The translations under genes and the position numbers were made by a program. A stretch of DNA of 64,000 nt from a candidate division WOR-3 bacterium. Lineage in GTDB: Bacteria > Hydrothermota > 32-111. How positions within the stretch are numbered: position 1 is the stretch's first letter; every line of letters starts with the position of its first letter. The notes beneath the pieces are model-generated. The model was not told the DNA's origin and made no database searches. It worked only from the letters and a program-made list of their open reading frames with translations. The stretch covers positions 1,120,001 through 1,184,000 of the forward strand of contig JBDRZU010000001.1 in the NCBI GenBank assembly GCA_039804105.1, written 5' to 3'. Below are positions 1-64,000 of the stretch, one piece after another.

Positions 1-147
1 GGCCATAAACAGGAAATGATCTATTTAACAGATACAGTTCTCGGAAAAAAGAATAATCCGTTTACCTTTGAACATCTGAAAAAAGTTTCACTTATAACAT
101 TTAAAGCAATAGAAAGTGCAAACAAAGGAGTGCGAATTGAAATCTGA
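1..147 (+). CDS. 3' end of an upstream gene, probably a Gfo/Idh/MocA-type or bi-domain oxidoreductase of a polysaccharide operon (partial)
   Basis: Frame 1 is open from the window edge: GHKQEMIYLTDTVLGKKNNPFTFEHLKKVSLITFKAIESANKGVRIEI*. Resembles oxidoreductase C-termini and overlaps the next gene. Confidence 0.5.
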   Translation, partial: GHKQEMIYLTDTVLGKKNNPFTFEHLKKVSLITFKAIESANKGVRIEI

Positions 148-1270
148 AATCATCAAAGAATCTATTGAAAAACTTTTTGATTACCTAGAAAAAAATGATT
201 ACAAAGGATATGATCCATTTGATGGTTTGAACTCTTTTCTTTATCCTTTTACTTTTAAAAATAAATTCCTTTCAATCGCTTTACAGCAAAGTGTAAGGAG
301 ATTACCTTTTAACATTAGGCCTTTTATTGGTATAAAAAAAGAAAGATCAACAAAAGGAATTGCATACATAGCTTCCTCATATCTCAAATATTATAAATTA
401 ACGCAAAATAAAAAATTTTTAGAAAGAGCGGAAGAACTTATCAACTGGGTTATACAAAATCGTTCACCATATTTCGATAACTATTCATGGGGTAACCATT
501 TTGACTATGTTTCGAGAGTTTTTTATCTAAAAAAAGGAATGCCTACAGTTGTTTGGACGGGACTAATCGGGAGTATCCTTGTTGAATTTTTTCTTGAAAC
601 AAAAAAAGAGGTATACCAAGATGCTATTTTCAAAACAGCAAAATTTATTCTTGAGGATCTTCCAACTTATGATTATGACCATACATTTTGTATAAGTTAC
701 ATTCCTTTTCAGAAAAAAAATGTTCACAATGCAAATGTTATCGGTGGATCATTTCTTGCTCAAGCAAAAAAGATAACCGGCATCGATACAGGAAAACTGG
801 AAAGGTTGTCAATGGAATATACAGCAAGATTTCAACATGAAGATGGGAGTTGGTATTATGGTGAGAGAAAAGACCTTCATTGGATAGACAATTTTCATAC
901 AGCTTATGTTCTTGATAGTTTTAAAAGGTATCAGGAATTCTCTGGTGATAATACCTTTAAGGAAAATATTAAAAAAGGATTTGATTATTATAGAAAAAAC
1001 TTCTTTGATGGTGATATTCCTAAATACTATTTCAGCAAAACATACCCTATAGATATACAGTGTGTCTCCCAATCGATTGAAACTCTGGCTAACTTTAACG
1101 ATATTGAAAAATCATACAGTGTTGCTCTTTGGGCTATTAAAAATATGCAGGAAAAAGATGGTCATTTCATTTTTAGAAAATATAGGAAAATAAAAAATAA
1201 AACCCCAATGTTACACTGGGGATTAGGAACGATGGCACGAGCACTGACTTTCCTTCTTGAAAAATTATGA
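137..1270 (+). CDS. (alpha/alpha)6-barrel glycosidase/epimerase-like protein of polysaccharide biosynthesis clusters
   Basis: Motifs GYDPFDGLNS, SWG..FD, VHNAN, DGSWYY, WIDNFHT. Likely TTG start at 137 after AAGGAG; ORF track starts at 116. Confidence 0.65.
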   Translation: MKSEIIKESIEKLFDYLEKNDYKGYDPFDGLNSFLYPFTFKNKFLSIALQQSVRRLPFNIRPFIGIKKERSTKGIAYIASSYLKYYKLTQNKKFLERAEELINWVIQNRSPYFDNYSWGNHFDYVSRVFYLKKGMPTVVWTGLIGSILVEFFLETKKEVYQDAIFKTAKFILEDLPTYDYDHTFCISYIPFQKKNVHNANVIGGSFLAQAKKITGIDTGKLERLSMEYTARFQHEDGSWYYGERKDLHWIDNFHTAYVLDSFKRYQEFSGDNTFKENIKKGFDYYRKNFFDGDIPKYYFSKTYPIDIQCVSQSIETLANFNDIEKSYSVALWAIKNMQEKDGHFIFRKYRKIKNKTPMLHWGLGTMARALTFLLEKL

Positions 1271-2454
1271 AAAAAGATGTACTTTTTGTTGTTGAAAACC
1301 TTTCATTTCCTTTCGATAGAAGAGTATTTAGAGAATCTGTCTCTTTAAAACAAAATGGTTACAATGTAACCGTAATTTCTCCAAAGGGTATTGAAAGGGA
1401 TCAAAAATCTTATGAAATTTTTCAAGGTATACATATTTACAGATACCCTTTACTTGTTAAAGCAAAAAATAAATTCGATTATCTTTTAGAATATTCTTTT
1501 TCGTTCATATTCATTTTCTTGTTATCTATAAAAGTTTTAATGGAAAGAAATTTTCATGTTATACATATTGCTAATCCTCCAGATATTTTTTTCCCAATTC
1601 TATTCTTTTATCGTATGATTGGCAAAAAGATAATTTTTGATCAACATGACCTAACGCCTGAGTCATATCTTTCAAGATTCAGAGATGAAAGAAAAGATTT
1701 TTATTACAGGTTTCAAATAATTTTTGAATTTTTAACCTATAAAGTTTCAAATTATATTATTGTAACAAACAGATCATATTTAAAAATAGCAAAAAAGCGT
1801 GGTAGGAAAAAGAAAAATGTTGTTATAGTAAGAAATGGACCACAAAAAAAATTCTTTGATTACAAAGGCATTTTTCCTCAACTGAAAGATAATTTCCAAT
1901 ACCTTGTTGTCTATATTGGAATTATGGGAGTCCAGGATGGAGTTGATTACCTTATAAGATCGATAGATCATTTTGTCAATGTCTTGGGCCGAAAGGATAC
2001 ATTGTTCGTTTTAATTGGAAAAGGTGATGATTTTGAAAATTTAAAAAATATGGTAAAAGAATTCAAAATTGATAACTATGTTAAATTCACAGGAAGAATA
2101 TCCGATGAAGAAGCTTTAAAATATTTGTCAACAGCAGATGTAGCTGTTTCACCAGATCCTAAAAATCCTTTAAATGATCTTTCAACAATGAACAAAGTTA
2201 TGGAATATATGATAACAAAATCTCCGATAGTTTCTTATGATCTTAAAGAAGCAAAATATTCCGCGGGAGAAAGTGCTTTATATGTTGAAAACAATGATTA
2301 TAAAATTTTTGCAGAAAAAATCTCTTACTTACTTGACAATGAACCTGAAAGGAAAAAGATGGCTGAAATTGGCTACAAAAGGGTTGTTGAACATTTATGC
2401 TGGGAAAAACAGGAAAAAAATCTTTTAGATTTGTATAATGGGATAAAAATATGA
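1267..2454 (+). CDS. Glycosyltransferase family 4 (WbuB-like)
   Basis: ENLSFPFDRRV, NPPD, FDQHDL, VRNGP, STMNKVMEYM motifs; GT-B fold. Confidence 0.9.
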   Translation: MKKDVLFVVENLSFPFDRRVFRESVSLKQNGYNVTVISPKGIERDQKSYEIFQGIHIYRYPLLVKAKNKFDYLLEYSFSFIFIFLLSIKVLMERNFHVIHIANPPDIFFPILFFYRMIGKKIIFDQHDLTPESYLSRFRDERKDFYYRFQIIFEFLTYKVSNYIIVTNRSYLKIAKKRGRKKKNVVIVRNGPQKKFFDYKGIFPQLKDNFQYLVVYIGIMGVQDGVDYLIRSIDHFVNVLGRKDTLFVLIGKGDDFENLKNMVKEFKIDNYVKFTGRISDEEALKYLSTADVAVSPDPKNPLNDLSTMNKVMEYMITKSPIVSYDLKEAKYSAGESALYVENNDYKIFAEKISYLLDNEPERKKMAEIGYKRVVEHLCWEKQEKNLLDLYNGIKI

Positions 2455-3485
2455 ACGAATCATTCAAAAATCCTTTTTTTAGATGGGATAACGGAACATT
2501 TATAACGATAGATCAAACAAAATTACCTTTTAAAGAAACATATATCAAATTGTATAAAACAAAAGAGTATTATGATGCAATTAAAAAATTAAAGGTTCGT
2601 GGTGCACCTGCTATTGGAGTTGTAGCATGTTATGGTGTTTTATCATCAATTTATCGAAGCAAGAATTTTAAAAAGGCAAAAGAAGAATCTTTAAAGACCA
2701 TTGAAATATTAAAAACTGCAAGACCTACTGCTGTAAACATATTTAACCTTCTTGAAAAAATGAAAATTATCATTGAATCTTTTGATATAAACGATTATAA
2801 ACTTTTCAAAGACAAAATTTTTGAATTTTGTGAAAGTGTTTACAGCTATGAGGTTTACACCTGTGAAAAGATGGCTGACTATGGGTACAGACTGATAAAA
2901 AATGGAATGAACGTTTTAACACATTGTAATACCGGAATGCTTGCAACTCCAGGTATTGGAACAGCACTTGGAATTATTTTTAAAGCATTTCAAAAAAATA
3001 TCAAATTTAACCTTTTTATACCTGAAACAAGACCACTACTTCAGGGGAGCAGATTAACAGTGTTTGAAGTTGAAAAATTTAAAATTCCATACACTCTTAT
3101 CACGGACAACATGAGAGGATATTTGTTTTCACACGGGAAAATTGATATAGTTTTTGTTGGAGCTGATAGAATCGCTTTAAACGGTGATACTGCAAACAAA
3201 ATTGGAACTTTCGAGTCAGCTCTTTTTTCTTACTACTATAAAAAACCATTCTATGTTGTCGCTCCAACAACAACATTTGATCAAAAGATAAAAACAGGTA
3301 GAGAAATAATTATCGAAGAGAGAAACAAGAAAGAGATAACTTTTATACAGAATAAAAAAATCACTATAGCAAAAAATGTTTTCAATCCTGCTTTTGATAT
3401 AACTCCTTCAAAATTCATAACTGGAATAATAACCGAAAAGGGAACTATAAAAGCGGAAAGGAAATGTATAAAAGAAATCTTATAG
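2451..3485 (+). CDS. mtnA: S-methyl-5-thioribose-1-phosphate isomerase
   Basis: DQTKLP, VRGAPAIG, ARPTAVN, THCNTG, ETRPLLQG, GADRI..NGDTANKIGT, NPAFDITP. Confidence 0.93.
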   Translation: MNESFKNPFFRWDNGTFITIDQTKLPFKETYIKLYKTKEYYDAIKKLKVRGAPAIGVVACYGVLSSIYRSKNFKKAKEESLKTIEILKTARPTAVNIFNLLEKMKIIIESFDINDYKLFKDKIFEFCESVYSYEVYTCEKMADYGYRLIKNGMNVLTHCNTGMLATPGIGTALGIIFKAFQKNIKFNLFIPETRPLLQGSRLTVFEVEKFKIPYTLITDNMRGYLFSHGKIDIVFVGADRIALNGDTANKIGTFESALFSYYYKKPFYVVAPTTTFDQKIKTGREIIIEERNKKEITFIQNKKITIAKNVFNPAFDITPSKFITGIITEKGTIKAERKCIKEIL

Positions 3486-4639
3486 TTATTATTTTGGTCC
3501 ATTGTTTAAAATTGTTTCCAATCGATACTGAATTTAATTTGGAAAGATATTTTGTTGATACAATTTTACCAAAACCAGTTGATATGTTATACCCCGTTTA
3601 CAATTACAATGAAATCTCTTTCTGTTTCCCGAAATTGATTTATTTTTTTTCAAAACATTATGAAAACAGTTTTTCCTACTCTTTAAGCAGTTTCACAGAC
3701 TTTAAAGATTCTCTAAAATTTGATTTTAAATATAATGGAAATATTTTCTTTAGAAATCAAAATATTTCATTTGAAAACAATACTCAAATCAATAATAAAA
3801 ATATTATTTTAAGTAAGTTTTTATACCGGACAAATTTTCAGTATAATGATTTTTATGTTCTCATAACCCCACAGTTTTATGCTTATCCAACGGTTTTTTT
3901 TTTCAAGAACCTATCAAGTGTTGAATTAATTTACAAAAGAAAAATCTTTTTAAAATCGAACTACCAAAATTTTACTGATTTAAAGACAGGTTACCTTGGA
4001 GCAGGTATTTTATCTCGTTATGGTAATCTTGGAATTTTTTATTCAACACTTATACTTCCATCCTATTGTTTCGATAAAAAGATTAAAAATCTACATATAA
4101 AATTTAACCTTGATGCTAATATGAATGAAAAAGATACTCTTGGAATTTTATCAAAAAAAAGAAAAGACATTCACTCTATTGTTCCTCAAAGGAAATATTT
4201 CTTCGATTTAGGTTTAAATTTTCAAAATATTGCTTTAAATTTTCTAGCTGTAAAAATACTCGAACAACTGAAATCTTATGAAGAATTTAAAAAATCTCCT
4301 ATTTTTTATGATTTTGTCTTCTCTGTTAAAAACGAAGGGAGAAATTTTAGATATAATTTTAAAATAGGAAATTACTATGATAATTTTACTTCTAAGAATT
4401 TTTTCATTTCACTTTTTTATTTAAACAAATTTGGTAAAGTTTATTTAACAAATGAGTTAAAATATTATATCTATAAATCTATTATCTATGATATATCCAT
4501 TAGTTTTAATGAGGAAAATTCTTACTTAACATTTGGCATTAAAAATCTTTTTTCTACATATGATTTAATCTATTCTTATTTCACTGATAGAACATATTTC
4601 TTTTTGCTTTCATTTTCAAACATACAATTTTTTGATTGA
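3464..4639 (+). CDS. Hypothetical exported protein, possibly an outer-membrane beta-barrel
   Basis: 391-aa ORF with an N-terminal hydrophobic signal and aromatic-rich alternating strands at the C-terminus. Confidence 0.5.
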   Translation: MYKRNLIVIILVHCLKLFPIDTEFNLERYFVDTILPKPVDMLYPVYNYNEISFCFPKLIYFFSKHYENSFSYSLSSFTDFKDSLKFDFKYNGNIFFRNQNISFENNTQINNKNIILSKFLYRTNFQYNDFYVLITPQFYAYPTVFFFKNLSSVELIYKRKIFLKSNYQNFTDLKTGYLGAGILSRYGNLGIFYSTLILPSYCFDKKIKNLHIKFNLDANMNEKDTLGILSKKRKDIHSIVPQRKYFFDLGLNFQNIALNFLAVKILEQLKSYEEFKKSPIFYDFVFSVKNEGRNFRYNFKIGNYYDNFTSKNFFISLFYLNKFGKVYLTNELKYYIYKSIIYDISISFNEENSYLTFGIKNLFSTYDLIYSYFTDRTYFFLLSFSNIQFFD

Positions 4640-4669
4640 CAAGGTTTTTATTCAAGTTATACTTCTATT

Positions 4670-5290
4670 ATGAGATTGTATAGGATATATGTATTTTTAA
4701 TATCAGTTTTTATACTTATTTCTTGTTGTAAAAAATACCCTTATCCACCAACTTTTCAACTTTCTGAAAACTCTCCATTAGGTATTTTTCAGACACAGGT
4801 CGTTAATGGTGATTCAACGATTTCTCCGTTAGTAACAACCAAATTGGTAGAGTATATAACATATGAGCAGAAAGGTTCATTTTTAGAATTAGGAAATGTT
4901 ACGAATATTTTAAAGCGTTACAACTCTTCGGACTTAACTTCTGAAGTTTTGAGAAAGGTCGGGGACGATTTTAAAGTAAAATGCATAGTTTTAAGTGAAA
5001 TAGAATTTTCTGATGTTGAGCCTAATTTTAATCTAAATTTTGTTAATCCTTCAATATATGCTAATGTAAAATTGACTGCAACTCTTAGATTGAAAATTTA
5101 TGAAACAGAAACTGGGGCATTGCTTTATATAAAATCCATAATTAAAAAAACAGAACTTTCTAACGTATATGTCAGTAAAGATATGATTTTCTTCAACTCA
5201 AAAACTTTCGATGAATCTCAGTACGATCTTATAGATCACCTCACATGGAAAATTACAAAAGATTTTAGAACTGTTTATAAATGTAAATAA
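4670..5290 (+). CDS. Hypothetical lipoprotein (CsgG/LpoB-like fold possible)
   Basis: Lipobox-like LISC; LRLKIYETETGALLY pattern typical of this fold. Confidence 0.5.
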   Translation: MRLYRIYVFLISVFILISCCKKYPYPPTFQLSENSPLGIFQTQVVNGDSTISPLVTTKLVEYITYEQKGSFLELGNVTNILKRYNSSDLTSEVLRKVGDDFKVKCIVLSEIEFSDVEPNFNLNFVNPSIYANVKLTATLRLKIYETETGALLYIKSIIKKTELSNVYVSKDMIFFNSKTFDESQYDLIDHLTWKITKDFRTVYKCK

Positions 5291-5307
5291 TGTAAATAGG
5301 AGGAAGT

Positions 5308-6633
5308 GTGAAAAAATTATTTTTCATTTTTCTTATTTCATTTTTGTGCTTTTTATTTTCAACATCTCAGGAAAATATAACCTACGAAAAATATATCGAT
5401 ATAGATGGGAAGCTTTATAAAGTGGTTCTATCTGAAAATGGTGATACTTTATCAAAAACCGAAATCGAGGTTGAGCAAAAAATTAAAGAGGAAGAAAAAC
5501 CCATAACTGAAATTATTAGAGAGTATAACCCTCAACTTTTAAGAATTGTGCCTTATAAATGGCAGGCGGGGTGGTATGGAGCCTGGCAGGGATTTTCTTA
5601 TGGGTATTTCATTACAGAGGGGTTGGGTTTGTCGACAAGTAGAATTGCACCTTTAGTTTATTTATCAACTCCTTCTTTGATGTTTTTCTTACCTCCACTT
5701 ATTATAAAGGATGATGTTCCTATTAGATCTCTTGCGTTTATCGATTGGGGATACAGATTAGGACCTTTTGATTTTATAGTAACAAGATTAGCCTTTGGAA
5801 AATCAGAATTTGGTGTGATTGATTTTGGACCTTTTAATTTAGATTTCCTTGGTTTATCTTTAACAGGTTATACAGAATCCTGGCTCGGATATTATCTTTC
5901 AAGAAAAAACACAAATTTAAGAAGAGCTGCAAGTGATTTTTATTCATCAGGAGCAGTTCTTGGATATGCTACTGGTGGACTTATTGGAATTTACCTTGCA
6001 GAAAAGATAGTTCCACAAGATCCAGTATTAGATAGCACTGATTGGGCAGATAGTTTAAAAGTTGCTCAATATGAAGATTCTGTATTTAAACTAAACAATA
6101 AGAGAGAATTTTTCGGTTTTACAACAGCATTTTTGTCTTCAGCAATATTTAGATCTTTTGGGTTTTATTTAGGAAATAGAGAAGATCTTAAATTTAAATC
6201 TTTTGATGGATATTTTTATACTTTCAATATGTTACCTGGAATTTTATTGACAATTGAAGCATATAATTACATTGACAGAAAAGACGAATTCCCGCTCGTC
6301 GCTGGTATATCTGGACTTGTTTCTAGTGGAGTTACTGCATATTTTATGAGAAATATTCGACTTGATGATGGAAATGCAATTTTGATGATGATTGGAGGAA
6401 TAGTTGGCGGTGCTCTTGGACAGGGTATTGAACGAACTGTAGCAGCATATACTGACGATGACAATATTCATTCTTCGATTGGTGCATTAAGTATGATTCT
6501 CGGAGAGTATCTTGTATATCTTTTGAGAAAAAATGCGATACAATCAGGAATCGATTTTGGATACAATTTAGGATTTTACATTTATCCTTCTATAAAAAAA
6601 GGAATAGGTGGAAATTTAACTTTCAATTTTTAG
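5308..6633 (+). CDS. Hypothetical Gly-rich membrane/exported protein
   Basis: AGGAGG SD before GTG, signal peptide, glycine-zipper-like helices, C-terminal Phe. Confidence 0.6.
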   Translation: MKKLFFIFLISFLCFLFSTSQENITYEKYIDIDGKLYKVVLSENGDTLSKTEIEVEQKIKEEEKPITEIIREYNPQLLRIVPYKWQAGWYGAWQGFSYGYFITEGLGLSTSRIAPLVYLSTPSLMFFLPPLIIKDDVPIRSLAFIDWGYRLGPFDFIVTRLAFGKSEFGVIDFGPFNLDFLGLSLTGYTESWLGYYLSRKNTNLRRAASDFYSSGAVLGYATGGLIGIYLAEKIVPQDPVLDSTDWADSLKVAQYEDSVFKLNNKREFFGFTTAFLSSAIFRSFGFYLGNREDLKFKSFDGYFYTFNMLPGILLTIEAYNYIDRKDEFPLVAGISGLVSSGVTAYFMRNIRLDDGNAILMMIGGIVGGALGQGIERTVAAYTDDDNIHSSIGALSMILGEYLVYLLRKNAIQSGIDFGYNLGFYIYPSIKKGIGGNLTFNF

Positions 6634-6712
6634 TTTATTGTTGATTTTTGTTTATTTTTGATTATAATATCACCCTTTGTATAGTTTGTTAATAAACGTA
6701 ATAGGAAATTTT

Positions 6713-7204
6713 ATGGAAAAAAATTTAAATGAAGTAGAAATTGTTAATCTTACAAAAAATATTTTGATGGAAAGTGAAGCATTTAAAGATAACGATTACT
6801 ATAATCCTGAACTTTATTATCTTGTTTCATTATACATCATTGAAACTCTGTTTGATTTTTATTCAGAAGATCTTTTTAAATTTTTACTTTTTAGTGGAGT
6901 TAAGTACTTTAAAACTCAAAAATTGTCTGAAGAGGACAAACAATATCTACTTATATTTGAAAAGGAAATAAAAAATTGGAACCTTTATAATTCTTTTCCT
7001 GAAATGGAAAAACTTTTCATTGAACTTCTGAAAACTGAAAAAAAGAAGATTGTTGAAAGTATAAAGAAAGACAATAACAAAAATATGCTAATAGAAGATA
7101 AAATCTTTTATATGGTAAAAAAGATCAAAGAAAAATCAAATAAAAAAATAAAATTTGATGGAGATGATCTTTTCAACGAATTTTCCGATTTGTTGGACTT
7201 GTAA
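6713..7204 (+). CDS. Hypothetical protein
   Basis: Open frame; likely ATG at 6713 after AGGA (ORF track starts at 6677). Confidence 0.55.
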   Translation: MEKNLNEVEIVNLTKNILMESEAFKDNDYYNPELYYLVSLYIIETLFDFYSEDLFKFLLFSGVKYFKTQKLSEEDKQYLLIFEKEIKNWNLYNSFPEMEKLFIELLKTEKKKIVESIKKDNNKNMLIEDKIFYMVKKIKEKSNKKIKFDGDDLFNEFSDLLDL

Positions 7205-7241
7205 TTGTATTAACAAATAATACATTTTTTGTATAAAATAT

Positions 7242-9002
7242 TTAATACAAAAATATAGTGTCTCTATTACCTTCTTTATCTTTAACTACAAAAAATTTTT
7301 TTTCATTTTTGTTTATCCTTAATTTTACTTTTGATTCTCCTGGTAATGGTTCAACATATAAATAGTTCGAATCAGAAATGAAAAACCAGTCAACACCACT
7401 CCCCTGATCAATTATTTTAAAAATATAAGTGATATTTCCAGAGGATTCATATTTTTTGTTCAAATATACTTTTGGTTTTATTGTATCTTTTCCTATTACA
7501 AAATCTGATAACTTATTAACTATCAAGGAATCAAGAAAAGCAAGTTTTTTAACAAAACTTATATTTTCACCGCTCACATTATAAAAAGAGTATCCATTAT
7601 AGCCTTTCAAATAAATTTTTATCTCTTCTTTTGATATATCATCAGTTAAACTAAAATCAAACAATTGAGATGCAGATTGAAATTCTCTATGGTGAAATTC
7701 TTTTGTATTATATAAAAAATACAAATCAAAAAAAGAACTTATTGAAATTGAATCAGTAAGATTAAAAATATTTGCGCTTTTAATTAATACAATATTTTTG
7801 TCGATAAGGATTCCATCGATTATATTTTTTGACTTAATATTACATTCCTTTGATAAGATATAATATTTGTAATTTGTAGAAGGTTGAAAAGCTGAAAAAT
7901 AATTTATATATGGCTCATTTAATGTATAGTTTGAGTATATTCCTTTTGTTATCAACACAAGTTTTTTGTTTATCTTTTTAATTTTAAGTTCATTTTCGAT
8001 TGATTTAATATTCAATTTTACATTTTTTACATTAATTTTTAAATTTGATACATTTCCATAGTGGTCATATACTTCAACGGTGATATTTGTATCGATATTA
8101 CTATACAAAGTTTCTTTTGCACATATAACAAAAGGAGCTTTAAAAAAATCATAGAATTTTATCAGATAGTTTGAATTTGATACCTTGAGATCTGTTCTGA
8201 AATGTAATGGAGAAAATTTATTATAATTAAATGATAGAGAATCAAAAACGATCGAAGAAACAATCTTATCATCCGATTTTATGTTAATTTTGTATACAAA
8301 AATTTTTGATGAAATTGAATTTATTCTATCAAAAAATTTACCAGATAAAAAAAATTTTCCTGATATGTTGATATCAATTTGATTTAATGTTATACCATTT
8401 TTTTTCGTTACAACATAGTAGTTATCGTAAACACCATTGATTAGAGTTGTATCATCTGCAGGTTCAAAGAGTATACCTTCTATCGATGGATTTATTGTAT
8501 CGTAAATATTATACAAAAATAATGGATTTATGCAGGAGTTATTTTTCTTTCTTATTTCAAAGTGTAGGTGAGGAAGCACACCACCTGATGATCCAGTATA
8601 AGCTATCACTTCTCCTTTGCTGAAAGTTATATTGCCTTTTTCAGGATATATTGTCTGCCTGTACTTGTTTTTTGAAAGTAATGTATCAATTTTTGTTACA
8701 AAATTCTTTAAATGTGCAAAGACATAAATGTAATTTTCATCTTCTAAAAATAAAGTATTACCGTACCCATAAAAATCTCTTTTAATGTAACTAACATAAC
8801 AGTTGGAAGGAGAATATACTTTTTTTCCTTCAATTCCATCTGTTGATATATCTAAACCTGCATGAAAATGATTCCACCTAAATTCACCAAAACCGCCTGT
8901 AATAATATTGTTTTCTGTAGGAAAAATTATATCTGTTGAGTATACAAAAAAAACATTAAAAAATATAGCGAATACTAAAATGATAAAATGTATCCTACCC
9001 AT
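7242..9002 (-). CDS. M23 family metallopeptidase
   Basis: FGEFRWNHFHAGLD (HxxxD), GYGN, GSSGG..PHLHFEIR (HxH), signal peptide. Confidence 0.9.
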   Translation of the reverse strand: MGRIHFIILVFAIFFNVFFVYSTDIIFPTENNIITGGFGEFRWNHFHAGLDISTDGIEGKKVYSPSNCYVSYIKRDFYGYGNTLFLEDENYIYVFAHLKNFVTKIDTLLSKNKYRQTIYPEKGNITFSKGEVIAYTGSSGGVLPHLHFEIRKKNNSCINPLFLYNIYDTINPSIEGILFEPADDTTLINGVYDNYYVVTKKNGITLNQIDINISGKFFLSGKFFDRINSISSKIFVYKINIKSDDKIVSSIVFDSLSFNYNKFSPLHFRTDLKVSNSNYLIKFYDFFKAPFVICAKETLYSNIDTNITVEVYDHYGNVSNLKINVKNVKLNIKSIENELKIKKINKKLVLITKGIYSNYTLNEPYINYFSAFQPSTNYKYYILSKECNIKSKNIIDGILIDKNIVLIKSANIFNLTDSISISSFFDLYFLYNTKEFHHREFQSASQLFDFSLTDDISKEEIKIYLKGYNGYSFYNVSGENISFVKKLAFLDSLIVNKLSDFVIGKDTIKPKVYLNKKYESSGNITYIFKIIDQGSGVDWFFISDSNYLYVEPLPGESKVKLRINKNEKKFFVVKDKEGNRDTIFLY

Positions 9003-9814
9003 TCGCCAAGAACCTTTTTTAATAATATTTTATAGCCATTTTGTTCAAAATATTTCTCAATTGTATTAGATTCTTCATACAATATTCCAGAAATTATTAT
9101 TTTACCGTTTTTTTCTAAGATTTTTTTGATTTTGCTGAAAAATGTTTTAAATTCTTTTGAAAGCATATTTATTAGAATAATATCATATTTTGTATTTTTG
9201 TTTAATACATTTATATCACCAAATTTATATTTAACATTTTTTACTTTGTTAAGTTTAAAATTTTCTTTGGTTGAGACCTTTGTTGACTCATCAATGTCAA
9301 AACCAAAAATTTTTTTCGCTTTCTTTTTTGAGGCAGCAATTGCAAGAATTCCTGAACCAATACCACAATCAAGTACTGTTTTATTTCGAAATTCTACAAA
9401 TTTCATAAGTAGTAACACAAGTTTTGTTGTCGGGTGTTCTCCAGTTCCAAATGAATAGCCTGGATTTAATATTATATTTATCCCTTTTTTATATTTTTTT
9501 TGTTTATGAAAATAGGGAATTATGTTAAATTCTCCTACTTTGAAAGGTTTGTAATTTTTCAGATATCTTTTAAGATAAAATTTTTCATAGATCGATTCTA
9601 TTTTTTGTTCTTTGATATCAATAATCTTTTCAAATTTGGATAAAATATCAGAAAGTTTATCCTTGTTTTCAGAATAAATAAAAAAATAATTTTTCCCTCT
9701 TTCAATATCATAAAAGATGGAATATTTTATGTTATTGAAAAAAGAAATTTCAAAAACTTTTTCCTCGTCAATATCATTATCAAAAGTTAAAACGAGTTGA
9801 TAATATTTTTTCAT
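8975..9814 (-). CDS. prmA: 50S ribosomal protein L11 methyltransferase
   Basis: LNPGYSFGTGEHPTT, VLDCGIGSGILAIAA, IISGIL, EW motifs. Confidence 0.9.
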   Translation of the reverse strand: MKKYYQLVLTFDNDIDEEKVFEISFFNNIKYSIFYDIERGKNYFFIYSENKDKLSDILSKFEKIIDIKEQKIESIYEKFYLKRYLKNYKPFKVGEFNIIPYFHKQKKYKKGINIILNPGYSFGTGEHPTTKLVLLLMKFVEFRNKTVLDCGIGSGILAIAASKKKAKKIFGFDIDESTKVSTKENFKLNKVKNVKYKFGDINVLNKNTKYDIILINMLSKEFKTFFSKIKKILEKNGKIIISGILYEESNTIEKYFEQNGYKILLKKVLGEWVGYILSF

Positions 9815-9856
9815 TGAATGAATTTTAATTTCAAAGTGAAAAAAGTCAAGAAAAAA

Positions 9857-10282
9857 TCATTCAACAGATACTTTTATCTGAACACTTCCCTCTTTCTCAT
9901 CGTCGGCAACTATATTGACTATTTCTGAGGGTTTTTCTTTACAGAGTTCATCTATCGCTTTAGAAAATGATGTAAAATCCACTATTTTACCATCCTTATC
10001 AATTTTTATTCCCTTCGAATTAAAATAGTTTTTCAATGAATCGTCCTGAATATCGAAAGAGAGCTTTCCAGTTGCTTTTACCATAAATTTAATAAATTTG
10101 ATGGGAAGTTTTATGTTAACGAGTTTTCCATCTCCTTTTATAATTTTTACAGTAAAATAACATTTTTCACTCATTTGCTCTTCATTTTCGTAAAGAGCAG
10201 AGATCAAGTTATCCGCTTCCTGTGGAGTAATTTTGCCTTCTTTTACAAGATTTAAAATTTTTTTCAATCTATCTTCCATCAT
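9857..10282 (-). CDS. SHOCT-like (YvlB N-terminal) domain protein of a DUF2089 operon
   Basis: EDRLKKILNLVKEGKITPQEA..L, VNIKLP, C-terminal IKVSVE. Confidence 0.7.
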   Translation of the reverse strand: MMEDRLKKILNLVKEGKITPQEADNLISALYENEEQMSEKCYFTVKIIKGDGKLVNIKLPIKFIKFMVKATGKLSFDIQDDSLKNYFNSKGIKIDKDGKIVDFTSFSKAIDELCKEKPSEIVNIVADDEKEGSVQIKVSVE

Positions 10283-10542
10283 TCCTCCTCCAATTCTTCT
10301 ATCGCTTCTTCTACACTTATCTTTCCATCTTTTAAATCTTCAAGGATTTTTTTTCTTTTTCCAGCACTTATATTAATCTTTATATTTCTTTTCTTTTCAA
10401 ATGAAATTAAATTCAAAAGTCCAATGATTATCAAGATCCATGGCCAATCACGAGAAAATGTAAAAAAGAAAATGTTATAAGTTGAAAGTAAAAGAAAAAT
10501 TCCAACAACTATTAAAATAAAACCAAATTTTGAAAATTTCAC
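10279..10542 (-). CDS. LiaF/DUF5668-like small membrane protein with SHOCT-like tail
   Basis: G.ILIVVG..LLL, WPWILIIIG, ILEDLKDGKISVEEA. Confidence 0.65.
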   Translation of the reverse strand: MKFSKFGFILIVVGIFLLLSTYNIFFFTFSRDWPWILIIIGLLNLISFEKKRNIKINISAGKRKKILEDLKDGKISVEEAIEELEEE

Positions 10543-10919
10543 TTTTTCCTCCTTTTTAAATTTTTTATAACTTCATCAACAGATATCTCTCCCTTTTCGA
10601 GCAAAGATAAATAAATATCAATATCATCATGTTCAAAAATTTTTTCATTTTCCTTTTCGCTTATATTCAATTTATCTTTAATCTTTGATAACTTTATTTT
10701 TAAGGTTGGGTAAGAAAGATTCATTTTATCTGATAATAACCTGAAATTACCCTCACAATTTATAAACTCTTTAACAAAATTCCAATCATCCTCGTCCAGA
10801 ATATGTGATTTTTCTACACCAAACTTTCCATTGATTTCAGTTTCACAACTTTCACAAACTAATTTTCTTACTGTTAAAATACCACCACAAACAGGACATT
10901 TTTTTATAATTTCTTTCAT
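10539..10919 (-). CDS. DUF2089 family protein (Zn ribbon + HTH + SHOCT)
   Basis: CPVCG..L.V..L.CESCET.I.G.F, GN......SYPT, LEKGEISVDE. Confidence 0.85.
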   Translation of the reverse strand: MKEIIKKCPVCGGILTVRKLVCESCETEINGKFGVEKSHILDEDDWNFVKEFINCEGNFRLLSDKMNLSYPTLKIKLSKIKDKLNISEKENEKIFEHDDIDIYLSLLEKGEISVDEVIKNLKRRKK

Positions 10920-11025
10920 AAAATTAAATCCTTTTTTTATAATATTAAACATAAATTTAATTTTGTCAATATTGATTTTAATCTTTTTTACTTGACTTTT
11001 GAAAAAATTAAGATAAACTAATCTT

Positions 11026-12162
11026 ATGAATGCTAAAAAAATTTTTCTTTTAGTACTAATTTTCTTTTTTCTGCTTCAAAATTTATTTATCATTAAAAAT
11101 TTTTACTTGAAAAAAATCGACTACAGTTTTAGAAACTTGAAAAAAGAATTAAATTTCGAAAAATTTGTTATTGTTAGTACAGGTGATATTTTTTTACATA
11201 CATCGAATATAGATGATGCTATTATTGAAGAACAAAAATACTCTTTCGATTATATTTTTGAAGAAACAAAAGAATTGTTGAAGGGTTCTGATATAACAAC
11301 ATGCTGGTTTGGAGGAGTTGTGGATACCAATCCTCCTTTTTCAGGTTATCCTTTTTTTAAATCTCCAGTAGAAATTTTAAAAACTCTAAAAAGATTGGGT
11401 TTTGATATACTGTTAAGAACAAATCATGTTTATGATTTTGGACAGGAAGGAATGTATAGAACAAATTCATTCATTCAAAATTTGTCATTAAAACAGATTG
11501 GTGGATATTCAACCAAAGAAGAGAGTGAAAAAATTTTAATCTTCAAAAAAAGAAATATTAAGGTTGCTTTTTTAAGTTATACTTATGGAACTAATGGTTT
11601 AATACCCAAAAATAAATGGGAAGTTAATTTGATCGATTTTAATAAAGTTCAAAATGATATAGAAAAATCAAAAAAAATGGCTGATTTTGTCGTAGTTTTT
11701 TTCCACTATGGAAATGAATATGAAAGAAAAGAATCAGAATTTCAAAGAAAAGTTGCATATTTTGCTGCCTCAAAAGGTGCTGACATTATAATTGGTTCCC
11801 ATCCACATGTTGTTCAACCGTTAGATTCTTTCATTCTTGACGATGGAAGAAAAGTTTACACAATCTATTCTCTTGGAAACTTTTATTGTGGACAAAGAAA
11901 AAAATACACAAACTCTGGAATAGTTTTAAAAGTTATTCTTGAAAGATCAAAAAGAACAAGCGAAAAGACAAAACTTTCAAAAATTGTTTTTTATTCAACA
12001 TACATAATTAAAAACTCTAATAAAACAATACAGAAATACAAAATTGTCCTGTCTAACAACTATTTAAAGGAGCATCCTTTTGACAAAGATACATTAACCG
12101 AAAATATAAAAAATAGTATTGAAGATTTACGAGAACTTATCCCTTCACAATATATCCATTGA
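11026..12162 (+). CDS. CapA family (PGA_cap) metallophosphatase-like protein
   Basis: TGDIFLH, NHVYD, LSYTYGTNG, HYGNEY, GADIIIGSHPHVVQ, YSLGNF. Confidence 0.88.
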   Translation: MNAKKIFLLVLIFFFLLQNLFIIKNFYLKKIDYSFRNLKKELNFEKFVIVSTGDIFLHTSNIDDAIIEEQKYSFDYIFEETKELLKGSDITTCWFGGVVDTNPPFSGYPFFKSPVEILKTLKRLGFDILLRTNHVYDFGQEGMYRTNSFIQNLSLKQIGGYSTKEESEKILIFKKRNIKVAFLSYTYGTNGLIPKNKWEVNLIDFNKVQNDIEKSKKMADFVVVFFHYGNEYERKESEFQRKVAYFAASKGADIIIGSHPHVVQPLDSFILDDGRKVYTIYSLGNFYCGQRKKYTNSGIVLKVILERSKRTSEKTKLSKIVFYSTYIIKNSNKTIQKYKIVLSNNYLKEHPFDKDTLTENIKNSIEDLRELIPSQYIH

Positions 12163-12194
12163 AAAATAAAAATTTTTTAATATACTAAAATTGG

Positions 12195-14036
12195 ATGGAA
12201 TTAAAGAAAACTTTAACTTTAATAGATATATTCTGTTTAGCATCAGGATCAATGATAAGTTCTGGTATATTCATTTTACCTGGAATCGCTCATTCCAAAG
12301 TAGGTCCTGCACTTTTTATTTCATACTTTCTTGCCGGAATTCTTGCTATGACAGGTGCTATATCTCTTGCGGAACTCGCAACAGCAATGCCTAAGGCTGG
12401 TGGAGATTATTTTTTTATCACACGAAGCCTTGGTCCAGCACTCGGCACAATTTCAGGTGTTTTAAGTTGGTTCTCAATCACTGTTAAAAGTTCTTTTGCA
12501 CTTATAGGGATGTCTATTTTTTTATCAAAATTTATCAGTTTTGACATTGTTTACATTGCTTTATTTTTCTGTATTTTTTTTACAATTTTAAATATTGTAG
12601 GAGTTAAAGAAGCAAGTATATTTCAAATAGTTTTGGTTATCGCTTTACTTACCTCAATGATCGCATTTGTAGTATTTGGAATCCCACACATAAAAAAGGA
12701 AAACATGTTTCCAATTGCACCATATGGAGTTCTTTCTATTTTTTCTACAGCTGGTTTTGTTTTCGTTTCCTATGGGGGTCTATTAAAAGTCACCAGTGTT
12801 TCAGAGGAAGTAAAAGATCCTTCAATAACCATTCCGCTCGGACTTCTCATATCGCTTTTCATTGTTGCAATTCTTTATTCTCTTATGGTAATAGTTGCAA
12901 CAGGAATCCTACCTAATCATATACTTGACAGATCTCTGACTCCATTTAATGATGCAGCAACATTTTTCGGTGGGAAATTGTGGGATTTGATTCTCACAAT
13001 ATCAGCATTACTTGCATTTATTTCAACTGCAAACGCTGGAATAATGTCAGCATCAAGATATCCTTTCGCTTTAAGTAGAGATAAAATGATACCAGAAGTT
13101 TTTTCAAAGTTAAACCAAAAATTTAAAACACCTATTTTCTCAATAGTTTTTACAGGTATTATAATGAGCATTTTTTTATTCTTAAATGTTGAACTTTTAG
13201 CAAAAGTGGCATCTTCTACTTTGATACTAACATATATACTTGCAAATTCTACTTTGATAGTAATTAGAGAAAGTAAATTGATCAATTATAAACCAAAATT
13301 CAAATCTCCACTTTATCCCTACTTACAGATTTTTGGTATCATGGGGTTTCTATTTTTACTTTTTGAAATGGGATATTTTGTTTTAATGTTGAGTTTTTTA
13401 TTGATTGTTTTTTCTCTTTTCATCTATATCTTTTATGGAAGAATTAAAGTCAATAGAGAATATGCTTTACTCTATCTTCTTGAAAGAATAACAACAAAAA
13501 ACTATACAAATCATCTACTTCAGGAAGAGTTAAGAGAAATCTTACGAGAAAGAGATGAAATTGAAATCGATAGATTTGATAAAACAGTTGAAAACAGTAC
13601 AATTTTCGATTTAAAAGGGAAATATACATATGAGCAAATTTTGGATTTTATTTCTCATGAAACATCTCAAAAACTCAACATAGATAAAAATCTAATAAAA
13701 AATTTCATAATACAAAGAGAAGAAGAATCATCAACAACATTATCTAATTTTGTTGCAATACCACATCTAATACTTGAAGAACCTAAAAGATTTGAAATCT
13801 TTTTTTTCAGGATAAAAGATGGCGCACAATTCGGGAGCGAAAATGATATTAAAATGATTGTACTTATCGCTTGTTCAAGAGATGAAAGGAACTTTCATTT
13901 AAAATCTTTATCAGCCATAGCACAGATAGTATCAGACAAAAAATTTGAAAAAGAATGGTTATCTGCAAAGAATGAAAAAGAATTAAAAGAAATACTTTTA
14001 TTGTCGGAAAGAAGAAGGATAAAACCATTAATTTAA
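12195..14036 (+). CDS. APC-family amino acid permease fused to a C-terminal PTS EIIA (Ntr/Fru-type) domain
   Basis: GSMISSGIFILPG, AELATAMPKAGGDY, about 12 TMs; C-terminal REE.SST....VAIPH and HLKSLSAIA. Confidence 0.88.
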   Translation: MELKKTLTLIDIFCLASGSMISSGIFILPGIAHSKVGPALFISYFLAGILAMTGAISLAELATAMPKAGGDYFFITRSLGPALGTISGVLSWFSITVKSSFALIGMSIFLSKFISFDIVYIALFFCIFFTILNIVGVKEASIFQIVLVIALLTSMIAFVVFGIPHIKKENMFPIAPYGVLSIFSTAGFVFVSYGGLLKVTSVSEEVKDPSITIPLGLLISLFIVAILYSLMVIVATGILPNHILDRSLTPFNDAATFFGGKLWDLILTISALLAFISTANAGIMSASRYPFALSRDKMIPEVFSKLNQKFKTPIFSIVFTGIIMSIFLFLNVELLAKVASSTLILTYILANSTLIVIRESKLINYKPKFKSPLYPYLQIFGIMGFLFLLFEMGYFVLMLSFLLIVFSLFIYIFYGRIKVNREYALLYLLERITTKNYTNHLLQEELREILRERDEIEIDRFDKTVENSTIFDLKGKYTYEQILDFISHETSQKLNIDKNLIKNFIIQREEESSTTLSNFVAIPHLILEEPKRFEIFFFRIKDGAQFGSENDIKMIVLIACSRDERNFHLKSLSAIAQIVSDKKFEKEWLSAKNEKELKEILLLSERRRIKPLI

Positions 14037-14930
14037 CTTATCCCCAATTTTTGATAAAAAGATTTTTTCTTTTAAAATATAAACATCATATATAAAAAAT
14101 ATTAAAATAAAAACTGTAAGGGACAAAAATCCAGAAATTCCTGTGAGACAAACTGTTAAATCGTTTCCGCCTTTTACATAAATGATTGATATTCCAGCAA
14201 GTGCGTTTAAAGTTCCATGTAACACTGCTGATGACAAAACATTCTTTGATTTGATCCTTAGATAATTAAAGATAAAAGTAAGCAAAATACACCAAACGAT
14301 CATCATAAAAACACCAATTTGAGGATGCTGGGGATAGTTATGACCAGAGGCAATTATAGGGGCATGCCATGCACCCCATAAAAGCCCTATTCTTATACTT
14401 GCATCAAAAAATTTTTTATCTTTCATTTCATTTAACAAAAAACCTCTCCATCCACTCTCTTCTCCAAAAGCAGCTACAGCGTTAATCGTTGCTCCAGCAA
14501 AAAGTCCCTGAATCAATGATAAAAAGAAAAATAGTAGTGGCATTTTTTCCATCTGCTCTTTCATTTTTAAGGTTGAAGGATCTTTCAAAAGATCTGAAAA
14601 CTTTTCAAAAAAACCTTCCATCTTTAAAGATAATGAAATTTTAGGAAAGAGAATAGAGATTAAAATTGTAAAAATCACGATAAAAACAAAAATAAACCAT
14701 GAAACAAAAAACCAACTGTTAATTTTTTTATTAAGACCAATTTTTTCAGTAAATTTTTCTTTTTTAATTTTGGTGACTATATAGGAGGCAATAAATGGTC
14801 CAAACATGTAAATCACTAAAAGTATGATTGTAATTGGATTTTTATAGGAAAGGTTAAACAACAAAACCAAAAAGAAAATTATCCATGAAAACCCAAAAGA
14901 AATCAAAGAATAGAGTAAAACAGGGTTCAT
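14028..14930 (-). CDS. CPBP (Abi/CAAX) family intramembrane glutamic metalloprotease
   Basis: AFGEESGWRGFL, WGAWHAP, HGTLN. Confidence 0.9.
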   Translation of the reverse strand: MNPVLLYSLISFGFSWIIFFLVLLFNLSYKNPITIILLVIYMFGPFIASYIVTKIKKEKFTEKIGLNKKINSWFFVSWFIFVFIVIFTILISILFPKISLSLKMEGFFEKFSDLLKDPSTLKMKEQMEKMPLLFFFLSLIQGLFAGATINAVAAFGEESGWRGFLLNEMKDKKFFDASIRIGLLWGAWHAPIIASGHNYPQHPQIGVFMMIVWCILLTFIFNYLRIKSKNVLSSAVLHGTLNALAGISIIYVKGGNDLTVCLTGISGFLSLTVFILIFFIYDVYILKEKIFLSKIGDKLN

Positions 14931-14931
14931 C

Positions 14932-15624
14932 TTATTTTAGTTTTTTGTGACAGAACCACCAATCATAACAAATAAATTCCCCTGCTTTTGATTTCTGTAG
15001 ACGTTCTTTTGCAACATTTTCAGTTTTTGCAGGCGGTATTATAACTTCATCTTTCAACAAGTCGTTATTTGGCCAATTGGCAGGCATTGCTACACCATTT
15101 TTATCAGATATCTGCATACCTTTTACAATTCTTAAAATCTCTTCAATATTTCTTCCAAGTTCTTGTGGATAGTAAAGCATAATTCTTATGATTCCTTTAT
15201 CATCTATTACAAAAACTGCTCTTACAGTATTTGTTCCTTTCCCCGGATGTATTAAACCAAGTTTGTTTGCAACCATCCCAGTATCAGCAATTATTGGAAA
15301 AGTTATTTCAACATCAAGTTTCTCTTTTATCCATTCTGTCCATTTAATATGAGAAAAAACCTGATCAACAGAAAGCCCTACAAGTTCGCAGTTCAACTCT
15401 TTAAATTTGTCAATATTTTTCTGAAAGGCAACAAATTCTGTTGTACATACAGGAGTAAAATCTCCTGGATGACTGAAAAGAATAAACCATTTACCTTTAA
15501 AATAATCAGGTAACAAAATCTCTCCATGAGTTGTTAAAACTTTCATTTCGGGAAAAGAATCTCCAAGAAGTGGAATACCATTGTTTTTACAACTACAATC
15601 ACAATTACAATCTTTATCACACAT
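14932..15624 (-). CDS. Peroxiredoxin (Prx6/archaeal TDXH-type)
   Basis: [44 protein letters not shown]. Confidence 0.93.
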
Positions 15625-15673
15625 AGTTCCTCCTTATATAAAAAAATTTTATACAAAATTTAAAAATTTTCAA

Positions 15674-16942
15674 TTAAATTCCTTTTACCTGTTCTCCAAT
15701 TTTTCCTTCTAATTTATCGATTTTTTTCATAGCAATAACTTGCGACGAATAGATACTGTTATGTCCTGTTATTAAAAAACTGATTATACAAGATATTGAA
15801 GCATAAGGTGCCAAAGAAGAACCTGCAAGCTCAACAGCTAATAAACTTGAAGAAATAGGAGTATTCGTCGTACCAGCAAGAAAAGAAACAAGTCCAAGTA
15901 TTGCAAATATTTGAACATCTATCTTTGTAAACAATATAGAGAGAAAATTTCCAAAAGTTGTACCTATAAAAAATATTGGATTTATAAGTCCTCCGTTACC
16001 TCCAAAATTTAAAGTTAAAGAAGTGGTGATAATTTTAATCAAAGGATAATATAAAGGATATTCTTTACCTTTTAAACTTTCCTTAACAACTTCCATTCCA
16101 ATTCCCCCAAAATCCTTAGATATAAATCTATAAATAAAAACAAGTATTGACCCTGCAACAAATGCGTAAAAATAAAAATTTTCTAATTTTTTAGAAATTT
16201 TTTTAAAAATATTATTAATAAATATGTAAAAATATGAAGTTAAACCAAAAAATATTCCAGCAACAATTGAAACAAAAAGGAAATAGAATGAAAATTCAGG
16301 AAAATCGATTTTGACGATATTTAACAAATTCTCAATATTAAAAAATAGTTTAACAACTAATACAGAAACAATACTTGAAACAAATGATGGTAACAAAACA
16401 TCATACAAAAGTTTTCCAATAAAAAGCACTTCAATTCCAAAAATCGCTCCAGCTATTGGAGTTCCAAAAACAGCAGAGAAACCAGCCCCTATTCCACATA
16501 TAACAATCTTTTTCAGATCATCTTCTTTGAATCTAAATTTTTGACCAATAAAAGAAGAGATACTTCCTCCGATCTGTGCGGAAGGGCTCTCCTTTCCTAC
16601 AGAACCTCCAAAAGAAATTGTTAAAATTGTTGTTATGATATCGATGGGAAGTTTTACTATATCTATTTTTCCATTCTTTTTATGAATAGAATCAATTATT
16701 TTATCTGTTCCATGACCTTCGTTAATATCTAAGAATTTAATTTCAATATATTTATTTATTAAAAGAATGAACGGTAACAATAGATAAAGAAGATTATTTT
16801 GAAAAATTTTTGATGTAACTTTTAGCAAACTTAAAAATAAACCAACGCTTATACCAACAATAAAACCTATTCCCATCGAAATAAATACCCATCTGAAAAC
16901 AGACCAAAAAACTATTTTAGATTCCTCAAAAATCTTTTTCAT
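15674..16942 (-). CDS. ClC family chloride channel/transporter (no CBS domains)
   Basis: GHGTD, GGSVGKESP, FGTPIAGAIFGIE, TNTP motifs. Confidence 0.88.
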   Translation of the reverse strand: MKKIFEESKIVFWSVFRWVFISMGIGFIVGISVGLFLSLLKVTSKIFQNNLLYLLLPFILLINKYIEIKFLDINEGHGTDKIIDSIHKKNGKIDIVKLPIDIITTILTISFGGSVGKESPSAQIGGSISSFIGQKFRFKEDDLKKIVICGIGAGFSAVFGTPIAGAIFGIEVLFIGKLLYDVLLPSFVSSIVSVLVVKLFFNIENLLNIVKIDFPEFSFYFLFVSIVAGIFFGLTSYFYIFINNIFKKISKKLENFYFYAFVAGSILVFIYRFISKDFGGIGMEVVKESLKGKEYPLYYPLIKIITTSLTLNFGGNGGLINPIFFIGTTFGNFLSILFTKIDVQIFAILGLVSFLAGTTNTPISSSLLAVELAGSSLAPYASISCIISFLITGHNSIYSSQVIAMKKIDKLEGKIGEQVKGI

Positions 16943-17144
16943 AATTTGAATTATATTATTATATTAAAAATTTTCAATGAATTATCTGTAATTTTTTTAA
17001 TAGGGTGTAATTTTTATGATACATTTTTTAACATTTTTTGTATCTATTAAAAAATTACATCTATTTTATCTCTTGTCATAAAATTATGACTTGCTTTTTT
17101 TATAGATAAAAATAATAAATATTAAAATTTAATAACTTAAATCT

Positions 17145-17159
17145 GGGCATGAATATTGC
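17145..17159 (+). promoter_or_regulatory. Putative sigma54 -24/-12 promoter
   Basis: GGGCATGAATATTGC = GG-N10-GC, close to TGGCACG-N4-TTGC, 30 bp before the C25 start. Confidence 0.55.
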
Positions 17160-17189
17160 GCTTTCATGAAACCTCAAAATGGAGGTTTC

Positions 17190-20100
17190 ATGAAAAAGTT
17201 AATATTAATATTGATTCTATTTTTAATCTCAACCAAAATTTTTTCAAATAGTATTAAATTTAATGTAAACATCAATGAAGAAATCAAAAATAAAAATTAC
17301 AATTATGAATTCTCAAAGGATGGTGATTTATATATACAAAAAATTTTTGATGTTGGCTACAATAAAAATATAAAAAAAATAGAATATAAAATTAAATCTT
17401 TTCAAAAAAATATTTTTGAAGGTAAAAAAAATAATCCATCAATATCTCTTGATCAGAAAGGCAAAATTTTGTATGAACAGCCAGAGGATTATGTTGAAAT
17501 TCAACCTGTTGCATCAATTTTAAATCGAAAGCTTATATTTGTAAAAATATATCCATATCTGATAAGTAAAAATCTCGAACAATCGATTAAAGAAGTTGAA
17601 ATAAATGTTGAATATGAAGATATTATGGATAAATTCAAAACATCTTATTTCGACTATTACTATTTTGAAGGAGAAGTTAAAAATCTTGAGTTATTAAACG
17701 AAAAAAGCAATGTTGATCTTTTGATAATAACAAAGAACTGCTTCATAAATCATTTTAAAACATTTATTCATATTTCAAAATCTATGGGATTTTCAACTGA
17801 AATAGTTTCTGTTGAAGAGATATACAACAGTTGTTCAGGTTCAGATGAACAGGAAAAGATAAGAAATTTTGTAAAAAAAACCTATGATGAAAAAGGACTA
17901 AGATTTCTACTTCTTGGTGGTGATAATGAAATTGTTCCAATAAGATTTGTGAGATCCAATTTATATTATTATTATGGTGATTATCCATCAGATATCTATT
18001 ATGGAGATGTTGATGGAACATGGAACAAAGACAACGATCATATCATTGGAGAAACAGATGATATTGAGGATGGTTTTTTAGATGTAATAGTTACAAGATT
18101 ACCCTTCTCGAATGAAAACGAACTAAAAATAATACTTGATAAATTTGAAAATTATATTTTTAAAATGAAAGATACAAATTTGAAAAATTTTCTTCATTGT
18201 GCTGCATCTCTTTTATCAGATCTTTCAGACGGATCAGGACAATTAATGACTAACAACCTTTTATCACTCTATGATATCACCTATTACAACAATTTTACAC
18301 TATTCTCTCCTCTTGTTGATACTTTCCATCAATTTCCCTATTATCAGGGGAATATGCAACTTAACAAAAATTCATTCTCAAATAAGATTTCTGAAAATTT
18401 TTACTTTGTTAACCATATAGATCACTCCACAGAATATTTTCTCGGAACCGGATTGATCGAAACTAAAACAGAATATTCAAATTGGGATACAAATTGTTTT
18501 TCAACAAATGATTCATCTTTTTCCATTGTTTTTTCTCTTGGTTGTTCTTCAAACTCCTTTGATAAAATCTCAGTTTCAAGATCTTTTTTGTTTTCAAAAA
18601 ATTCTCCTGTTATAAGTTTTACAGGTTTTGTCAGAACCGGATGGACTGGAGCAGAAAATTATATGCTGAATTTTTGGAAAAAACTTTTATCATCTCAAAC
18701 AATGTTTATTGCGGAAGGATTAATCTATGCAAATTTAAATCCAAACCTTTATTTTAGAACTGCAATAAACACGATTGGTTTTCCGATTTTGCCAATTTAT
18801 TCAAACAATATTGATTCATTTTTTATTCTTGAGAAAAATTTTAATGATTCAATTTTTTACAGAATAGTTGATTCGAAAGGTAAAAAATCAGGTTTTCTTA
18901 TAACCATCTTTTCTGAAAACAGGGTAATATATAGAGGTGTTACGGATGATAATGGATGTGTTTCCTTTCCGAAACCAATCGATGATTCTATTATTTATGC
19001 TGGAATATTCTTTAAAGATCATAGATTAAAGATAGACACAATAATAGATCAAAAAACTATAGATGTAAAAACATCTTTGGTTAACGATACAAATCTTATA
19101 ATGTTAAAAATAAAAAACATTTCTTATTCAAAAATATTTATAAAAAATTTTAAACTTTTTAAAGATTCCCCATATCTTTCACTAAATGATTCATTGCAAA
19201 ATGTTGAAATCTTACCTAAGGATTCAATAATAAAATTTCTCGAGTATAAAAGAGATGTTGTAAAAGATAACACGATACCACTGTCGATAAACTTTTTTAC
19301 AGTTATTGAAAATAAAAAATATGTTGACTCAACATATATTCACTTTGAAAATGATTCTTTTAAATTGATCGGTTTCTATATAGAAAAAAATTATTTCAAT
19401 TTATATTTTCTGAAAAAGTCAAACAATTATTTAGACTCATTCAAAATACTTTTAAAAAGTTCAAATCAGAATCTATGTATAATAGATTCGATAAAAAACT
19501 GTATGAATGTGAAAAAAGATACACCAATTGAGATAAATAATATTAAATTCAAATATTCTGGGAACAATTCAAATCTTGATACTTCATACATTAAGGTTTA
19601 TTTCATAATAAAAAATGATATAGATTCTGTTATTTTTAGAGTTAAGGAAAGCGATACAACTTTTTCATTAAAGTTGTTACAACACGAGAATGGTATAAAA
19701 ATATATCATAACATTTATGGATATTTTTGCGATATTTACAAAATTATAAACAATGAAAATATCCTTTTAAAAAAGATGAATCCTGAGGAAAAATTTTATA
19801 TAGATACAAATTTAACTATCGGAGAAAACAAATATTTTGCAATATTCTATGATAACCTCAACAGAGTTGTTGATACAACAGATATAATCGCTATGAACGT
19901 TAAAGCAAAAGTTAAAAAAACAAAGATGTTGATCGCTGGTTCATATTTTGGCAAACTTAATGGCAAATCTCTATATGCAAAATCATCTTTTAACTATGCT
20001 GACTTTAACAATGATGGAAAAACCGAGGTGATCGTTCTAAGTGATGATGGAAGAGTTATCATTTTAGATGAAAATTTGTCAGATATTACACCTTTTAAAC

Positions 20101-21413
20101 TTATCACAAATCCCTATCAGGAAACTTCTCCTGCAATTGGAGATCTTGATGGAAACGGATATATGGATATAGTTTTAGCAAATGGATACTTTAAATCAGA
20201 TACATCAGGATTCTTAATTTTAAATCCATTTTCTTCCAACATAAAGATAATCCCAATAAAAGGATACGGAATTTTTACTTCGTCACCAGTTTTAGAGGAT
20301 ATTAACAATGATGGTAAAAATGAGATATTTATTGGAACAAATACCGGTCTTTATGTTTTAGATAAAGATTTGAATTTGATAATGGTTAAAAACATTGTTA
20401 ATGTTTGTGGAATATCTGTTTGTAAAGATATTGGAAAAATATTTGTCAATGATTATTATGGCAGAATATTTTCTTATGACTTTTATGGTAATAACCTCTA
20501 TGGGTTTCCAAAACTGTTAAACCATTTAACATTTTCCCCTTTAATAGTTTCAGATATTGATAATGATGGGACAAATGAGATAATCGTTTCAACAGTTGAT
20601 AATTATATTTTTGTTATCGAGGAGAATGGAAACATAAAATCTGGTTTTCCATTCAACACTAACTCTCCAGTATATTCAACTCCAAGAGTAACAGATATCA
20701 ATGGTGATGGAAAGAAAGAGATCTTATCTTTAAATAAAAATGGATACATCAACATTTTGAATTATAAAGGTGAAAGTAAGGCAACATCATTCGTCGGAAC
20801 TAATGAAAACTATTATAATGAACTTTTAATATACGATTTTGATGGGGATTTAAAACCTGATATAGTTTTGATAAACAACAAGGGTTATATAGTAAAATTT
20901 ACAAATGATTTAAAAATTTGCGATACGATTCTATCATTAAATTCAGATTTCACTTCAGCACCTTTAGTAATTTCTTTTAATAATAATTATGATTACAAAC
21001 TTTTGACTAAAGATCTTTCAGGTAAAATTTATATAGTTGATAATATATCATCAGATTACAAAAAAATTCTTTTTGGAAAAACACTTTATGATAATCAAAA
21101 CAGATCTTACATACCTGGAGAGATTTTGAGGTTAAATGATTCTGATAAAAAATGGATAGAAAAGAAAATTGACAATTTTAAAGTGGAGTATAGATTGAAT
21201 GATTCAAAATTAGTTATATTCAACAATATTTATGAAAATGTGATTTTAAATGTTTACAATATAAGTGGAGCAATTGTACTATCAAAAACAATAAAAAAGA
21301 GTGATATTAATGTTTATTTTGATTTTAAGTTTCCTTCAGGAAAATATATATATGTTTTAAAATCAAAGGAAAGTATATTAAAAAAAGATAAAATCATAGT
21401 GTTGAAGAAGTGA
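17190..21413 (+). CDS. C25 (gingipain-like) cysteine peptidase with FG-GAP/VCBS repeats and a T9SS type A C-terminal sorting domain
   Basis: Signal peptide; IRNFVK, LLLGGD..IVP.R, SDIYY.DVDGTWN, RLP, NHIDHS and SLGC catalytic region; repeated D.N.DG..EI motifs; C-terminal VYNISG...SGKYIY..K...KII. Confidence 0.85.
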   Translation: MKKLILILILFLISTKIFSNSIKFNVNINEEIKNKNYNYEFSKDGDLYIQKIFDVGYNKNIKKIEYKIKSFQKNIFEGKKNNPSISLDQKGKILYEQPEDYVEIQPVASILNRKLIFVKIYPYLISKNLEQSIKEVEINVEYEDIMDKFKTSYFDYYYFEGEVKNLELLNEKSNVDLLIITKNCFINHFKTFIHISKSMGFSTEIVSVEEIYNSCSGSDEQEKIRNFVKKTYDEKGLRFLLLGGDNEIVPIRFVRSNLYYYYGDYPSDIYYGDVDGTWNKDNDHIIGETDDIEDGFLDVIVTRLPFSNENELKIILDKFENYIFKMKDTNLKNFLHCAASLLSDLSDGSGQLMTNNLLSLYDITYYNNFTLFSPLVDTFHQFPYYQGNMQLNKNSFSNKISENFYFVNHIDHSTEYFLGTGLIETKTEYSNWDTNCFSTNDSSFSIVFSLGCSSNSFDKISVSRSFLFSKNSPVISFTGFVRTGWTGAENYMLNFWKKLLSSQTMFIAEGLIYANLNPNLYFRTAINTIGFPILPIYSNNIDSFFILEKNFNDSIFYRIVDSKGKKSGFLITIFSENRVIYRGVTDDNGCVSFPKPIDDSIIYAGIFFKDHRLKIDTIIDQKTIDVKTSLVNDTNLIMLKIKNISYSKIFIKNFKLFKDSPYLSLNDSLQNVEILPKDSIIKFLEYKRDVVKDNTIPLSINFFTVIENKKYVDSTYIHFENDSFKLIGFYIEKNYFNLYFLKKSNNYLDSFKILLKSSNQNLCIIDSIKNCMNVKKDTPIEINNIKFKYSGNNSNLDTSYIKVYFIIKNDIDSVIFRVKESDTTFSLKLLQHENGIKIYHNIYGYFCDIYKIINNENILLKKMNPEEKFYIDTNLTIGENKYFAIFYDNLNRVVDTTDIIAMNVKAKVKKTKMLIAGSYFGKLNGKSLYAKSSFNYADFNNDGKTEVIVLSDDGRVIILDENLSDITPFKLITNPYQETSPAIGDLDGNGYMDIVLANGYFKSDTSGFLILNPFSSNIKIIPIKGYGIFTSSPVLEDINNDGKNEIFIGTNTGLYVLDKDLNLIMVKNIVNVCGISVCKDIGKIFVNDYYGRIFSYDFYGNNLYGFPKLLNHLTFSPLIVSDIDNDGTNEIIVSTVDNYIFVIEENGNIKSGFPFNTNSPVYSTPRVTDINGDGKKEILSLNKNGYINILNYKGESKATSFVGTNENYYNELLIYDFDGDLKPDIVLINNKGYIVKFTNDLKICDTILSLNSDFTSAPLVISFNNNYDYKLLTKDLSGKIYIVDNISSDYKKILFGKTLYDNQNRSYIPGEILRLNDSDKKWIEKKIDNFKVEYRLNDSKLVIFNNIYENVILNVYNISGAIVLSKTIKKSDINVYFDFKFPSGKYIYVLKSKESILKKDKIIVLKK

Positions 21414-21419
21414 GAAAAC

Positions 21420-21923
21420 TCACTTCTTCAACTCTTCAATAATCAGATTTTCAAGTTCCATGTCGAGTGCAGGATCATATCCAACTTGAGTTTTTACAAG
21501 GTTTCCTTTTTTATCAAAAACAACAAATGTTGGAATTCCCGATACTTGATACAAGGAAGCAAGATCCTGGTTCATGTACCCTATTTTGTATGTTATGTTC
21601 TCTTTTTCTAAAAACCCTTTCATCTGTTCAAACTTTTCATTTACATTAACACCAACTATAACTAACCCATCTTTTTCATATTTGTTATAAAGTTGAACAA
21701 GAAAAGGGATTGATCTTCTGCATGGTGGACACCATGTAGCCCAGAAATCTATCAAAACCACTTTTCCAGTTAGATTTTTAAGTTTTAAAGTATCACCGTT
21801 GACTGTTTCAATCCAGGTTTTTTCAAGAAATGTATTTTCAGTTTTGTTTGAGGGAGCACATCCTGAAAAAACCAGAAAAAGAACCAAAACAAAATATGAA
21901 AGAATAAAGATTTTTTTTCTCAT
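21420..21923 (-). CDS. TlpA/ResA-like thiol:disulfide oxidoreductase lipoprotein
   Basis: Lipobox FSGC, GKVVLIDFWATWCPPC, GIPT. Confidence 0.9.
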   Translation of the reverse strand: MRKKIFILSYFVLVLFLVFSGCAPSNKTENTFLEKTWIETVNGDTLKLKNLTGKVVLIDFWATWCPPCRRSIPFLVQLYNKYEKDGLVIVGVNVNEKFEQMKGFLEKENITYKIGYMNQDLASLYQVSGIPTFVVFDKKGNLVKTQVGYDPALDMELENLIIEELKK

Positions 21924-22156
21924 TTTATCCCCAAAAGTGCATCGATTCTTTCTTTATCAAAACCAACAACAATGTTTCCATCTATGTCTAAAACTGGAAC
22001 TCCCTGCTGCCCCGATTTTCTTATCATTTCCATCGCTGCATTTCTGTCTTTTGACACATCATAATCAGTGTAGGGAATATTTTTTGATGCAAGATACTGC
22101 TTTGCTCTTGTGCACCAGGGACATGTTGGGGTTGAATAAATTTTTACTACTGCCAT
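21920..22156 (-). CDS. Glutaredoxin-like protein (NrdH/YruB family)
   Basis: YSTPTCPWC, SGQQGVPV, VGFD. Confidence 0.9.
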   Translation of the reverse strand: MAVVKIYSTPTCPWCTRAKQYLASKNIPYTDYDVSKDRNAAMEMIRKSGQQGVPVLDIDGNIVVGFDKERIDALLGIK

Positions 22157-22157
22157 T

Positions 22158-23123
22158 TTATACCTCCTTTAAGTTTTCAATATATTTTTCAACTGATTTT
22201 GCAGCCAAAGCACCATCTGATGCAGCTGTTATAACCTGTCTAAAACTTTTTTCTATAACATCACCGGCCGCAAAAACTCCTTCAATATTTGTTTTTAAAT
22301 CTTTATCAACTTTTATATAACCATATTCGTTAAGCAAAACTTTTTTATCAAGGAAATCTGTTTTTGGAATAAGACCAATATAAACAAAAATACCATCAGT
22401 TTTAATATCAAATGTTTTTCCGGTTTTTTTATCTTTTACACTCATGGATTCAATCTTTTCTTCTCCATTTATACTCAAAATTTCAGAATTGTAATAAATT
22501 TTTATTTCAGGATTTTGAAACAATCTTTCCTGTAATATTTTTTCCGCAGTAAGATTTGGAAGATCCTGAACAAATGTTATATCCTTTGTGAATCTTAACA
22601 TAAAAAGACCTTCCTCAACAGCAGAGTTTCCTCCACCAACTATTATCACTCTTTTATCTGTAAAAAGTGCACCATCACATGTTGCACAGTAAGATATTCC
22701 TTTACCATGAAATTTATCACTTCCTGGAACATTTAATCTTCTTGGAGATGCACCTGATGCAATTATTATACTTTTTGATCTATAAATTTTGTCAGAAATG
22801 TAAACTTTCTTTTCTCTTCCTTCAAGATCGGTTTTTTCAACTTTCTCAAACAAAAATTTTACTCCAAACCTTTTTGCCTGTTCTTCCATCTTTTGAGCAA
22901 GTTCATAACCTCCGATTCCATCTGGAAAACCCGGATAATTTTCAATCGTTTCTGTAGTAGAGGATTGGCCTCCAACTATAAGTTCCTCAACCACAAGAGT
23001 GTTTAACCTTGCCCTTCCAGCATATATTGCTGCAGAAAGTCCTGCTGGTCCACCACCTATTATTATTAAATCGTATAGAATTTCAGGGGATATTTCATTA
23101 TCTTTCCTTAGATTTAAAATCAT
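22158..23123 (-). CDS. trxB: Thioredoxin-disulfide reductase
   Basis: GGGPAGL.AAIY, ENYPGF, GISYCATCDG, GGGNSA, GVFAAGDV. Confidence 0.95.
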   Translation of the reverse strand: MILNLRKDNEISPEILYDLIIIGGGPAGLSAAIYAGRARLNTLVVEELIVGGQSSTTETIENYPGFPDGIGGYELAQKMEEQAKRFGVKFLFEKVEKTDLEGREKKVYISDKIYRSKSIIIASGASPRRLNVPGSDKFHGKGISYCATCDGALFTDKRVIIVGGGNSAVEEGLFMLRFTKDITFVQDLPNLTAEKILQERLFQNPEIKIYYNSEILSINGEEKIESMSVKDKKTGKTFDIKTDGIFVYIGLIPKTDFLDKKVLLNEYGYIKVDKDLKTNIEGVFAAGDVIEKSFRQVITAASDGALAAKSVEKYIENLKEV

Positions 23124-23130
23124 AAAATCC

Positions 23131-23778
23131 TCACATCAAAGAGTTTAAAATTCTTCTTAAAAACTCTTTTTCAGGTAATCCACCCTCAAAACTCTCTTTA
23201 TCATTTATAACAACTTTTGGAACAGCGGAAACCCCATAACTATCAGCATAATCATAGAAAGTATTAGCATCTATCATATCCGCTTTTATTTTTTCATTTA
23301 TCATAGCAAACTTGTGGGCTGTTCTAACAGCAGCAGGACAGTATGGGCATGAATGTGTTACAAAAACTTTTATATGAACATCTCTATCTATCGATTTTAA
23401 ATCATCTTCAATCGATTCATCTATGGGAACAAAATCGTTTCCGATATCGTTTATATCCTCGACAAAAGATGAAAACTCATACCCTGCTGGGATACCATAA
23501 TATTTTACTCCGAGATCTTTATCAGATAGCAAAACTATTGCAGGAGCCATTTTTACATCATATTTTTTAACTTCATCAAGATCCTTTTCATAATTGTAAG
23601 TTTTTACTTTTATCCTATCGGATAGATCCTTCAACTCATCAAGAATTTCTTTTATATCATCACACATAACACATAGATTCTTATCATCTGTTCTGAAGAA
23701 AAGAATATTTACATCTTTTTTCATATTTTTGTAAAGATTTTTCAAGTAATCACGATCCTCTTTTGATAAAAGTGCCAT
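23131..23778 (-). CDS. Protein disulfide oxidoreductase (PDO/AhpF-NTD-like, two thioredoxin folds)
   Basis: CVMC and CPYC motifs, GIPAGYEFSSF, VSAVP. Confidence 0.9.
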   Translation of the reverse strand: MALLSKEDRDYLKNLYKNMKKDVNILFFRTDDKNLCVMCDDIKEILDELKDLSDRIKVKTYNYEKDLDEVKKYDVKMAPAIVLLSDKDLGVKYYGIPAGYEFSSFVEDINDIGNDFVPIDESIEDDLKSIDRDVHIKVFVTHSCPYCPAAVRTAHKFAMINEKIKADMIDANTFYDYADSYGVSAVPKVVINDKESFEGGLPEKEFLRRILNSLM

Positions 23779-23780
23779 TT

Positions 23781-24023
23781 TTACTCCTTTTCAAGTAGTT
23801 TTTTTATGTTATCAAACATTTTTTCCTTTTCTTTTCTTTCAATCTTCTCAAAAGATTTTTTACATATATTAATTACTTTTTCAAAATCCCTATACTCTTT
23901 TGAACAGATTTTGCAACTTTTTAAATGTTTTTTTATCTTTTCACAACATTCATTATCAATATCCTTATCAATATACTTGCAAAGATTTTTCAACACAAAA
24001 TCACATTCTTTTTTAGATTTCAT
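23781..24023 (-). CDS. zf-HC2 (ZAS) anti-sigma factor, soluble
   Basis: C...L..YID and HLKSCKIC (HxxxCxxC); immediately follows the ECF sigma. Confidence 0.8.
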   Translation of the reverse strand: MKSKKECDFVLKNLCKYIDKDIDNECCEKIKKHLKSCKICSKEYRDFEKVINICKKSFEKIERKEKEKMFDNIKKLLEKE

Positions 24024-24546
24024 CTTTTATTAAATCCTTTAAAATTTTTCTTGCTCTATGTAATCTTGTTTTCACTGTACTTTCAGAAATTCTTAACATC
24101 TTTTTTATCTCTTGTATCGATAATCCATCTATATCTTTTAACACTATCACCTCTCTATATTTATAAGGTAATTTTTTCAAACCTTTATTTACTACCTCTT
24201 TTAATCTTCTTACTCTTTTTTCTTCATTGATTTTTTCCTCATCAGAGAAAATTTCTTCATTTTCAAGATCTACATACCTTTTTTCATTTCTGTACCTTTT
24301 TCTTACTTCATTCAAAGAAATTGAAATTATATAGGTTAAAAGAGACGATTCCCCTTTGAACTGTCTATGATTCTTAAACAATTTGTAGAATGTTGTTTGA
24401 ACAATATCTAACGCATCATCATGGTTTAAACCAAGTTTTAAAACGTTGTTGTAAATTTTATCAGAGTAAAGTTTAAATATTTCAGAGAACGCTTTCGTAT
24501 CACCTTTTTTAAAGTTCTCAATCAATTCTTTATCTATTAGATCCAT
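24013..24546 (-). CDS. ECF RNA polymerase sigma factor
   Basis: GDTKAF, DIVQTTF, FKGESS..TY, LP.KYREVIVL, STVKTRLHRAR. Confidence 0.92.
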   Translation of the reverse strand: MDLIDKELIENFKKGDTKAFSEIFKLYSDKIYNNVLKLGLNHDDALDIVQTTFYKLFKNHRQFKGESSLLTYIISISLNEVRKRYRNEKRYVDLENEEIFSDEEKINEEKRVRRLKEVVNKGLKKLPYKYREVIVLKDIDGLSIQEIKKMLRISESTVKTRLHRARKILKDLIKDEI

Positions 24547-24562
24547 AAAGTTTCAAAAAGTT

Positions 24563-24994
24563 TCAAAAAAAGAATGTGAAATATCCCCTTATTTTGTTTT
24601 TGTACCATTTTTCGGAAATTTTATCTATTGTAACACCTTTTAATGTTGAAGCATGTATAAATTTATTATTCCCAATTAGAATTCCAACATGTAAAGGATC
24701 ATCAAAGGTTACAATATCCCCTATTTTAGGATCTTTTACTCTTTTTCCAGCAATCTCCATTTCAGAAACCGTTCTTGGTATAATTATTCCGTTTTTTTTA
24801 TAAATATATTGAACAAAACCGGAACAATCAAAACCTGAAGGATCTGTTCCTCCATATCTATATTTTACCCCTAAATATTTTTTTGCATCAGAAACAATAT
24901 TTTTTCTTACGGTTGAGATTCCCCTCTTTTGAGGGGAAACACAACCTGAAATAAATATTAAAAATACTAAAAAGGAAAGAAAAATTTTTCTCAT
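24563..24994 (-). CDS. NlpC/P60 (C40) peptidase lipoprotein
   Basis: Lipobox ISGC, YRYGG..PSGFDCSGF, HVGI, FIHAS. Confidence 0.92.
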   Translation of the reverse strand: MRKIFLSFLVFLIFISGCVSPQKRGISTVRKNIVSDAKKYLGVKYRYGGTDPSGFDCSGFVQYIYKKNGIIIPRTVSEMEIAGKRVKDPKIGDIVTFDDPLHVGILIGNNKFIHASTLKGVTIDKISEKWYKNKIRGYFTFFF

Positions 24995-25443
24995 ATTTTT
25001 TTCAGTGTAATTATAAAAAAACTGAAAATAACATATACAAAGAACAAAAATAGAACAGCATAAAATGGAAAAAAGAAATTAGCTTCAAGAGCGATCAAAC
25101 TATCTGGTGGAGCAACTTTGTTTCTTATATCATTGTAAAGCAAAAGCATCGAAGCAATTCCTGCTATAGAAAAAATGGAAGTTATGATCAAAGATATTTT
25201 ATTATGTATAAATGAAAATATCAAAGATAAAAGAGCAAGTATTAAAACCAAAGATGCATATTTGTTTGGCTCAGTTTTTTGCTCTTCTCCACCATATTCT
25301 ATCGTTTTGCCACCTGTTGCAAGTTCAAATCCGGTAAACTCATACATTTTTTGGTTGTTACATTTAACATCAAAAAAGGGGAAAAAGAAAAGAATGATTA
25401 TTATAATAAAAACCATTCCCCTTAATTTTACTATCTCTTTCAT
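24991..25443 (-). CDS. Hypothetical membrane protein
   Basis: Four hydrophobic segments, FFFPF...C...TGFELA; likely start at 25443. Confidence 0.6.
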   Translation of the reverse strand: MKEIVKLRGMVFIIIIILFFFPFFDVKCNNQKMYEFTGFELATGGKTIEYGGEEQKTEPNKYASLVLILALLSLIFSFIHNKISLIITSIFSIAGIASMLLLYNDIRNKVAPPDSLIALEANFFFPFYAVLFLFFVYVIFSFFIITLKKI

Positions 25444-25444
25444 A

Positions 25445-25951
25445 TTATTTCCTTGGTATATATTTAAAGAATACCTCAGCATCATAGGTAGTGCTATCTT
25501 CATCGACTTTTATAGAGTCAACAAGCATAAAATACTCTTTTTGATCAGGAGTTGAAATCACATAGTAAACATGATCCTTTTTTGCTGAAAGATCCATCAC
25601 AAATGAATCTGGAACTAGTTGACTGTCATCAAGTTTTAAAGCATCATCAAGAGAAATTATCCCTAAATCCATTATAAAAGAGAAAGAATCTGGTGAGGAG
25701 ATGTTTAACATTATTGTTGGCATAGGATCTCCATTCAGGTCGTACCATGGCTCAAGGATTATGTCTATATAACTTTCAAGTGTTCCTGTTCTTTCAACTT
25801 CACCTTTTGAATCGAAATCGAAATCAACTGGATTTTTCCCCGTTTTTCCATAAAAACCAATTTTACCTGTCTTAATTGGATTCAAAAAAGGAAGCAATGA
25901 ACAGGATAATAACAAAAGAACAAATACTGAAAAAATTAAAAATTTTTTCAT
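25445..25951 (-). CDS. Hypothetical lipoprotein
   Basis: AGGAG SD, lipobox LLSC. Confidence 0.65.
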   Translation of the reverse strand: MKKFLIFSVFVLLLLSCSLLPFLNPIKTGKIGFYGKTGKNPVDFDFDSKGEVERTGTLESYIDIILEPWYDLNGDPMPTIMLNISSPDSFSFIMDLGIISLDDALKLDDSQLVPDSFVMDLSAKKDHVYYVISTPDQKEYFMLVDSIKVDEDSTTYDAEVFFKYIPRK

Positions 25952-26075
25952 AAAAACTCCTTTTTGAATTTTCCCATTTTTTCAGAATATACTAAAAAAA
26001 AGTTGTTGTCAACTTTTAAAAAAACGGGTTGAAATTTATAAAAAATTTTTTAAAATACAATTAAAAAGGAGGATT

Positions 26076-26465
26076 ATGTTATTTTTTGAATGGAATGATA
26101 ATCTTAAAACTGGAAACGAAAAAATTGATGAACAGCACAAAAAACTGATTGAAATGATAAATTTACTTTACACTTCAATGAAAAAAGGTGAAGGGAAAAA
26201 TGTTTTAGAAAAACTTTTAAAAGAACTTTTGGATTATACACAATACCATTTCGAAACTGAAGAAAAATTTTTTAATAATATCAAAGAAAAAAATTTTGAT
26301 AAACATATAAAGGAACACAACAATTTTACATTTAAAATTAAAGAATTCAAAATAAGATTTGAATCTGGAGAAAAATTTTTTACCATAGAACTTTTGAATT
26401 TCTTGAAAGACTGGCTTTTAAATCATATCAGAAAGGTTGATATAGAGACATTCAAAAATATTTAG
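26076..26465 (+). CDS. Bacteriohemerythrin
   Basis: W....TG...IDEQHKKL, YTQYHF..EE, H..EH, WL.NHI...D. Confidence 0.92.
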   Translation: MLFFEWNDNLKTGNEKIDEQHKKLIEMINLLYTSMKKGEGKNVLEKLLKELLDYTQYHFETEEKFFNNIKEKNFDKHIKEHNNFTFKIKEFKIRFESGEKFFTIELLNFLKDWLLNHIRKVDIETFKNI

Positions 26466-27297
26466 TCACTTTTTTATCTGCAGGGTATCTTTTATAAAAT
26501 AGAAGGTATCTTTTTCATCAAAAATAATACCTCCAAAAGAACCTATTTTAAAAAATTTTGTAACTTGTGGACCTGATCCAACTTTAATTCTTTCGGTCTC
26601 TATCGAACCACCATAAATCCTTGTGCTATCCTTTTTTATCTTATCCACAAAGAAAAAACCTCTTGTAGTTTCATTGTAATTGTTATAGAAATTTGAAAAA
26701 AATGATGTTGAAATATAATTTATGTATGGAAGAAGAGTGTACCCTGTTATTATGTTTGAAGGATAAGAAAATCTTTCTGTGTTTAACAGGTTCATTGCAA
26801 AAAGAATCGATCTTCTGTCCCAATTTTTTATTGAAAGTTTTCCAGATATTTCACTATTTTGTAACTCCACAAAAGTTGTTTCTGGAGTATCGGATATAAG
26901 ATCGTTTATATAGCACATCGCTGCAAACAGAGTGTATTTTTTTTCCATAAATAGAAAAATTATCGAGATGATCAAAAAGAAGAATTTTGTCAGGTTTATC
27001 TATTATAAAAATTGATTTATTAAGATTATTTGCACCAATATTTTATGCAAGCATTCCTTTTATATTTACTATTTTTATCTTTTCGGGAATTTTTACACTA
27101 TCAAAATCGAGTGTTCCTAAAACTAAAATGGATGCTATCGAATCATTTTTCTCTTCAAAAAACTTTAATGCCTTATTTATCGTATTAAACATAGAATCGT
27201 TTCTTGAAACAAGAATAATATCTTTCGAAGAAAAATTTTGTGGGTTTAACGATAAAAAGATTATAAGATAACAAAAAATTAAAAAAATTTTTTTCAT
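26466..27297 (-). pseudogene. Probable disrupted gene for an exported protein (in-frame TAA at 27043-27045 plus a one-base frameshift in an A8 tract at 26937-26944)
   Basis: Past the TAA of ORF 27043..27297 the frame stays open (NIGANNLNKSIFIIDKPDKILLFDHLDNFSIYGKK). Removing one A joins it to ORF 26466..26975 (YTLFAAM...). Confidence 0.55.
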
Positions 27298-27309
27298 AAT
27301 CTAAAAGAT

Positions 27310-27999
27310 TTAATTTTTAAAACTCTGAGAATAGCCAAAACCAAACCAGGAAAAAACTCCAAAGTATTCAGGATAGTTTAAATATGCTTCACCAATGTAA
27401 ACTTTTTCTCTTTTTGATGTCAAAAATAAATCTATAAAAGGTATATCTATGAAGAGGTGTTTAAAAAAGGTGAATCTGAACTTACTTATCAAATCTATAC
27501 TTGCTCTTTTGTATCTTATATTATCATTGTTTTCAAGATTTTTGTAATACCAATCGTTGTAACCGATTCCAAAAGAATTTATAAAATTGATTTTCAAAAA
27601 TGAAAACTCTTTTTCAAAAGTGTAATGATCTATCAACAACCTTGAAACAAAAAGTGTGCCTATCAAAGAATCCCTGTCTCCTTCGATAAAGGGGATCGCA
27701 TTTGAATCCGCAAGATGTTTCTGACTAAGTTGAACATTTATCAAAATTGTTGATAATCCAAATTTTTCAGATAAAAACTGTTTATTAAATCTTGCTCCAG
27801 CAATAAGTGTATAGTTTGAAACTCCAAGATTTTTAAAATCGTTCTGCAAAAGTTCAGATAGTTCAAATCCGATATAAAAATTATTTATATAAGATGAAAA
27901 ACTTGATACCCACACGAACATTAAAAATATAAAAAAAAGTAACTTTATTACTTTCGGGGACGGTGCTTGACTTTTTGACTTTTTTTTCAACAATAGCAT
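27310..27999 (-). CDS. Hypothetical exported/outer-membrane protein; start uncertain
   Basis: Signal-like KLLFFIFLMFVWVSSFS, beta-strand pattern. The repeat at 27951-27987 reads through in frame as KSQAPSP. Confidence 0.55.
   Translation of the reverse strand: MLLLKKKSKSQAPSPKVIKLLFFIFLMFVWVSSFSSYINNFYIGFELSELLQNDFKNLGVSNYTLIAGARFNKQFLSEKFGLSTILINVQLSQKHLADSNAIPFIEGDRDSLIGTLFVSRLLIDHYTFEKEFSFLKINFINSFGIGYNDWYYKNLENNDNIRYKRASIDLISKFRFTFFKHLFIDIPFIDLFLTSKREKVYIGEAYLNYPEYFGVFSWFGFGYSQSFKN
27951..27987 (+). repeat. Copy 1 of the dispersed GGGGACGGTGCTTGACTTTTTGAC repeat
   Basis: 27951-27979 is identical to 63539-63567 (29 nt); 36/37 over the extended match. Confidence 0.9.
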
Positions 28000-28009
28000 A
28001 AAAAAATTA

Positions 28010-28082
28010 TGGAGGTAGTCGGATTCGAACCGACGACCCCATGCTTGCAAAGCATGTGCTCTCCCAACTGAGCTATACCCCC
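28010..28082 (-). tRNA. tRNA-Ala(TGC), CCA not encoded
   Basis: GGGGGTATAGCTCAGTTGGGAGAGCACATGCTTTGCAAGCATGGGGTCGTCGGTTCGAATCCGACTACCTCCA; G3:U70 pair. Confidence 0.96.
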
Positions 28083-29249
28083 TTAAAATTCAAAACCAGA
28101 ATATGAAAGACCAAAGTTCATCGAGATATTTTCTATCTCTTTTCCTGAAATTATAAATGGAATATTAATCAAATTCTTTGAAAAATCAAGAGATATTTTT
28201 AAATTTTCAAATTTAAATGTTAATCCAATCTTTCCATCATAACTAAAATTCGAATTTTTTATTGATGGATTTAAATTAGGGGAAAAATCTTCCACAACAT
28301 TATTAAATGAACCAGAAAAACCAACATTCAGATCAAGAGATTGTGTTATATAAAAATTTGAACCTATAGAAACTTTTGGGAAATATGTAAAAGTTTTTCT
28401 TGAATTGATCTCAGCAGATGAAAAATAGATCGTTTTTGAATGATAAACAACTTTTTTATATTCACCGGAAATATATGTGTTGTGATAGTTGAACGATTCA
28501 ATACCTGCAAAAATATTGAAAAGCAATGTATCGACCCGATCTATATAAACATCTCCAGAAACATTCCCACTTTCTATTTCTTGATATCCGAACGATTTGT
28601 TTTTATATGTGAAAAGTATACCAATAAAATTTTCATTAAATTTCTGTTTTATCCTCAGATCAGCCCCATAACCAAACGGATTTGATGTTTTTGTTATAGT
28701 TGATAATTTTTCTGAACTTATTGAAATTAAACTTATATTTCCTGCAAGATCAATATCGATTCCATCGAAGAAAAGAAATGATAAAGATGGAGAGATTTTA
28801 AAATCTGATAAAGAAATTTTTGTATTTGAAAATGGAGAGTTTATATCAGTATAATTTTCATCAAAATAAAAAAATGTAAAACCGGTTCCAGCATTGATCC
28901 TATCAAAATTTTTCGCAAAGAACAAAGAATAGTTTACAGGTTTAATAATTTTGTTAAAATTTGTGAAAATGAATTTATCTCTCAAAGAATCACTATAAAA
29001 TTCAATACCAAAACCAATTCTTCCAGTTTGGTTTTCAAAAAAACAATAGGAAAATATACCACCATTGTAAAAATCAAATGAAAGATTGCTTTTAAAAATT
29101 TCTGTCTGGAGATCTGTTGTGATAAATTTTGAAAAGGTTATTGGATCTTTTGAAATTAGGGGAGAGATTTGTAGAGTTGCCCACTCTGTAAGGGAAGAAT
29201 TTAAGGTTAAAAATACAAGGAAAAGGAGTATAAAAATATTTTTTTTCAT
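28083..29249 (-). CDS. Probable outer-membrane beta-barrel protein lying between the spacer tRNAs
   Basis: AAGGAAGG SD, ATG at 29249, signal peptide, alternating beta strands, C-terminal Phe (YSGFEF); 388 aa. Confidence 0.7.
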   Translation of the reverse strand: MKKNIFILLFLVFLTLNSSLTEWATLQISPLISKDPITFSKFITTDLQTEIFKSNLSFDFYNGGIFSYCFFENQTGRIGFGIEFYSDSLRDKFIFTNFNKIIKPVNYSLFFAKNFDRINAGTGFTFFYFDENYTDINSPFSNTKISLSDFKISPSLSFLFFDGIDIDLAGNISLISISSEKLSTITKTSNPFGYGADLRIKQKFNENFIGILFTYKNKSFGYQEIESGNVSGDVYIDRVDTLLFNIFAGIESFNYHNTYISGEYKKVVYHSKTIYFSSAEINSRKTFTYFPKVSIGSNFYITQSLDLNVGFSGSFNNVVEDFSPNLNPSIKNSNFSYDGKIGLTFKFENLKISLDFSKNLINIPFIISGKEIENISMNFGLSYSGFEF

Positions 29250-29266
29250 TTTACCTTCCTTAAATA

Positions 29267-29343
<77 letters not shown>

Positions 29344-29404
29344 AGTTTATAAAAAAAATGTGCACTACCACCAATTTTCGATTTCTTTTTACAGAAATCC
29401 CTTT

Positions 29405-30947
<1,543 letters not shown>

Positions 30948-30981
30948 TTAATTTTTTTCGAATTAGGTTTTTAGTTTTGGA

Positions 30982-31143
30982 GTGGTAGTGCACATAAATT
31001 TTCAAAGATCATTAATTTCTATTTTTAAAAGGATAAAAATTATATCAAAATTTTTCTATTTGTCAAGAGCTTTTTTCTTTTCTTTTTTAAGATCAATTTT
31101 TATCAGGTAAAAAGAAATATACACAAAAAAATTTTTTTGTCAA
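30982..31143 (-). promoter_or_regulatory. rRNA leader: tandem sigma70 promoters, boxA-like element and 16S processing-stem arm
   Basis: TTGACA-16-TATATT (31143-31116) and TTGACA-16-TATAAT (31066-31039); TGATCTTTGAAAA near 31011-30999; TGGTAGTGCACAT (30983-30995) is complementary to ATGTGCACTACCA (29358-29370). Confidence 0.75.
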
Positions 31144-31151
31144 GAGCAAAA

Positions 31152-31322
31152 TTATTTTTCTTCTTTTTCTGCTTCTTCAACGAATTTTTTTATATCTTCT
31201 ATCGCTTCAAGTATTAATTTTGCTTTTGATAATCCAAACGAAAAAGGAAATCTATCGTTTTCATCTCTTCTTAGTACCAAAACTTTTTTTCCTCTGTATT
31301 CTGTAATTTCTATTTTTGCCAT
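31152..31322 (-). CDS. Small hypothetical protein (56 aa), missed by the ORF track
   Basis: AGGAG SD then MAKIEITEYRGKKVLVLRRDENDRFPFSFGLSKAKLILEAIEDIKKFVEEAEKEEK*. Confidence 0.75.
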   Translation of the reverse strand: MAKIEITEYRGKKVLVLRRDENDRFPFSFGLSKAKLILEAIEDIKKFVEEAEKEEK

Positions 31323-31445
31323 AAAAACTCCTTTTATGTTATAATATATTTTTTTTACTATTTGTCAATATAAAAAATTAATTAATCCATTGACAAATAT
31401 TAAAAATTTTATAATATAATAAAATAATACATTTAAGGAGGAACA

Positions 31446-31763
31446 ATGGATAAAAAATTCTGTCCAAGTTGTGGAAAGGAACTTGATGCAAGAGCAACGA
31501 TGTGTCCAAATTGCGGAGCACCACAACCTGGAATAAAAGATTCAACAAAAGATTGTGGAAAAAATAAAATTACTGCTGGAATTTTAGCTATTTTACTTGG
31601 AGGATTTGGAGTACATAAATTTTACTTGGGTCAAATTGGGTGGGGAATCGTTTACCTTCTCTTTTGTTGGACTGGAATTCCAGAAATAATAGGATTGATA
31701 GAAGGTATAATTTACTTAACTATGAATGATCAAGCATTCTGTGAAAAATATGGGAAAAAATAG
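31446..31763 (+). CDS. Zinc-ribbon + TM2 domain protein
   Basis: FCPSCG...CPNCG; KNKITAGILAILLGGFGVHKFYLG. Confidence 0.9.
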   Translation: MDKKFCPSCGKELDARATMCPNCGAPQPGIKDSTKDCGKNKITAGILAILLGGFGVHKFYLGQIGWGIVYLLFCWTGIPEIIGLIEGIIYLTMNDQAFCEKYGKK

Positions 31764-32552
31764 TTAACTTTTATTTCTAAACAACTTTATTTCATTCAAA
31801 ATTGCAATAAAAGTTAAAAATATTATTGACAAAATTGCTGATAAAACTACATAAGAATTTCTAAGATTTGATATTTGTTGTTTTATTATTATTCCAATAT
31901 AAGCCCAGATAAAAACAAGGGAAAAAATAAGATCATTATTTTTCAAAATCATAAAAATCGCAAGAAAGAGTGATGCAATTATCATCAAAACTGTCCATAA
32001 GATTTCATATTTTTCAAACAAATATAAATTTAAACTTCCAAGATAGGACGAAATATTTGCAATCGTTGCAACTGAAATCCATGCAAGATATATACTAACT
32101 GGAGTTTTTACAAAAACCAAACTTTCACTAAAATCTTTTTTTCCGATTCCAAGTTTTATGTACAGAATTATCAAAGTTACAAGTAACAATATGATTACAA
32201 TAACAGATAGTAACAATCTTTCGTAATGCCAGCAGAAAAGCCATAAAACATTGAAAACCGAGGAAAGAAAAAATAAAAATCCAATTTTTTCAATTAAAAA
32301 TTTCCTTCTATCATCCTTTGAAAAAATAACAAAAAATTGGTTTAAAACAAACATGGTTAAAAGAATATATATTATAATCCATATCGAAAATGTTACATTG
32401 TAGGGAACTATCAAAGCAGGATATTTGTCTGAAACATCTTGAGGTCTTTTTGAGTTCAATGGAAGATTAACAGAAATAAAATTGAAAAATATCATTAATA
32501 TAAAAGATAAAAAATTTAAAATAGCAAGAAAAAAAATTTTAAAATTCTTCAT
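31764..32552 (-). CDS. TspO/MBR-related (tryptophan-rich sensory) membrane protein
   Basis: VSDKYP..IVP...TFSIW..IY, N..WLFCW, SIYLAWISVATIAN, FIWA. Confidence 0.7.
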   Translation of the reverse strand: MKNFKIFFLAILNFLSFILMIFFNFISVNLPLNSKRPQDVSDKYPALIVPYNVTFSIWIIIYILLTMFVLNQFFVIFSKDDRRKFLIEKIGFLFFLSSVFNVLWLFCWHYERLLLSVIVIILLLVTLIILYIKLGIGKKDFSESLVFVKTPVSIYLAWISVATIANISSYLGSLNLYLFEKYEILWTVLMIIASLFLAIFMILKNNDLIFSLVFIWAYIGIIIKQQISNLRNSYVVLSAILSIIFLTFIAILNEIKLFRNKS

Positions 32553-32571
32553 TCCTTCCCCCTATATTAAA

Positions 32572-34131
32572 TCATTGGTAAAGAGATCTATCAACTTTTA
32601 AAAGCATATAATATGGCCTTTCTTCAACAGTATAGGCATAAGAAAAATATCCTTTATAAGTTTTTATAAAAACATTTATAGTTAAATTAGCATGTCTGTA
32701 TGGATTTTCAGTATTTTCAAAAACAACATAGGAAACATTGTTTTTTCTCATATAGTTTATAACAGTTGAATCATCATAGGTGTATGGGAAAAGAACCGTT
32801 TTTCGATCAGAATAAAGATAAAAAAGTTCAGGTTTTACAGTCATTATAACAGCATCCTCTTCAGTATTCTCACGTGCCCAGATCGCAAGGTCAAAAAATG
32901 TCCTTATTCCAAGTTCTGGTCTGAATCTGTTATCATTTCTAAAATTGAAATCTGTTTCAGAAAGCATATACATCTTTCTTGGTATATCAGAAACAAGATA
33001 AGAAATGTTTAGTACGATAGATATTATCAAAAAAACATAGAAAAGATTCAAAACCAATTCCTTTTTGAATTTAATTTTTAAAACAACAACTGATATCAAT
33101 ATCAAGAAAATGGAAAAAAATGGAGCAAAGAATCTATCGGTTGAAAAATATTCCGGCCATATAAGAAGTAAAATGAAATTTAAAAGTAAAAATGAAACTT
33201 CAAAAATATATTTTTTTTCATAAAAGGAAACAAATATTGAACCTATAAACAAAGAAAAAGGAATAATCACAAATGGAACATAATACCATTTTAAATCGAT
33301 GTTTGCCGAAAATGTTCTTGGAATTATAGTTGTAAAATATGTTAGAAAATTAAGAAAAATTCGTTGAAAAAATATTTTTATTGAAATATAACCTTCCTGT
33401 GGAAGATAAATGTTTCTATAGAATACCTGCTGGAAATAAGAGGATGTATGTCCTGTTTTTAAATAAACATAAAAAGCCCATATCTGACTTATCAAAAGGA
33501 AAATCGTAGTTAACAAAAAAAGTTTTTTCTTTCTTTCGCACAAAACAAGATATAAAAAAATTGCTATAAAAACTATTGCTCCATTTCCTCTTGTAAAAGT
33601 TGAAAGTGTACAAAAAATAAGAAAAATAATGAAATCGGTTTCTCTTTGACTTTCTTGATATCTCGCAAAGAAATAGAATATAAGAAGAACAAGGAGTGTA
33701 AAAAATGATTCTGTTAGAATGAGTGATGACCACTCAACAATATTTCTTGCAAATAAAAAAAGTAGGATTATCAGGATATTTAAAAATTTATTTCTGATAT
33801 ATTTATTCAAAAGATGGAAAAATACAAAAACTGAAAGTAAATAAAAAAACAGAGAAAACATTTTCATCATAAAAATATTTTCTCTACCAAAAATGAGCAT
33901 AACAAAAGAAAGGACAAGAGGGAAAAGGGGAGGATACTGTTTATGTAGATCTTCTTCAACAGTGTTTATTTCTCTCATGAACTTCCCTTCCAAAATCGAC
34001 CGCCCAAGCATTATATATCTTGCATTATCTCCACCTTGATTAGGTAATATATCAAAATTTAACATTCCCCATATAAAAGCAAGAAAAATAACAATTATAA
34101 GTAAAATATTTTGCTTTAAAATTTTTACCAT
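32572..34131 (-). CDS. GT-C fold (ArnT/PMT-like, GT39/83) membrane glycosyltransferase
   Basis: GDNARY..LG, QYPPLFP, ILTES.F, multiple TMs, RFF.P. Confidence 0.75.
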   Translation of the reverse strand: MVKILKQNILLIIVIFLAFIWGMLNFDILPNQGGDNARYIMLGRSILEGKFMREINTVEEDLHKQYPPLFPLVLSFVMLIFGRENIFMMKMFSLFFYLLSVFVFFHLLNKYIRNKFLNILIILLFLFARNIVEWSSLILTESFFTLLVLLIFYFFARYQESQRETDFIIFLIFCTLSTFTRGNGAIVFIAIFLYLVLCERKKKLFLLTTIFLLISQIWAFYVYLKTGHTSSYFQQVFYRNIYLPQEGYISIKIFFQRIFLNFLTYFTTIIPRTFSANIDLKWYYVPFVIIPFSLFIGSIFVSFYEKKYIFEVSFLLLNFILLLIWPEYFSTDRFFAPFFSIFLILISVVVLKIKFKKELVLNLFYVFLIISIVLNISYLVSDIPRKMYMLSETDFNFRNDNRFRPELGIRTFFDLAIWARENTEEDAVIMTVKPELFYLYSDRKTVLFPYTYDDSTVINYMRKNNVSYVVFENTENPYRHANLTINVFIKTYKGYFSYAYTVEERPYYMLLKVDRSLYQ

Positions 34132-34224
34132 TTTTATATTATCTTTTTAATCTTCAGAAATGTCAAGTATTTTTCTCTTTAAAACTATTTTTTTTCAATT
34201 ATAATTAATCGAAAAGGGGGATAT

Positions 34225-37200
34225 TTGGAAAAAAATTTTTTCATCGATATCTCAGGTTTTACAAAAACAACTGAAGAATTAATTCAAAATTCAAAATATG
34301 GTGCAGAAATAATTACAGACATTGTAAATGTTATATTTGGACAAACGATTGAAAAAATTTATCAGAATAATGGTTATGTTTTACTTTTTGCTGGTGATGC
34401 CATAATGATCAACATTGAAGAATCCTTGTTACCAAATATAGAAAATTCTTTAAAAGAAAATATCGAAAATTTAAATAAAAAGATTGGAATTAATCTTGGT
34501 TTTAAAACAGAAACACTCGATAAAATTTACAATCCACATTTGATAGAGTGTAAAAAAAGAAATTTTCTTTTCTTCCATCCTGACAATTCAAAAATCTTTT
34601 ATTCTGAGATAAAAGATACTATAAACCTTGAATATCCTGAGATAATAAAAGAACTCAAACTTAAAAATTTTCAAGGAGAATTAAGAGAGATTCCAGCATC
34701 TTTTATAAACATTTCAAAAAAATATACTGTTGAGAATTTAAAAATTTTTTTACGGGAGTTGATAAACGATGCAGATGAAAACAAAATCTATGTTAACAAA
34801 ATAGAATATGCTGATAAAGGATGGAACATTCTCGTTGTCTCGGGACTTCCAGAATCAATTGAAAACGCACATTACAAACTGATAGTTTTTTTGAAAAGGG
34901 TTTTGGATTTAGCAAAAAAATCGGGAATCGATATAAAAATTGGATGTACTTTAAATAAAGGTTTTGCAGGTTTTGTTGGTACAGACAGGAGATGGGAATA
35001 TACATTTATCGGAGGAAATATAAATCTCGCCGCAAGAATAGCTTTCAAGACAAAAGAAAATTCTATCTATACAGATGTAAATTTTTTCAAAGCTCTTTCA
35101 GAAAAATTTGATTTTCAATTTATTGATAAATTTGAATTCAAAGGTTTTAATGAAAAAATACAGGTTTTTAATCTGCTCGAAGAAAAAAAAGAAAAACACA
35201 TTTACATTTACATTGAGCGTGATGAAGAGCTGAAAAGTGCGTTAAAAATATTACAACATGATGGTATTATCCTTTTTTTGGAGGGGGGTGGTGGAGTAGG
35301 AAAAACAACTTTTCTTTTTGATCTTTTATCAAAATGTAATCAAAATTTTATCAGAATTATCTCTGATGATAAAAGACAACCTTATTCATTGATAATTTCA
35401 TTGATTGAAAAATTGAAAAATTTTAATTTTCAAAATATAAATGATCAAAAATTAATTTTTGGAATTGATAGGTTTTTAGATATTGAAAACAAATTCAAGT
35501 TTTTCGTTAAAAATATAGATGAGAGAATTTTACTTGTTTTTGATGACTCCCATCTTGTTGATGATGAATCATTAACCCTGCTAAAGTGGGCTTTTTACAA
35601 TAAAAATGAAAATCTTTCGTTTATATTCTCTGGAAGAGACATTTCGAAATTTGAATTCTCTAAATCAAAACTTTCAGGATATAAATTTGAAGTTATAAAA
35701 TTAAAAAATTTTAATGAAGATCAAACAAAAGAATTTGTAGAAAGATTTTTATCATTAAAAGTAAAAGATAAAGATGTTTTAAATTTTTATAAAATTTCTG
35801 AAGGAAATCCTTTATATTTGTATCAGTTTTTAACTTTTTTAAAAAATGAAGAGTATTTCAAAAATAAGGATGGAAATTTACTGTTAAATATAGATCTTGA
35901 AAAAGTTCCATATTCTTTAAAAGAACTTGTCCTTCTAAAATTTGATAAACTTCCTGAAAAAACAAAAGATTTTATTGAAACTGGAACACTTTTAGGAGAT
36001 GAATTTAAAAATAAAATAGTTTTAAATTCCATAAATGTTGACGAAAAAAATTTTTCAACAATATCGTATCCTGCATTACAAAACAAACTCATCACACAAA
36101 AAGATCAATTTGTTTCCAGATTTTATCATTCACTTGTAAAAGAAATAATTCAAGATAGAATGATAAAAAAAAGGATAGAACAGATTTCTAAAAAAATTGC
36201 TGATGAATTAAAGAAATTTACAGATGACCCATATTCTTTATTGCAATCTGCTGATTTTTATTTTCTTGCACTTGATATCAAAAACTCTTACGAATGTTAT
36301 ATCTGTTCATTCAACCTTTTTTATAAACAGAAAAACTATGAATATTGTGTTCATATATTAAAGAAATTGTTTTCATTAAGTGAAATCTCTTTAGATGAAA
36401 AATATAAACTTTTTTCGCTCTTCAGCAAAATCTCAAAAGTAAAAATGAACTTAGAATTGTTAAAAAATGTAACTCGAAGTTTTTGGGAAATTGTTGAAAA
36501 GAAAAATGATTTTGAAAAAGAGTATATTGAAGATATTATTGATTCTCTCTTATACTTCGCTCGCGATTTGAACAACTCTTCAAAAATTCTTGAAATCTAC
36601 AAAAGCAAATTTGGTCAAAATTTTTATTACTTAAAAACACTCCTTAAGCTTTATGAATTTAAAGGTGAAGAGATTCCAAAATCTAAAGAAATTTTAAAAA
36701 AAATAAGAAAATTACAGATGACAAAAAAAGAATTTTTTTTATATAAAATTCTTGTTGCTACCTATTATTTCTTTTATACTTTAAAGAAAAATATTGTTTA
36801 CAAAACTATAAAGGAACTTGATTTTTTAAAAAATGATATTAAAAACAAAGATCTACTAGTAAACTATTACTCTTTTTTAAAATCTTTTTATCTACATACA
36901 AACAGGTTGAATGAAGCGGAAAAGGTTATAAAAAAACTTTTAAAATACAATAAACTTATTGATAGAGCAGATATTTTTAATGATCTTGCAATAATCTATT
37001 CAAACAGATTTTATGTTACAAAAGATTTTAAAAACTTAAATATTGCAACAAAATATCAAAAAAAAGCATACAGTATCCTTAAATATGATATGAAACTAAA
37101 CGATTTACCTCTTATCACAACAAATCTGGCTGTTAACTATTCACATTCAGGAAATGTTCAAAAGATGTTAAAATATCTCTATGAGGGATTACTTTATGGA

Positions 37201-37953
37201 TTAGAAATTGATCATCCAGTAGAAACACCCTATAATTATGTCCTTTTAATGCTTTTCATTTATCAAAGAGGTTGTCATAATTTAGGATATAAACTCAACG
37301 ATTTTATTTTAAACTACAAATATCAAATTGATATCTCTGTTGATACTTTAATAATAAAATATTTTGAAACAGGGGATGTGTCATATTTAAAAAAAGCAAA
37401 TTATTATTTAAAAAGGTTGCTTTTAAGAGAAAATACTCCTCCCTACACGATCTATCTTGAACTTTATTTCAATAAATTCTATTTTGATGATAACAAAAAA
37501 GGAATGTTAAGATTGAAAAAAAAGATTGAAAATTTTGAAAAAACTTCAAGATTGAGAGAATCAACAATTTTTAAACTAAAATTAACCAAATGTGTTATCG
37601 ATATTGAAAATAAAATTATTGACGAAAAAAATATCGCAAAAATTTTAAAGGAAATTGAAAATCAAAAATATATCAGTTTAGTTTCTTCACAATTATACTT
37701 TTCCACTGCAAAATCGTTTTATGAAAAAAGTGATCCAAAGTTTTTAGATTACCTTTTAAAATCCCATAAAATTGCTAAAAAGTTATGTTATTTCAATATG
37801 TGTAGGTATATTGAGAATTATTGTATTCAGAATAATATTCTTAGAAGAAAATTTGCAAAAGAGAATTTAAAAACATTAAAAACGATAGATGAAATGAACA
37901 AGATTAATGAACTTGAAACTTTTGTTAACTGGTTTTTAAATCTAACATATTGA
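34225..37953 (+). CDS. Adenylate/guanylate cyclase (tandem domains) + AAA/STAND NTPase + TPR-like helical repeats
   Basis: FIDISGFT...GAE, FAGDAI, DKG, EYTFIGGNINLAARI; Walker A GGGGVGKT, Walker B LVFDDSH, GNPLY, FYHSLVKE. Confidence 0.82.
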   Translation: MEKNFFIDISGFTKTTEELIQNSKYGAEIITDIVNVIFGQTIEKIYQNNGYVLLFAGDAIMINIEESLLPNIENSLKENIENLNKKIGINLGFKTETLDKIYNPHLIECKKRNFLFFHPDNSKIFYSEIKDTINLEYPEIIKELKLKNFQGELREIPASFINISKKYTVENLKIFLRELINDADENKIYVNKIEYADKGWNILVVSGLPESIENAHYKLIVFLKRVLDLAKKSGIDIKIGCTLNKGFAGFVGTDRRWEYTFIGGNINLAARIAFKTKENSIYTDVNFFKALSEKFDFQFIDKFEFKGFNEKIQVFNLLEEKKEKHIYIYIERDEELKSALKILQHDGIILFLEGGGGVGKTTFLFDLLSKCNQNFIRIISDDKRQPYSLIISLIEKLKNFNFQNINDQKLIFGIDRFLDIENKFKFFVKNIDERILLVFDDSHLVDDESLTLLKWAFYNKNENLSFIFSGRDISKFEFSKSKLSGYKFEVIKLKNFNEDQTKEFVERFLSLKVKDKDVLNFYKISEGNPLYLYQFLTFLKNEEYFKNKDGNLLLNIDLEKVPYSLKELVLLKFDKLPEKTKDFIETGTLLGDEFKNKIVLNSINVDEKNFSTISYPALQNKLITQKDQFVSRFYHSLVKEIIQDRMIKKRIEQISKKIADELKKFTDDPYSLLQSADFYFLALDIKNSYECYICSFNLFYKQKNYEYCVHILKKLFSLSEISLDEKYKLFSLFSKISKVKMNLELLKNVTRSFWEIVEKKNDFEKEYIEDIIDSLLYFARDLNNSSKILEIYKSKFGQNFYYLKTLLKLYEFKGEEIPKSKEILKKIRKLQMTKKEFFLYKILVATYYFFYTLKKNIVYKTIKELDFLKNDIKNKDLLVNYYSFLKSFYLHTNRLNEAEKVIKKLLKYNKLIDRADIFNDLAIIYSNRFYVTKDFKNLNIATKYQKKAYSILKYDMKLNDLPLITTNLAVNYSHSGNVQKMLKYLYEGLLYGLEIDHPVETPYNYVLLMLFIYQRGCHNLGYKLNDFILNYKYQIDISVDTLIIKYFETGDVSYLKKANYYLKRLLLRENTPPYTIYLELYFNKFYFDDNKKGMLRLKKKIENFEKTSRLRESTIFKLKLTKCVIDIENKIIDEKNIAKILKEIENQKYISLVSSQLYFSTAKSFYEKSDPKFLDYLLKSHKIAKKLCYFNMCRYIENYCIQNNILRRKFAKENLKTLKTIDEMNKINELETFVNWFLNLTY

Positions 37954-38000
37954 CTTAAATTTCTGAAAAGTTAATATTGATTTATATTTCAGGAGGTTTG

Positions 38001-39680
38001 ATGGCAAAGAGAAAACTTTTGATAAGAGATTTAACATTAAGAGATGGACAGCAATCACAGTTTGCAACACGAATGAACCAGAATCAGGTTGATAGGGTAT
38101 TACCATATTTTAAGGAAGCATCTTTTTATGCAATGGAAGTGTGGGGGGGTGCTGTTCCCGACTCTGTGATGAGATTCTTAAATGAAAATCCATGGGAAAG
38201 GCTGGAAAAGATAAAAGAAGGAATTGGTCCCAAAACAAAATTGACTGCATTATCAAGAGGAAGAAATCTTTTTGGATACAATCCATATCCTGACAGTGTA
38301 ATCGAAGGTTTTTGCAGAAATGCTATCAAATCTGGTATAGATATAATGAGGGTTTTCGATGCATTAAACGATATAGATAATTACAAAGCAACTATAAAAT
38401 TTGTAAAAGAGAATAAAGGAATCGTTGATGGTGCTGTGTGTTATACGACTGATCCACAATTTTCATTTAAAGAAAAGTTAAAATCATTCTTCTCTTCTGA
38501 AAAATTACCTCCCAAAATATTTACAGTTGATTATTTTGTTAAAAAAGCAAAGGAACTCGAATCTCTGGGGGTTCATATGGTCACCATAAAGGATATGGCA
38601 GGATTGATTGACCCAGAGATGTCAGCAAAGATTATAAAGGGATTAAAGAAAGAATTGAATATACCTGTTGATTTACATACTCATTGCACGCCCGGTTATG
38701 GTCTCGCATCGATACTTATGGCTATAATAAATGGTGCAGATATGGTTGATACAGTAATATATAATTTTGCAGGTGGTCCTGCTGCTCCTGCTTTTGAACT
38801 TGTTAAAATTTTTGCAGATAAACTGGATATAGAGATTGATGTAAACCTCGAAGCTGTTGTAAAAATTGATAAAGAACTTAAAAAAATATGTGAAGAATTA
38901 AAACCTTTCAACACTGAATACATCTATCCAAGAGAGTTTGATATAACAAAAGATAAATTACCAGTTGAAATCGAAAAACATTTCGATAACGCTATAAACT
39001 ATGCTATTAAAAACAATTATACAAAACTTCTGGATGAAATACACAAAATTGAGGATTATTTTGGTTTTCCGAAACCAAACGAGATTGTAAAACATGCTCA
39101 AATCCCCGGTGGAATGTACACAAACATGAGATCACAACTCGAACAGGCAAAACTAATACATCTTATGGAGAGGGTTTTGCATGCAGTTCCAAAGGTTCGT
39201 CTCGATTCGGGACTTCCACCACTTGTCACTCCAACAAGTCAGATCGTTGGTGTTCAGGCAGTCAACTGTATCATAGATGAAAACAACGGAAAAGAATGGT
39301 ATACCACCAAATCAGCACAATTTGTTAATCTTGTAAAAGGATCTTATGGAAAAACACCTTATAAAATAAATCCTGAATTCAGATACAAAATTGCAGGAAC
39401 AAGAGAAGAAATACCTTATGATGTTTCAAAATATCAGAAACAGGAAAACCCTGTTCTTGAAGAGTTTGGTGGTGTTTTACTTGCCCAAAATGAAAAAGAA
39501 GAACTCTTACTTGAACTTTTCCCGAATGTTGCAAACAACTTTTTAAAGAAGGTGAGAGAAAAAGAGTTCAACGAAAAAGTACAGAAAGACCCAGATTATC
39601 TAAAAAAATTGAAAGAGAAAAACAAGGTTGATGATGGAATAGATGATGATCTATGGGATAATCTTTCATACAATATTTAA
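38001..39680 (+). CDS. Pyruvate/oxaloacetate carboxyltransferase (OadA/transcarboxylase 5S-like), no biotin domain
   Basis: RDLTLRDGQQS..ATRM, EVWGGA, IKDMAG, HTHCT.G, QIPGGMYTN, PPLVTPTSQIVG; AGGAGG SD before the ATG at 38001. Confidence 0.9.
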   Translation: MAKRKLLIRDLTLRDGQQSQFATRMNQNQVDRVLPYFKEASFYAMEVWGGAVPDSVMRFLNENPWERLEKIKEGIGPKTKLTALSRGRNLFGYNPYPDSVIEGFCRNAIKSGIDIMRVFDALNDIDNYKATIKFVKENKGIVDGAVCYTTDPQFSFKEKLKSFFSSEKLPPKIFTVDYFVKKAKELESLGVHMVTIKDMAGLIDPEMSAKIIKGLKKELNIPVDLHTHCTPGYGLASILMAIINGADMVDTVIYNFAGGPAAPAFELVKIFADKLDIEIDVNLEAVVKIDKELKKICEELKPFNTEYIYPREFDITKDKLPVEIEKHFDNAINYAIKNNYTKLLDEIHKIEDYFGFPKPNEIVKHAQIPGGMYTNMRSQLEQAKLIHLMERVLHAVPKVRLDSGLPPLVTPTSQIVGVQAVNCIIDENNGKEWYTTKSAQFVNLVKGSYGKTPYKINPEFRYKIAGTREEIPYDVSKYQKQENPVLEEFGGVLLAQNEKEELLLELFPNVANNFLKKVREKEFNEKVQKDPDYLKKLKEKNKVDDGIDDDLWDNLSYNI

Positions 39681-40924
39681 TCCTTTGAAGAGGAAGATCC
39701 TGCAACGAATCCTGATGACCATGCCCATTGGAGGTTGAAACCTCCGCTTTTTCCATCAACATCGATTATTTCTCCAGAAAAGTAAAGATTTTTTATCCTT
39801 CTATGTTCAAGATCCGTTGTCAATTCGGAAAGATCAATTCCACCAGCCATAACCTGAGCATTTAAAAATCCATTATGATCTTTAATCTCAAAGGTAAATC
39901 TATGTATGTTTTTTGATATTTTCTTCACATCAAATTTTTGTAGATCTTTTATTTTACTTTTCAAATTATATCCAAGAGATTTTAAAAATATCATTCCTAT
40001 TCTTTTATTTATCCATCCTGAAAACAGTTGTTCAAGATCCCTTTCAGGAATATTTTTAATTCTAAAATTTAACTCTTCTTCGATTTCAGAATCGGTCATA
40101 TCAGGTAAAAGATCAATAAAAATTTTTACCTTTTTTCCCTCTACCAAATTTCTTACTGCTTCTCTACTGATATTCAAAATCCCATTTCCACTTATTCCAT
40201 AATCGGTAAATATTATATCATTTTTTTCACACAAAATGTTTTCACCATCAACATTCAAAATTATTCCCGCTTCCCATTTACATCCTTCCATACTTTTAAA
40301 CGGATATTCTGGATATATTTTCAGTTGTACAAGAGATGGAAAAGGTTTATTTATTTTTATCCCAAGATTTTTTAAAAACTGAAAAAACTTCTCCTCTTTT
40401 TCCTTTATTCCAGCAAGACCACCTATTGAAACAATAATTTTTTTGCAAAAAAATCTGTTTCTGTTATCCGACTCTATTAAAAATCCATCATCTCGAATTT
40501 TGATATTCTCAATCCTGTTCTCCGTAAAAAACTCTACTCCTTTCTCGTTCGAAGTAAATCTTAAAGAATCAACAACAGAAGATGCCTGTTTTGAATAGGG
40601 ATAAATTCTCCCATCATCATCTTCAAAAATTTTTATACCTATCGAAGAAAAAAACTCTAAAGTTTTTCTTTTAGGAAACTTTGATAATATTGTTCTAATA
40701 AAAAAGGGGTCACCATAATAATTTTCAAGACATTCGTTTCTATTTGTTAGATTACATTTACCATTTCCTGTTCTTAAAACCTTTTTTAAAACTCTATCCT
40801 CTTTTTCAAAAACTCCAACTTTCGTGTTTTGACTTTTAGCAAATATTGAAGCAATGACTCCAGATGCCCCTCCTCCAATTATTCCTATATCGAATTCTTT
40901 ATCAATATGATTTTTTATATCCAT
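39677..40924 (-). CDS. HI0933/BaiN family FAD-dependent oxidoreductase
   Basis: IGGGASG, KVLRTGNGKCNLTN, GRIYP, FTDYGISG, AQVMAGG, GEIIDVDGKSGGFNLQWAWSSG. Confidence 0.92.
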   Translation of the reverse strand: MDIKNHIDKEFDIGIIGGGASGVIASIFAKSQNTKVGVFEKEDRVLKKVLRTGNGKCNLTNRNECLENYYGDPFFIRTILSKFPKRKTLEFFSSIGIKIFEDDDGRIYPYSKQASSVVDSLRFTSNEKGVEFFTENRIENIKIRDDGFLIESDNRNRFFCKKIIVSIGGLAGIKEKEEKFFQFLKNLGIKINKPFPSLVQLKIYPEYPFKSMEGCKWEAGIILNVDGENILCEKNDIIFTDYGISGNGILNISREAVRNLVEGKKVKIFIDLLPDMTDSEIEEELNFRIKNIPERDLEQLFSGWINKRIGMIFLKSLGYNLKSKIKDLQKFDVKKISKNIHRFTFEIKDHNGFLNAQVMAGGIDLSELTTDLEHRRIKNLYFSGEIIDVDGKSGGFNLQWAWSSGFVAGSSSSKD

Positions 40925-40956
40925 AAATAAAAAAAGGGATCAAATGATCCCTTTTT
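40925..40956 (-). terminator. Intrinsic terminator after the V-ATPase/lipoprotein operon
   Basis: AAAAAGGGATCA-TT-TGATCCCTTTTT hairpin followed by a T-run on the minus strand. Confidence 0.7.
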
Positions 40957-40972
40957 GATAAAAATAAAATTT

Positions 40973-41431
40973 TTATTTTGAAAGTGCTTCTTCAACTTTT
41001 TTCTGAACTTCACTGTTAACACTATCAGTTAAAGCAGCAGCGATCCACTCAAACTCTTCCGGTGTTATATTGTTCTTTTTGTAAATTTCACTTTCAATTT
41101 TTTCCCAATTACTTTTTATACTTTCAAACTCCTGTTTTATCTTATCACCTTTCTTGTCAAGATTTTCCATATCCTCATCTGAAAGATTATATTTCTTTTT
41201 AAACTCTTCAACTTTCTGACTCATCTTTTCTATTTCTAAAGTCAACTCTTTTGCAACTTTAATATATTTTTCCATTTGTTCTGGTGTTATCTTTCCATCT
41301 GCTGGTGGATTATAAACATTTTTTGCTGTTTCTTCTTTTTGAACTTTTTTCCCAATATCTTTTGCATTATCTGTTGGAGTGCAGGATATTATTAAAAAAA
41401 TTATCAATGTAAAAAACAATACTTTTTTCAT
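40973..41431 (-). CDS. Hypothetical helical lipoprotein
   Basis: AGGAGG SD, lipobox IISC, PADGKIT..Q...Y, EFEW. Confidence 0.65.
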   Translation of the reverse strand: MKKVLFFTLIIFLIISCTPTDNAKDIGKKVQKEETAKNVYNPPADGKITPEQMEKYIKVAKELTLEIEKMSQKVEEFKKKYNLSDEDMENLDKKGDKIKQEFESIKSNWEKIESEIYKKNNITPEEFEWIAAALTDSVNSEVQKKVEEALSK

Positions 41432-41442
41432 TTTACCTCCTA

Positions 41443-42066
41443 TCAATGCTTTCTGACTATATCTTTTACTTTCATCAACCTTGTGAGATTCGATCTTTCG
41501 ATCTCAGCGAGTTTCATCGTTATATATCTTATCGTCTCTTCAAGTGAAGGTATCAATTTATACTCAAGCGCATTAACTCTTCTTCTTGTTTTATCTATCT
41601 CATCAGCAAGAAGTTGCACCTTCTTTTCCATCTGCGCAAGATGTATGAGTGTATCAAGAAACTTTTCAAACTTTAACAAAGCAAAATCCATCTCACCAGA
41701 GGTGTTTAAAAAGCCATAGCATATTATATCTCCTGATACTTCCTTTTTAAACTCAGGAACTTTAACTGACATTAAATTTTTTGTTTCAACGAGTATAGAT
41801 ACCTGTTTTGTTGGTAGTGCTAAAGATTCTTCCATCTGTTCTTTTCCAAGTTCACTTTGTGCAAGAACAAAAGATTGTAAAATCGATTGGAACTCTTTTT
41901 CTATTTCTATTCTACTTCTTTTCACCTCTTCTATCTGAGACAACATCTGTCTCATCAATTCATCCTGCTTGTCTTTTAAAAGTTTATGTCCTCTTCGTGC
42001 TATTTTTACTCTTTTTTTGAGTTTTTGCAACTCCATCCTTGTGGCATTAACATTCAGTATCATCAT
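41443..42066 (-). CDS. ntpD: V/A-type ATP synthase subunit D
   Basis: TRMEL..LK.R...[19 protein letters not shown]. Confidence 0.95.
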
Positions 42067-43439
42067 TCAACCTTTTTATAATATTTTTCAATATTTTCGT
42101 CTCTAATTCTTTTTAACTCCTCTTTCGGGAATATTGAAAGGAGTTTCCATCCAAGATTTAAAGTTTGTTCAATCGTTCTATTTTCATAATCACCCTGTGA
42201 TATATACTGTTCTTCAAAATCCTGTGCAAACTTCAAGTAAACCTTGTCCATATCAGTCAAAGCACTCTCTCCAAGAATAACTGCAAGTTCTTCTGCCTCT
42301 TTTCCTCTTGCATAGGAAGCGTATAGTTGGTTGAAAAGATCAGCATGATCCTCTCTTGTTTTCCCTTTTCCAATACCTTTATCCTTTAACCTTGAAAGAG
42401 ATGGCAAAATATCAACTGGTGGTGAGATCTTTTTTCTGTTCAACGATCTTGAAAGAATTATCTGTCCTTCTGTGATATATCCAGTAAGATCAGGTATCGG
42501 ATGTGTTTTATCATCTTCAGGCATTGTTAAAATTGGAATCAGAGTTATTGAACCTTTTTTTCCTTTTATCCTACCAGCCCTTTCATATATGGTGGAAAGA
42601 TCTGTATAAAGGTAACCCGGATAACCTCTTCTTCCCGGAACCTCTTTTCTTGCTGCTGAAATTTCTCTCAACGCTTCGCAATAGTTCGTCATATCGGTTA
42701 AAATAACGAGAACATGCATATCATGTTTGAATGCCAAAAATTCTGCTGTTGTCAAAGCAACTCTTGGAGTTGCGATTCTTTCAATCGCAGGATCATCAGC
42801 AAGATTTAAAAATAAAACTGCTCTTGTAATAGCACCTGTTTTTTTAAAATCATCTATGAAAAATTGTGCTTCCTCAAAAGTTATTCCCATCGCTCCAAAA
42901 ACAACAGCGAACTGTTCATCTTTCCCAAGAACTGTTGCCTGTCTTGCGATCTGCGCTGCCATTTTGTTGTGTGGAAGTCCACTTCCAGAAAATATTGGGA
43001 GTTTCTGTCCTCTAACAAGAGTATTCAATCCATCAATCGTTGAAATTCCTGTTTGAATAAACTCGTTTGGATAATCTCTTGCATAAGGATTTATCGGTGC
43101 ACCGTTTATATCAAGATTTTCTTCTGGAATTATCCTGTCATTTTCAGTTTTTGGTCTTCCAAGACCATTGTAAACTTTTCCAAGCATATCCTTTGAAACA
43201 CCGATATTTATTCCGTGTCCTAAAAATCTTGTTCTTGTTTTATCAATATCGATTCCAGTTGTTCCTTCAAAAACCTGAACTAAAGCTTTATCCTGATTAA
43301 CTTCAAGAACTTTTCCATTTTTCTTGCTTCCATCAGGGAGTTCAATTTCAACAAGTTCTTCATACTTCACACCACTGACTCCTTCAACAAGAATCAATGG
43401 ACCCATTATGTTTACAAGACCTTTGTATTCCTTTATCAT
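42063..43439 (-). CDS. ntpB: V/A-type ATP synthase subunit B
   Basis: [45 protein letters not shown]. Confidence 0.97.
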
Positions 43440-43449
43440 TCAAACTCCT

Positions 43450-45210
43450 TTATACATTTTTCAAAAGATTCTCAAATTCTTCATCTATCTCTTTTTTGAT
43501 AAGATCGATAGTATCAATTTTTTCTACTGGAGTATATTTCATCCTCGCTATTCTATCTCTAACCTTCATATTTTCTATATCAACTATGTTAACCCCCTTT
43601 TGTAAATACTCCTTCCCTCTGTTATAAAAATACTGGATCACATCTATCATCTTATGTTGTTTATCGATTCTTGAATATGTATCTATTTCATGGAAAGCGT
43701 TCTGATGTAAAAAGTCCTCTCTGATCATCCTTGCTACAAGAAGAATCAGTCTATCTGAGCCACTTAGAGCATCAACTCCAACAAGTCGAACGATCTCTTC
43801 AAGTTCTGCTTCCTCTTCAAGCAATCTCATCGATTTTCCTTGAAGATCAAAATAATCTTCTGCAATATTTTTTACAATGTAATCTTTAATATTATCGATA
43901 TACAACGAATATGAATTTAACCAGGAAATTGCTGGGAAATGTCTTCTATAAGCAAGTTGTGCTTCAAGTGACCAGAAAACTTTTACAACTCTTAAAGTCG
44001 CCTGAACAACAGGATCTGAAAGATCACCACCTGGTGGTGAAACAGCTCCTATAACTGTTAAAGCACCCTCTCTTTCCTGTGTGGAAAGACATTTTACTCT
44101 TCCAGCTCTTTCATAGAATGATGCAATTTTTGCTGCAAGGTATGCAGGATAACCCTCCTCACCTGGCATCTCTTCCAACCTTCCAGATATTTCTCTCATT
44201 GCCTCTGCCCATCTTGAAGTTGAATCAGCCATTAAAGCAACAGAATAACCCATATCTCTAAAATATTCCGCGATTGTTATTCCTGTATAGACAGATGCTT
44301 CTCTTGCAGCAACTGGCATATTTGATGTATTTGCTATCAGTATGGTTCTTTTCATCAACGGCTCACCAGATTTGGGATCAACAAGTTCTGGAAATTCCAG
44401 AAGCACATCTGTCATCTCGTTTCCTCTCTCTCCACAACCAATATAAACTATAACCTCAGCATCAGCCCATTTTGCAAGTTGGTGTTGTATAACCGTCTTC
44501 CCTGATCCAAAAGGACCCGGAACACATGCTGTCCCACCTTTTGAAATCGGGAAAAACATATCAATAACTCTCTGACCTGTAAACATTGGAACCGTTGGGG
44601 AGAGTTTTTCAAGGTATGGTCTTGGTTTTCTAACAGGCCATTTTTGGATCATATTTATTTTGTATTCTTTATCCTTATTTTTCAAAACAACAACTGTATC
44701 CTCAACTTTAAACTCACCATCTTTGATTTCAACAACCTCACCTGAAAAATCTGGTGGGACCATTATATAATGTTTTATCAAACTTGTTTCCTGAACATAG
44801 CCGAGTTTATCACCTTCTGAAACTTTTTCACCTTTTTTCACAAGAGGATTGAATTTCCATTTCTTTTCTCTATCGAGTGCATTAGTTTGAACTCCTCTTG
44901 TTATAAAATCTCCTACTTTTGAATATATCTTATCCAAAGGTCTCTGTGTTCCATCATATATCGATTCTATTAGTCCCGGCCCTAATTCAACTGAAAGTGG
45001 TGCTCCAGTTGGATAAACAGGTTCTCCAACTCCTATACCTGAAGTTTCCTCGTAAACCTGAATGTATGCTGTTTCGCCATTTAGTTCGATTATCTCACCC
45101 ATTAATTTCATATCTGATACAAGCACCACATCATACATTTTTGCACCAAGCATATTATCAGCAACAACAAGTGGTCCAGCAACTTTTATTATTTTTCCTA
45201 TCTTTTCCAT
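43450..45210 (-). CDS. ntpA: V/A-type ATP synthase subunit A
   Basis: [36 protein letters not shown]. Confidence 0.97.
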
Positions 45211-45220
45211 AACTACTCCA

Positions 45221-45544
45221 TTATTTTTCTTTCATTACATCAACACCAACTGCTTTTATTATCGACTTTCTCAAAAGTTCTATTGCATAATCGTTTCTTT
45301 CTTTAAGTCCTGGTAACACAACAATAGATGGTAGCGGTAGAGAAAGATATTTTTTTATCTGATTATCGAGTGATTTTGCAAGAGATTCTGTTATGAATAT
45401 TATTCCATATCCTGACTTAACGAGTTTATTCAGAATCTCACTCGCTTCTTCAGTTTTTTCAACTGGAAAAACGTCTACCCCTATCGCTTTAAATATCAGC
45501 ATAACATCGTTTTCACCTATCGCACCAATTTTTGCTTTATTCAT
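45221..45544 (-). CDS. V/A-type ATP synthase subunit F
   Basis: IGAIG....F.AIG, GIIFITE, IIKAVG; operon position. Confidence 0.9.
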
Positions 45545-46560
45545 AATTGAGGTATCCTGTTTTTTATCTTTTCTTTTGGTATGTTATTCACAACACCTGT
45601 AAAAATGATATTTAAAGATCTTGTTTCAAATCTCTTTTTTATGAAAAAGAAGAGTATCCTTTCAAGTGTTGGTAAAAACTCTTCAGATTTCGATAGAAAA
45701 TCGAGAACAAACTTCTCTTCATTTTTTTCAAAAGATGTAAAAGTTTTTTCTGAAAATACAAGAAATGCTCCCTCCATTATCATTCTGACATAATCACTCT
45801 TTTCGAGTTCATTTGCAAAATAATCAAGGTTTTCATTTTCATATTTTTCAAAAAATCCGAGTGGTAAAAATCCTTCAGGGTATATAAAATCTTTGAATCT
45901 TAACTTCAACGAAGACACTTTCACTCTATAAACATTTTTGATATTCAGCATATCAACTCTATGCCTGAAAAGTTTTAAAAGAAGATCTGAACCTGATAAA
46001 CTGATATATTTTAAAAGTTTTTCAAAAAATAACTGCTCAAGTTTCAATTCGACAAGTTTTAAGTTTTCCCTTTCAGGTTTTAATGTGTAAGCATACTCTA
46101 AAACTTCTCTAATATTCCCCTCAAGTTTTTCAAAATTACCAGTTTCATACGATTCTTTTAAACTCTCATAAGAATATGTTGAGTGCAGAAAAATTTCTTT
46201 CAAATCTTTGTTCAGAATAACAGATTTTATGATAACTTTGACATTGTGTATATCTCTGTCAAGAACAAGAAAATTTATCAGTTTTTTATCTTTATCAAGA
46301 AGATTTTTTTGAAGATAATCGATTGTTAGATGATTTTCTTTTTCAAGAACTATCGAGAAGTCCCTGTGTTTTTTTAAATCTTCAGTGTAAACTGAATAGT
46401 ATGTTTCAGAAATATTTTTTATAAATTCATCAAAAGAGTTTGACATTATCAATCTTTCAAATTGTTCTTTTGTTAAAAATTCTTTTTCTCTCTGGACGAG
46501 TTCTCCAAAGTTAAAAAGGTAATCAGTTTTTTCTTTCAGTTTAACCTCAAAAGAGTTCAA
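45541..46560 (-). CDS. ntpC: V/A-type ATP synthase subunit C (AC39)
   Basis: D.HNVKVIIK, VDMLNIK, E...L.II; operon position. Confidence 0.85.
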   Translation of the reverse strand: MNSFEVKLKEKTDYLFNFGELVQREKEFLTKEQFERLIMSNSFDEFIKNISETYYSVYTEDLKKHRDFSIVLEKENHLTIDYLQKNLLDKDKKLINFLVLDRDIHNVKVIIKSVILNKDLKEIFLHSTYSYESLKESYETGNFEKLEGNIREVLEYAYTLKPERENLKLVELKLEQLFFEKLLKYISLSGSDLLLKLFRHRVDMLNIKNVYRVKVSSLKLRFKDFIYPEGFLPLGFFEKYENENLDYFANELEKSDYVRMIMEGAFLVFSEKTFTSFEKNEEKFVLDFLSKSEEFLPTLERILFFFIKKRFETRSLNIIFTGVVNNIPKEKIKNRIPQL

Positions 46561-47138
46561 CTCTTCTCCTCTTCAAAAAGTTTCTTGTTCGTCTTCAAAT
46601 AAAGTTCATCATACAGAAAATCAAACTCATCTTCAGGAGATATTATGTATACTGTCTTGTTTGAAATTATCTTCAAACCCTTCTCAAAGTCTGGTTCAAT
46701 AGAAGATTTTTTGAGTTTTTTCGATAATTCCTTTGTAATAAATTTTTCATCTATTCGCTTCTCACTCTTCCCTATTATAAACTCTCCATCTTCTATCTTT
46801 TCTTTCTGTATGGACTTTTTCACAAATTCCTGAAAGGTTTTTTCATCAAGATTTTCAATTTCTTTTTTTAATTTTTTAAGAACATATTCAATATGCTCTT
46901 TTTTTCTTTTTAAAACTTCCTGTTTTAACAAAGATTCCTGAGTATAGAAAGAGTTTGAAAATGTTTCTTTATAAACCTGTTCTGATCTCATCTTATAATT
47001 GTCGATTATCTTTTTTGCTTTTTCTTTTGCTTCATTCAAAATTTTCTCTCTTTCCTGTTTTGCTTCAATAAGAATTTTTTCTTTTTCAGTCAAAGCATCA
47101 TCAAGAATCTTTTTGGAAAGATTATCTAACTGAACCAT
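46557..47138 (-). CDS. ntpE: V/A-type ATP synthase subunit E
   Basis: LDNL..KIL.DA coiled coil; operon position. Confidence 0.82.
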   Translation of the reverse strand: MVQLDNLSKKILDDALTEKEKILIEAKQEREKILNEAKEKAKKIIDNYKMRSEQVYKETFSNSFYTQESLLKQEVLKRKKEHIEYVLKKLKKEIENLDEKTFQEFVKKSIQKEKIEDGEFIIGKSEKRIDEKFITKELSKKLKKSSIEPDFEKGLKIISNKTVYIISPEDEFDFLYDELYLKTNKKLFEEEKS

Positions 47139-47146
47139 ATTTCCTC

Positions 47147-47689
47147 TTATAGTTTAACTGCGTTTATCAAGAAGAATGATACGAGAAGGCCCAAAACTGC
47201 ATAGGTTTCAATCAAAGCAGCGTTGATAACACCTTTCATAGATTGATCAGCTCTTTTCGAAACAAGTGCAACACCAGCAGCACATGTCTTTCCCTGATAT
47301 ATTGCTGAGATCAAGCCAGCAACTGCAACCGGGAGTGCTGCGATAAAGAGTGCAAGTCCCTGATTGAAAGTCGAAACCATTGTAAGTTTACCAAGAATCA
47401 AAAACGCTCCAACGAATCCATAAAATCCCTGTGTTCCAGGAAGCGCTACAAGCAAAAACAATGCACCAAACTTTTCAGGTGATTCTGAAAGAACACCATC
47501 TGCTGCTTTTGCTGGATAACTTATACCAAAAACTGATCCGATTCCTGCAAGTAATGCTGCAATCGCTGCACCAAGTAAAGCAAAAATGAATCCCCATGGG
47601 GAAGATTTTACAACTTCGGTTGTTGTGTTAACAACATTCGTTGTATCAACCTGAGTAAAAACTGTTTGAAGTAAAATAAGATTATCCAT
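47147..47689 (-). CDS. ntpK: V/A-type ATP synthase subunit K (4-TM proteolipid)
   Basis: GIGS..G, PEKFG, LPGTQGFYGF, SAIYQG, ETYAVLG. Confidence 0.93.
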   Translation of the reverse strand: MDNLILLQTVFTQVDTTNVVNTTTEVVKSSPWGFIFALLGAAIAALLAGIGSVFGISYPAKAADGVLSESPEKFGALFLLVALPGTQGFYGFVGAFLILGKLTMVSTFNQGLALFIAALPVAVAGLISAIYQGKTCAAGVALVSKRADQSMKGVINAALIETYAVLGLLVSFFLINAVKL

Positions 47690-47698
47690 TATTCCTCC

Positions 47699-49693
47699 TT
47701 AATCTTCGATTATAGTTATATATTTGTATTCCTCTTTAAACTCTCTGAAAGGAACTCCACCACCTGAATAGAACTTGTTGAAAAATTCAACAAAATGTAA
47801 TCTCAGTGTATGGACAAAACCTCCAAGAAGGTTGATCGCAAGATTGAAAAGATGTCCAAAAAGCAGAACCGTTATTGTTAAAATTGGTCCAAGAACTTTT
47901 ACTCCGGACATTGAAAATGCTATCTTATTTATCGCAACACCGATACCTGCACTTGTAAGTCCTAAAGCCATCAATCTTATGTAAGACAAAATATCTCCAA
48001 CATAGGATGAAAGCCCTCCAACAATTGTTGCATTTAAAATCCCCATAAAAATTCTCATAAACCAACTCTTTTCATTCCTGTTCGAAAAGATCACTATAAT
48101 TATCGCTGAAATAAGAGTAATAAATCCAAGTATTTTCACAATAAACATTGGAACAAGTGGTTTTGTAACAATATTCATACTTACAGCCATTTCTGTTCCA
48201 AGAAACATTAAAACAACAGAACCAATGTATGTTATCCAGACAAAACCATCAAAAAATGCTGTTTGATAATCCCTTCTAAAAAGGTTATCAAAAAATTTTA
48301 TAGCAAGACCAAAAAGAACATGTATAACTCCAAGTAGAAGTGATAATCTAAAAAAGTTCATCGCACCTTCAAAAGTGTTCACGGGATCACCGAGAAGTGC
48401 AACTTTTGAAGAGTATTTCCCAAGATTAATATAGTTAGGCAGATCTCCAAACCAGCCGGAGAACAATGCACCCATAATCAAAGTCCAGAACCCCCCATAA
48501 AACATAAGTTGTATCAAACCACCTCTTGTCTTTGGGATTTTTATCAAAAGGATCAGAGTTATGATCATCAAAATTAAACCGTACACAGCATCAGTAATAC
48601 ATAGTCCAAAAAATAATCCAAAGAAAACTCCGATGAATGGTGTTGGATCTATTTCATAGTATCGTGGAACACCAAACATTGAGGTAACAATTTCAAATGG
48701 TTTTATTGGTTTTCTGTTTTCAAGAATTATTGGTGGTTCCTCTCCCTCTTCTGGTTCAATTTCAAAAATCTCAATATATTGAAGGTTTTCTTTTAACTTT
48801 TTAACTTTTTCAAAATCTTCCTGTTTTATCCAGAGCGTATAGAAAGAAGTTTTGTCAGTTTTGAAACTATCAAAGAATATATCGTAAAGTTTTTCCTGTT
48901 CCAATGAATATTCCAGATAAACAGTTATATCTTTTTCATATTTTTCCATTAAAATTTTTATTTTTTCAGAAAGTTTTTTCTGATCTTCTTCAAGATGATG
49001 TATCTGATCTCTTTTTAGAAGTATATTTTCTTCTATCGTTCCTGTCAGATTTTCAAAAATTGCATTTTCAAATGCTGACTTCAAAAGGATTTCTTCAACA
49101 GAATCTTTTTCTGCGTTCAAATAACCAACTATATAGTATGCAAAATCGTTATCAGAATATATCTCTTCGATTGAAACATTTTTTCCTTCAAAACTTTTTT
49201 GAAAATCTTCTTTTTTTATATTTTTAAGATTTATCTTTCCAAGAAGAAATGTATAGTTATCAAAAACTCGTATATCCTCAAGTTTCCCCGAATAAACATT
49301 CCAGACCGCAAGATGGTTTATCTCACTTTTTAGATTTTTTATTTTTGAGTTTATATCCTCTATTTTTGAGTCGGTATCCACTATATCTTTTGCTACATTC
49401 AGGATATTATCGTTTTTCGAAATCTGAATGTATTCACTTCTTTTTACGACAATTTTTCCCTGTTTTACTAAATATTTAAAAATCCCTCTATATTTGTTGA
49501 TAACATCCAAACTCGTTTCAAGGATTTTAACATCATCATTGTATTTTTTTACTTTTACACTTAAATCTTTATCAAAATATTGATTAAATGGACGAACCTC
49601 TACAAAAAAATTTGTTTTCAGTTTTTCCAAAACATCCTTTTCACTATCTTTATGGGTGACAAGGAGTAATTTTTTTAGTTTTGCAACAGCCAT
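47699..49693 (-). CDS. ntpI: V/A-type ATP synthase subunit I
   Basis: PPI.L.N, P.Y.EIDPT, D..YG, LSYIRLMALGL, HTLRLHFVEFF.KFY.GGG. Confidence 0.95.
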   Translation of the reverse strand: MAVAKLKKLLLVTHKDSEKDVLEKLKTNFFVEVRPFNQYFDKDLSVKVKKYNDDVKILETSLDVINKYRGIFKYLVKQGKIVVKRSEYIQISKNDNILNVAKDIVDTDSKIEDINSKIKNLKSEINHLAVWNVYSGKLEDIRVFDNYTFLLGKINLKNIKKEDFQKSFEGKNVSIEEIYSDNDFAYYIVGYLNAEKDSVEEILLKSAFENAIFENLTGTIEENILLKRDQIHHLEEDQKKLSEKIKILMEKYEKDITVYLEYSLEQEKLYDIFFDSFKTDKTSFYTLWIKQEDFEKVKKLKENLQYIEIFEIEPEEGEEPPIILENRKPIKPFEIVTSMFGVPRYYEIDPTPFIGVFFGLFFGLCITDAVYGLILMIITLILLIKIPKTRGGLIQLMFYGGFWTLIMGALFSGWFGDLPNYINLGKYSSKVALLGDPVNTFEGAMNFFRLSLLLGVIHVLFGLAIKFFDNLFRRDYQTAFFDGFVWITYIGSVVLMFLGTEMAVSMNIVTKPLVPMFIVKILGFITLISAIIIVIFSNRNEKSWFMRIFMGILNATIVGGLSSYVGDILSYIRLMALGLTSAGIGVAINKIAFSMSGVKVLGPILTITVLLFGHLFNLAINLLGGFVHTLRLHFVEFFNKFYSGGGVPFREFKEEYKYITIIED

Positions 49694-50004
49694 CAGTTCA
49701 AAAACTCCTTAACAAGTTCTTTTAACACTTTTTCTTTTTTTGCTTCTGCTTTTTTGTCTATATCTTTGATCATTTTTTCATAATCTTTCTTTATTTCTTC
49801 GATTTTTGTTTTTGAATCATTAAAAGCATCCTCTTTTGCTTTTTCAATAATCTTTTGCCCTTCTTTTTCTGCATCGATCAAGATCTTTTTTGCCTCAACC
49901 TCACTTTTGGAAATTATTTCTGTCTTCTCTTTCAAAGCGAGATTTATTATCTCTTTTGCCTTTTCTTCCGATTCTTTTATCGATTTAATGATGGACTCAA
50001 CCAC
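49693..50004 (-). CDS. V/A-type ATP synthase subunit G/H (peripheral stalk)
   Basis: AAGGAG SD before GTG at 50004; IK.SEEKA.EII..A coiled coil; first gene of the operon. Confidence 0.75.
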   Translation of the reverse strand: MVESIIKSIKESEEKAKEIINLALKEKTEIISKSEVEAKKILIDAEKEGQKIIEKAKEDAFNDSKTKIEEIKKDYEKMIKDIDKKAEAKKEKVLKELVKEFLN

Positions 50005-50136
50005 AAAAAACTCCTTTTTAAAAATAAAAATTATACCTGATAAGAATTTATTGTCAAGTTTATAACCTGATTGACAATTTTTCAAATCAAAAAAGAGTTT
50101 TATTGAAAAATTTTTTAAGAGTGTTAAAATTTTAAT

Positions 50137-51021
50137 ATGAAAAAATATCTTGTTATCATCAATCCACAGGCAGGGAAGGGAAGAGGACTAAAGATTTTAA
50201 AACAGGTCGAAAAGGTTTTAAAAGAACTTGAAATTAACTTCATCATAAAATATACAAAAGAAAAATTTGATGCTGAAAAAAATCTAAAGAAATGGGTTTC
50301 CGAAGATATTACAGACCTTGTTGTTATAGGTGGTGATGGAACTTTAAATGAGATAGTAAACGGAATGTTTCCTTTAAACTATCCTGTAAGATTTATAAGC
50401 ACTGGAACAGGTAATGATTTTATCAAATCGATTAATCTTGTAACTTTAAAAGAACTTTTTACTACAGAAAAATTTTCACACTTAAACCTATTTTCAATAA
50501 ACGATAAAATTGGTGTAAACGCAATCGGAATCGGTTTTGACGGTGAAGTTATTGAGGATATGGATAAAAAGAATCTAAAACTAAAAGGACTTTTCGCCTA
50601 TATGGTTTTCGTCCTTTTAAAACTCTTCACATATAAACCTCCAAAAGTAAAGATAAGTATTGATAAAGGAAAGGAAGTTTTAAAAGATAAATTTTATATA
50701 ACATGTATAAGTAATGGAAAAGCAGTTGGAGGAGGATTCTTTTTAACACCTGACGCAAAACCTGATGATGATAAACTTGATATATGTCTTATAAAACATG
50801 TTCCATTTTATTTGAAACCTTATTATCTTTTAAAAGTTCTTTTAAAAAAACATAAAGATGATAAACATGTAATTATGAAAAGAATCGAGGAAATAATTAT
50901 TGAAACAAAAAATGAATTAAAAGGTCAAATAGATGGACAATTTATTAAAAGTAAAAAATTTTATATAAGAATATTAAAAGAAAAACTGAGATTGGTAGCA
51001 CACCACCCTGAGATCAAATAA
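50137..51021 (+). CDS. Diacylglycerol kinase family (YegS/DagK) lipid kinase
   Basis: INPQAG.G, GGDGTLNE, GTGNDF, GIGFDG, NG...GGGF...P.A..DD. Confidence 0.9.
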   Translation: MKKYLVIINPQAGKGRGLKILKQVEKVLKELEINFIIKYTKEKFDAEKNLKKWVSEDITDLVVIGGDGTLNEIVNGMFPLNYPVRFISTGTGNDFIKSINLVTLKELFTTEKFSHLNLFSINDKIGVNAIGIGFDGEVIEDMDKKNLKLKGLFAYMVFVLLKLFTYKPPKVKISIDKGKEVLKDKFYITCISNGKAVGGGFFLTPDAKPDDDKLDICLIKHVPFYLKPYYLLKVLLKKHKDDKHVIMKRIEEIIIETKNELKGQIDGQFIKSKKFYIRILKEKLRLVAHHPEIK

Positions 51022-51022
51022 C

Positions 51023-51075
51023 TTGACTTTTTTAAAAAATAAATTATAATTATTCAAAAATTGTAATTGTTTTAA
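51023..51075 (+). promoter_or_regulatory. sigma70 promoter overlapped and followed by two Per/Fur-box-like sites
   Basis: TTGACT-16-TATAAT; TTATAATTATTCAAA (51044-58) and TTGTAATTGTTTTAA (51061-75) compared with the Per box TTATAATNATTATAA. Confidence 0.55.
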
Positions 51076-51084
51076 ATTTGTAAT

Positions 51085-51723
51085 ATGAACAACAAAAATG
51101 AACTTATTAACATTTATAAAAAAATCAAAAATGATATTTTAAAAAGATTGGAGGAGTTTAAATTTAATGGAAAGAATATGTCAGATCAGGAACTTTTGTA
51201 TGAAATGTTTTTCTGTTTGTTGACACCTCAATCAAAGGCAACACTCTGTTGGGAATCTGTTGAAAATATTAAAAATAAAGGAAACAAGATTTTAAAAGAT
51301 CCTAACAAAATAAAAAATTGTCTTTATGGTGTCAGATTTCCAAACAATAAATCTTCATACATTCATAAATTTTATAATGAAAACTTTTTAAAAGATAATT
51401 TTTTTGAAAAATTAAAAAGTATCGAGTCAAATTTCGAAAAAAGAGAATTTTTAGTAAAAAATGTAAAAGGTATCGGATACAAAGAGGCAACACATTTTTT
51501 GAGGAATATTGGTTATGGAGAAGATCTTGCGATTCTTGATAGACATATATTGAAAAATTTAAAATCTTATTCTATAATTAAACAGATACCTTCTTCAATC
51601 TCTAAAAAAAGGTATCTTGAAATTGAGGAAAATATGAGAAACTTCTCGAAAAAGTTAAAAATTCCACTTGAACATCTTGATTTTGTGTTATGGTATAAGG
51701 AAAGAGGATTTATTTTCAAATGA
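51085..51723 (+). CDS. ogg: 8-oxoguanine DNA glycosylase/AP lyase (archaeal/Thermotoga OGG2 type)
   Basis: E..FCLLTPQS.A, VRF.N.K, RE.LVKNVKGIGYKEA.HFLRNIG, AILDRHIL, LD..LW. Confidence 0.9.
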   Translation: MNNKNELINIYKKIKNDILKRLEEFKFNGKNMSDQELLYEMFFCLLTPQSKATLCWESVENIKNKGNKILKDPNKIKNCLYGVRFPNNKSSYIHKFYNENFLKDNFFEKLKSIESNFEKREFLVKNVKGIGYKEATHFLRNIGYGEDLAILDRHILKNLKSYSIIKQIPSSISKKRYLEIEENMRNFSKKLKIPLEHLDFVLWYKERGFIFK

Positions 51724-52136
51724 ATATAAAAAGAATTGATTATGATCAGATATTAAAAATACTTGAAGAAAAAGGAATATCTCCCTCTTTTCAAAGAATA
51801 AAAATTCTTGAATATCTTATTATAAACAGAACTCATCCATCAGTTGATGAAATTTTTAAAGATCTTGCACCTGAAATCCTTACTCTCTCTAAAACAACTG
51901 TTTATAATACACTAAAACTTTTTGCTGAAAAAGGTATTGTAAAAGTTTTGGGAATCGAAAAAGATTTTGCAAGATATGATATTGATATTTCTCCTCACTC
52001 ACATTTTAAATGTATCAAATGCGAAAAAATTTATGATATAAGAATAAACGACAATAAGGATTTGAAAATAGAAGATGGGTTTGAAAAACTTTATAGTGAA
52101 AACTATATTTATGGAATATGTAAAAATTGTAAATAG
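51720..52136 (+). CDS. Fur-family regulator (PerR-like)
   Basis: [21 protein letters not shown]...H.HF.C..C..I.D, C-terminal C..C. Confidence 0.9.
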
Positions 52137-52144
52137 GAGGAAGA

Positions 52145-52846
52145 TTGGATACAAAAGCGCTTTTTAAACTTTCTTATGGAGTTTACCTTGTGTGTTCTTC
52201 TGATGGGGAAAAAGTTAATGGTCAAATTGCAAACACAATTTTTCAGATAACTTCAGAACCGATAACAGTTGCTGTGAGTATAAACAAAAATAACTATACA
52301 CATCAAATAATTGAAAAAGGAAAAAATTTTTCTGTATCAATACTTTCAGAACAAACACCTTTACAGTTTATCGGAAATTTTGGTTTTAAAACAGGAAGAG
52401 AGATAAATAAATTTGAAAATATAAAATATGAAACTGGAACAACAGGAGCACCAATAGTTAAAGATTTTTCAGTTGCGATACTTGAATTTAAGGTTGTTAA
52501 CAAATTTGATGTGAACACACATACACTTTTTATCGGTGAACTCGTTGATGCCTATATCATCGATAATAACCAGCAACCAATGACTTACGCTTTTTACCAT
52601 GAAGTTAAAAAAGGTAAAACCCAGAAGAATGCCCCTACTTATATTGAAGAGAAAAAGGAAAATCCTGAAAAAAAGGAGGAGAAGATGCAAAAGTATAAAT
52701 GTGAGGTTTGTGGTTATGTATATGATCCTGCTGCTGGTGATCCTGACAACGGAATAAAACCCGGTACACCTTTTGAACAACTTCCTGATGACTGGGTGTG
52801 TCCTGTTTGTGGTGCTTCAAAATCAGAGTTTATAAAGGAGAGTTGA
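52145..52846 (+). CDS. hrb: High-molecular-weight rubredoxin (flavin reductase + rubredoxin)
   Basis: LSYGVY, QITSEP, THTLFIG, PMTY.FYH.VKKG...KNAPTY; C-terminal [12 protein letters not shown]...WVCPVCG. Confidence 0.88.
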
Positions 52847-54009
52847 TGAAAAGTTTTAGGATTGATGAGAACATTTTTTGGGTTGGTGGAATAGATTGGT
52901 CTTTAAGAGATTTTCATGGGTATACAACAGAAAGAGGTTCAACTTATAACTCTTATCTGATCATAGATGATAAAATCACACTCATTGATACTGTAAAACA
53001 TTATCTTTTTGATGAGTTTTTATCAAGGATAAAAAATGTTATAGATCCATCAAAAATCGATTACATAATTATAAACCATGTTGAGATGGACCATTCTGGG
53101 TGTTTACCAAAAATTTTACAGTATGCGAAAAATGCTCAGATAATAACAAATCCACAGGGAGAGAAAGGATTAAAATTACATTATGGAAAAGATCTAAATG
53201 TTAAAATAGTAAAAACTGGTGACAAACTAAATATTGGTAAAGAAAATCTTGTTTTCGTTCAAACACCGATGGTTCATTGGCCTGACAATATGGTAACATA
53301 CCTTGAAAACAAAAAGATTCTCTTTTCAAACGATGCTTTTGGTCAACATTATGCTTCATTTTTTAGATTCGATTATGAAAATCCACTCGATGAGATATTG
53401 TATCAAGCAAAAAAATATTATGCTAATATAGTTTTACCATATTCACAACAGGTTCAAACAGCGTTAAATCAATTGAAAGATCTTGAAATAAAAATTATTG
53501 CTCCAAGTCATGGAATCATCTGGAAAGAAAACATATCAAACATTTTGAAAGAGTATCAGACATGGTCAACAAATCCTTTGAAAAAAAAGGTTGTTCTTGT
53601 TTATGATACGATGTGGGGTTCAACTGAAACAATGGCTAAAAAATATTATGAGTTCTTTGAAAATGAGGGTTTTGAGGCCTTACTTCTTTCATTAAAAACA
53701 AACCATATATCCGATATAATGACAGAGGTTCTCGATTCATCGATAATAGGAATTGGAACACCGACTCTAAACAGACAACCATTACCTTCAATTGCAGGAT
53801 TTTTGACATACCTTCTTGGACTCAGTCCGAAAAATAAAAAATTCTTTGTTTTCGGTTCTTACGGCTGGGGTGGTGAAGGCACAAAGATAATAAAAGAGTA
53901 TCTTGAAAAATTTTCGCATCAGGTCGTTTTAGAAGAAAAAATCCAATATATCCCAGACCAGGAAAAAATTGAAAATTTAAAAAACAATATAAAAAGGAGT
54001 ATAGTATGA
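52846..54009 (+). CDS. fprA: Flavodiiron protein (FprA, A-type flavoprotein)
   Basis: GSTYNSY, NHVEMDHSG, PMVHWPD, SNDAFGQH, APSHG, YDTMWGST, FGSYGW.G. Confidence 0.95.
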   Translation: MKSFRIDENIFWVGGIDWSLRDFHGYTTERGSTYNSYLIIDDKITLIDTVKHYLFDEFLSRIKNVIDPSKIDYIIINHVEMDHSGCLPKILQYAKNAQIITNPQGEKGLKLHYGKDLNVKIVKTGDKLNIGKENLVFVQTPMVHWPDNMVTYLENKKILFSNDAFGQHYASFFRFDYENPLDEILYQAKKYYANIVLPYSQQVQTALNQLKDLEIKIIAPSHGIIWKENISNILKEYQTWSTNPLKKKVVLVYDTMWGSTETMAKKYYEFFENEGFEALLLSLKTNHISDIMTEVLDSSIIGIGTPTLNRQPLPSIAGFLTYLLGLSPKNKKFFVFGSYGWGGEGTKIIKEYLEKFSHQVVLEEKIQYIPDQEKIENLKNNIKRSIV

Positions 54010-54494
54010 TAAGTGAAAAAATGGTAAAAGAGATCAACGATCAGATTCAGAGAGAACTTTTCTCTGAATACCTTTACCTTCAGATGGCTGCATATTTTAA
54101 AGGGGAGAATCTTGATGGTTTTGCACATTGGATGGAAGTTCAGGCAAAAGAAGAGCATGGTCATGCGATGAAGTTTTTCAACCATCTATACGAAAGAAAC
54201 GCAAAAGTTATCCTTCAACCAATTCAGCAACCAAAAAACGATTTCAAATCTCCACTCGATGTTTTCAAATATGGTTACGAACATGAATTAACAGTTACAA
54301 AAAATATACATAACCTGATGGAACTTGCAAAGAAAGAGAACGATTACGCTTCTGAATCGTTTTTAAAATGGTATGTTGATGAACAGGTAGAAGAAGAGGA
54401 TTCGTTTTTAAAGATAGTAACAATTCTTGAAAAGATAAAGGATTCAGCAAATGCACTTTACATGCTTGATCATGAACTTGGAAAAAGAGAATAA
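54006..54494 (+). CDS. ftnA: Non-heme ferritin
   Basis: NDQI.REL.S.YLY, QA.EE..HAMK, HE..VT..I, FL.W.V.EQVEEE. Confidence 0.93.
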   Translation: MISEKMVKEINDQIQRELFSEYLYLQMAAYFKGENLDGFAHWMEVQAKEEHGHAMKFFNHLYERNAKVILQPIQQPKNDFKSPLDVFKYGYEHELTVTKNIHNLMELAKKENDYASESFLKWYVDEQVEEEDSFLKIVTILEKIKDSANALYMLDHELGKRE

Positions 54495-54509
54495 AATAGG
54501 GGGTTTATT

Positions 54510-54896
54510 ATGAAAACACAACTCAGAGAACTTTACAGATGTGATGTGTGCGGTAATGTTGTTGAAATTGTCAATACAGGTATGGTAATGCTTGTGTGTT
54601 GCAACAAACCGATGACAAAACTTGAACCAAAAAAAGAGGATACTGGTGTTGAGAAACATCTCCCAGTTATTGAAGATCTTGGAGGAAAAATAAAAGTTAA
54701 AGTTGGTTCAGTTGAACATCCGATGGAAGAGAAACATTATATTGTCTTTGTTGAAGTTTTAACTGACAAAAAAGTTTTAAGACATGAGTTCAAACCAGGT
54801 GAAAAACCAGAAGCAATTTTTGATGTTTCATTATCAGAGGTAAAACATGTTAGAGAGTTCTGTAATATACATATGCTCTGGGCAAAGGAGGTATAA
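54510..54896 (+). CDS. dfx: Desulfoferrodoxin (2Fe superoxide reductase)
   Basis: YRCDVCGN...CC, EKHLP, HPMEEKHYI, CNIH.LW. Confidence 0.93.
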   Translation: MKTQLRELYRCDVCGNVVEIVNTGMVMLVCCNKPMTKLEPKKEDTGVEKHLPVIEDLGGKIKVKVGSVEHPMEEKHYIVFVEVLTDKKVLRHEFKPGEKPEAIFDVSLSEVKHVREFCNIHMLWAKEV

Positions 54897-54898
54897 GT

Positions 54899-55441
54899 AT
54901 GACAAAAAAGAGTTTAAAAGGAACAAAAACTGAAAAAAACCTGTGGGAAGCATTTGCTGGTGAATCAATGGCAAGAAACAAATACACATACTTTGCATCT
55001 GTTGCAAAAAAAGAGGGATATGAACAGATAGCAGCGATATTTCAAGAAACAGCAGATAATGAAAAAGAACATGCAAAACTCCATTTTAAAGCACTTTCAG
55101 GTATAGGAAATACAATAGAAAACCTAAAAGCAGCAGCAGAAGGTGAAAATTATGAGACAACAACAATGTATCCTGAAATGGCAAAAATCGCAAGAGAAGA
55201 GGGATTTGACGAGATAGCAGATATGTTTGAAAAGATTGGTTCAGTAGAAAAAGATCATGAAAAAAGATATAGAAAACTCCTTGAAAATATTGAAAAACAG
55301 GTTGTGTTCAAAAGAGCAAAAAAGGTCTACTGGAAATGCAGAAACTGTGGACATATCCACGAAGCATCAGAAGCACCTGATATCTGCCCCGTCTGCAAAC
55401 ATCCAAAAGCATATTTCGAACTTTTTGTTGAGAATTATTAA
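54899..55441 (+). CDS. rbr: Rubrerythrin
   Basis: AFAGESMARNKY, E..HA, GE.YE...MY, E..H, WKCRNCG...CPVC.HP. Confidence 0.95.
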   Translation: MTKKSLKGTKTEKNLWEAFAGESMARNKYTYFASVAKKEGYEQIAAIFQETADNEKEHAKLHFKALSGIGNTIENLKAAAEGENYETTTMYPEMAKIAREEGFDEIADMFEKIGSVEKDHEKRYRKLLENIEKQVVFKRAKKVYWKCRNCGHIHEASEAPDICPVCKHPKAYFELFVENY

Positions 55442-55488
55442 AATTTATAAAATTACAAATTAAACTTAGTTTGATTTTCACATATTAC

Positions 55489-55514
55489 ACCCTGCCGTTA
55501 ACTGGCAGGGTTTT
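55489..55514 (+). terminator. Intrinsic terminator after rbr
   Basis: ACCCTGCC-GTTAACT-GGCAGGGT hairpin followed by TTT. Confidence 0.75.
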
Positions 55515-55526
55515 ATATATTTACGG

Positions 55527-55559
55527 AAAAAATGTCAAAAAGTCAAGCACCGTCCCCGA
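55527..55559 (-). repeat. Copy 2 of the repeat, left boundary of the R-M island
   Basis: AAAAAATGTCAAAAAGTCAAGCACCGTCCCCGA, the exact reverse complement of 63542-63574. Confidence 0.92.
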
Positions 55560-55565
55560 GTATTC

Positions 55566-58500
55566 TTATTTTCCATGTGTCAAATCTTCAGCAATTAGTT
55601 CTGCTTGTTTTAGTACCGTTTCTGTAGCTAACATTTGCATATCCGGCGGGTAACCATACTGACGCAATATTCGTTTAACAATGACCTTTAATTTTGCTTT
55701 TACACTTTCCTTTATTGTCCAATCAATCGATGCGTTTTCGCGTACTTTATTGTATAGAACTACAGCTAATTCTCTCAGTTTTTCTTTTCCCATTAACTCA
55801 CGGGCACTTTCATTGTTTGCAACTGCGGTATAAAAAGCATATTCATAATCGGAAAGCCCCAACTCTTCTGGTTCTTTATCCATTGCTTTAATTTCTTTGC
55901 TGAGTTTGATTAACTCCTCAATAACTTCTGCAGCTGTTAATATTTTGTTATGGTATTTTTTTATTGAACTTTCAAGCATCTCCATCAAGGTTTTTCCCTG
56001 TACAAGATTTTTCTTTAACCTTGCTTTTATTTCATCGCTAAGAAGTTTTTTTAGAACCTCCATTGCAAGGTTTTTGTGTTGCATGTTTTTAACTTCCAGA
56101 AGAAAATCTTCCGAAAGAATTGAAATCTCTGGCTTTTTAATGCCAGCTGCATCAAATACATCAATTACCTTATCCGTTACCAGAGATTTATCGATTACCT
56201 GTTTGATCGCAGTTTCGATTTCCTCATCGGTTTTGCCAGAGCCGGTCTTGTCGAATTTGGCAAGCCGTGCCTTAACCGCCTGAAAGAAGGCAATTTCATC
56301 TTTAACCGCCATAGCTTGCTCATGCGGAATGGCAATGGAGAATGCTTTTGACAGGGCTGTTACCTCGTCGATGTAACGTTTTTTACCATCTTCGAGCCCG
56401 AGAATATGTTCTTCGGCTTCAAGAATAATTGAGAGTTTCCTGCTTGTGTCTGCTTTAAAATACTCTTCATAAGCAAAACCGTGAAACATTTGTCTTACCA
56501 CTTCCAGTTTTTCTTGCATCAGCGCTACGGCTTGTTCCTGAGCCACAGCGGGATCTCCCTTGCCGCCAGAACTTGAGTAGAACGAAAGAGCTTTTTTAAG
56601 GTCCGCTGCAATACCCAAGTAATCGACAATTAGCCCACCGGTTTTATCTTTATACACCCGGTTGACTCGTGCGATAGCCTGCATGAGATTATGTCCCTGC
56701 ATAGGCTTGTCAATGTACATAGTATGCAGACAAGGAACATCAAATCCAGTAAGCCACATATCGCAAACAATGACCAATTTTAGTTCATCGTCAGGGTTTT
56801 TCATGCGGTCAGCAAGGATACGTCTCTCTTCTTTGGTGGTATGATGTTTGGCAATTTCAGGTCCATCGGATGAGGCCGAAGTCATCACTACCTTGATAAC
56901 GCCTTTTTTCAGATCGTTGCTATGCCACTTAGGACGTATTTTGATGATTTCATCGTAAAGGGCAGCAGCAATCCATCGTGACATTGTTACAATCATGCCT
57001 TTACCTTCAAAAACTTCTTGCCGCTGTTCAAAATGAGCTACAATATCCTGAGCCAGATGTTTTAATCGGTCGGCACTACCAACAAGTGCTTCGAGTTGTG
57101 TCCATTTGGCTTTTGCTTTTTGGGTTTCCGAAAGATCTTCCTGTTTTAATTCTTCATCGAGTTCTCTTACCAGTTTTTTCCCTTCTTCGCTTAAGCTGAT
57201 TTTTGCCAGACGGCTTTCGTAATAAATCCTCACTGTTGCACCATCTTCCACTGCCTGGGCAATATCGTAGATGTCTATGTAATTTCCGAAAACAGCCGGG
57301 GTATTTTTGTCATCTTTCTCAATTGGAGTCCCGGTAAAACCCAGATATGTAGCATTGGGTAGAGCATCGCGCATATATTTGGCAAAACCATAGACTGTTT
57401 TTTTGCCAACAACATTACCGTTTTCATCTTTTGCATCTACGATCTTTGCCTTGAATCCATATTGGGTACGGTGAGCCTCATCAGCGATAACCACAATATT
57501 TTTTCTTTCAGAAAGGGTTTCATAGACATTGCCCTCGTCGGGCATGAACTTATGTATAGTGGTAAAAACAATACCGCCAGAAGCTACTTTAAGCAACTCT
57601 TTAAGATGCTCGCGGCTTTCAGCTTGCACAGGTTCCTGTCGCAAAAGCTGGCGACATGCAGCAAAGGTATCGAAAAGCTGGTCGTCGAGGTCGTTTCGGT
57701 CGGTGATAACCACGATGGTGGGGTTGTCCATAACAAGCACAATCTTACCTGTAAAGAACACCATAGAGAGCGATTTGCCCGACCCTTGCGTATGCCATAC
57801 CACACCACCTTTTCGGTCGCCAATAGGTTGTGTAGCTGTTGCCGGTAAGCCATAACTCTCGGGCGATTCCATAACCATATTATCTCCGCCATGATTAGCT
57901 ACCAGAGATTTTCGGGGCAATGTGATTATAGAAGAGCTCGGGCGAATATACCCAGCCGCCCGTAGCGTTGATTCAACGGCACGATTCACCGCGTAGTACT
58001 GGTGATATGCTGCCATTTTCTTGACAGTTTCGTATGTAATCTGGCCGGTTTGTTTATCTTCTTTTTTCGATTTTTCGAATACGATGAAATGGCGTATCAT
58101 GTCAAGCAGCGTATATTTTTGAAGCATTCCTTTAATGAGCGTTTCGAGTTGGCATATAAGCGCTGATGCCTCAACCTTGCCATCAGCGGTTTTCCAGGCA
58201 GAAAAACGGCTGATATTTGCCGATATGGTACCGGCTTTTGCCTCAAGACCATCGGATATTACCACAAAACCATTGTAGGTGAACAGTCGTGGTATAGTTT
58301 CCTTGTAGGTCTGTATCTGCCTGAATGCTGAATGGATGGTGGCGTTTTCGTCAGCAGGATTTTTAAGCTCTAAGACAACCAGAGGAAGACCATTTACAAA
58401 TAAAACAAGGTCAGGACGTTTGTTTATATTGTTTTCAATAACGGTAAACTGATTTACTACCAGAAATTCGTTGTTCTCAATATTGTTGAAATCCACCAGC

Positions 58501-58841
58501 CATACCAGATCGCCACGGCTGTGGCCATTTTTTTTATAGTTTACCGTGATTCCTTCAGTAAGCATGCGATGGAAGTTTTCGTTGTTGACAATTAGCTCTG
58601 GAGAATTGAGGCGGAGAATCTGTTTGATGGCATCCTCGCGAGCATCGGCTGGTATACTGGGATTTATACGATCTACAGCCTGTTGCAAACGATCTATCAA
58701 AATCACATCTTCAAATGATTGGCGTTCTGGTTTAATGCCATCGGGGGCAATGTCAGGGCCATAGACATATTTGAAACCCTGTTTTTGCAGTAGTTCTATG
58801 GCTAATTTTTCGATATCCGATTCTGTAATGTTAATAGGCAT
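55566..58841 (-). CDS. hsdR: Type I restriction endonuclease subunit R
   Basis: RPDLVLFVNGLPL...ELK nuclease motif, WHTQGSGKS, DEAHRTQY, FTGTP, MWLTGFD, QAIARVNR, YGYPP. Confidence 0.96.
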   Translation of the reverse strand: MPINITESDIEKLAIELLQKQGFKYVYGPDIAPDGIKPERQSFEDVILIDRLQQAVDRINPSIPADAREDAIKQILRLNSPELIVNNENFHRMLTEGITVNYKKNGHSRGDLVWLVDFNNIENNEFLVVNQFTVIENNINKRPDLVLFVNGLPLVVLELKNPADENATIHSAFRQIQTYKETIPRLFTYNGFVVISDGLEAKAGTISANISRFSAWKTADGKVEASALICQLETLIKGMLQKYTLLDMIRHFIVFEKSKKEDKQTGQITYETVKKMAAYHQYYAVNRAVESTLRAAGYIRPSSSIITLPRKSLVANHGGDNMVMESPESYGLPATATQPIGDRKGGVVWHTQGSGKSLSMVFFTGKIVLVMDNPTIVVITDRNDLDDQLFDTFAACRQLLRQEPVQAESREHLKELLKVASGGIVFTTIHKFMPDEGNVYETLSERKNIVVIADEAHRTQYGFKAKIVDAKDENGNVVGKKTVYGFAKYMRDALPNATYLGFTGTPIEKDDKNTPAVFGNYIDIYDIAQAVEDGATVRIYYESRLAKISLSEEGKKLVRELDEELKQEDLSETQKAKAKWTQLEALVGSADRLKHLAQDIVAHFEQRQEVFEGKGMIVTMSRWIAAALYDEIIKIRPKWHSNDLKKGVIKVVMTSASSDGPEIAKHHTTKEERRILADRMKNPDDELKLVIVCDMWLTGFDVPCLHTMYIDKPMQGHNLMQAIARVNRVYKDKTGGLIVDYLGIAADLKKALSFYSSSGGKGDPAVAQEQAVALMQEKLEVVRQMFHGFAYEEYFKADTSRKLSIILEAEEHILGLEDGKKRYIDEVTALSKAFSIAIPHEQAMAVKDEIAFFQAVKARLAKFDKTGSGKTDEEIETAIKQVIDKSLVTDKVIDVFDAAGIKKPEISILSEDFLLEVKNMQHKNLAMEVLKKLLSDEIKARLKKNLVQGKTLMEMLESSIKKYHNKILTAAEVIEELIKLSKEIKAMDKEPEELGLSDYEYAFYTAVANNESARELMGKEKLRELAVVLYNKVRENASIDWTIKESVKAKLKVIVKRILRQYGYPPDMQMLATETVLKQAELIAEDLTHGK

Positions 58842-59403
58842 AATAATCGTCTTTTCTCCAGTTTTGGGGATTATTTTTTATGTATTCTGAAATTTGGATG
58901 TATGATTCATCATTACGGATGATGTGTTCATAATAATTGCGTTGCCATGCAAACGCAGGGTTTATGAAACGGGCACGTTTGGTAACGGCCGATTTAAAAC
59001 CACGAACAATGGATGCCAAATTTTTCGATTGCGGACCGAATTTGTTTTGATTTGTAGAGACGCAATGCATTGCGTCTCTACGATAACGGTCGTCATCACG
59101 GTTATCGATACGTTGCGTATTATATTGATTTTCGCCAATAATAATGGCGTGAAAATGATTGGGCATAATTACAAATTCGCCCATCGTTAAATTCATATCA
59201 CGACGCATTTCAAATGTTTTCAACCATTCCTGTCGGACAATTTCCCCAATTTCCGACAATACCATTTGTCCATCCAATATTTCGCCAAAAAAATTTTGCC
59301 GGTCGTGGGTACAAATGGTAACAAAATATGCCCCATTCCAGCCATAATCCCAATGTGGCAATCGCGTCGATGGTATGCGGTATGTATTTTTGTATTTATT
59401 CAT
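58831..59403 (-). CDS. REP-associated tyrosine transposase (RAYT; HUH/Y1 family)
   Basis: S.RL..WDY...GAYFVTICT.DR, VIMPNHFH (HUH), L.SIVRGFKS, WQRNYYEHIIR, YI.NNP; ATG at 59403 overlaps the hsdS stop. Confidence 0.9.
   Translation of the reverse strand: MNKYKNTYRIPSTRLPHWDYGWNGAYFVTICTHDRQNFFGEILDGQMVLSEIGEIVRQEWLKTFEMRRDMNLTMGEFVIMPNHFHAIIIGENQYNTQRIDNRDDDRYRRDAMHCVSTNQNKFGPQSKNLASIVRGFKSAVTKRARFINPAFAWQRNYYEHIIRNDESYIQISEYIKNNPQNWRKDDYYAY
59054..59081. repeat. Perfect 28-bp GTAG-type REP-like palindrome inside the RAYT gene
   Basis: GTAGAGACGCAATG|CATTGCGTCTCTAC. Confidence 0.88.
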
Positions 59404-60535
59404 ATTGTATCCGTATTTCACCTGAAATCAATTTTGGCAACAAAAGATCGCGGAGTTTTTCCAGCGTGTGGATTTGATATCTATTTAATTCAATTTTTGA
59501 AAATAGTGATTCTGCTATTTGTTCAAACTTATTCAATAAATCCAAGGGTGGTACAAGAATTTTATAATCATAAAAAACTCCTTTTTGGAAAAATTCTCTA
59601 GCGCTTCCAGATGCACTATGTAATAATTCACTAATTATTTGACGCAATGCATAATTCAAATAATGTTGAGAAAAATCTTCTTTTGCTCGAAACCGCCACA
59701 TATTTTGATTTTGTAATGCAGGTAAAATATCTTGAGTGACAATCGCAAAATTCCCTAAGCTTGCCCCTACCATTACTAATAGGAAGTCATTACGTTTTAA
59801 ATAAAATTGACTATATTCAGTTGCTAATTCTTCGGAGATATACACTAAATCATTTAATTCAATCCAATGATTTGAAAAGTTTAAGGTTCTGATAATTTTT
59901 TGTCCATATTCTTTATAACTAGAACTTTGAAAAGCATATCCATTAAAAATTACACAAATATCCTTTAGTGGTTTTTCCTCCCACCCCTTTGGCAAACCGT
60001 TTTTGCAGGGTTCGATGAACCATTGGCGGAAGAGAGTTTCTGCCATGGCTTCGAGGGTTTTGTTTTGGCGGTGGAGCAGGTCTATTTTATCGTCAAGGCT
60101 GGAGAGAACCGAGGCTATGGCTCGCTGCTCAGGGAGAGGGGGGAGGAGGAGGTCTTGATTATATGCAGCGTTACGATTTAATCCAGGTACAGCACTATCA
60201 CTATTTAAATCCTCAAGACCTAATGTTTGCAAACAATAATATAAATAATCAAAGTCGTATTCTTCATCATTTGGAAGAATATAATATGCTGTATCAATAC
60301 AAAAAAAAGGTTTTTCACTTTTATAGATTTTTCCTATCGTACCTTTTCTACCCACAATAATACCTTTAGAATTTACTAAAGGTTCGTTATGCCATCCGCT
60401 CAAGCCTGATGAACTGTAAACAGGAACATCACCATTAACGCGAACTTCTTCTTTAAGTCCTTTACCATAGTTTAGTACAACAACATCCCCCAGTTTACAT
60501 TCCCTCCACCCCTTCGAATTATTACCTTCATTCAT
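59396..60535 (-). CDS. hsdS: Type I R-M specificity subunit S
   Basis: W....LGD; GRKGT; central LPPLPEQRAIASVLSSLDDKI...N.TLE...LF..WF; LPKGW; LRDLLLPKL.SGEI. Confidence 0.95.
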   Translation of the reverse strand: MNEGNNSKGWRECKLGDVVVLNYGKGLKEEVRVNGDVPVYSSSGLSGWHNEPLVNSKGIIVGRKGTIGKIYKSEKPFFCIDTAYYILPNDEEYDFDYLYYCLQTLGLEDLNSDSAVPGLNRNAAYNQDLLLPPLPEQRAIASVLSSLDDKIDLLHRQNKTLEAMAETLFRQWFIEPCKNGLPKGWEEKPLKDICVIFNGYAFQSSSYKEYGQKIIRTLNFSNHWIELNDLVYISEELATEYSQFYLKRNDFLLVMVGASLGNFAIVTQDILPALQNQNMWRFRAKEDFSQHYLNYALRQIISELLHSASGSAREFFQKGVFYDYKILVPPLDLLNKFEQIAESLFSKIELNRYQIHTLEKLRDLLLPKLISGEIRIQYE

Positions 60536-60545
60536 AATAAATTCC

Positions 60546-61694
60546 TTAATCATTAAACAATTTCATATATTCATGAAAAACAAAAACTCTATTGCGTTTG
60601 TAACCTGTAATTTCGTGCAATATGTTTTGTTTAGTAAAAATTCGAATCAATTCGTTGGCTGCTTTAGGCGAAAGGCCTGTTACGGATTGGGTTTCGGCTA
60701 CCGTGATGACCGGTTTCCTGAACAGTTGATGAAAAAGATCGAGTGCCTGTTTTGATCGCCTGCCCATTGGCAGGATATGTTCTTTTTCAATTCGGGATTT
60801 AAGTTTTATAATATTTTGCAATGTATTGACCGAATTTTCTGCAGTGTTTGCAATTCCCACAAGAAAATACTTAATCCATTGTAGTAAATCGTTTTTAGTC
60901 CTCACAAAAGTCAGGTTATCATAGTAAAGCGATTTGTTTTTTTCGAAATATTCCGAAAGGTATAACAAAGGTTTGTCCAGAACTCCGTTGGCTACAAGAT
61001 ACAGGGTAATCAAGAGCCGTCCTATCCTTCCATTACCATCCAAAAAAGGGTGAATGGTTTCAAATTGATAATGGGCAATGGCTATTTTTATCAGGTGTGG
61101 AATCTTAATATCAGAATTATTCAGAAAAAATTCAAAGTCTGAAAGCAACTCAGGAAGCTCCGTATGAGCCGGAGGAATAAAAACGGCATCGGCAAGGGTA
61201 GCTCCGCCAATCCAGTTTTGCGTTGTGCGAAATTCACCGGGATTTTTGTGTTCACCTCGCACACTAGAAAGTAAAATACGATGGGTGTTTTTAATAAGCC
61301 TATTCGATAAAGGAAGCTTTTTCAGCTCTTCGATAGCATAATTGAGGGCTTTAACATAGTTGTTAACCTCTTGCCAGTCATCTCGCTTTTCCGGATCAAT
61401 ATCTCTTTCATCAATAAGTGCTTCCTCAATATTTGTTCGTGTTCCCTCTATTCGGCTTGATACGACGGCTTCTTTAAGTACATGCATAATAATGAACATG
61501 TCAACGTCGGGTATCAATCTGGAAAAGGAGTTTAATTCTCCCAGACGCAAACTGGCACGTTCCAAGAGTTCATTGATAGATGAATCGGTCCAATAGAACG
61601 GATGATTTATCTTTTCGGGTAAAAAATACTCGTACTGCAGCCCCTTTTTATAGCTTCCTGATATAAAATTTTTTATGTCCATATATCGTTCCAA
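60546..61694 (-). CDS. Fic family protein (class II type, N-terminal inhibitory motif, C-terminal HTH)
   Basis: HPFLDGNGRIGR catalytic motif, SSRIEG inhibitory motif, PGEFR..QNWIGG. Confidence 0.93.
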   Translation of the reverse strand: MERYMDIKNFISGSYKKGLQYEYFLPEKINHPFYWTDSSINELLERASLRLGELNSFSRLIPDVDMFIIMHVLKEAVVSSRIEGTRTNIEEALIDERDIDPEKRDDWQEVNNYVKALNYAIEELKKLPLSNRLIKNTHRILLSSVRGEHKNPGEFRTTQNWIGGATLADAVFIPPAHTELPELLSDFEFFLNNSDIKIPHLIKIAIAHYQFETIHPFLDGNGRIGRLLITLYLVANGVLDKPLLYLSEYFEKNKSLYYDNLTFVRTKNDLLQWIKYFLVGIANTAENSVNTLQNIIKLKSRIEKEHILPMGRRSKQALDLFHQLFRKPVITVAETQSVTGLSPKAANELIRIFTKQNILHEITGYKRNRVFVFHEYMKLFND

Positions 61695-61763
61695 AGTAAA
61701 TTATAAAAATACATATTTTACTTTATTGTATGAAAGTAAAATATAGAAATTTTAATTTTAGTT

Positions 61764-63308
61764 TCATATTAATTTCACCTTTTTTAAATTCTCCAGTATC
61801 GCCTTATTCAGTCGCTCTTCTTCTTTTAACTGTTCTTCAAACTCTTTTTTAAGTTGTGTAAATCGCTCATTAAAATCGAAGTCGTCTTCTTCGTCGGGAA
61901 GACCTACGTATCGCCCGGGAGTAAGCACATAGTCGAGTTCCCGCACACGTTCAATGTTTGCCGAACAGCAAAAACCTTTGATGTCCTCGTATTTTCTGTT
62001 GGGATTTCGCCATTCGTGGTAGGTACGGGCTATTTTCTGAATATCCTCGGTGGTGAGTACACGGTTTCGCCGATTGATTAGTTGTCCCATATTGCGGGCA
62101 TCGATAAAAAGAATTTCATCAATGCGGTTGCGGTATTTTCCGTTTGCCTTGTTTCTGCTCAGAAACCACAGGCAAGCCGGGATCTGAGTATTCAAAAAGA
62201 GCTTAGCTGGTAGGTTTACAATACAATCCACAAGCCGTGCCTCGATAATTTCTTTTCGTATTTCACCTTCGCCGCCAGTTTTTGATGTAAGAGAACCCTT
62301 AGCCAGCACAAAACCAGCCATTCCGCCGGGGCTTAAATGGTATAAGAAGTGTTGTATCCAAGCGTAGTTGGCATTACTTGCCGGTGGAACACCATATTTC
62401 CAGCGGGCATCGTTGCGTAAAAGTTCGCCTCCCCAGTCGCTGTCGTTGAACGGCGGATTGGCTATCACAAAATCAGCTTTGAGGTCCTTGTGGGCATCGT
62501 TAAGAAACGAGCCTTCACTGTTCCACTTTACCTGCGAGCTGTCGATACCACGGATGGCAAGGTTCATTTTGCACAGTCGCCAGGTGGTTTGGTTGCTTTC
62601 CTGTCCGTAAATGGATATGTCGTTGATTTTTCCCTGATGGCTCTCTACAAACTTTTCGGATTGCACGAACATACCGCCAGAGCCGCAGCAGGGGTCGAAC
62701 ACCCGTCCTTTATATGGCTCAAGCATTTCAACCAGCAGTTCTACCACACATCTTGGGGTATAGAATTGTCCACCTTTTTTACCTTCTGCCAATGCAAACT
62801 CGCCCAGAAAATACTCGAACACATGACCTAAAATGTCGGCACTACGTGCTTTTGCCTCACCAAGCGCGATATTGGAAATAAGGTCAATGAGGCCTCCTAA
62901 ACTCGTTGGGTCAATGTTACCACGGGCATATACTTTTGGAAGCACATCTTTGAGCGATGGATTTTCCTTCTCGATGGCATCCATCGCTTCGTCAATCTCT
63001 TTACCAATGGTAGGCAGCTTTGCCCTCGATTGCAAGTACGACCAGCGGGCTTTTTCGGGTACATAGAACACATTTTCTGCCTTGTATTCATCTTTATCTT
63101 CAGGATCTGCTCCGGCATATTCGCCTTTGCCGCTCTTTAGTTTTGCGTGAAGTTCTTCAAATGCATCGGAGATGTATTTCAGGAAAATTAATCCCAGAAC
63201 AACATGCTTGTATTCCGCTGCGTCAATGTTTTTGCGAAGCTTATCTGCAGCTTTCCAGAGTTGTTTTTCTAATGGTTCGTTGGTGTTATTCTTTTTTTTC
63301 TTTACCAT
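61764..63308 (-). CDS. hsdM: Type I R-M N6-adenine methyltransferase subunit M
   Basis: [44 protein letters not shown]. Confidence 0.96.
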
Positions 63309-63538
63309 ACTTTCTCCTTTTTAACTATTCATTTCTTTCATACCGCACGAAAAGACACTCTTGGAGCAAAAAATATTTTTCGCAAAATTTTCTTTTCACA
63401 ATACATTGACGCTCTGCATTTCGCACAATTTTCAATATCTGTAATTTCCTATAATTAACCTATTTTAATTATATAAATAACAAAAAAATTTTAAACAAAA
63501 AACTCATTATCTATCACTATTTTCAATGTTTTTCAACT

Positions 63539-63575
63539 CTTTCGGGGACGGTGCTTGACTTTTTGACATTTTTTT
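63539..63575 (+). repeat. Copy 3 of the repeat, right boundary of the R-M island
   Basis: CTTTCGGGGACGGTGCTTGACTTTTTGACATTTTTTT. Confidence 0.92.
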
Positions 63576-63706
63576 GTAAACCTTTATTCTTATTATAGTT
63601 ACATTATCTTCAAAAATCTTTTTTCTAATAGATTTTTTATTTGCCATACAATTATAAAATTTAAGATTTAAAATCATAGTTTAACATATAAAACAATCTA
63701 AAATTT

Positions 63707-64000
63707 TTACTCCATCAACAATGTATCTTCCAGAAAGTTTGTACTTTTTATTGTATATTTGCCTCTTTTTAGATTCAAAAAATTCACCGTTCCCGTTTCA
63801 TCAGAAATGTTTTCTCTCACAATATTTCCATCAACATCAAGCAGTAAAAATTTTTCGTTTTTTATTTCAGTATTCAATTTTAAAGAAAACTTTTCTTGCA
63901 ATGTTTCAGTAAAAAAATAATTCTCCCATCTTTTTCTGTTGATATTACCTGAAAAATCAACAACACTATCAACAATAACTTGAACTAAAAATTTTTCATT
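63707..64000 (-). CDS. 3' part of a secreted protein with Ig-like/prealbumin-like domains (partial)
   Basis: Frame is open from the window edge: ..VVDFSGN..., SDETGTVNFLNLKRGKYTI. Confidence 0.55.
   Translation of the reverse strand, partial: NEKFLVQVIVDSVVDFSGNINRKRWENYFFTETLQEKFSLKLNTEIKNEKFLLLDVDGNIVRENISDETGTVNFLNLKRGKYTIKSTNFLEDTLLME

Follow-up and report, generated by a model that had tools for sequence, protein, structure and literature searches.

The Island and Its Cargo

How a defence operon comes to lie between two copies of one repeat, and what exchanges it there, is the question raised by a window of 64 kb (the whole stretch of DNA analysed here) on contig C1 of a candidate division WOR-3 genome, G000. 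An earlier note on this DNA suggested that REP-like half-sites, split from a hairpin, serve as insertion points for defence cargo under the action of a RAYT, either that of the island or another one in the genome. We have compared the locus with its counterparts in the closest congener (G001) and in three further congeners (G002, G003 and G004); proteins were assigned by profile searches (Pfam, NCBIfam and PADLOC), and folds by a PDB fold search and an AF2 model.

Between the two arms, and each on the minus strand, lie hsdR (55566–58841, 1091 aa; Pfam HSDR_N, SWI2_SNF2 and T1RH-like_C, PADLOC REase_I with an E-value reported as 0), a gene for a 196-aa Y1/HUH protein (58831–59421), which overlaps the start of hsdR and the end of hsdS, then hsdS (59396–60553, 385 aa; Pfam, PADLOC Specificity_I), a gene for a 382-aa Fic-domain protein (60546–61694; Pfam Fic_N and Fic, PADLOC SoFic with E = 3e-120), and hsdM (61764–63308, 514 aa; Pfam, PADLOC MTase_I). 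Together, HsdR, HsdM and HsdS constitute a Type I restriction–modification (R-M) system according to Pfam and PADLOC. Besides these R-M subunits, the Pfam matches between the arms comprise Fic and a weak Y1_Tnp only, and include neither an integrase nor a DDE transposase, as the earlier note had stated. The cargo is foreign, judged from its sequence, because its GC content is 0.40, compared with 0.304 for the genome (and 0.30 to 0.31 in the 8 kb on each side), because no DNA match to it was found in the four congeners, and because its best match, at 71%, lies in another genus; we thus regard the Type I R-M, SoFic and Y1 operon as horizontally acquired.

The translation of the 196-aa Y1 protein contains the motifs HFH and YYEH, and its scores are below the cut-offs of Pfam Y1_Tnp (E = 3.8e-4) and NCBIfam REP_Tyr_transpos (E = 8e-17; 61.5 bits for a cut-off of 80). 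No copies of the repeat flank its gene, and homologs are found in housekeeping contexts at 8 of 11 other loci. This protein belongs to a different Y1 family of about 200 aa, and is an operon passenger that is non-cognate to the arms. The island's own gene is therefore removed from the role of candidate mobiliser given to it in the earlier note, and the note's other candidate, a cognate HUH/Y1 gene elsewhere in the genome, is retained.

The Arms and Their Repeat Family

An inverted-repeat scan of positions 54000–64000 of the window identified a sole perfect long inverted repeat, formed by the left arm (55527–55559, minus strand) and the right arm (63542–63574, plus strand), which are 33 nt in length, 100% complementary and separated by 7982 nt; the next-best pairs are 70% to 89% complementary. 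The geometry described in the earlier note withstands this examination. The arms are exact reverse complements, the TTTAC/GTAAA extension is present with an offset of 2 and 1 bases, and 6 bases separate the end of the left arm (55559) from that of the hsdR ORF (55566), this arm following a terminator-like hairpin (55489–55511) located 3' of rbr, which could serve both rbr and hsdR. The left arm reads from GGGG to a T-run on the minus strand, with GGGG at its 55559 end, and in both arms the GGGG terminus is directed toward the cargo. Flank comparison revealed no direct repeat (target-site duplication) immediately outside the arms, and both of them are directed at convergent genes, whose 3' ends they face.

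The 16-mer core of the arms, with up to three mismatches allowed, occurs three times in the window, versus 0.05 expected from shuffling. The third copy, an exact one (27955–27984, plus strand), is solo, adjoins tRNA-Ala (28010–28082, minus strand) and is colinear in G001. The genome search that the earlier note had proposed yielded 40 near-identical copies in G000, of which 36 are intergenic by crude ORF calls. The repeat is a directional, non-palindromic unit of about 30 nt, composed of the head GGGGACGGTGC and two TTGACnnn subrepeats; its sequence contains no GTAG or CGTC head. With regard to folding, the ssDNA folds of arms and repeat (n = 6) gave z-scores of −0.16 for one and +0.92 to +1.47 for the five others, none surpassing shuffled sequences, and 83 to 192 of 200 shuffles folded equally well or better. 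The arms can thus be retained as members of a dispersed, REP-like family, as the earlier note had it, but not as hairpins or half-hairpins.

More than half of the G000 copies (23/40) are located in one 270-kb plastic zone, which also has three CRISPR-like arrays, several R-M systems, Kiwa and surface-protein genes. Neighbouring pairs are in direct (14), diverging (5) or converging (4) orientation, and among the 40 copies there is one close converging doublet, nearly all others being solo. The multi-copy loci of other genomes (n = 18) comprise 15 converging and 3 direct arrangements and none head-to-head; a head-to-head junction, in which CCCC would abut GGGG, is likewise absent from G000 and G001. 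In other genomes and phyla, the converging doublets are MITE-like, with stems of 29–31 bp, and fold as long hairpins, and MAGs whose labels place them in many other phyla carry the identical repeat head. Among the 36 copies of G001, 17 are plainly colinear with G000, whereas 9 retain the T-side flank only and none the GGGG-side flank only. This 9:0 asymmetry indicates where the repeat unit ends, and says nothing on the acting enzyme.

A Distant TIRYT Gene as the Probable Source of the Arms

TIRtrons were described in 2013 as a gene flanked by long inverted repeats headed GGGGWSAS, one of which overlaps its 3' end, with families of TIRs (PMC3733652). The head of the present repeat, GGGGACGG, agrees with this published motif at 7 of 8 positions, with G instead of A at position 7. 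A single-copy gene of this type, TIRYT (C1:1070308–1071225), encoding a 305-aa Y1/HUH transposase, lies outside the window, some 105 kb upstream from the island. Two inverted copies of the motif flank it: one is 52 bp upstream of the ATG, with the RBS between this copy and the start, and the other encodes the last residues of the protein. The first 31 nt or so of both arms match these two repeats base for base, and, at the right arm, a resemblance to the TIRYT unit (its upstream end, where the gene starts) continues for about 35 nt more into the T-rich side, up to about position 63610. The arms therefore match the termini of a Y1 TIRtron and not those of a DDE IS, and the cargo-facing ends described in the earlier note correspond to the real outer termini of the TIRtron element. 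We conclude from these matches that the arms are solo, oppositely oriented copies of the ~30-nt TIR of the TIRYT gene.

The TIRYT protein scores above the cut-off for Pfam Y1_Tnp (E = 3.5e-12), and under it for NCBIfam REP_Tyr_transpos (E = 2.9e-16; cut-off of 80 bits) and transpos_IS200 (E = 6e-5; 23 bits for a cut-off of 55). It harbours the motifs HFH and Y-x-WSS, and H59, Y135, W137 and S139 are invariant or nearly so among 36 homologs. The best PDB fold match of its N-domain is 4er8, the E. coli RAYT–REP complex (E = 7e-7), and IS608 TnpA was also matched. In the C-terminal part, the AF2 model predicts a confident helical domain (224–296). Of 36 family members, one has a match to PF08299 (Bac_DnaA_C; E = 2e-9), and a 65%-identical homolog is annotated as 'DnaA domain protein' by its source; hhalign of the TIRYT family against the genome's own DnaA was negative. 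The inverted motif pair is present at 5 of the 11 homolog loci L028–L038 (in G000, G002, G003, G019 and, with a variant motif, G007), and the same layout is found at the additional locus L252 (G022:C6). This second Y1 gene, better-scoring than that of the island, is the one tied to the repeat. To our knowledge, no TIRYT activity has been demonstrated. On this point, the two TIRYT/TIRtron papers propose assays only (PMC3733652, PMC6006769).

The Locus in Related Genomes

The island locus is an empty site in G002, G003 and G004, with gaps of 16, 58 and 219 bp, respectively, and none of these sites carries a copy of the repeat. The earlier note had predicted that an empty site would read as one long hairpin; the sequences of G002 and G004 display instead an ordinary terminator hairpin, without palindrome. 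Compared with these sites, the inserted DNA runs about 85 and 130 bp past the arms, since the left outer segment (55442–55526) and the AT-rich right outer segment (63575–63706), present in G000 and G001, are both missing there. Breakpoints away from the arms in relatives lacking the island had been named in advance by the earlier note as evidence against its model, and such are the breakpoints found.

In G001, the locus is represented by two short contigs, C13 and C8 (699 and 750 bp), which are not linkable to each other. They match G000 through both arms and the outer flanks with 86% to 88% identity, and diverge after CCCCGA, exposing just 231 and 311 bp of alternative cargo. The inner ORF corresponds to the N-terminus of a Type III endonuclease (res; E = 6.5e-16), and both cargo boundaries between the two genomes fall 2–4 bases or less from the repeat termini. 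Alignment of the junction between rbr and the gene at 63707, also proposed in the earlier note, thus provided different cargo within the same arms in one relative, and empty sites lacking the arms in three. By sequence comparison, this locus is a hotspot whose defence content varies between strains: three congeners have nothing there, and the closest one has a Type III system.

Other Repeat-Bounded Cassettes

A diverging pair of copies in G001 holds REase_III, DarT, DarG and MTase_III where G000 has surface-protein genes, and a diverging pair in G000 (1272179, minus, and 1281710, plus) holds HKD-Snf2, Type IIG and KwaA/KwaB. All R-M-type cargoes examined at repeat pairs (4/4) are located between diverging copies, and the GGGG termini are directed toward the cargo at the island and at three other diverging pairs. 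The swap between the same arms in G001 and these other pairs with defence systems indicate that TIR copies recurrently bound exchangeable defence cargo, in keeping with the exchange envisaged in the earlier note.

Direct-repeat arrays, flanked by TauE, a peptidase or CRISPR, contain single-gene cassettes of 0.2–2.7 kb whose content differs between close relatives. In the array beside TauE, the cassettes differ and are shuffled between G000 and G001; a repeat–2.5-kb cassette–repeat arrangement in G000 corresponds to a single repeat in G001, and the same cassette type occurs at different repeat sites (L022 and L024). The only two Phage_integrase genes of G000 (C1:656101 and C1:1328558) are not near an array. 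Repeat clusters in two other families (G022 and G028) enclose small accessory and toxin–antitoxin-type genes, and not R-M systems.

Genome-wide, the repeats showed no significant enrichment at indel breakpoints. Among 20 structural events between G000 and G001, with 263 kb absent from the large contigs of G001 set aside, breakpoints fall at G000 repeats in 3 cases within 50 bp (binomial p = 0.27) and in 4 within 150 bp (p = 0.38), for null expectations of 9% and 16% per event. No repeat is involved in 12 or more of the 20 indels.

Possible Origins of the Cargo Turnover

The reading that we prefer, with a probability of roughly 0.55, is that the arms are TIRtron TIR remnants at a defence hotspot, the copies acting as recombination anchors for cargo turnover. 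Identical copies would represent portable anchors, and cargo would be swapped, inserted or deleted through recombination resolving at the repeat, most likely through the homologous recombination of the host, acting between two copies or between a copy and incoming DNA that bears one. TIRYT would have the role of seeding copies, perhaps together with nicking at their GGGG terminus, and the island's own Y1 gene would take no part in the exchange. The turnover itself may be due to either a transposase or ordinary homologous recombination. It is unlikely, in our view, that TIRYT and the roughly 40 solo repeats form a trans-acting, integron-like cassette system, in which nicking at GGGG would be followed by joining of resident or incoming DNA. 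If this were true, the solos would be docking sites for defence cassettes (Type I, IIG and III R-M, Kiwa, DarTG and PDC-S01), surface-protein genes would likewise be captured, swapped and shuffled there, the head shared by MAGs of different phylum labels could be a common landing pad between distant lineages, and 'domesticated' RAYT-like transposases would gain a function.

Against the anchor reading, a possible but rather doubtful view is that the repeats are selfish or neutral MITE-like debris, lying where insertions are tolerated (at the edges of accessory DNA and between convergent genes), and mere markers of a turnover that proceeds by allelic homologous recombination in the rbr and SpaA-like flanks. 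The non-significant breakpoint test, the indels without repeat and the 17 of 36 colinear G001 copies are consistent with such passive co-occurrence, as are the nearest relatives of the R-M operon in five other genomes, around which no repeat occurs to a distance of about 1.5 kb. Replacement of a Type III by a Type I allele and repeat-flanked R-M systems are, moreover, well documented without a dedicated enzyme in the cases described in PMC2853133. However, mere markers do not account for cargo boundaries within 2–4 bases of both repeat termini, nor for the confinement of the R-M-type cargoes to diverging pairs, and the repeat–cassette–repeat versus single-repeat difference and the L022/L024 cassette need recombination at the repeat itself. 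Scarcely probable is a role as promoter, operator or insulator at operon borders, conserved by selection for regulator binding. The repeat has two TTGAC boxes and includes TTGACA, one copy precedes the TIRYT start and RBS, and at 27 of 40 copies the GGGG end backs onto a divergently oriented gene; yet a consensus promoter scan found no site at the left arm and 4 at the right one (2.9 ± 1.8 expected), both arms face 3' gene ends, a co-oriented gene follows downstream in just 18 of 38 copies, and a mobile repeat is the better fit for 40 near-identical 30-nt copies whose flanks are unrelated, for the doublets and for the cognate transposase.

With regard to transposition proper, the model of the earlier note supposes that an HUH/Y1 enzyme cut a pre-existing palindrome of abutted CCCC and GGGG ends at its centre, as ssDNA, inserted the defence cargo and left half-sites as arms. 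A cognate enzyme exists, the GGGG termini face the cargo at four pairs, and the same arms enclose different cargo in G001. IS200/IS605 biology is the basis for expecting abutted ends in an excised circular form, and by analogy a circular element excised here would carry this junction. We nevertheless regard the model as largely refuted, and hence as very improbable, because the arms do not fold better than shuffles, no head-to-head pair occurs in G000, G001 or the 18 loci elsewhere, and the empty sites lack the repeat and, in G002 and G004, any palindrome; the insert also reaches past the arms, and the island's Y1 is non-cognate. Hardly any credence can be given to a composite or non-autonomous transposon, in which arms and cargo would be moved as one unit by TIRYT in trans, like the R-M units of Furuta et al. 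Relative to G002–G004, the arms did arrive together with the cargo region, the family forms MITE-like doublets in other phyla, and many homologs lie on ~1-kb contigs, as is typical of multi-copy elements. Nonetheless, the outer termini face inward, whereas those of the TIRtron and of all 15 doublets have the reverse orientation. A target-site duplication is lacking, the insertion exceeds the arm-to-arm distance, G001 has the arms without this cargo, and a DNA search did not find the arm–cargo–arm unit at another site.

Relation to Known Systems

Among the closest known systems is the TIRtron/TIRYT family (Di Nocera et al. 2013, PMC3733652; TnpA-Y1 subclass 2.1, Quentin et al. 2018, PMC6006769). 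As in the descriptions given there, the Y1/HUH protein has about 300 aa and is longer than RAYTs, the long inverted repeats are not REP hairpins, start with GGGG and include one that overlaps the 3' end of the gene, and the TIR also forms a moderately abundant dispersed family of singles, dimers and groups. The present member differs by its occurrence in candidate division WOR-3, by copies that are almost all solo, and by the defence and surface-protein cassettes that they bound, which these papers are not known to report; the C-terminal HTH/Bac_DnaA_C-like domain of subclass 2.1 is seen by Pfam in a single one of the 36 members. REPIN–RAYT systems, as outlined by Bertels and Rainey (2011), likewise have one Y1 gene per genome, with its own repeat in inverted orientation on either side, tens of intergenic copies and doublets folding into long hairpins (here in other genomes), whereas the unit described here is non-palindromic and lacks their GTAG/CGTC head, solos prevail, and the protein has about 160 additional C-terminal residues. 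IS200/IS605 elements, with a TnpA of ~130–150 aa, subterminal hairpins and no TIRs, differ from a 305-aa protein with terminal inverted repeats.

Neisseria minimal mobile elements and dRS3/NIME arrays, and the pdif modules of Acinetobacter plasmids, have repeats or flanks delimiting exchangeable cassettes (R-M, resistance) that encode no recombinase and use natural transformation with homologous recombination, or XerCD at palindromic dif-like sites. The present cassettes are similarly delimited by short conserved sequences and lack their own recombinase, but the repeat is a Y1 transposon end and is non-palindromic. Integrons share the direct-repeat arrays separating single-gene cassettes; here, however, no integron integrase lies beside the arrays, the repeats have identical sequences, unlike attC sites, whose conservation is structural, and the orientation of the repeats is mixed.

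Finally, the mobile and allelic R-M systems reported by Furuta, Abe and Kobayashi (2010, PMC2853133) resemble the island by inverted repeats around the operon, an empty site in relatives, extra genes within the operon and, at one locus, a Type I system that replaces a Type III allele. In that description, each transposon-like unit has repeats that occur in this unit alone and an 8-bp target duplication, whereas the repeat considered here exists in 40 copies, is inside-out, lacks an accompanying duplication, and stays in place under a change of cargo.

Organisation of the island and its arms

The Type I restriction–modification (R-M) island is bounded by two arms, at 55527-55559 and 63542-63574, which a repeat search recovered as a perfect 33-nt inverted repeat with a spacing of 7982 nt, and reading of the sequence beyond them revealed the imperfect continuation TTTAC/GTAAA. 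The left arm is 6 bases away from the end of hsdR, and a terminator-like hairpin (55489-55511) is located between this arm and rbr. The genes enclosed by the arms are all carried by the minus strand, namely, hsdR (55566-58841), the gene of a 196-aa Y1/HUH protein termed P0001 (58831-59421), hsdS (59396-60553), a gene coding for a Fic protein (60546-61694; PADLOC SoFic model, E 3e-120) and hsdM (61764-63308), and neither an integrase nor a DDE transposase is present between the arms. The interior is GC-rich (0.40 vs 0.304 for the genome). This description of the arms, their extension, the hsdR gap, the rbr terminator, the base composition and the lack of an integrase or DDE transposase agrees at every point with that of the earlier note, which had thus recognised a real feature, while its interpretation stands only in part.

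The window also carries, at 52798-55441, an oxidative-stress cluster of an anaerobe, entirely on the plus strand and conserved in congeners, which encodes a flavodiiron-type protein (ODP/metallo-beta-lactamase and flavodoxin), a ferritin-like protein, a desulfoferrodoxin and rubrerythrin. When Logan contigs were compared with window 54900-64000, those identical to the left flank ended at 55556, within the arm, which a 33-bp repeat would lead one to expect at k=31, and the joints listed corresponded to R-M genes of other organisms, with word shares of at most 0.35. In run X3, the exact flank contig had a depth of 13.5 and the exact island pieces 2.4-5, contig depths not being comparable in this way.

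Empty and differently filled sites in congeners

The Type I R-M cargo is foreign; three relatives leave empty the site that it occupies, between rbr and a SpaA-like gene, and a fourth fills it differently. In a search with 20 kb encompassing the island, its flanks were found adjacent in the congeners G002, G003 and G004 (73-82% identity; gaps of 16, 58 and 219 bp), with no motif copy at these empty sites. Those of G002 and G004, which were read, consist of a single terminator hairpin, bidirectional and located where the rbr and SpaA-like genes converge. The extra DNA of the source genome (G000) spans about 55442-63706, that is, 85 bp past the left arm and 130 bp past the right arm. Just within these borders, a 31-bp direct repeat of 71% identity (55443-55473 and 63650-63680) was considered as a decayed long target duplication and rejected; it is treated as chance because it is AT-rich and a third copy occurs within the island.

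The fourth relative, G001, is the closest congener (about 89% identity). Its contig C13 matches the source genome from rbr through the left arm, and C8 does so across the right arm, starting from the SpaA-like gene, homology ending on both sides within 2-4 bases past CCCCGA; the same arms and outer flanks therefore hold other cargo, visible for 231 and 311 bp only, on two short contigs. Beside the right arm, the inner ORF encodes the N-terminal part of a Type III restriction enzyme (NF012027, E 6.5e-16), just 45% identical to the other Type III Res of this genome, and the inner pieces have no other occurrence in the G000 or G001 assembly. Different cargo between the same arms, one of the outcomes that the earlier note proposed to look for, is seen in G001; the empty sites of G002-G004 lack the arms. 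As for the proposal that an empty site would be one long hairpin split at its centre, it fails: the empty sites that were read are plain terminators, no head-to-head junction (CCCC abutted to GGGG) occurs in G000 or G001, and the arms do not fold. Six single-stranded stretches of 66-76 nt, covering both arms on each strand and both ends of the TIRtron described below, folded no better than shuffles (five z-scores between +0.92 and +1.47, one of -0.16).

A dispersed repeat family

A 16-mer core has a third occurrence in the window, at 27956, adjoining tRNA-Ala. Throughout the source assembly (two contigs, 1.81 Mb, 30% GC), in which the window corresponds to C1:1120001-1184000, a motif 23-mer with up to 3 mismatches identifies 40 copies, 36 of them intergenic according to crude ORF calls. 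The copies have about 30 nt in common, GGGGACGGTGCTTGACTTTTTGACATTTTT; on the GGGG side, no relation is seen between their flanks, which on the T-rich side are only loosely alike for about 35 nt, and self-BLAST of G000 gave no IS-sized repeat around them. More than half (23/40) lie within C1:1018472-1291000, a zone amounting to 15% of the genome that includes three CRISPR-like arrays and the island. Neighbouring copies no more than 15 kb apart form 14 direct, 5 diverging (GGGG ends facing the enclosed DNA) and 4 converging pairs.

The motif is built of a conserved head, GGGGACGGTGC, and, after it, of two subrepeats of 8 bp, TTGACnnn, whose variable bases shift in concert between genomes (TTTT, ATTT, TCTG, AGTG, TTCT). 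The TTGACnnn variant is particular to each genome (concerted changes were seen in G000, G002, G003, G011, G012, G022, G028 and loci L151-L230), and the 15-nt head shows no variation among MAGs whose labels name many different phyla. Such a pattern would fit either recent spread or a co-evolving protein that binds in tandem. A reading of the motif as a sigma-54 or sigma-70 promoter was discarded, its spacing being wrong by eye and promoter scans performing no better than shuffles.

Copies also abut CRISPR arrays in G000 C2 and G001 C3, at about 15-45 bp from the array end. In G001, the copy is presumably at the trailer end, judged from repeat orientation, which runs counter to a CRISPR-leader reading. 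The CRISPR-like arrays are located at G000 C1:1018155-1021006, 1038312-1038843 and 1091684-1093525, C2:419769-421981 and G001 C3:279150-282000, and a CARF/Csm6-like gene (G000 C1:1016921-1018090) lies between a repeat copy and an array.

With regard to other genomes, the motif is carried by at least 84 stretches in a scan of one genome per species; the MAGs concerned are labelled WOR-3/Stahlbacteria, Aminicenantes, TA06, Cloacimonadota, Bipolaricaulota, Elusimicrobia, Wallbacteria, a Thermoplasmatota archaeon and others, a taxonomic spread that depends on labels and binning that are possibly wrong. Among the matches listed, 15 of 18 loci with two or more copies are converging, their T-rich ends facing each other across 15-130 bp, three are direct and none is head-to-head. 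The converging doublets fold into perfect 29-31-bp stems (-30 to -49 kcal/mol) and are for this reason MITE- or REPIN-like. Repeat clusters in G022 and G028 enclose small accessory or TA-type genes, not R-M. The element may prefer insertion in hairpin-like (terminator) targets. At converging doublets of other genomes (L185, L183, L175, L213), some flanks extend the palindrome by 4-8 bases, and the empty site of the island in G002 and G004 is likewise a GGGG...CCCC terminator hairpin.

The cognate TIRYT gene and the Y1 protein of the island

Each arm is a solo terminal repeat of a TIRtron, a term for a TIRYT gene together with its terminal inverted repeats (TIRs). Pfam annotation of genes near the copies led to P0002, a 305-aa protein encoded at C1:1070308-1071225 (Y1_Tnp, E 3.5e-12, above the cut-off) by the only Y1 gene of G000 detected at Pfam level. 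An inverted motif pair flanks this gene: the upstream copy is located 52 bp before the ATG, and the second overlaps the 3' end, where the motif reverse complement encodes the last residues, ...KNVKKSSTVPE. Homologs are present in 21 of 30 related genomes. Among 11 loci fetched, the inverted pair surrounds the gene in G000, G002, G003, G019 and, as a variant, G007; the G022:C75 locus has two upstream copies only, those of G012 and G008 a single variant copy at the 3' end, and three distant paralogs no copy. A further TIRYT unit with an inverted pair is found at G022:C6, and many homologs occupy contigs 960-1100 bp long, which corresponds to the size of the unit from repeat to repeat. Members of the family, placed in candidate division WOR-3, are named 'transposase', 'RayT' or 'DnaA domain protein' at source. 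The candidate catalytic tyrosine of P0002 is Y135, within a Y-x-WSS motif. A PDB sequence search with P0002 gave no match; in its AlphaFold model (36 homologs, mean pLDDT 87), the N-domain best matches the fold of the E. coli RAYT-REP complex 4er8 (E 7e-7), then IS608 and ISDra2 TnpA.

P0001 carries HFH and YYEH motifs, scores 61.5 bits against NCBIfam REP_Tyr_transpos, below the cut-off of 80, and was not recovered with P0002 as query. Its gene overlaps both neighbours, with no repeat of its own in the surrounding DNA. Within the phylum, 23 of 150 genomes carry homologs, and 11 of their loci were annotated: three in R-M contexts (the hsdR-Y1-hsdS order of the island, a Type ISP locus and a Type IIG locus) and eight in housekeeping contexts. 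The earlier note had considered this protein, as a RAYT, the only candidate mobiliser within the island, a role that it loses since it is not flanked by the repeat, belongs to another family and has mostly housekeeping surroundings; P0001 is carried along as a passenger and does not mobilise the arms. This Y1/HUH family of about 200 aa is distinct from TIRYT, its R-M-embedded examples being loci L236, L240 and L246.

Repeat copies and variable DNA

All three large G001 contigs were aligned with G000. A 2.5-kb LVIVD-protein cassette between two repeats in G000 corresponds to a single repeat in G001, with breakpoints 0 and 34 bp from the copies. A diverging pair of G001 encloses 6.5 kb with Type III Res, DarT, DarG and Mod, where the G000 counterpart has T9SS surface-protein genes. 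The repeat array beside TauE contains different, partly shuffled cassettes in the two genomes, the one common to both being a PDC-S01 ATPase cassette (90.6% identity), and the G000 cassette C1:1267592-1271980 has its homolog at a different repeat site in G001. The second diverging pair of G000 to span more than one gene contains an HKD-Snf2 helicase, a Type IIG enzyme and KwaA/KwaB. Lastly, a 304-bp converging doublet that is single in G001 lies on both sides of 2.3 kb of unknown genes in G000, where it interrupts the assembly.

Several details accompany these loci. In G001 C1:43774-50273 (L061:2782-9265), DarT-DarG is inserted between res and mod of a Type III R-M operon, and the segment as a whole has msrAB and a carbamoyltransferase gene as neighbours. 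The second defence island (G000 C1:1272246-1281595; L002:8246-17595) also contains a 299-aa ORF of no family; its HKD/PLD-Snf2 helicase is DrmD/BrxH-like, and KwaA with KwaB constitute Kiwa. Large LVIVD-repeat proteins are encoded at G000 C1:261268-263436, 493879-496095, 1268096-1271872 and 1286637-1289066, all but one of the four having a C-terminal T9SS sorting domain. These proteins differ between the two genomes, and copies of the repeat recur at their borders, a layout that such variable surface proteins share with the defence genes. As for the duplicated-doublet region (G000 C1:1386945-1389684, C2:421992-422116), the C1 end exactly repeats C1:1386945-1387065 and the C2 end is the reverse complement of C1:1387124-1387248, so that the doublet is seemingly duplicated around the 2.3-kb segment (419-aa and 247-aa ORFs of no family). 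C1 and C2 probably join there, adjoining a CRISPR array with Cas1/Cas2. An IS21-like reading of the ORF pair was dropped, as it had no Pfam or PADLOC match.

Of 36 G001 copies, 17 are colinear with G000, 9 share the T-side flank only and none the GGGG-side flank only; 5 have both flanks beside different G000 copies, and 5 neither flank. This 9:0 asymmetry shows a repeat unit that ends sharply at GGGG, the terminus of the element, and continues on the T-side; it is silent on mechanism. The zone G000 C1:1018472-1281709 (263 kb, including window 1-64000) is missing from the three large G001 contigs; G001 still has 13 contigs of 540-1010 bp from it, 12 centred on a repeat copy and 8 colinear with G000 across the copy.

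Interpretation and significance

We infer, at slightly better than even odds (about 0.55), that repeat copies contribute to cargo turnover by serving as anchors for recombination. Should they do so, host homologous recombination is more likely to be at work than TIRYT catalysis. The same layouts could arise if repeats and cargo merely co-occur passively, which we consider rather unlikely and which several results nevertheless favour. In a breakpoint test restricted to one genome pair and 20 events outside the 263 kb absent from the large G001 contigs, a G000 copy was found at 3 events within 50 bp and at 4 within 150 bp, an enrichment that is not significant (p = 0.27 and 0.38; intergenic null of 9% and 16% per event). 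At least 12 indels occur without any repeat, and no motif with up to 4 mismatches was found near the closest R-M operon relatives, of other genera (G006, G008, G009, G013, G019). The clusters of small accessory or TA-type genes in G022 and G028 count against a link as well. The tie of the repeat family to defence-cassette exchange is accordingly suggestive, not statistically secured.

What hosts gain from 'domesticated' RAYT/TIRYT tyrosine transposases and their dispersed repeats is a long-standing question, for which the G000/G001 pair represents a compact testable case, with a cognate gene, its repeat and a sharp GGGG end; at several loci of this type, the defence cargo of close relatives differs exactly at the GGGG terminus. 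If the link is causal, it would provide a new route for defence-island assembly and exchange in uncultivated phyla. If not, it calls for caution, since the inverted repeat that surrounds an R-M island, even when perfect, can consist of two stray copies of a high-copy element, and a gene resembling a transposase within an island is not necessarily its mobiliser.

Comparison with known systems

A literature search, based for part of it on listings, found no report linking RAYT, REPIN or TIRYT repeats to defence-island borders. Substitution of Type I and Type III systems as alleles, and R-M units flanked by repeats, have been described before (Furuta 2010, PMC2853133). With regard to TIRYTs, TIRtrons have been defined as Y1 genes with flanking terminal inverted repeats and a GGGGWSAS head, the repeats sometimes overlapping the 3' end of the gene; the TIRs may also be dispersed as families in which single copies, dimers and groups occur (Di Nocera 2013, PMC3733652). 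Most TIRYTs belong to TnpA-Y1 subclass 2.1, with a Bac_DnaA_C/HTH-like C-terminus (Quentin 2018, PMC6006769). In the P0002 family, the DnaA_C/HTH likeness of the C-terminal domain, which spans about residues 216-305, is weakly indicated: PF08299 was detected in 1 of 36 members, hhalign of the family against the DnaA of G000 was negative, and the P0002 model predicts a confident helical domain at residues 224-296. The island arms belong to a new TIRtron repeat family, of a kind known but barely studied, whose head, GGGGACGG, agrees with the published TIRYT GGGGWSAS at seven of eight positions.
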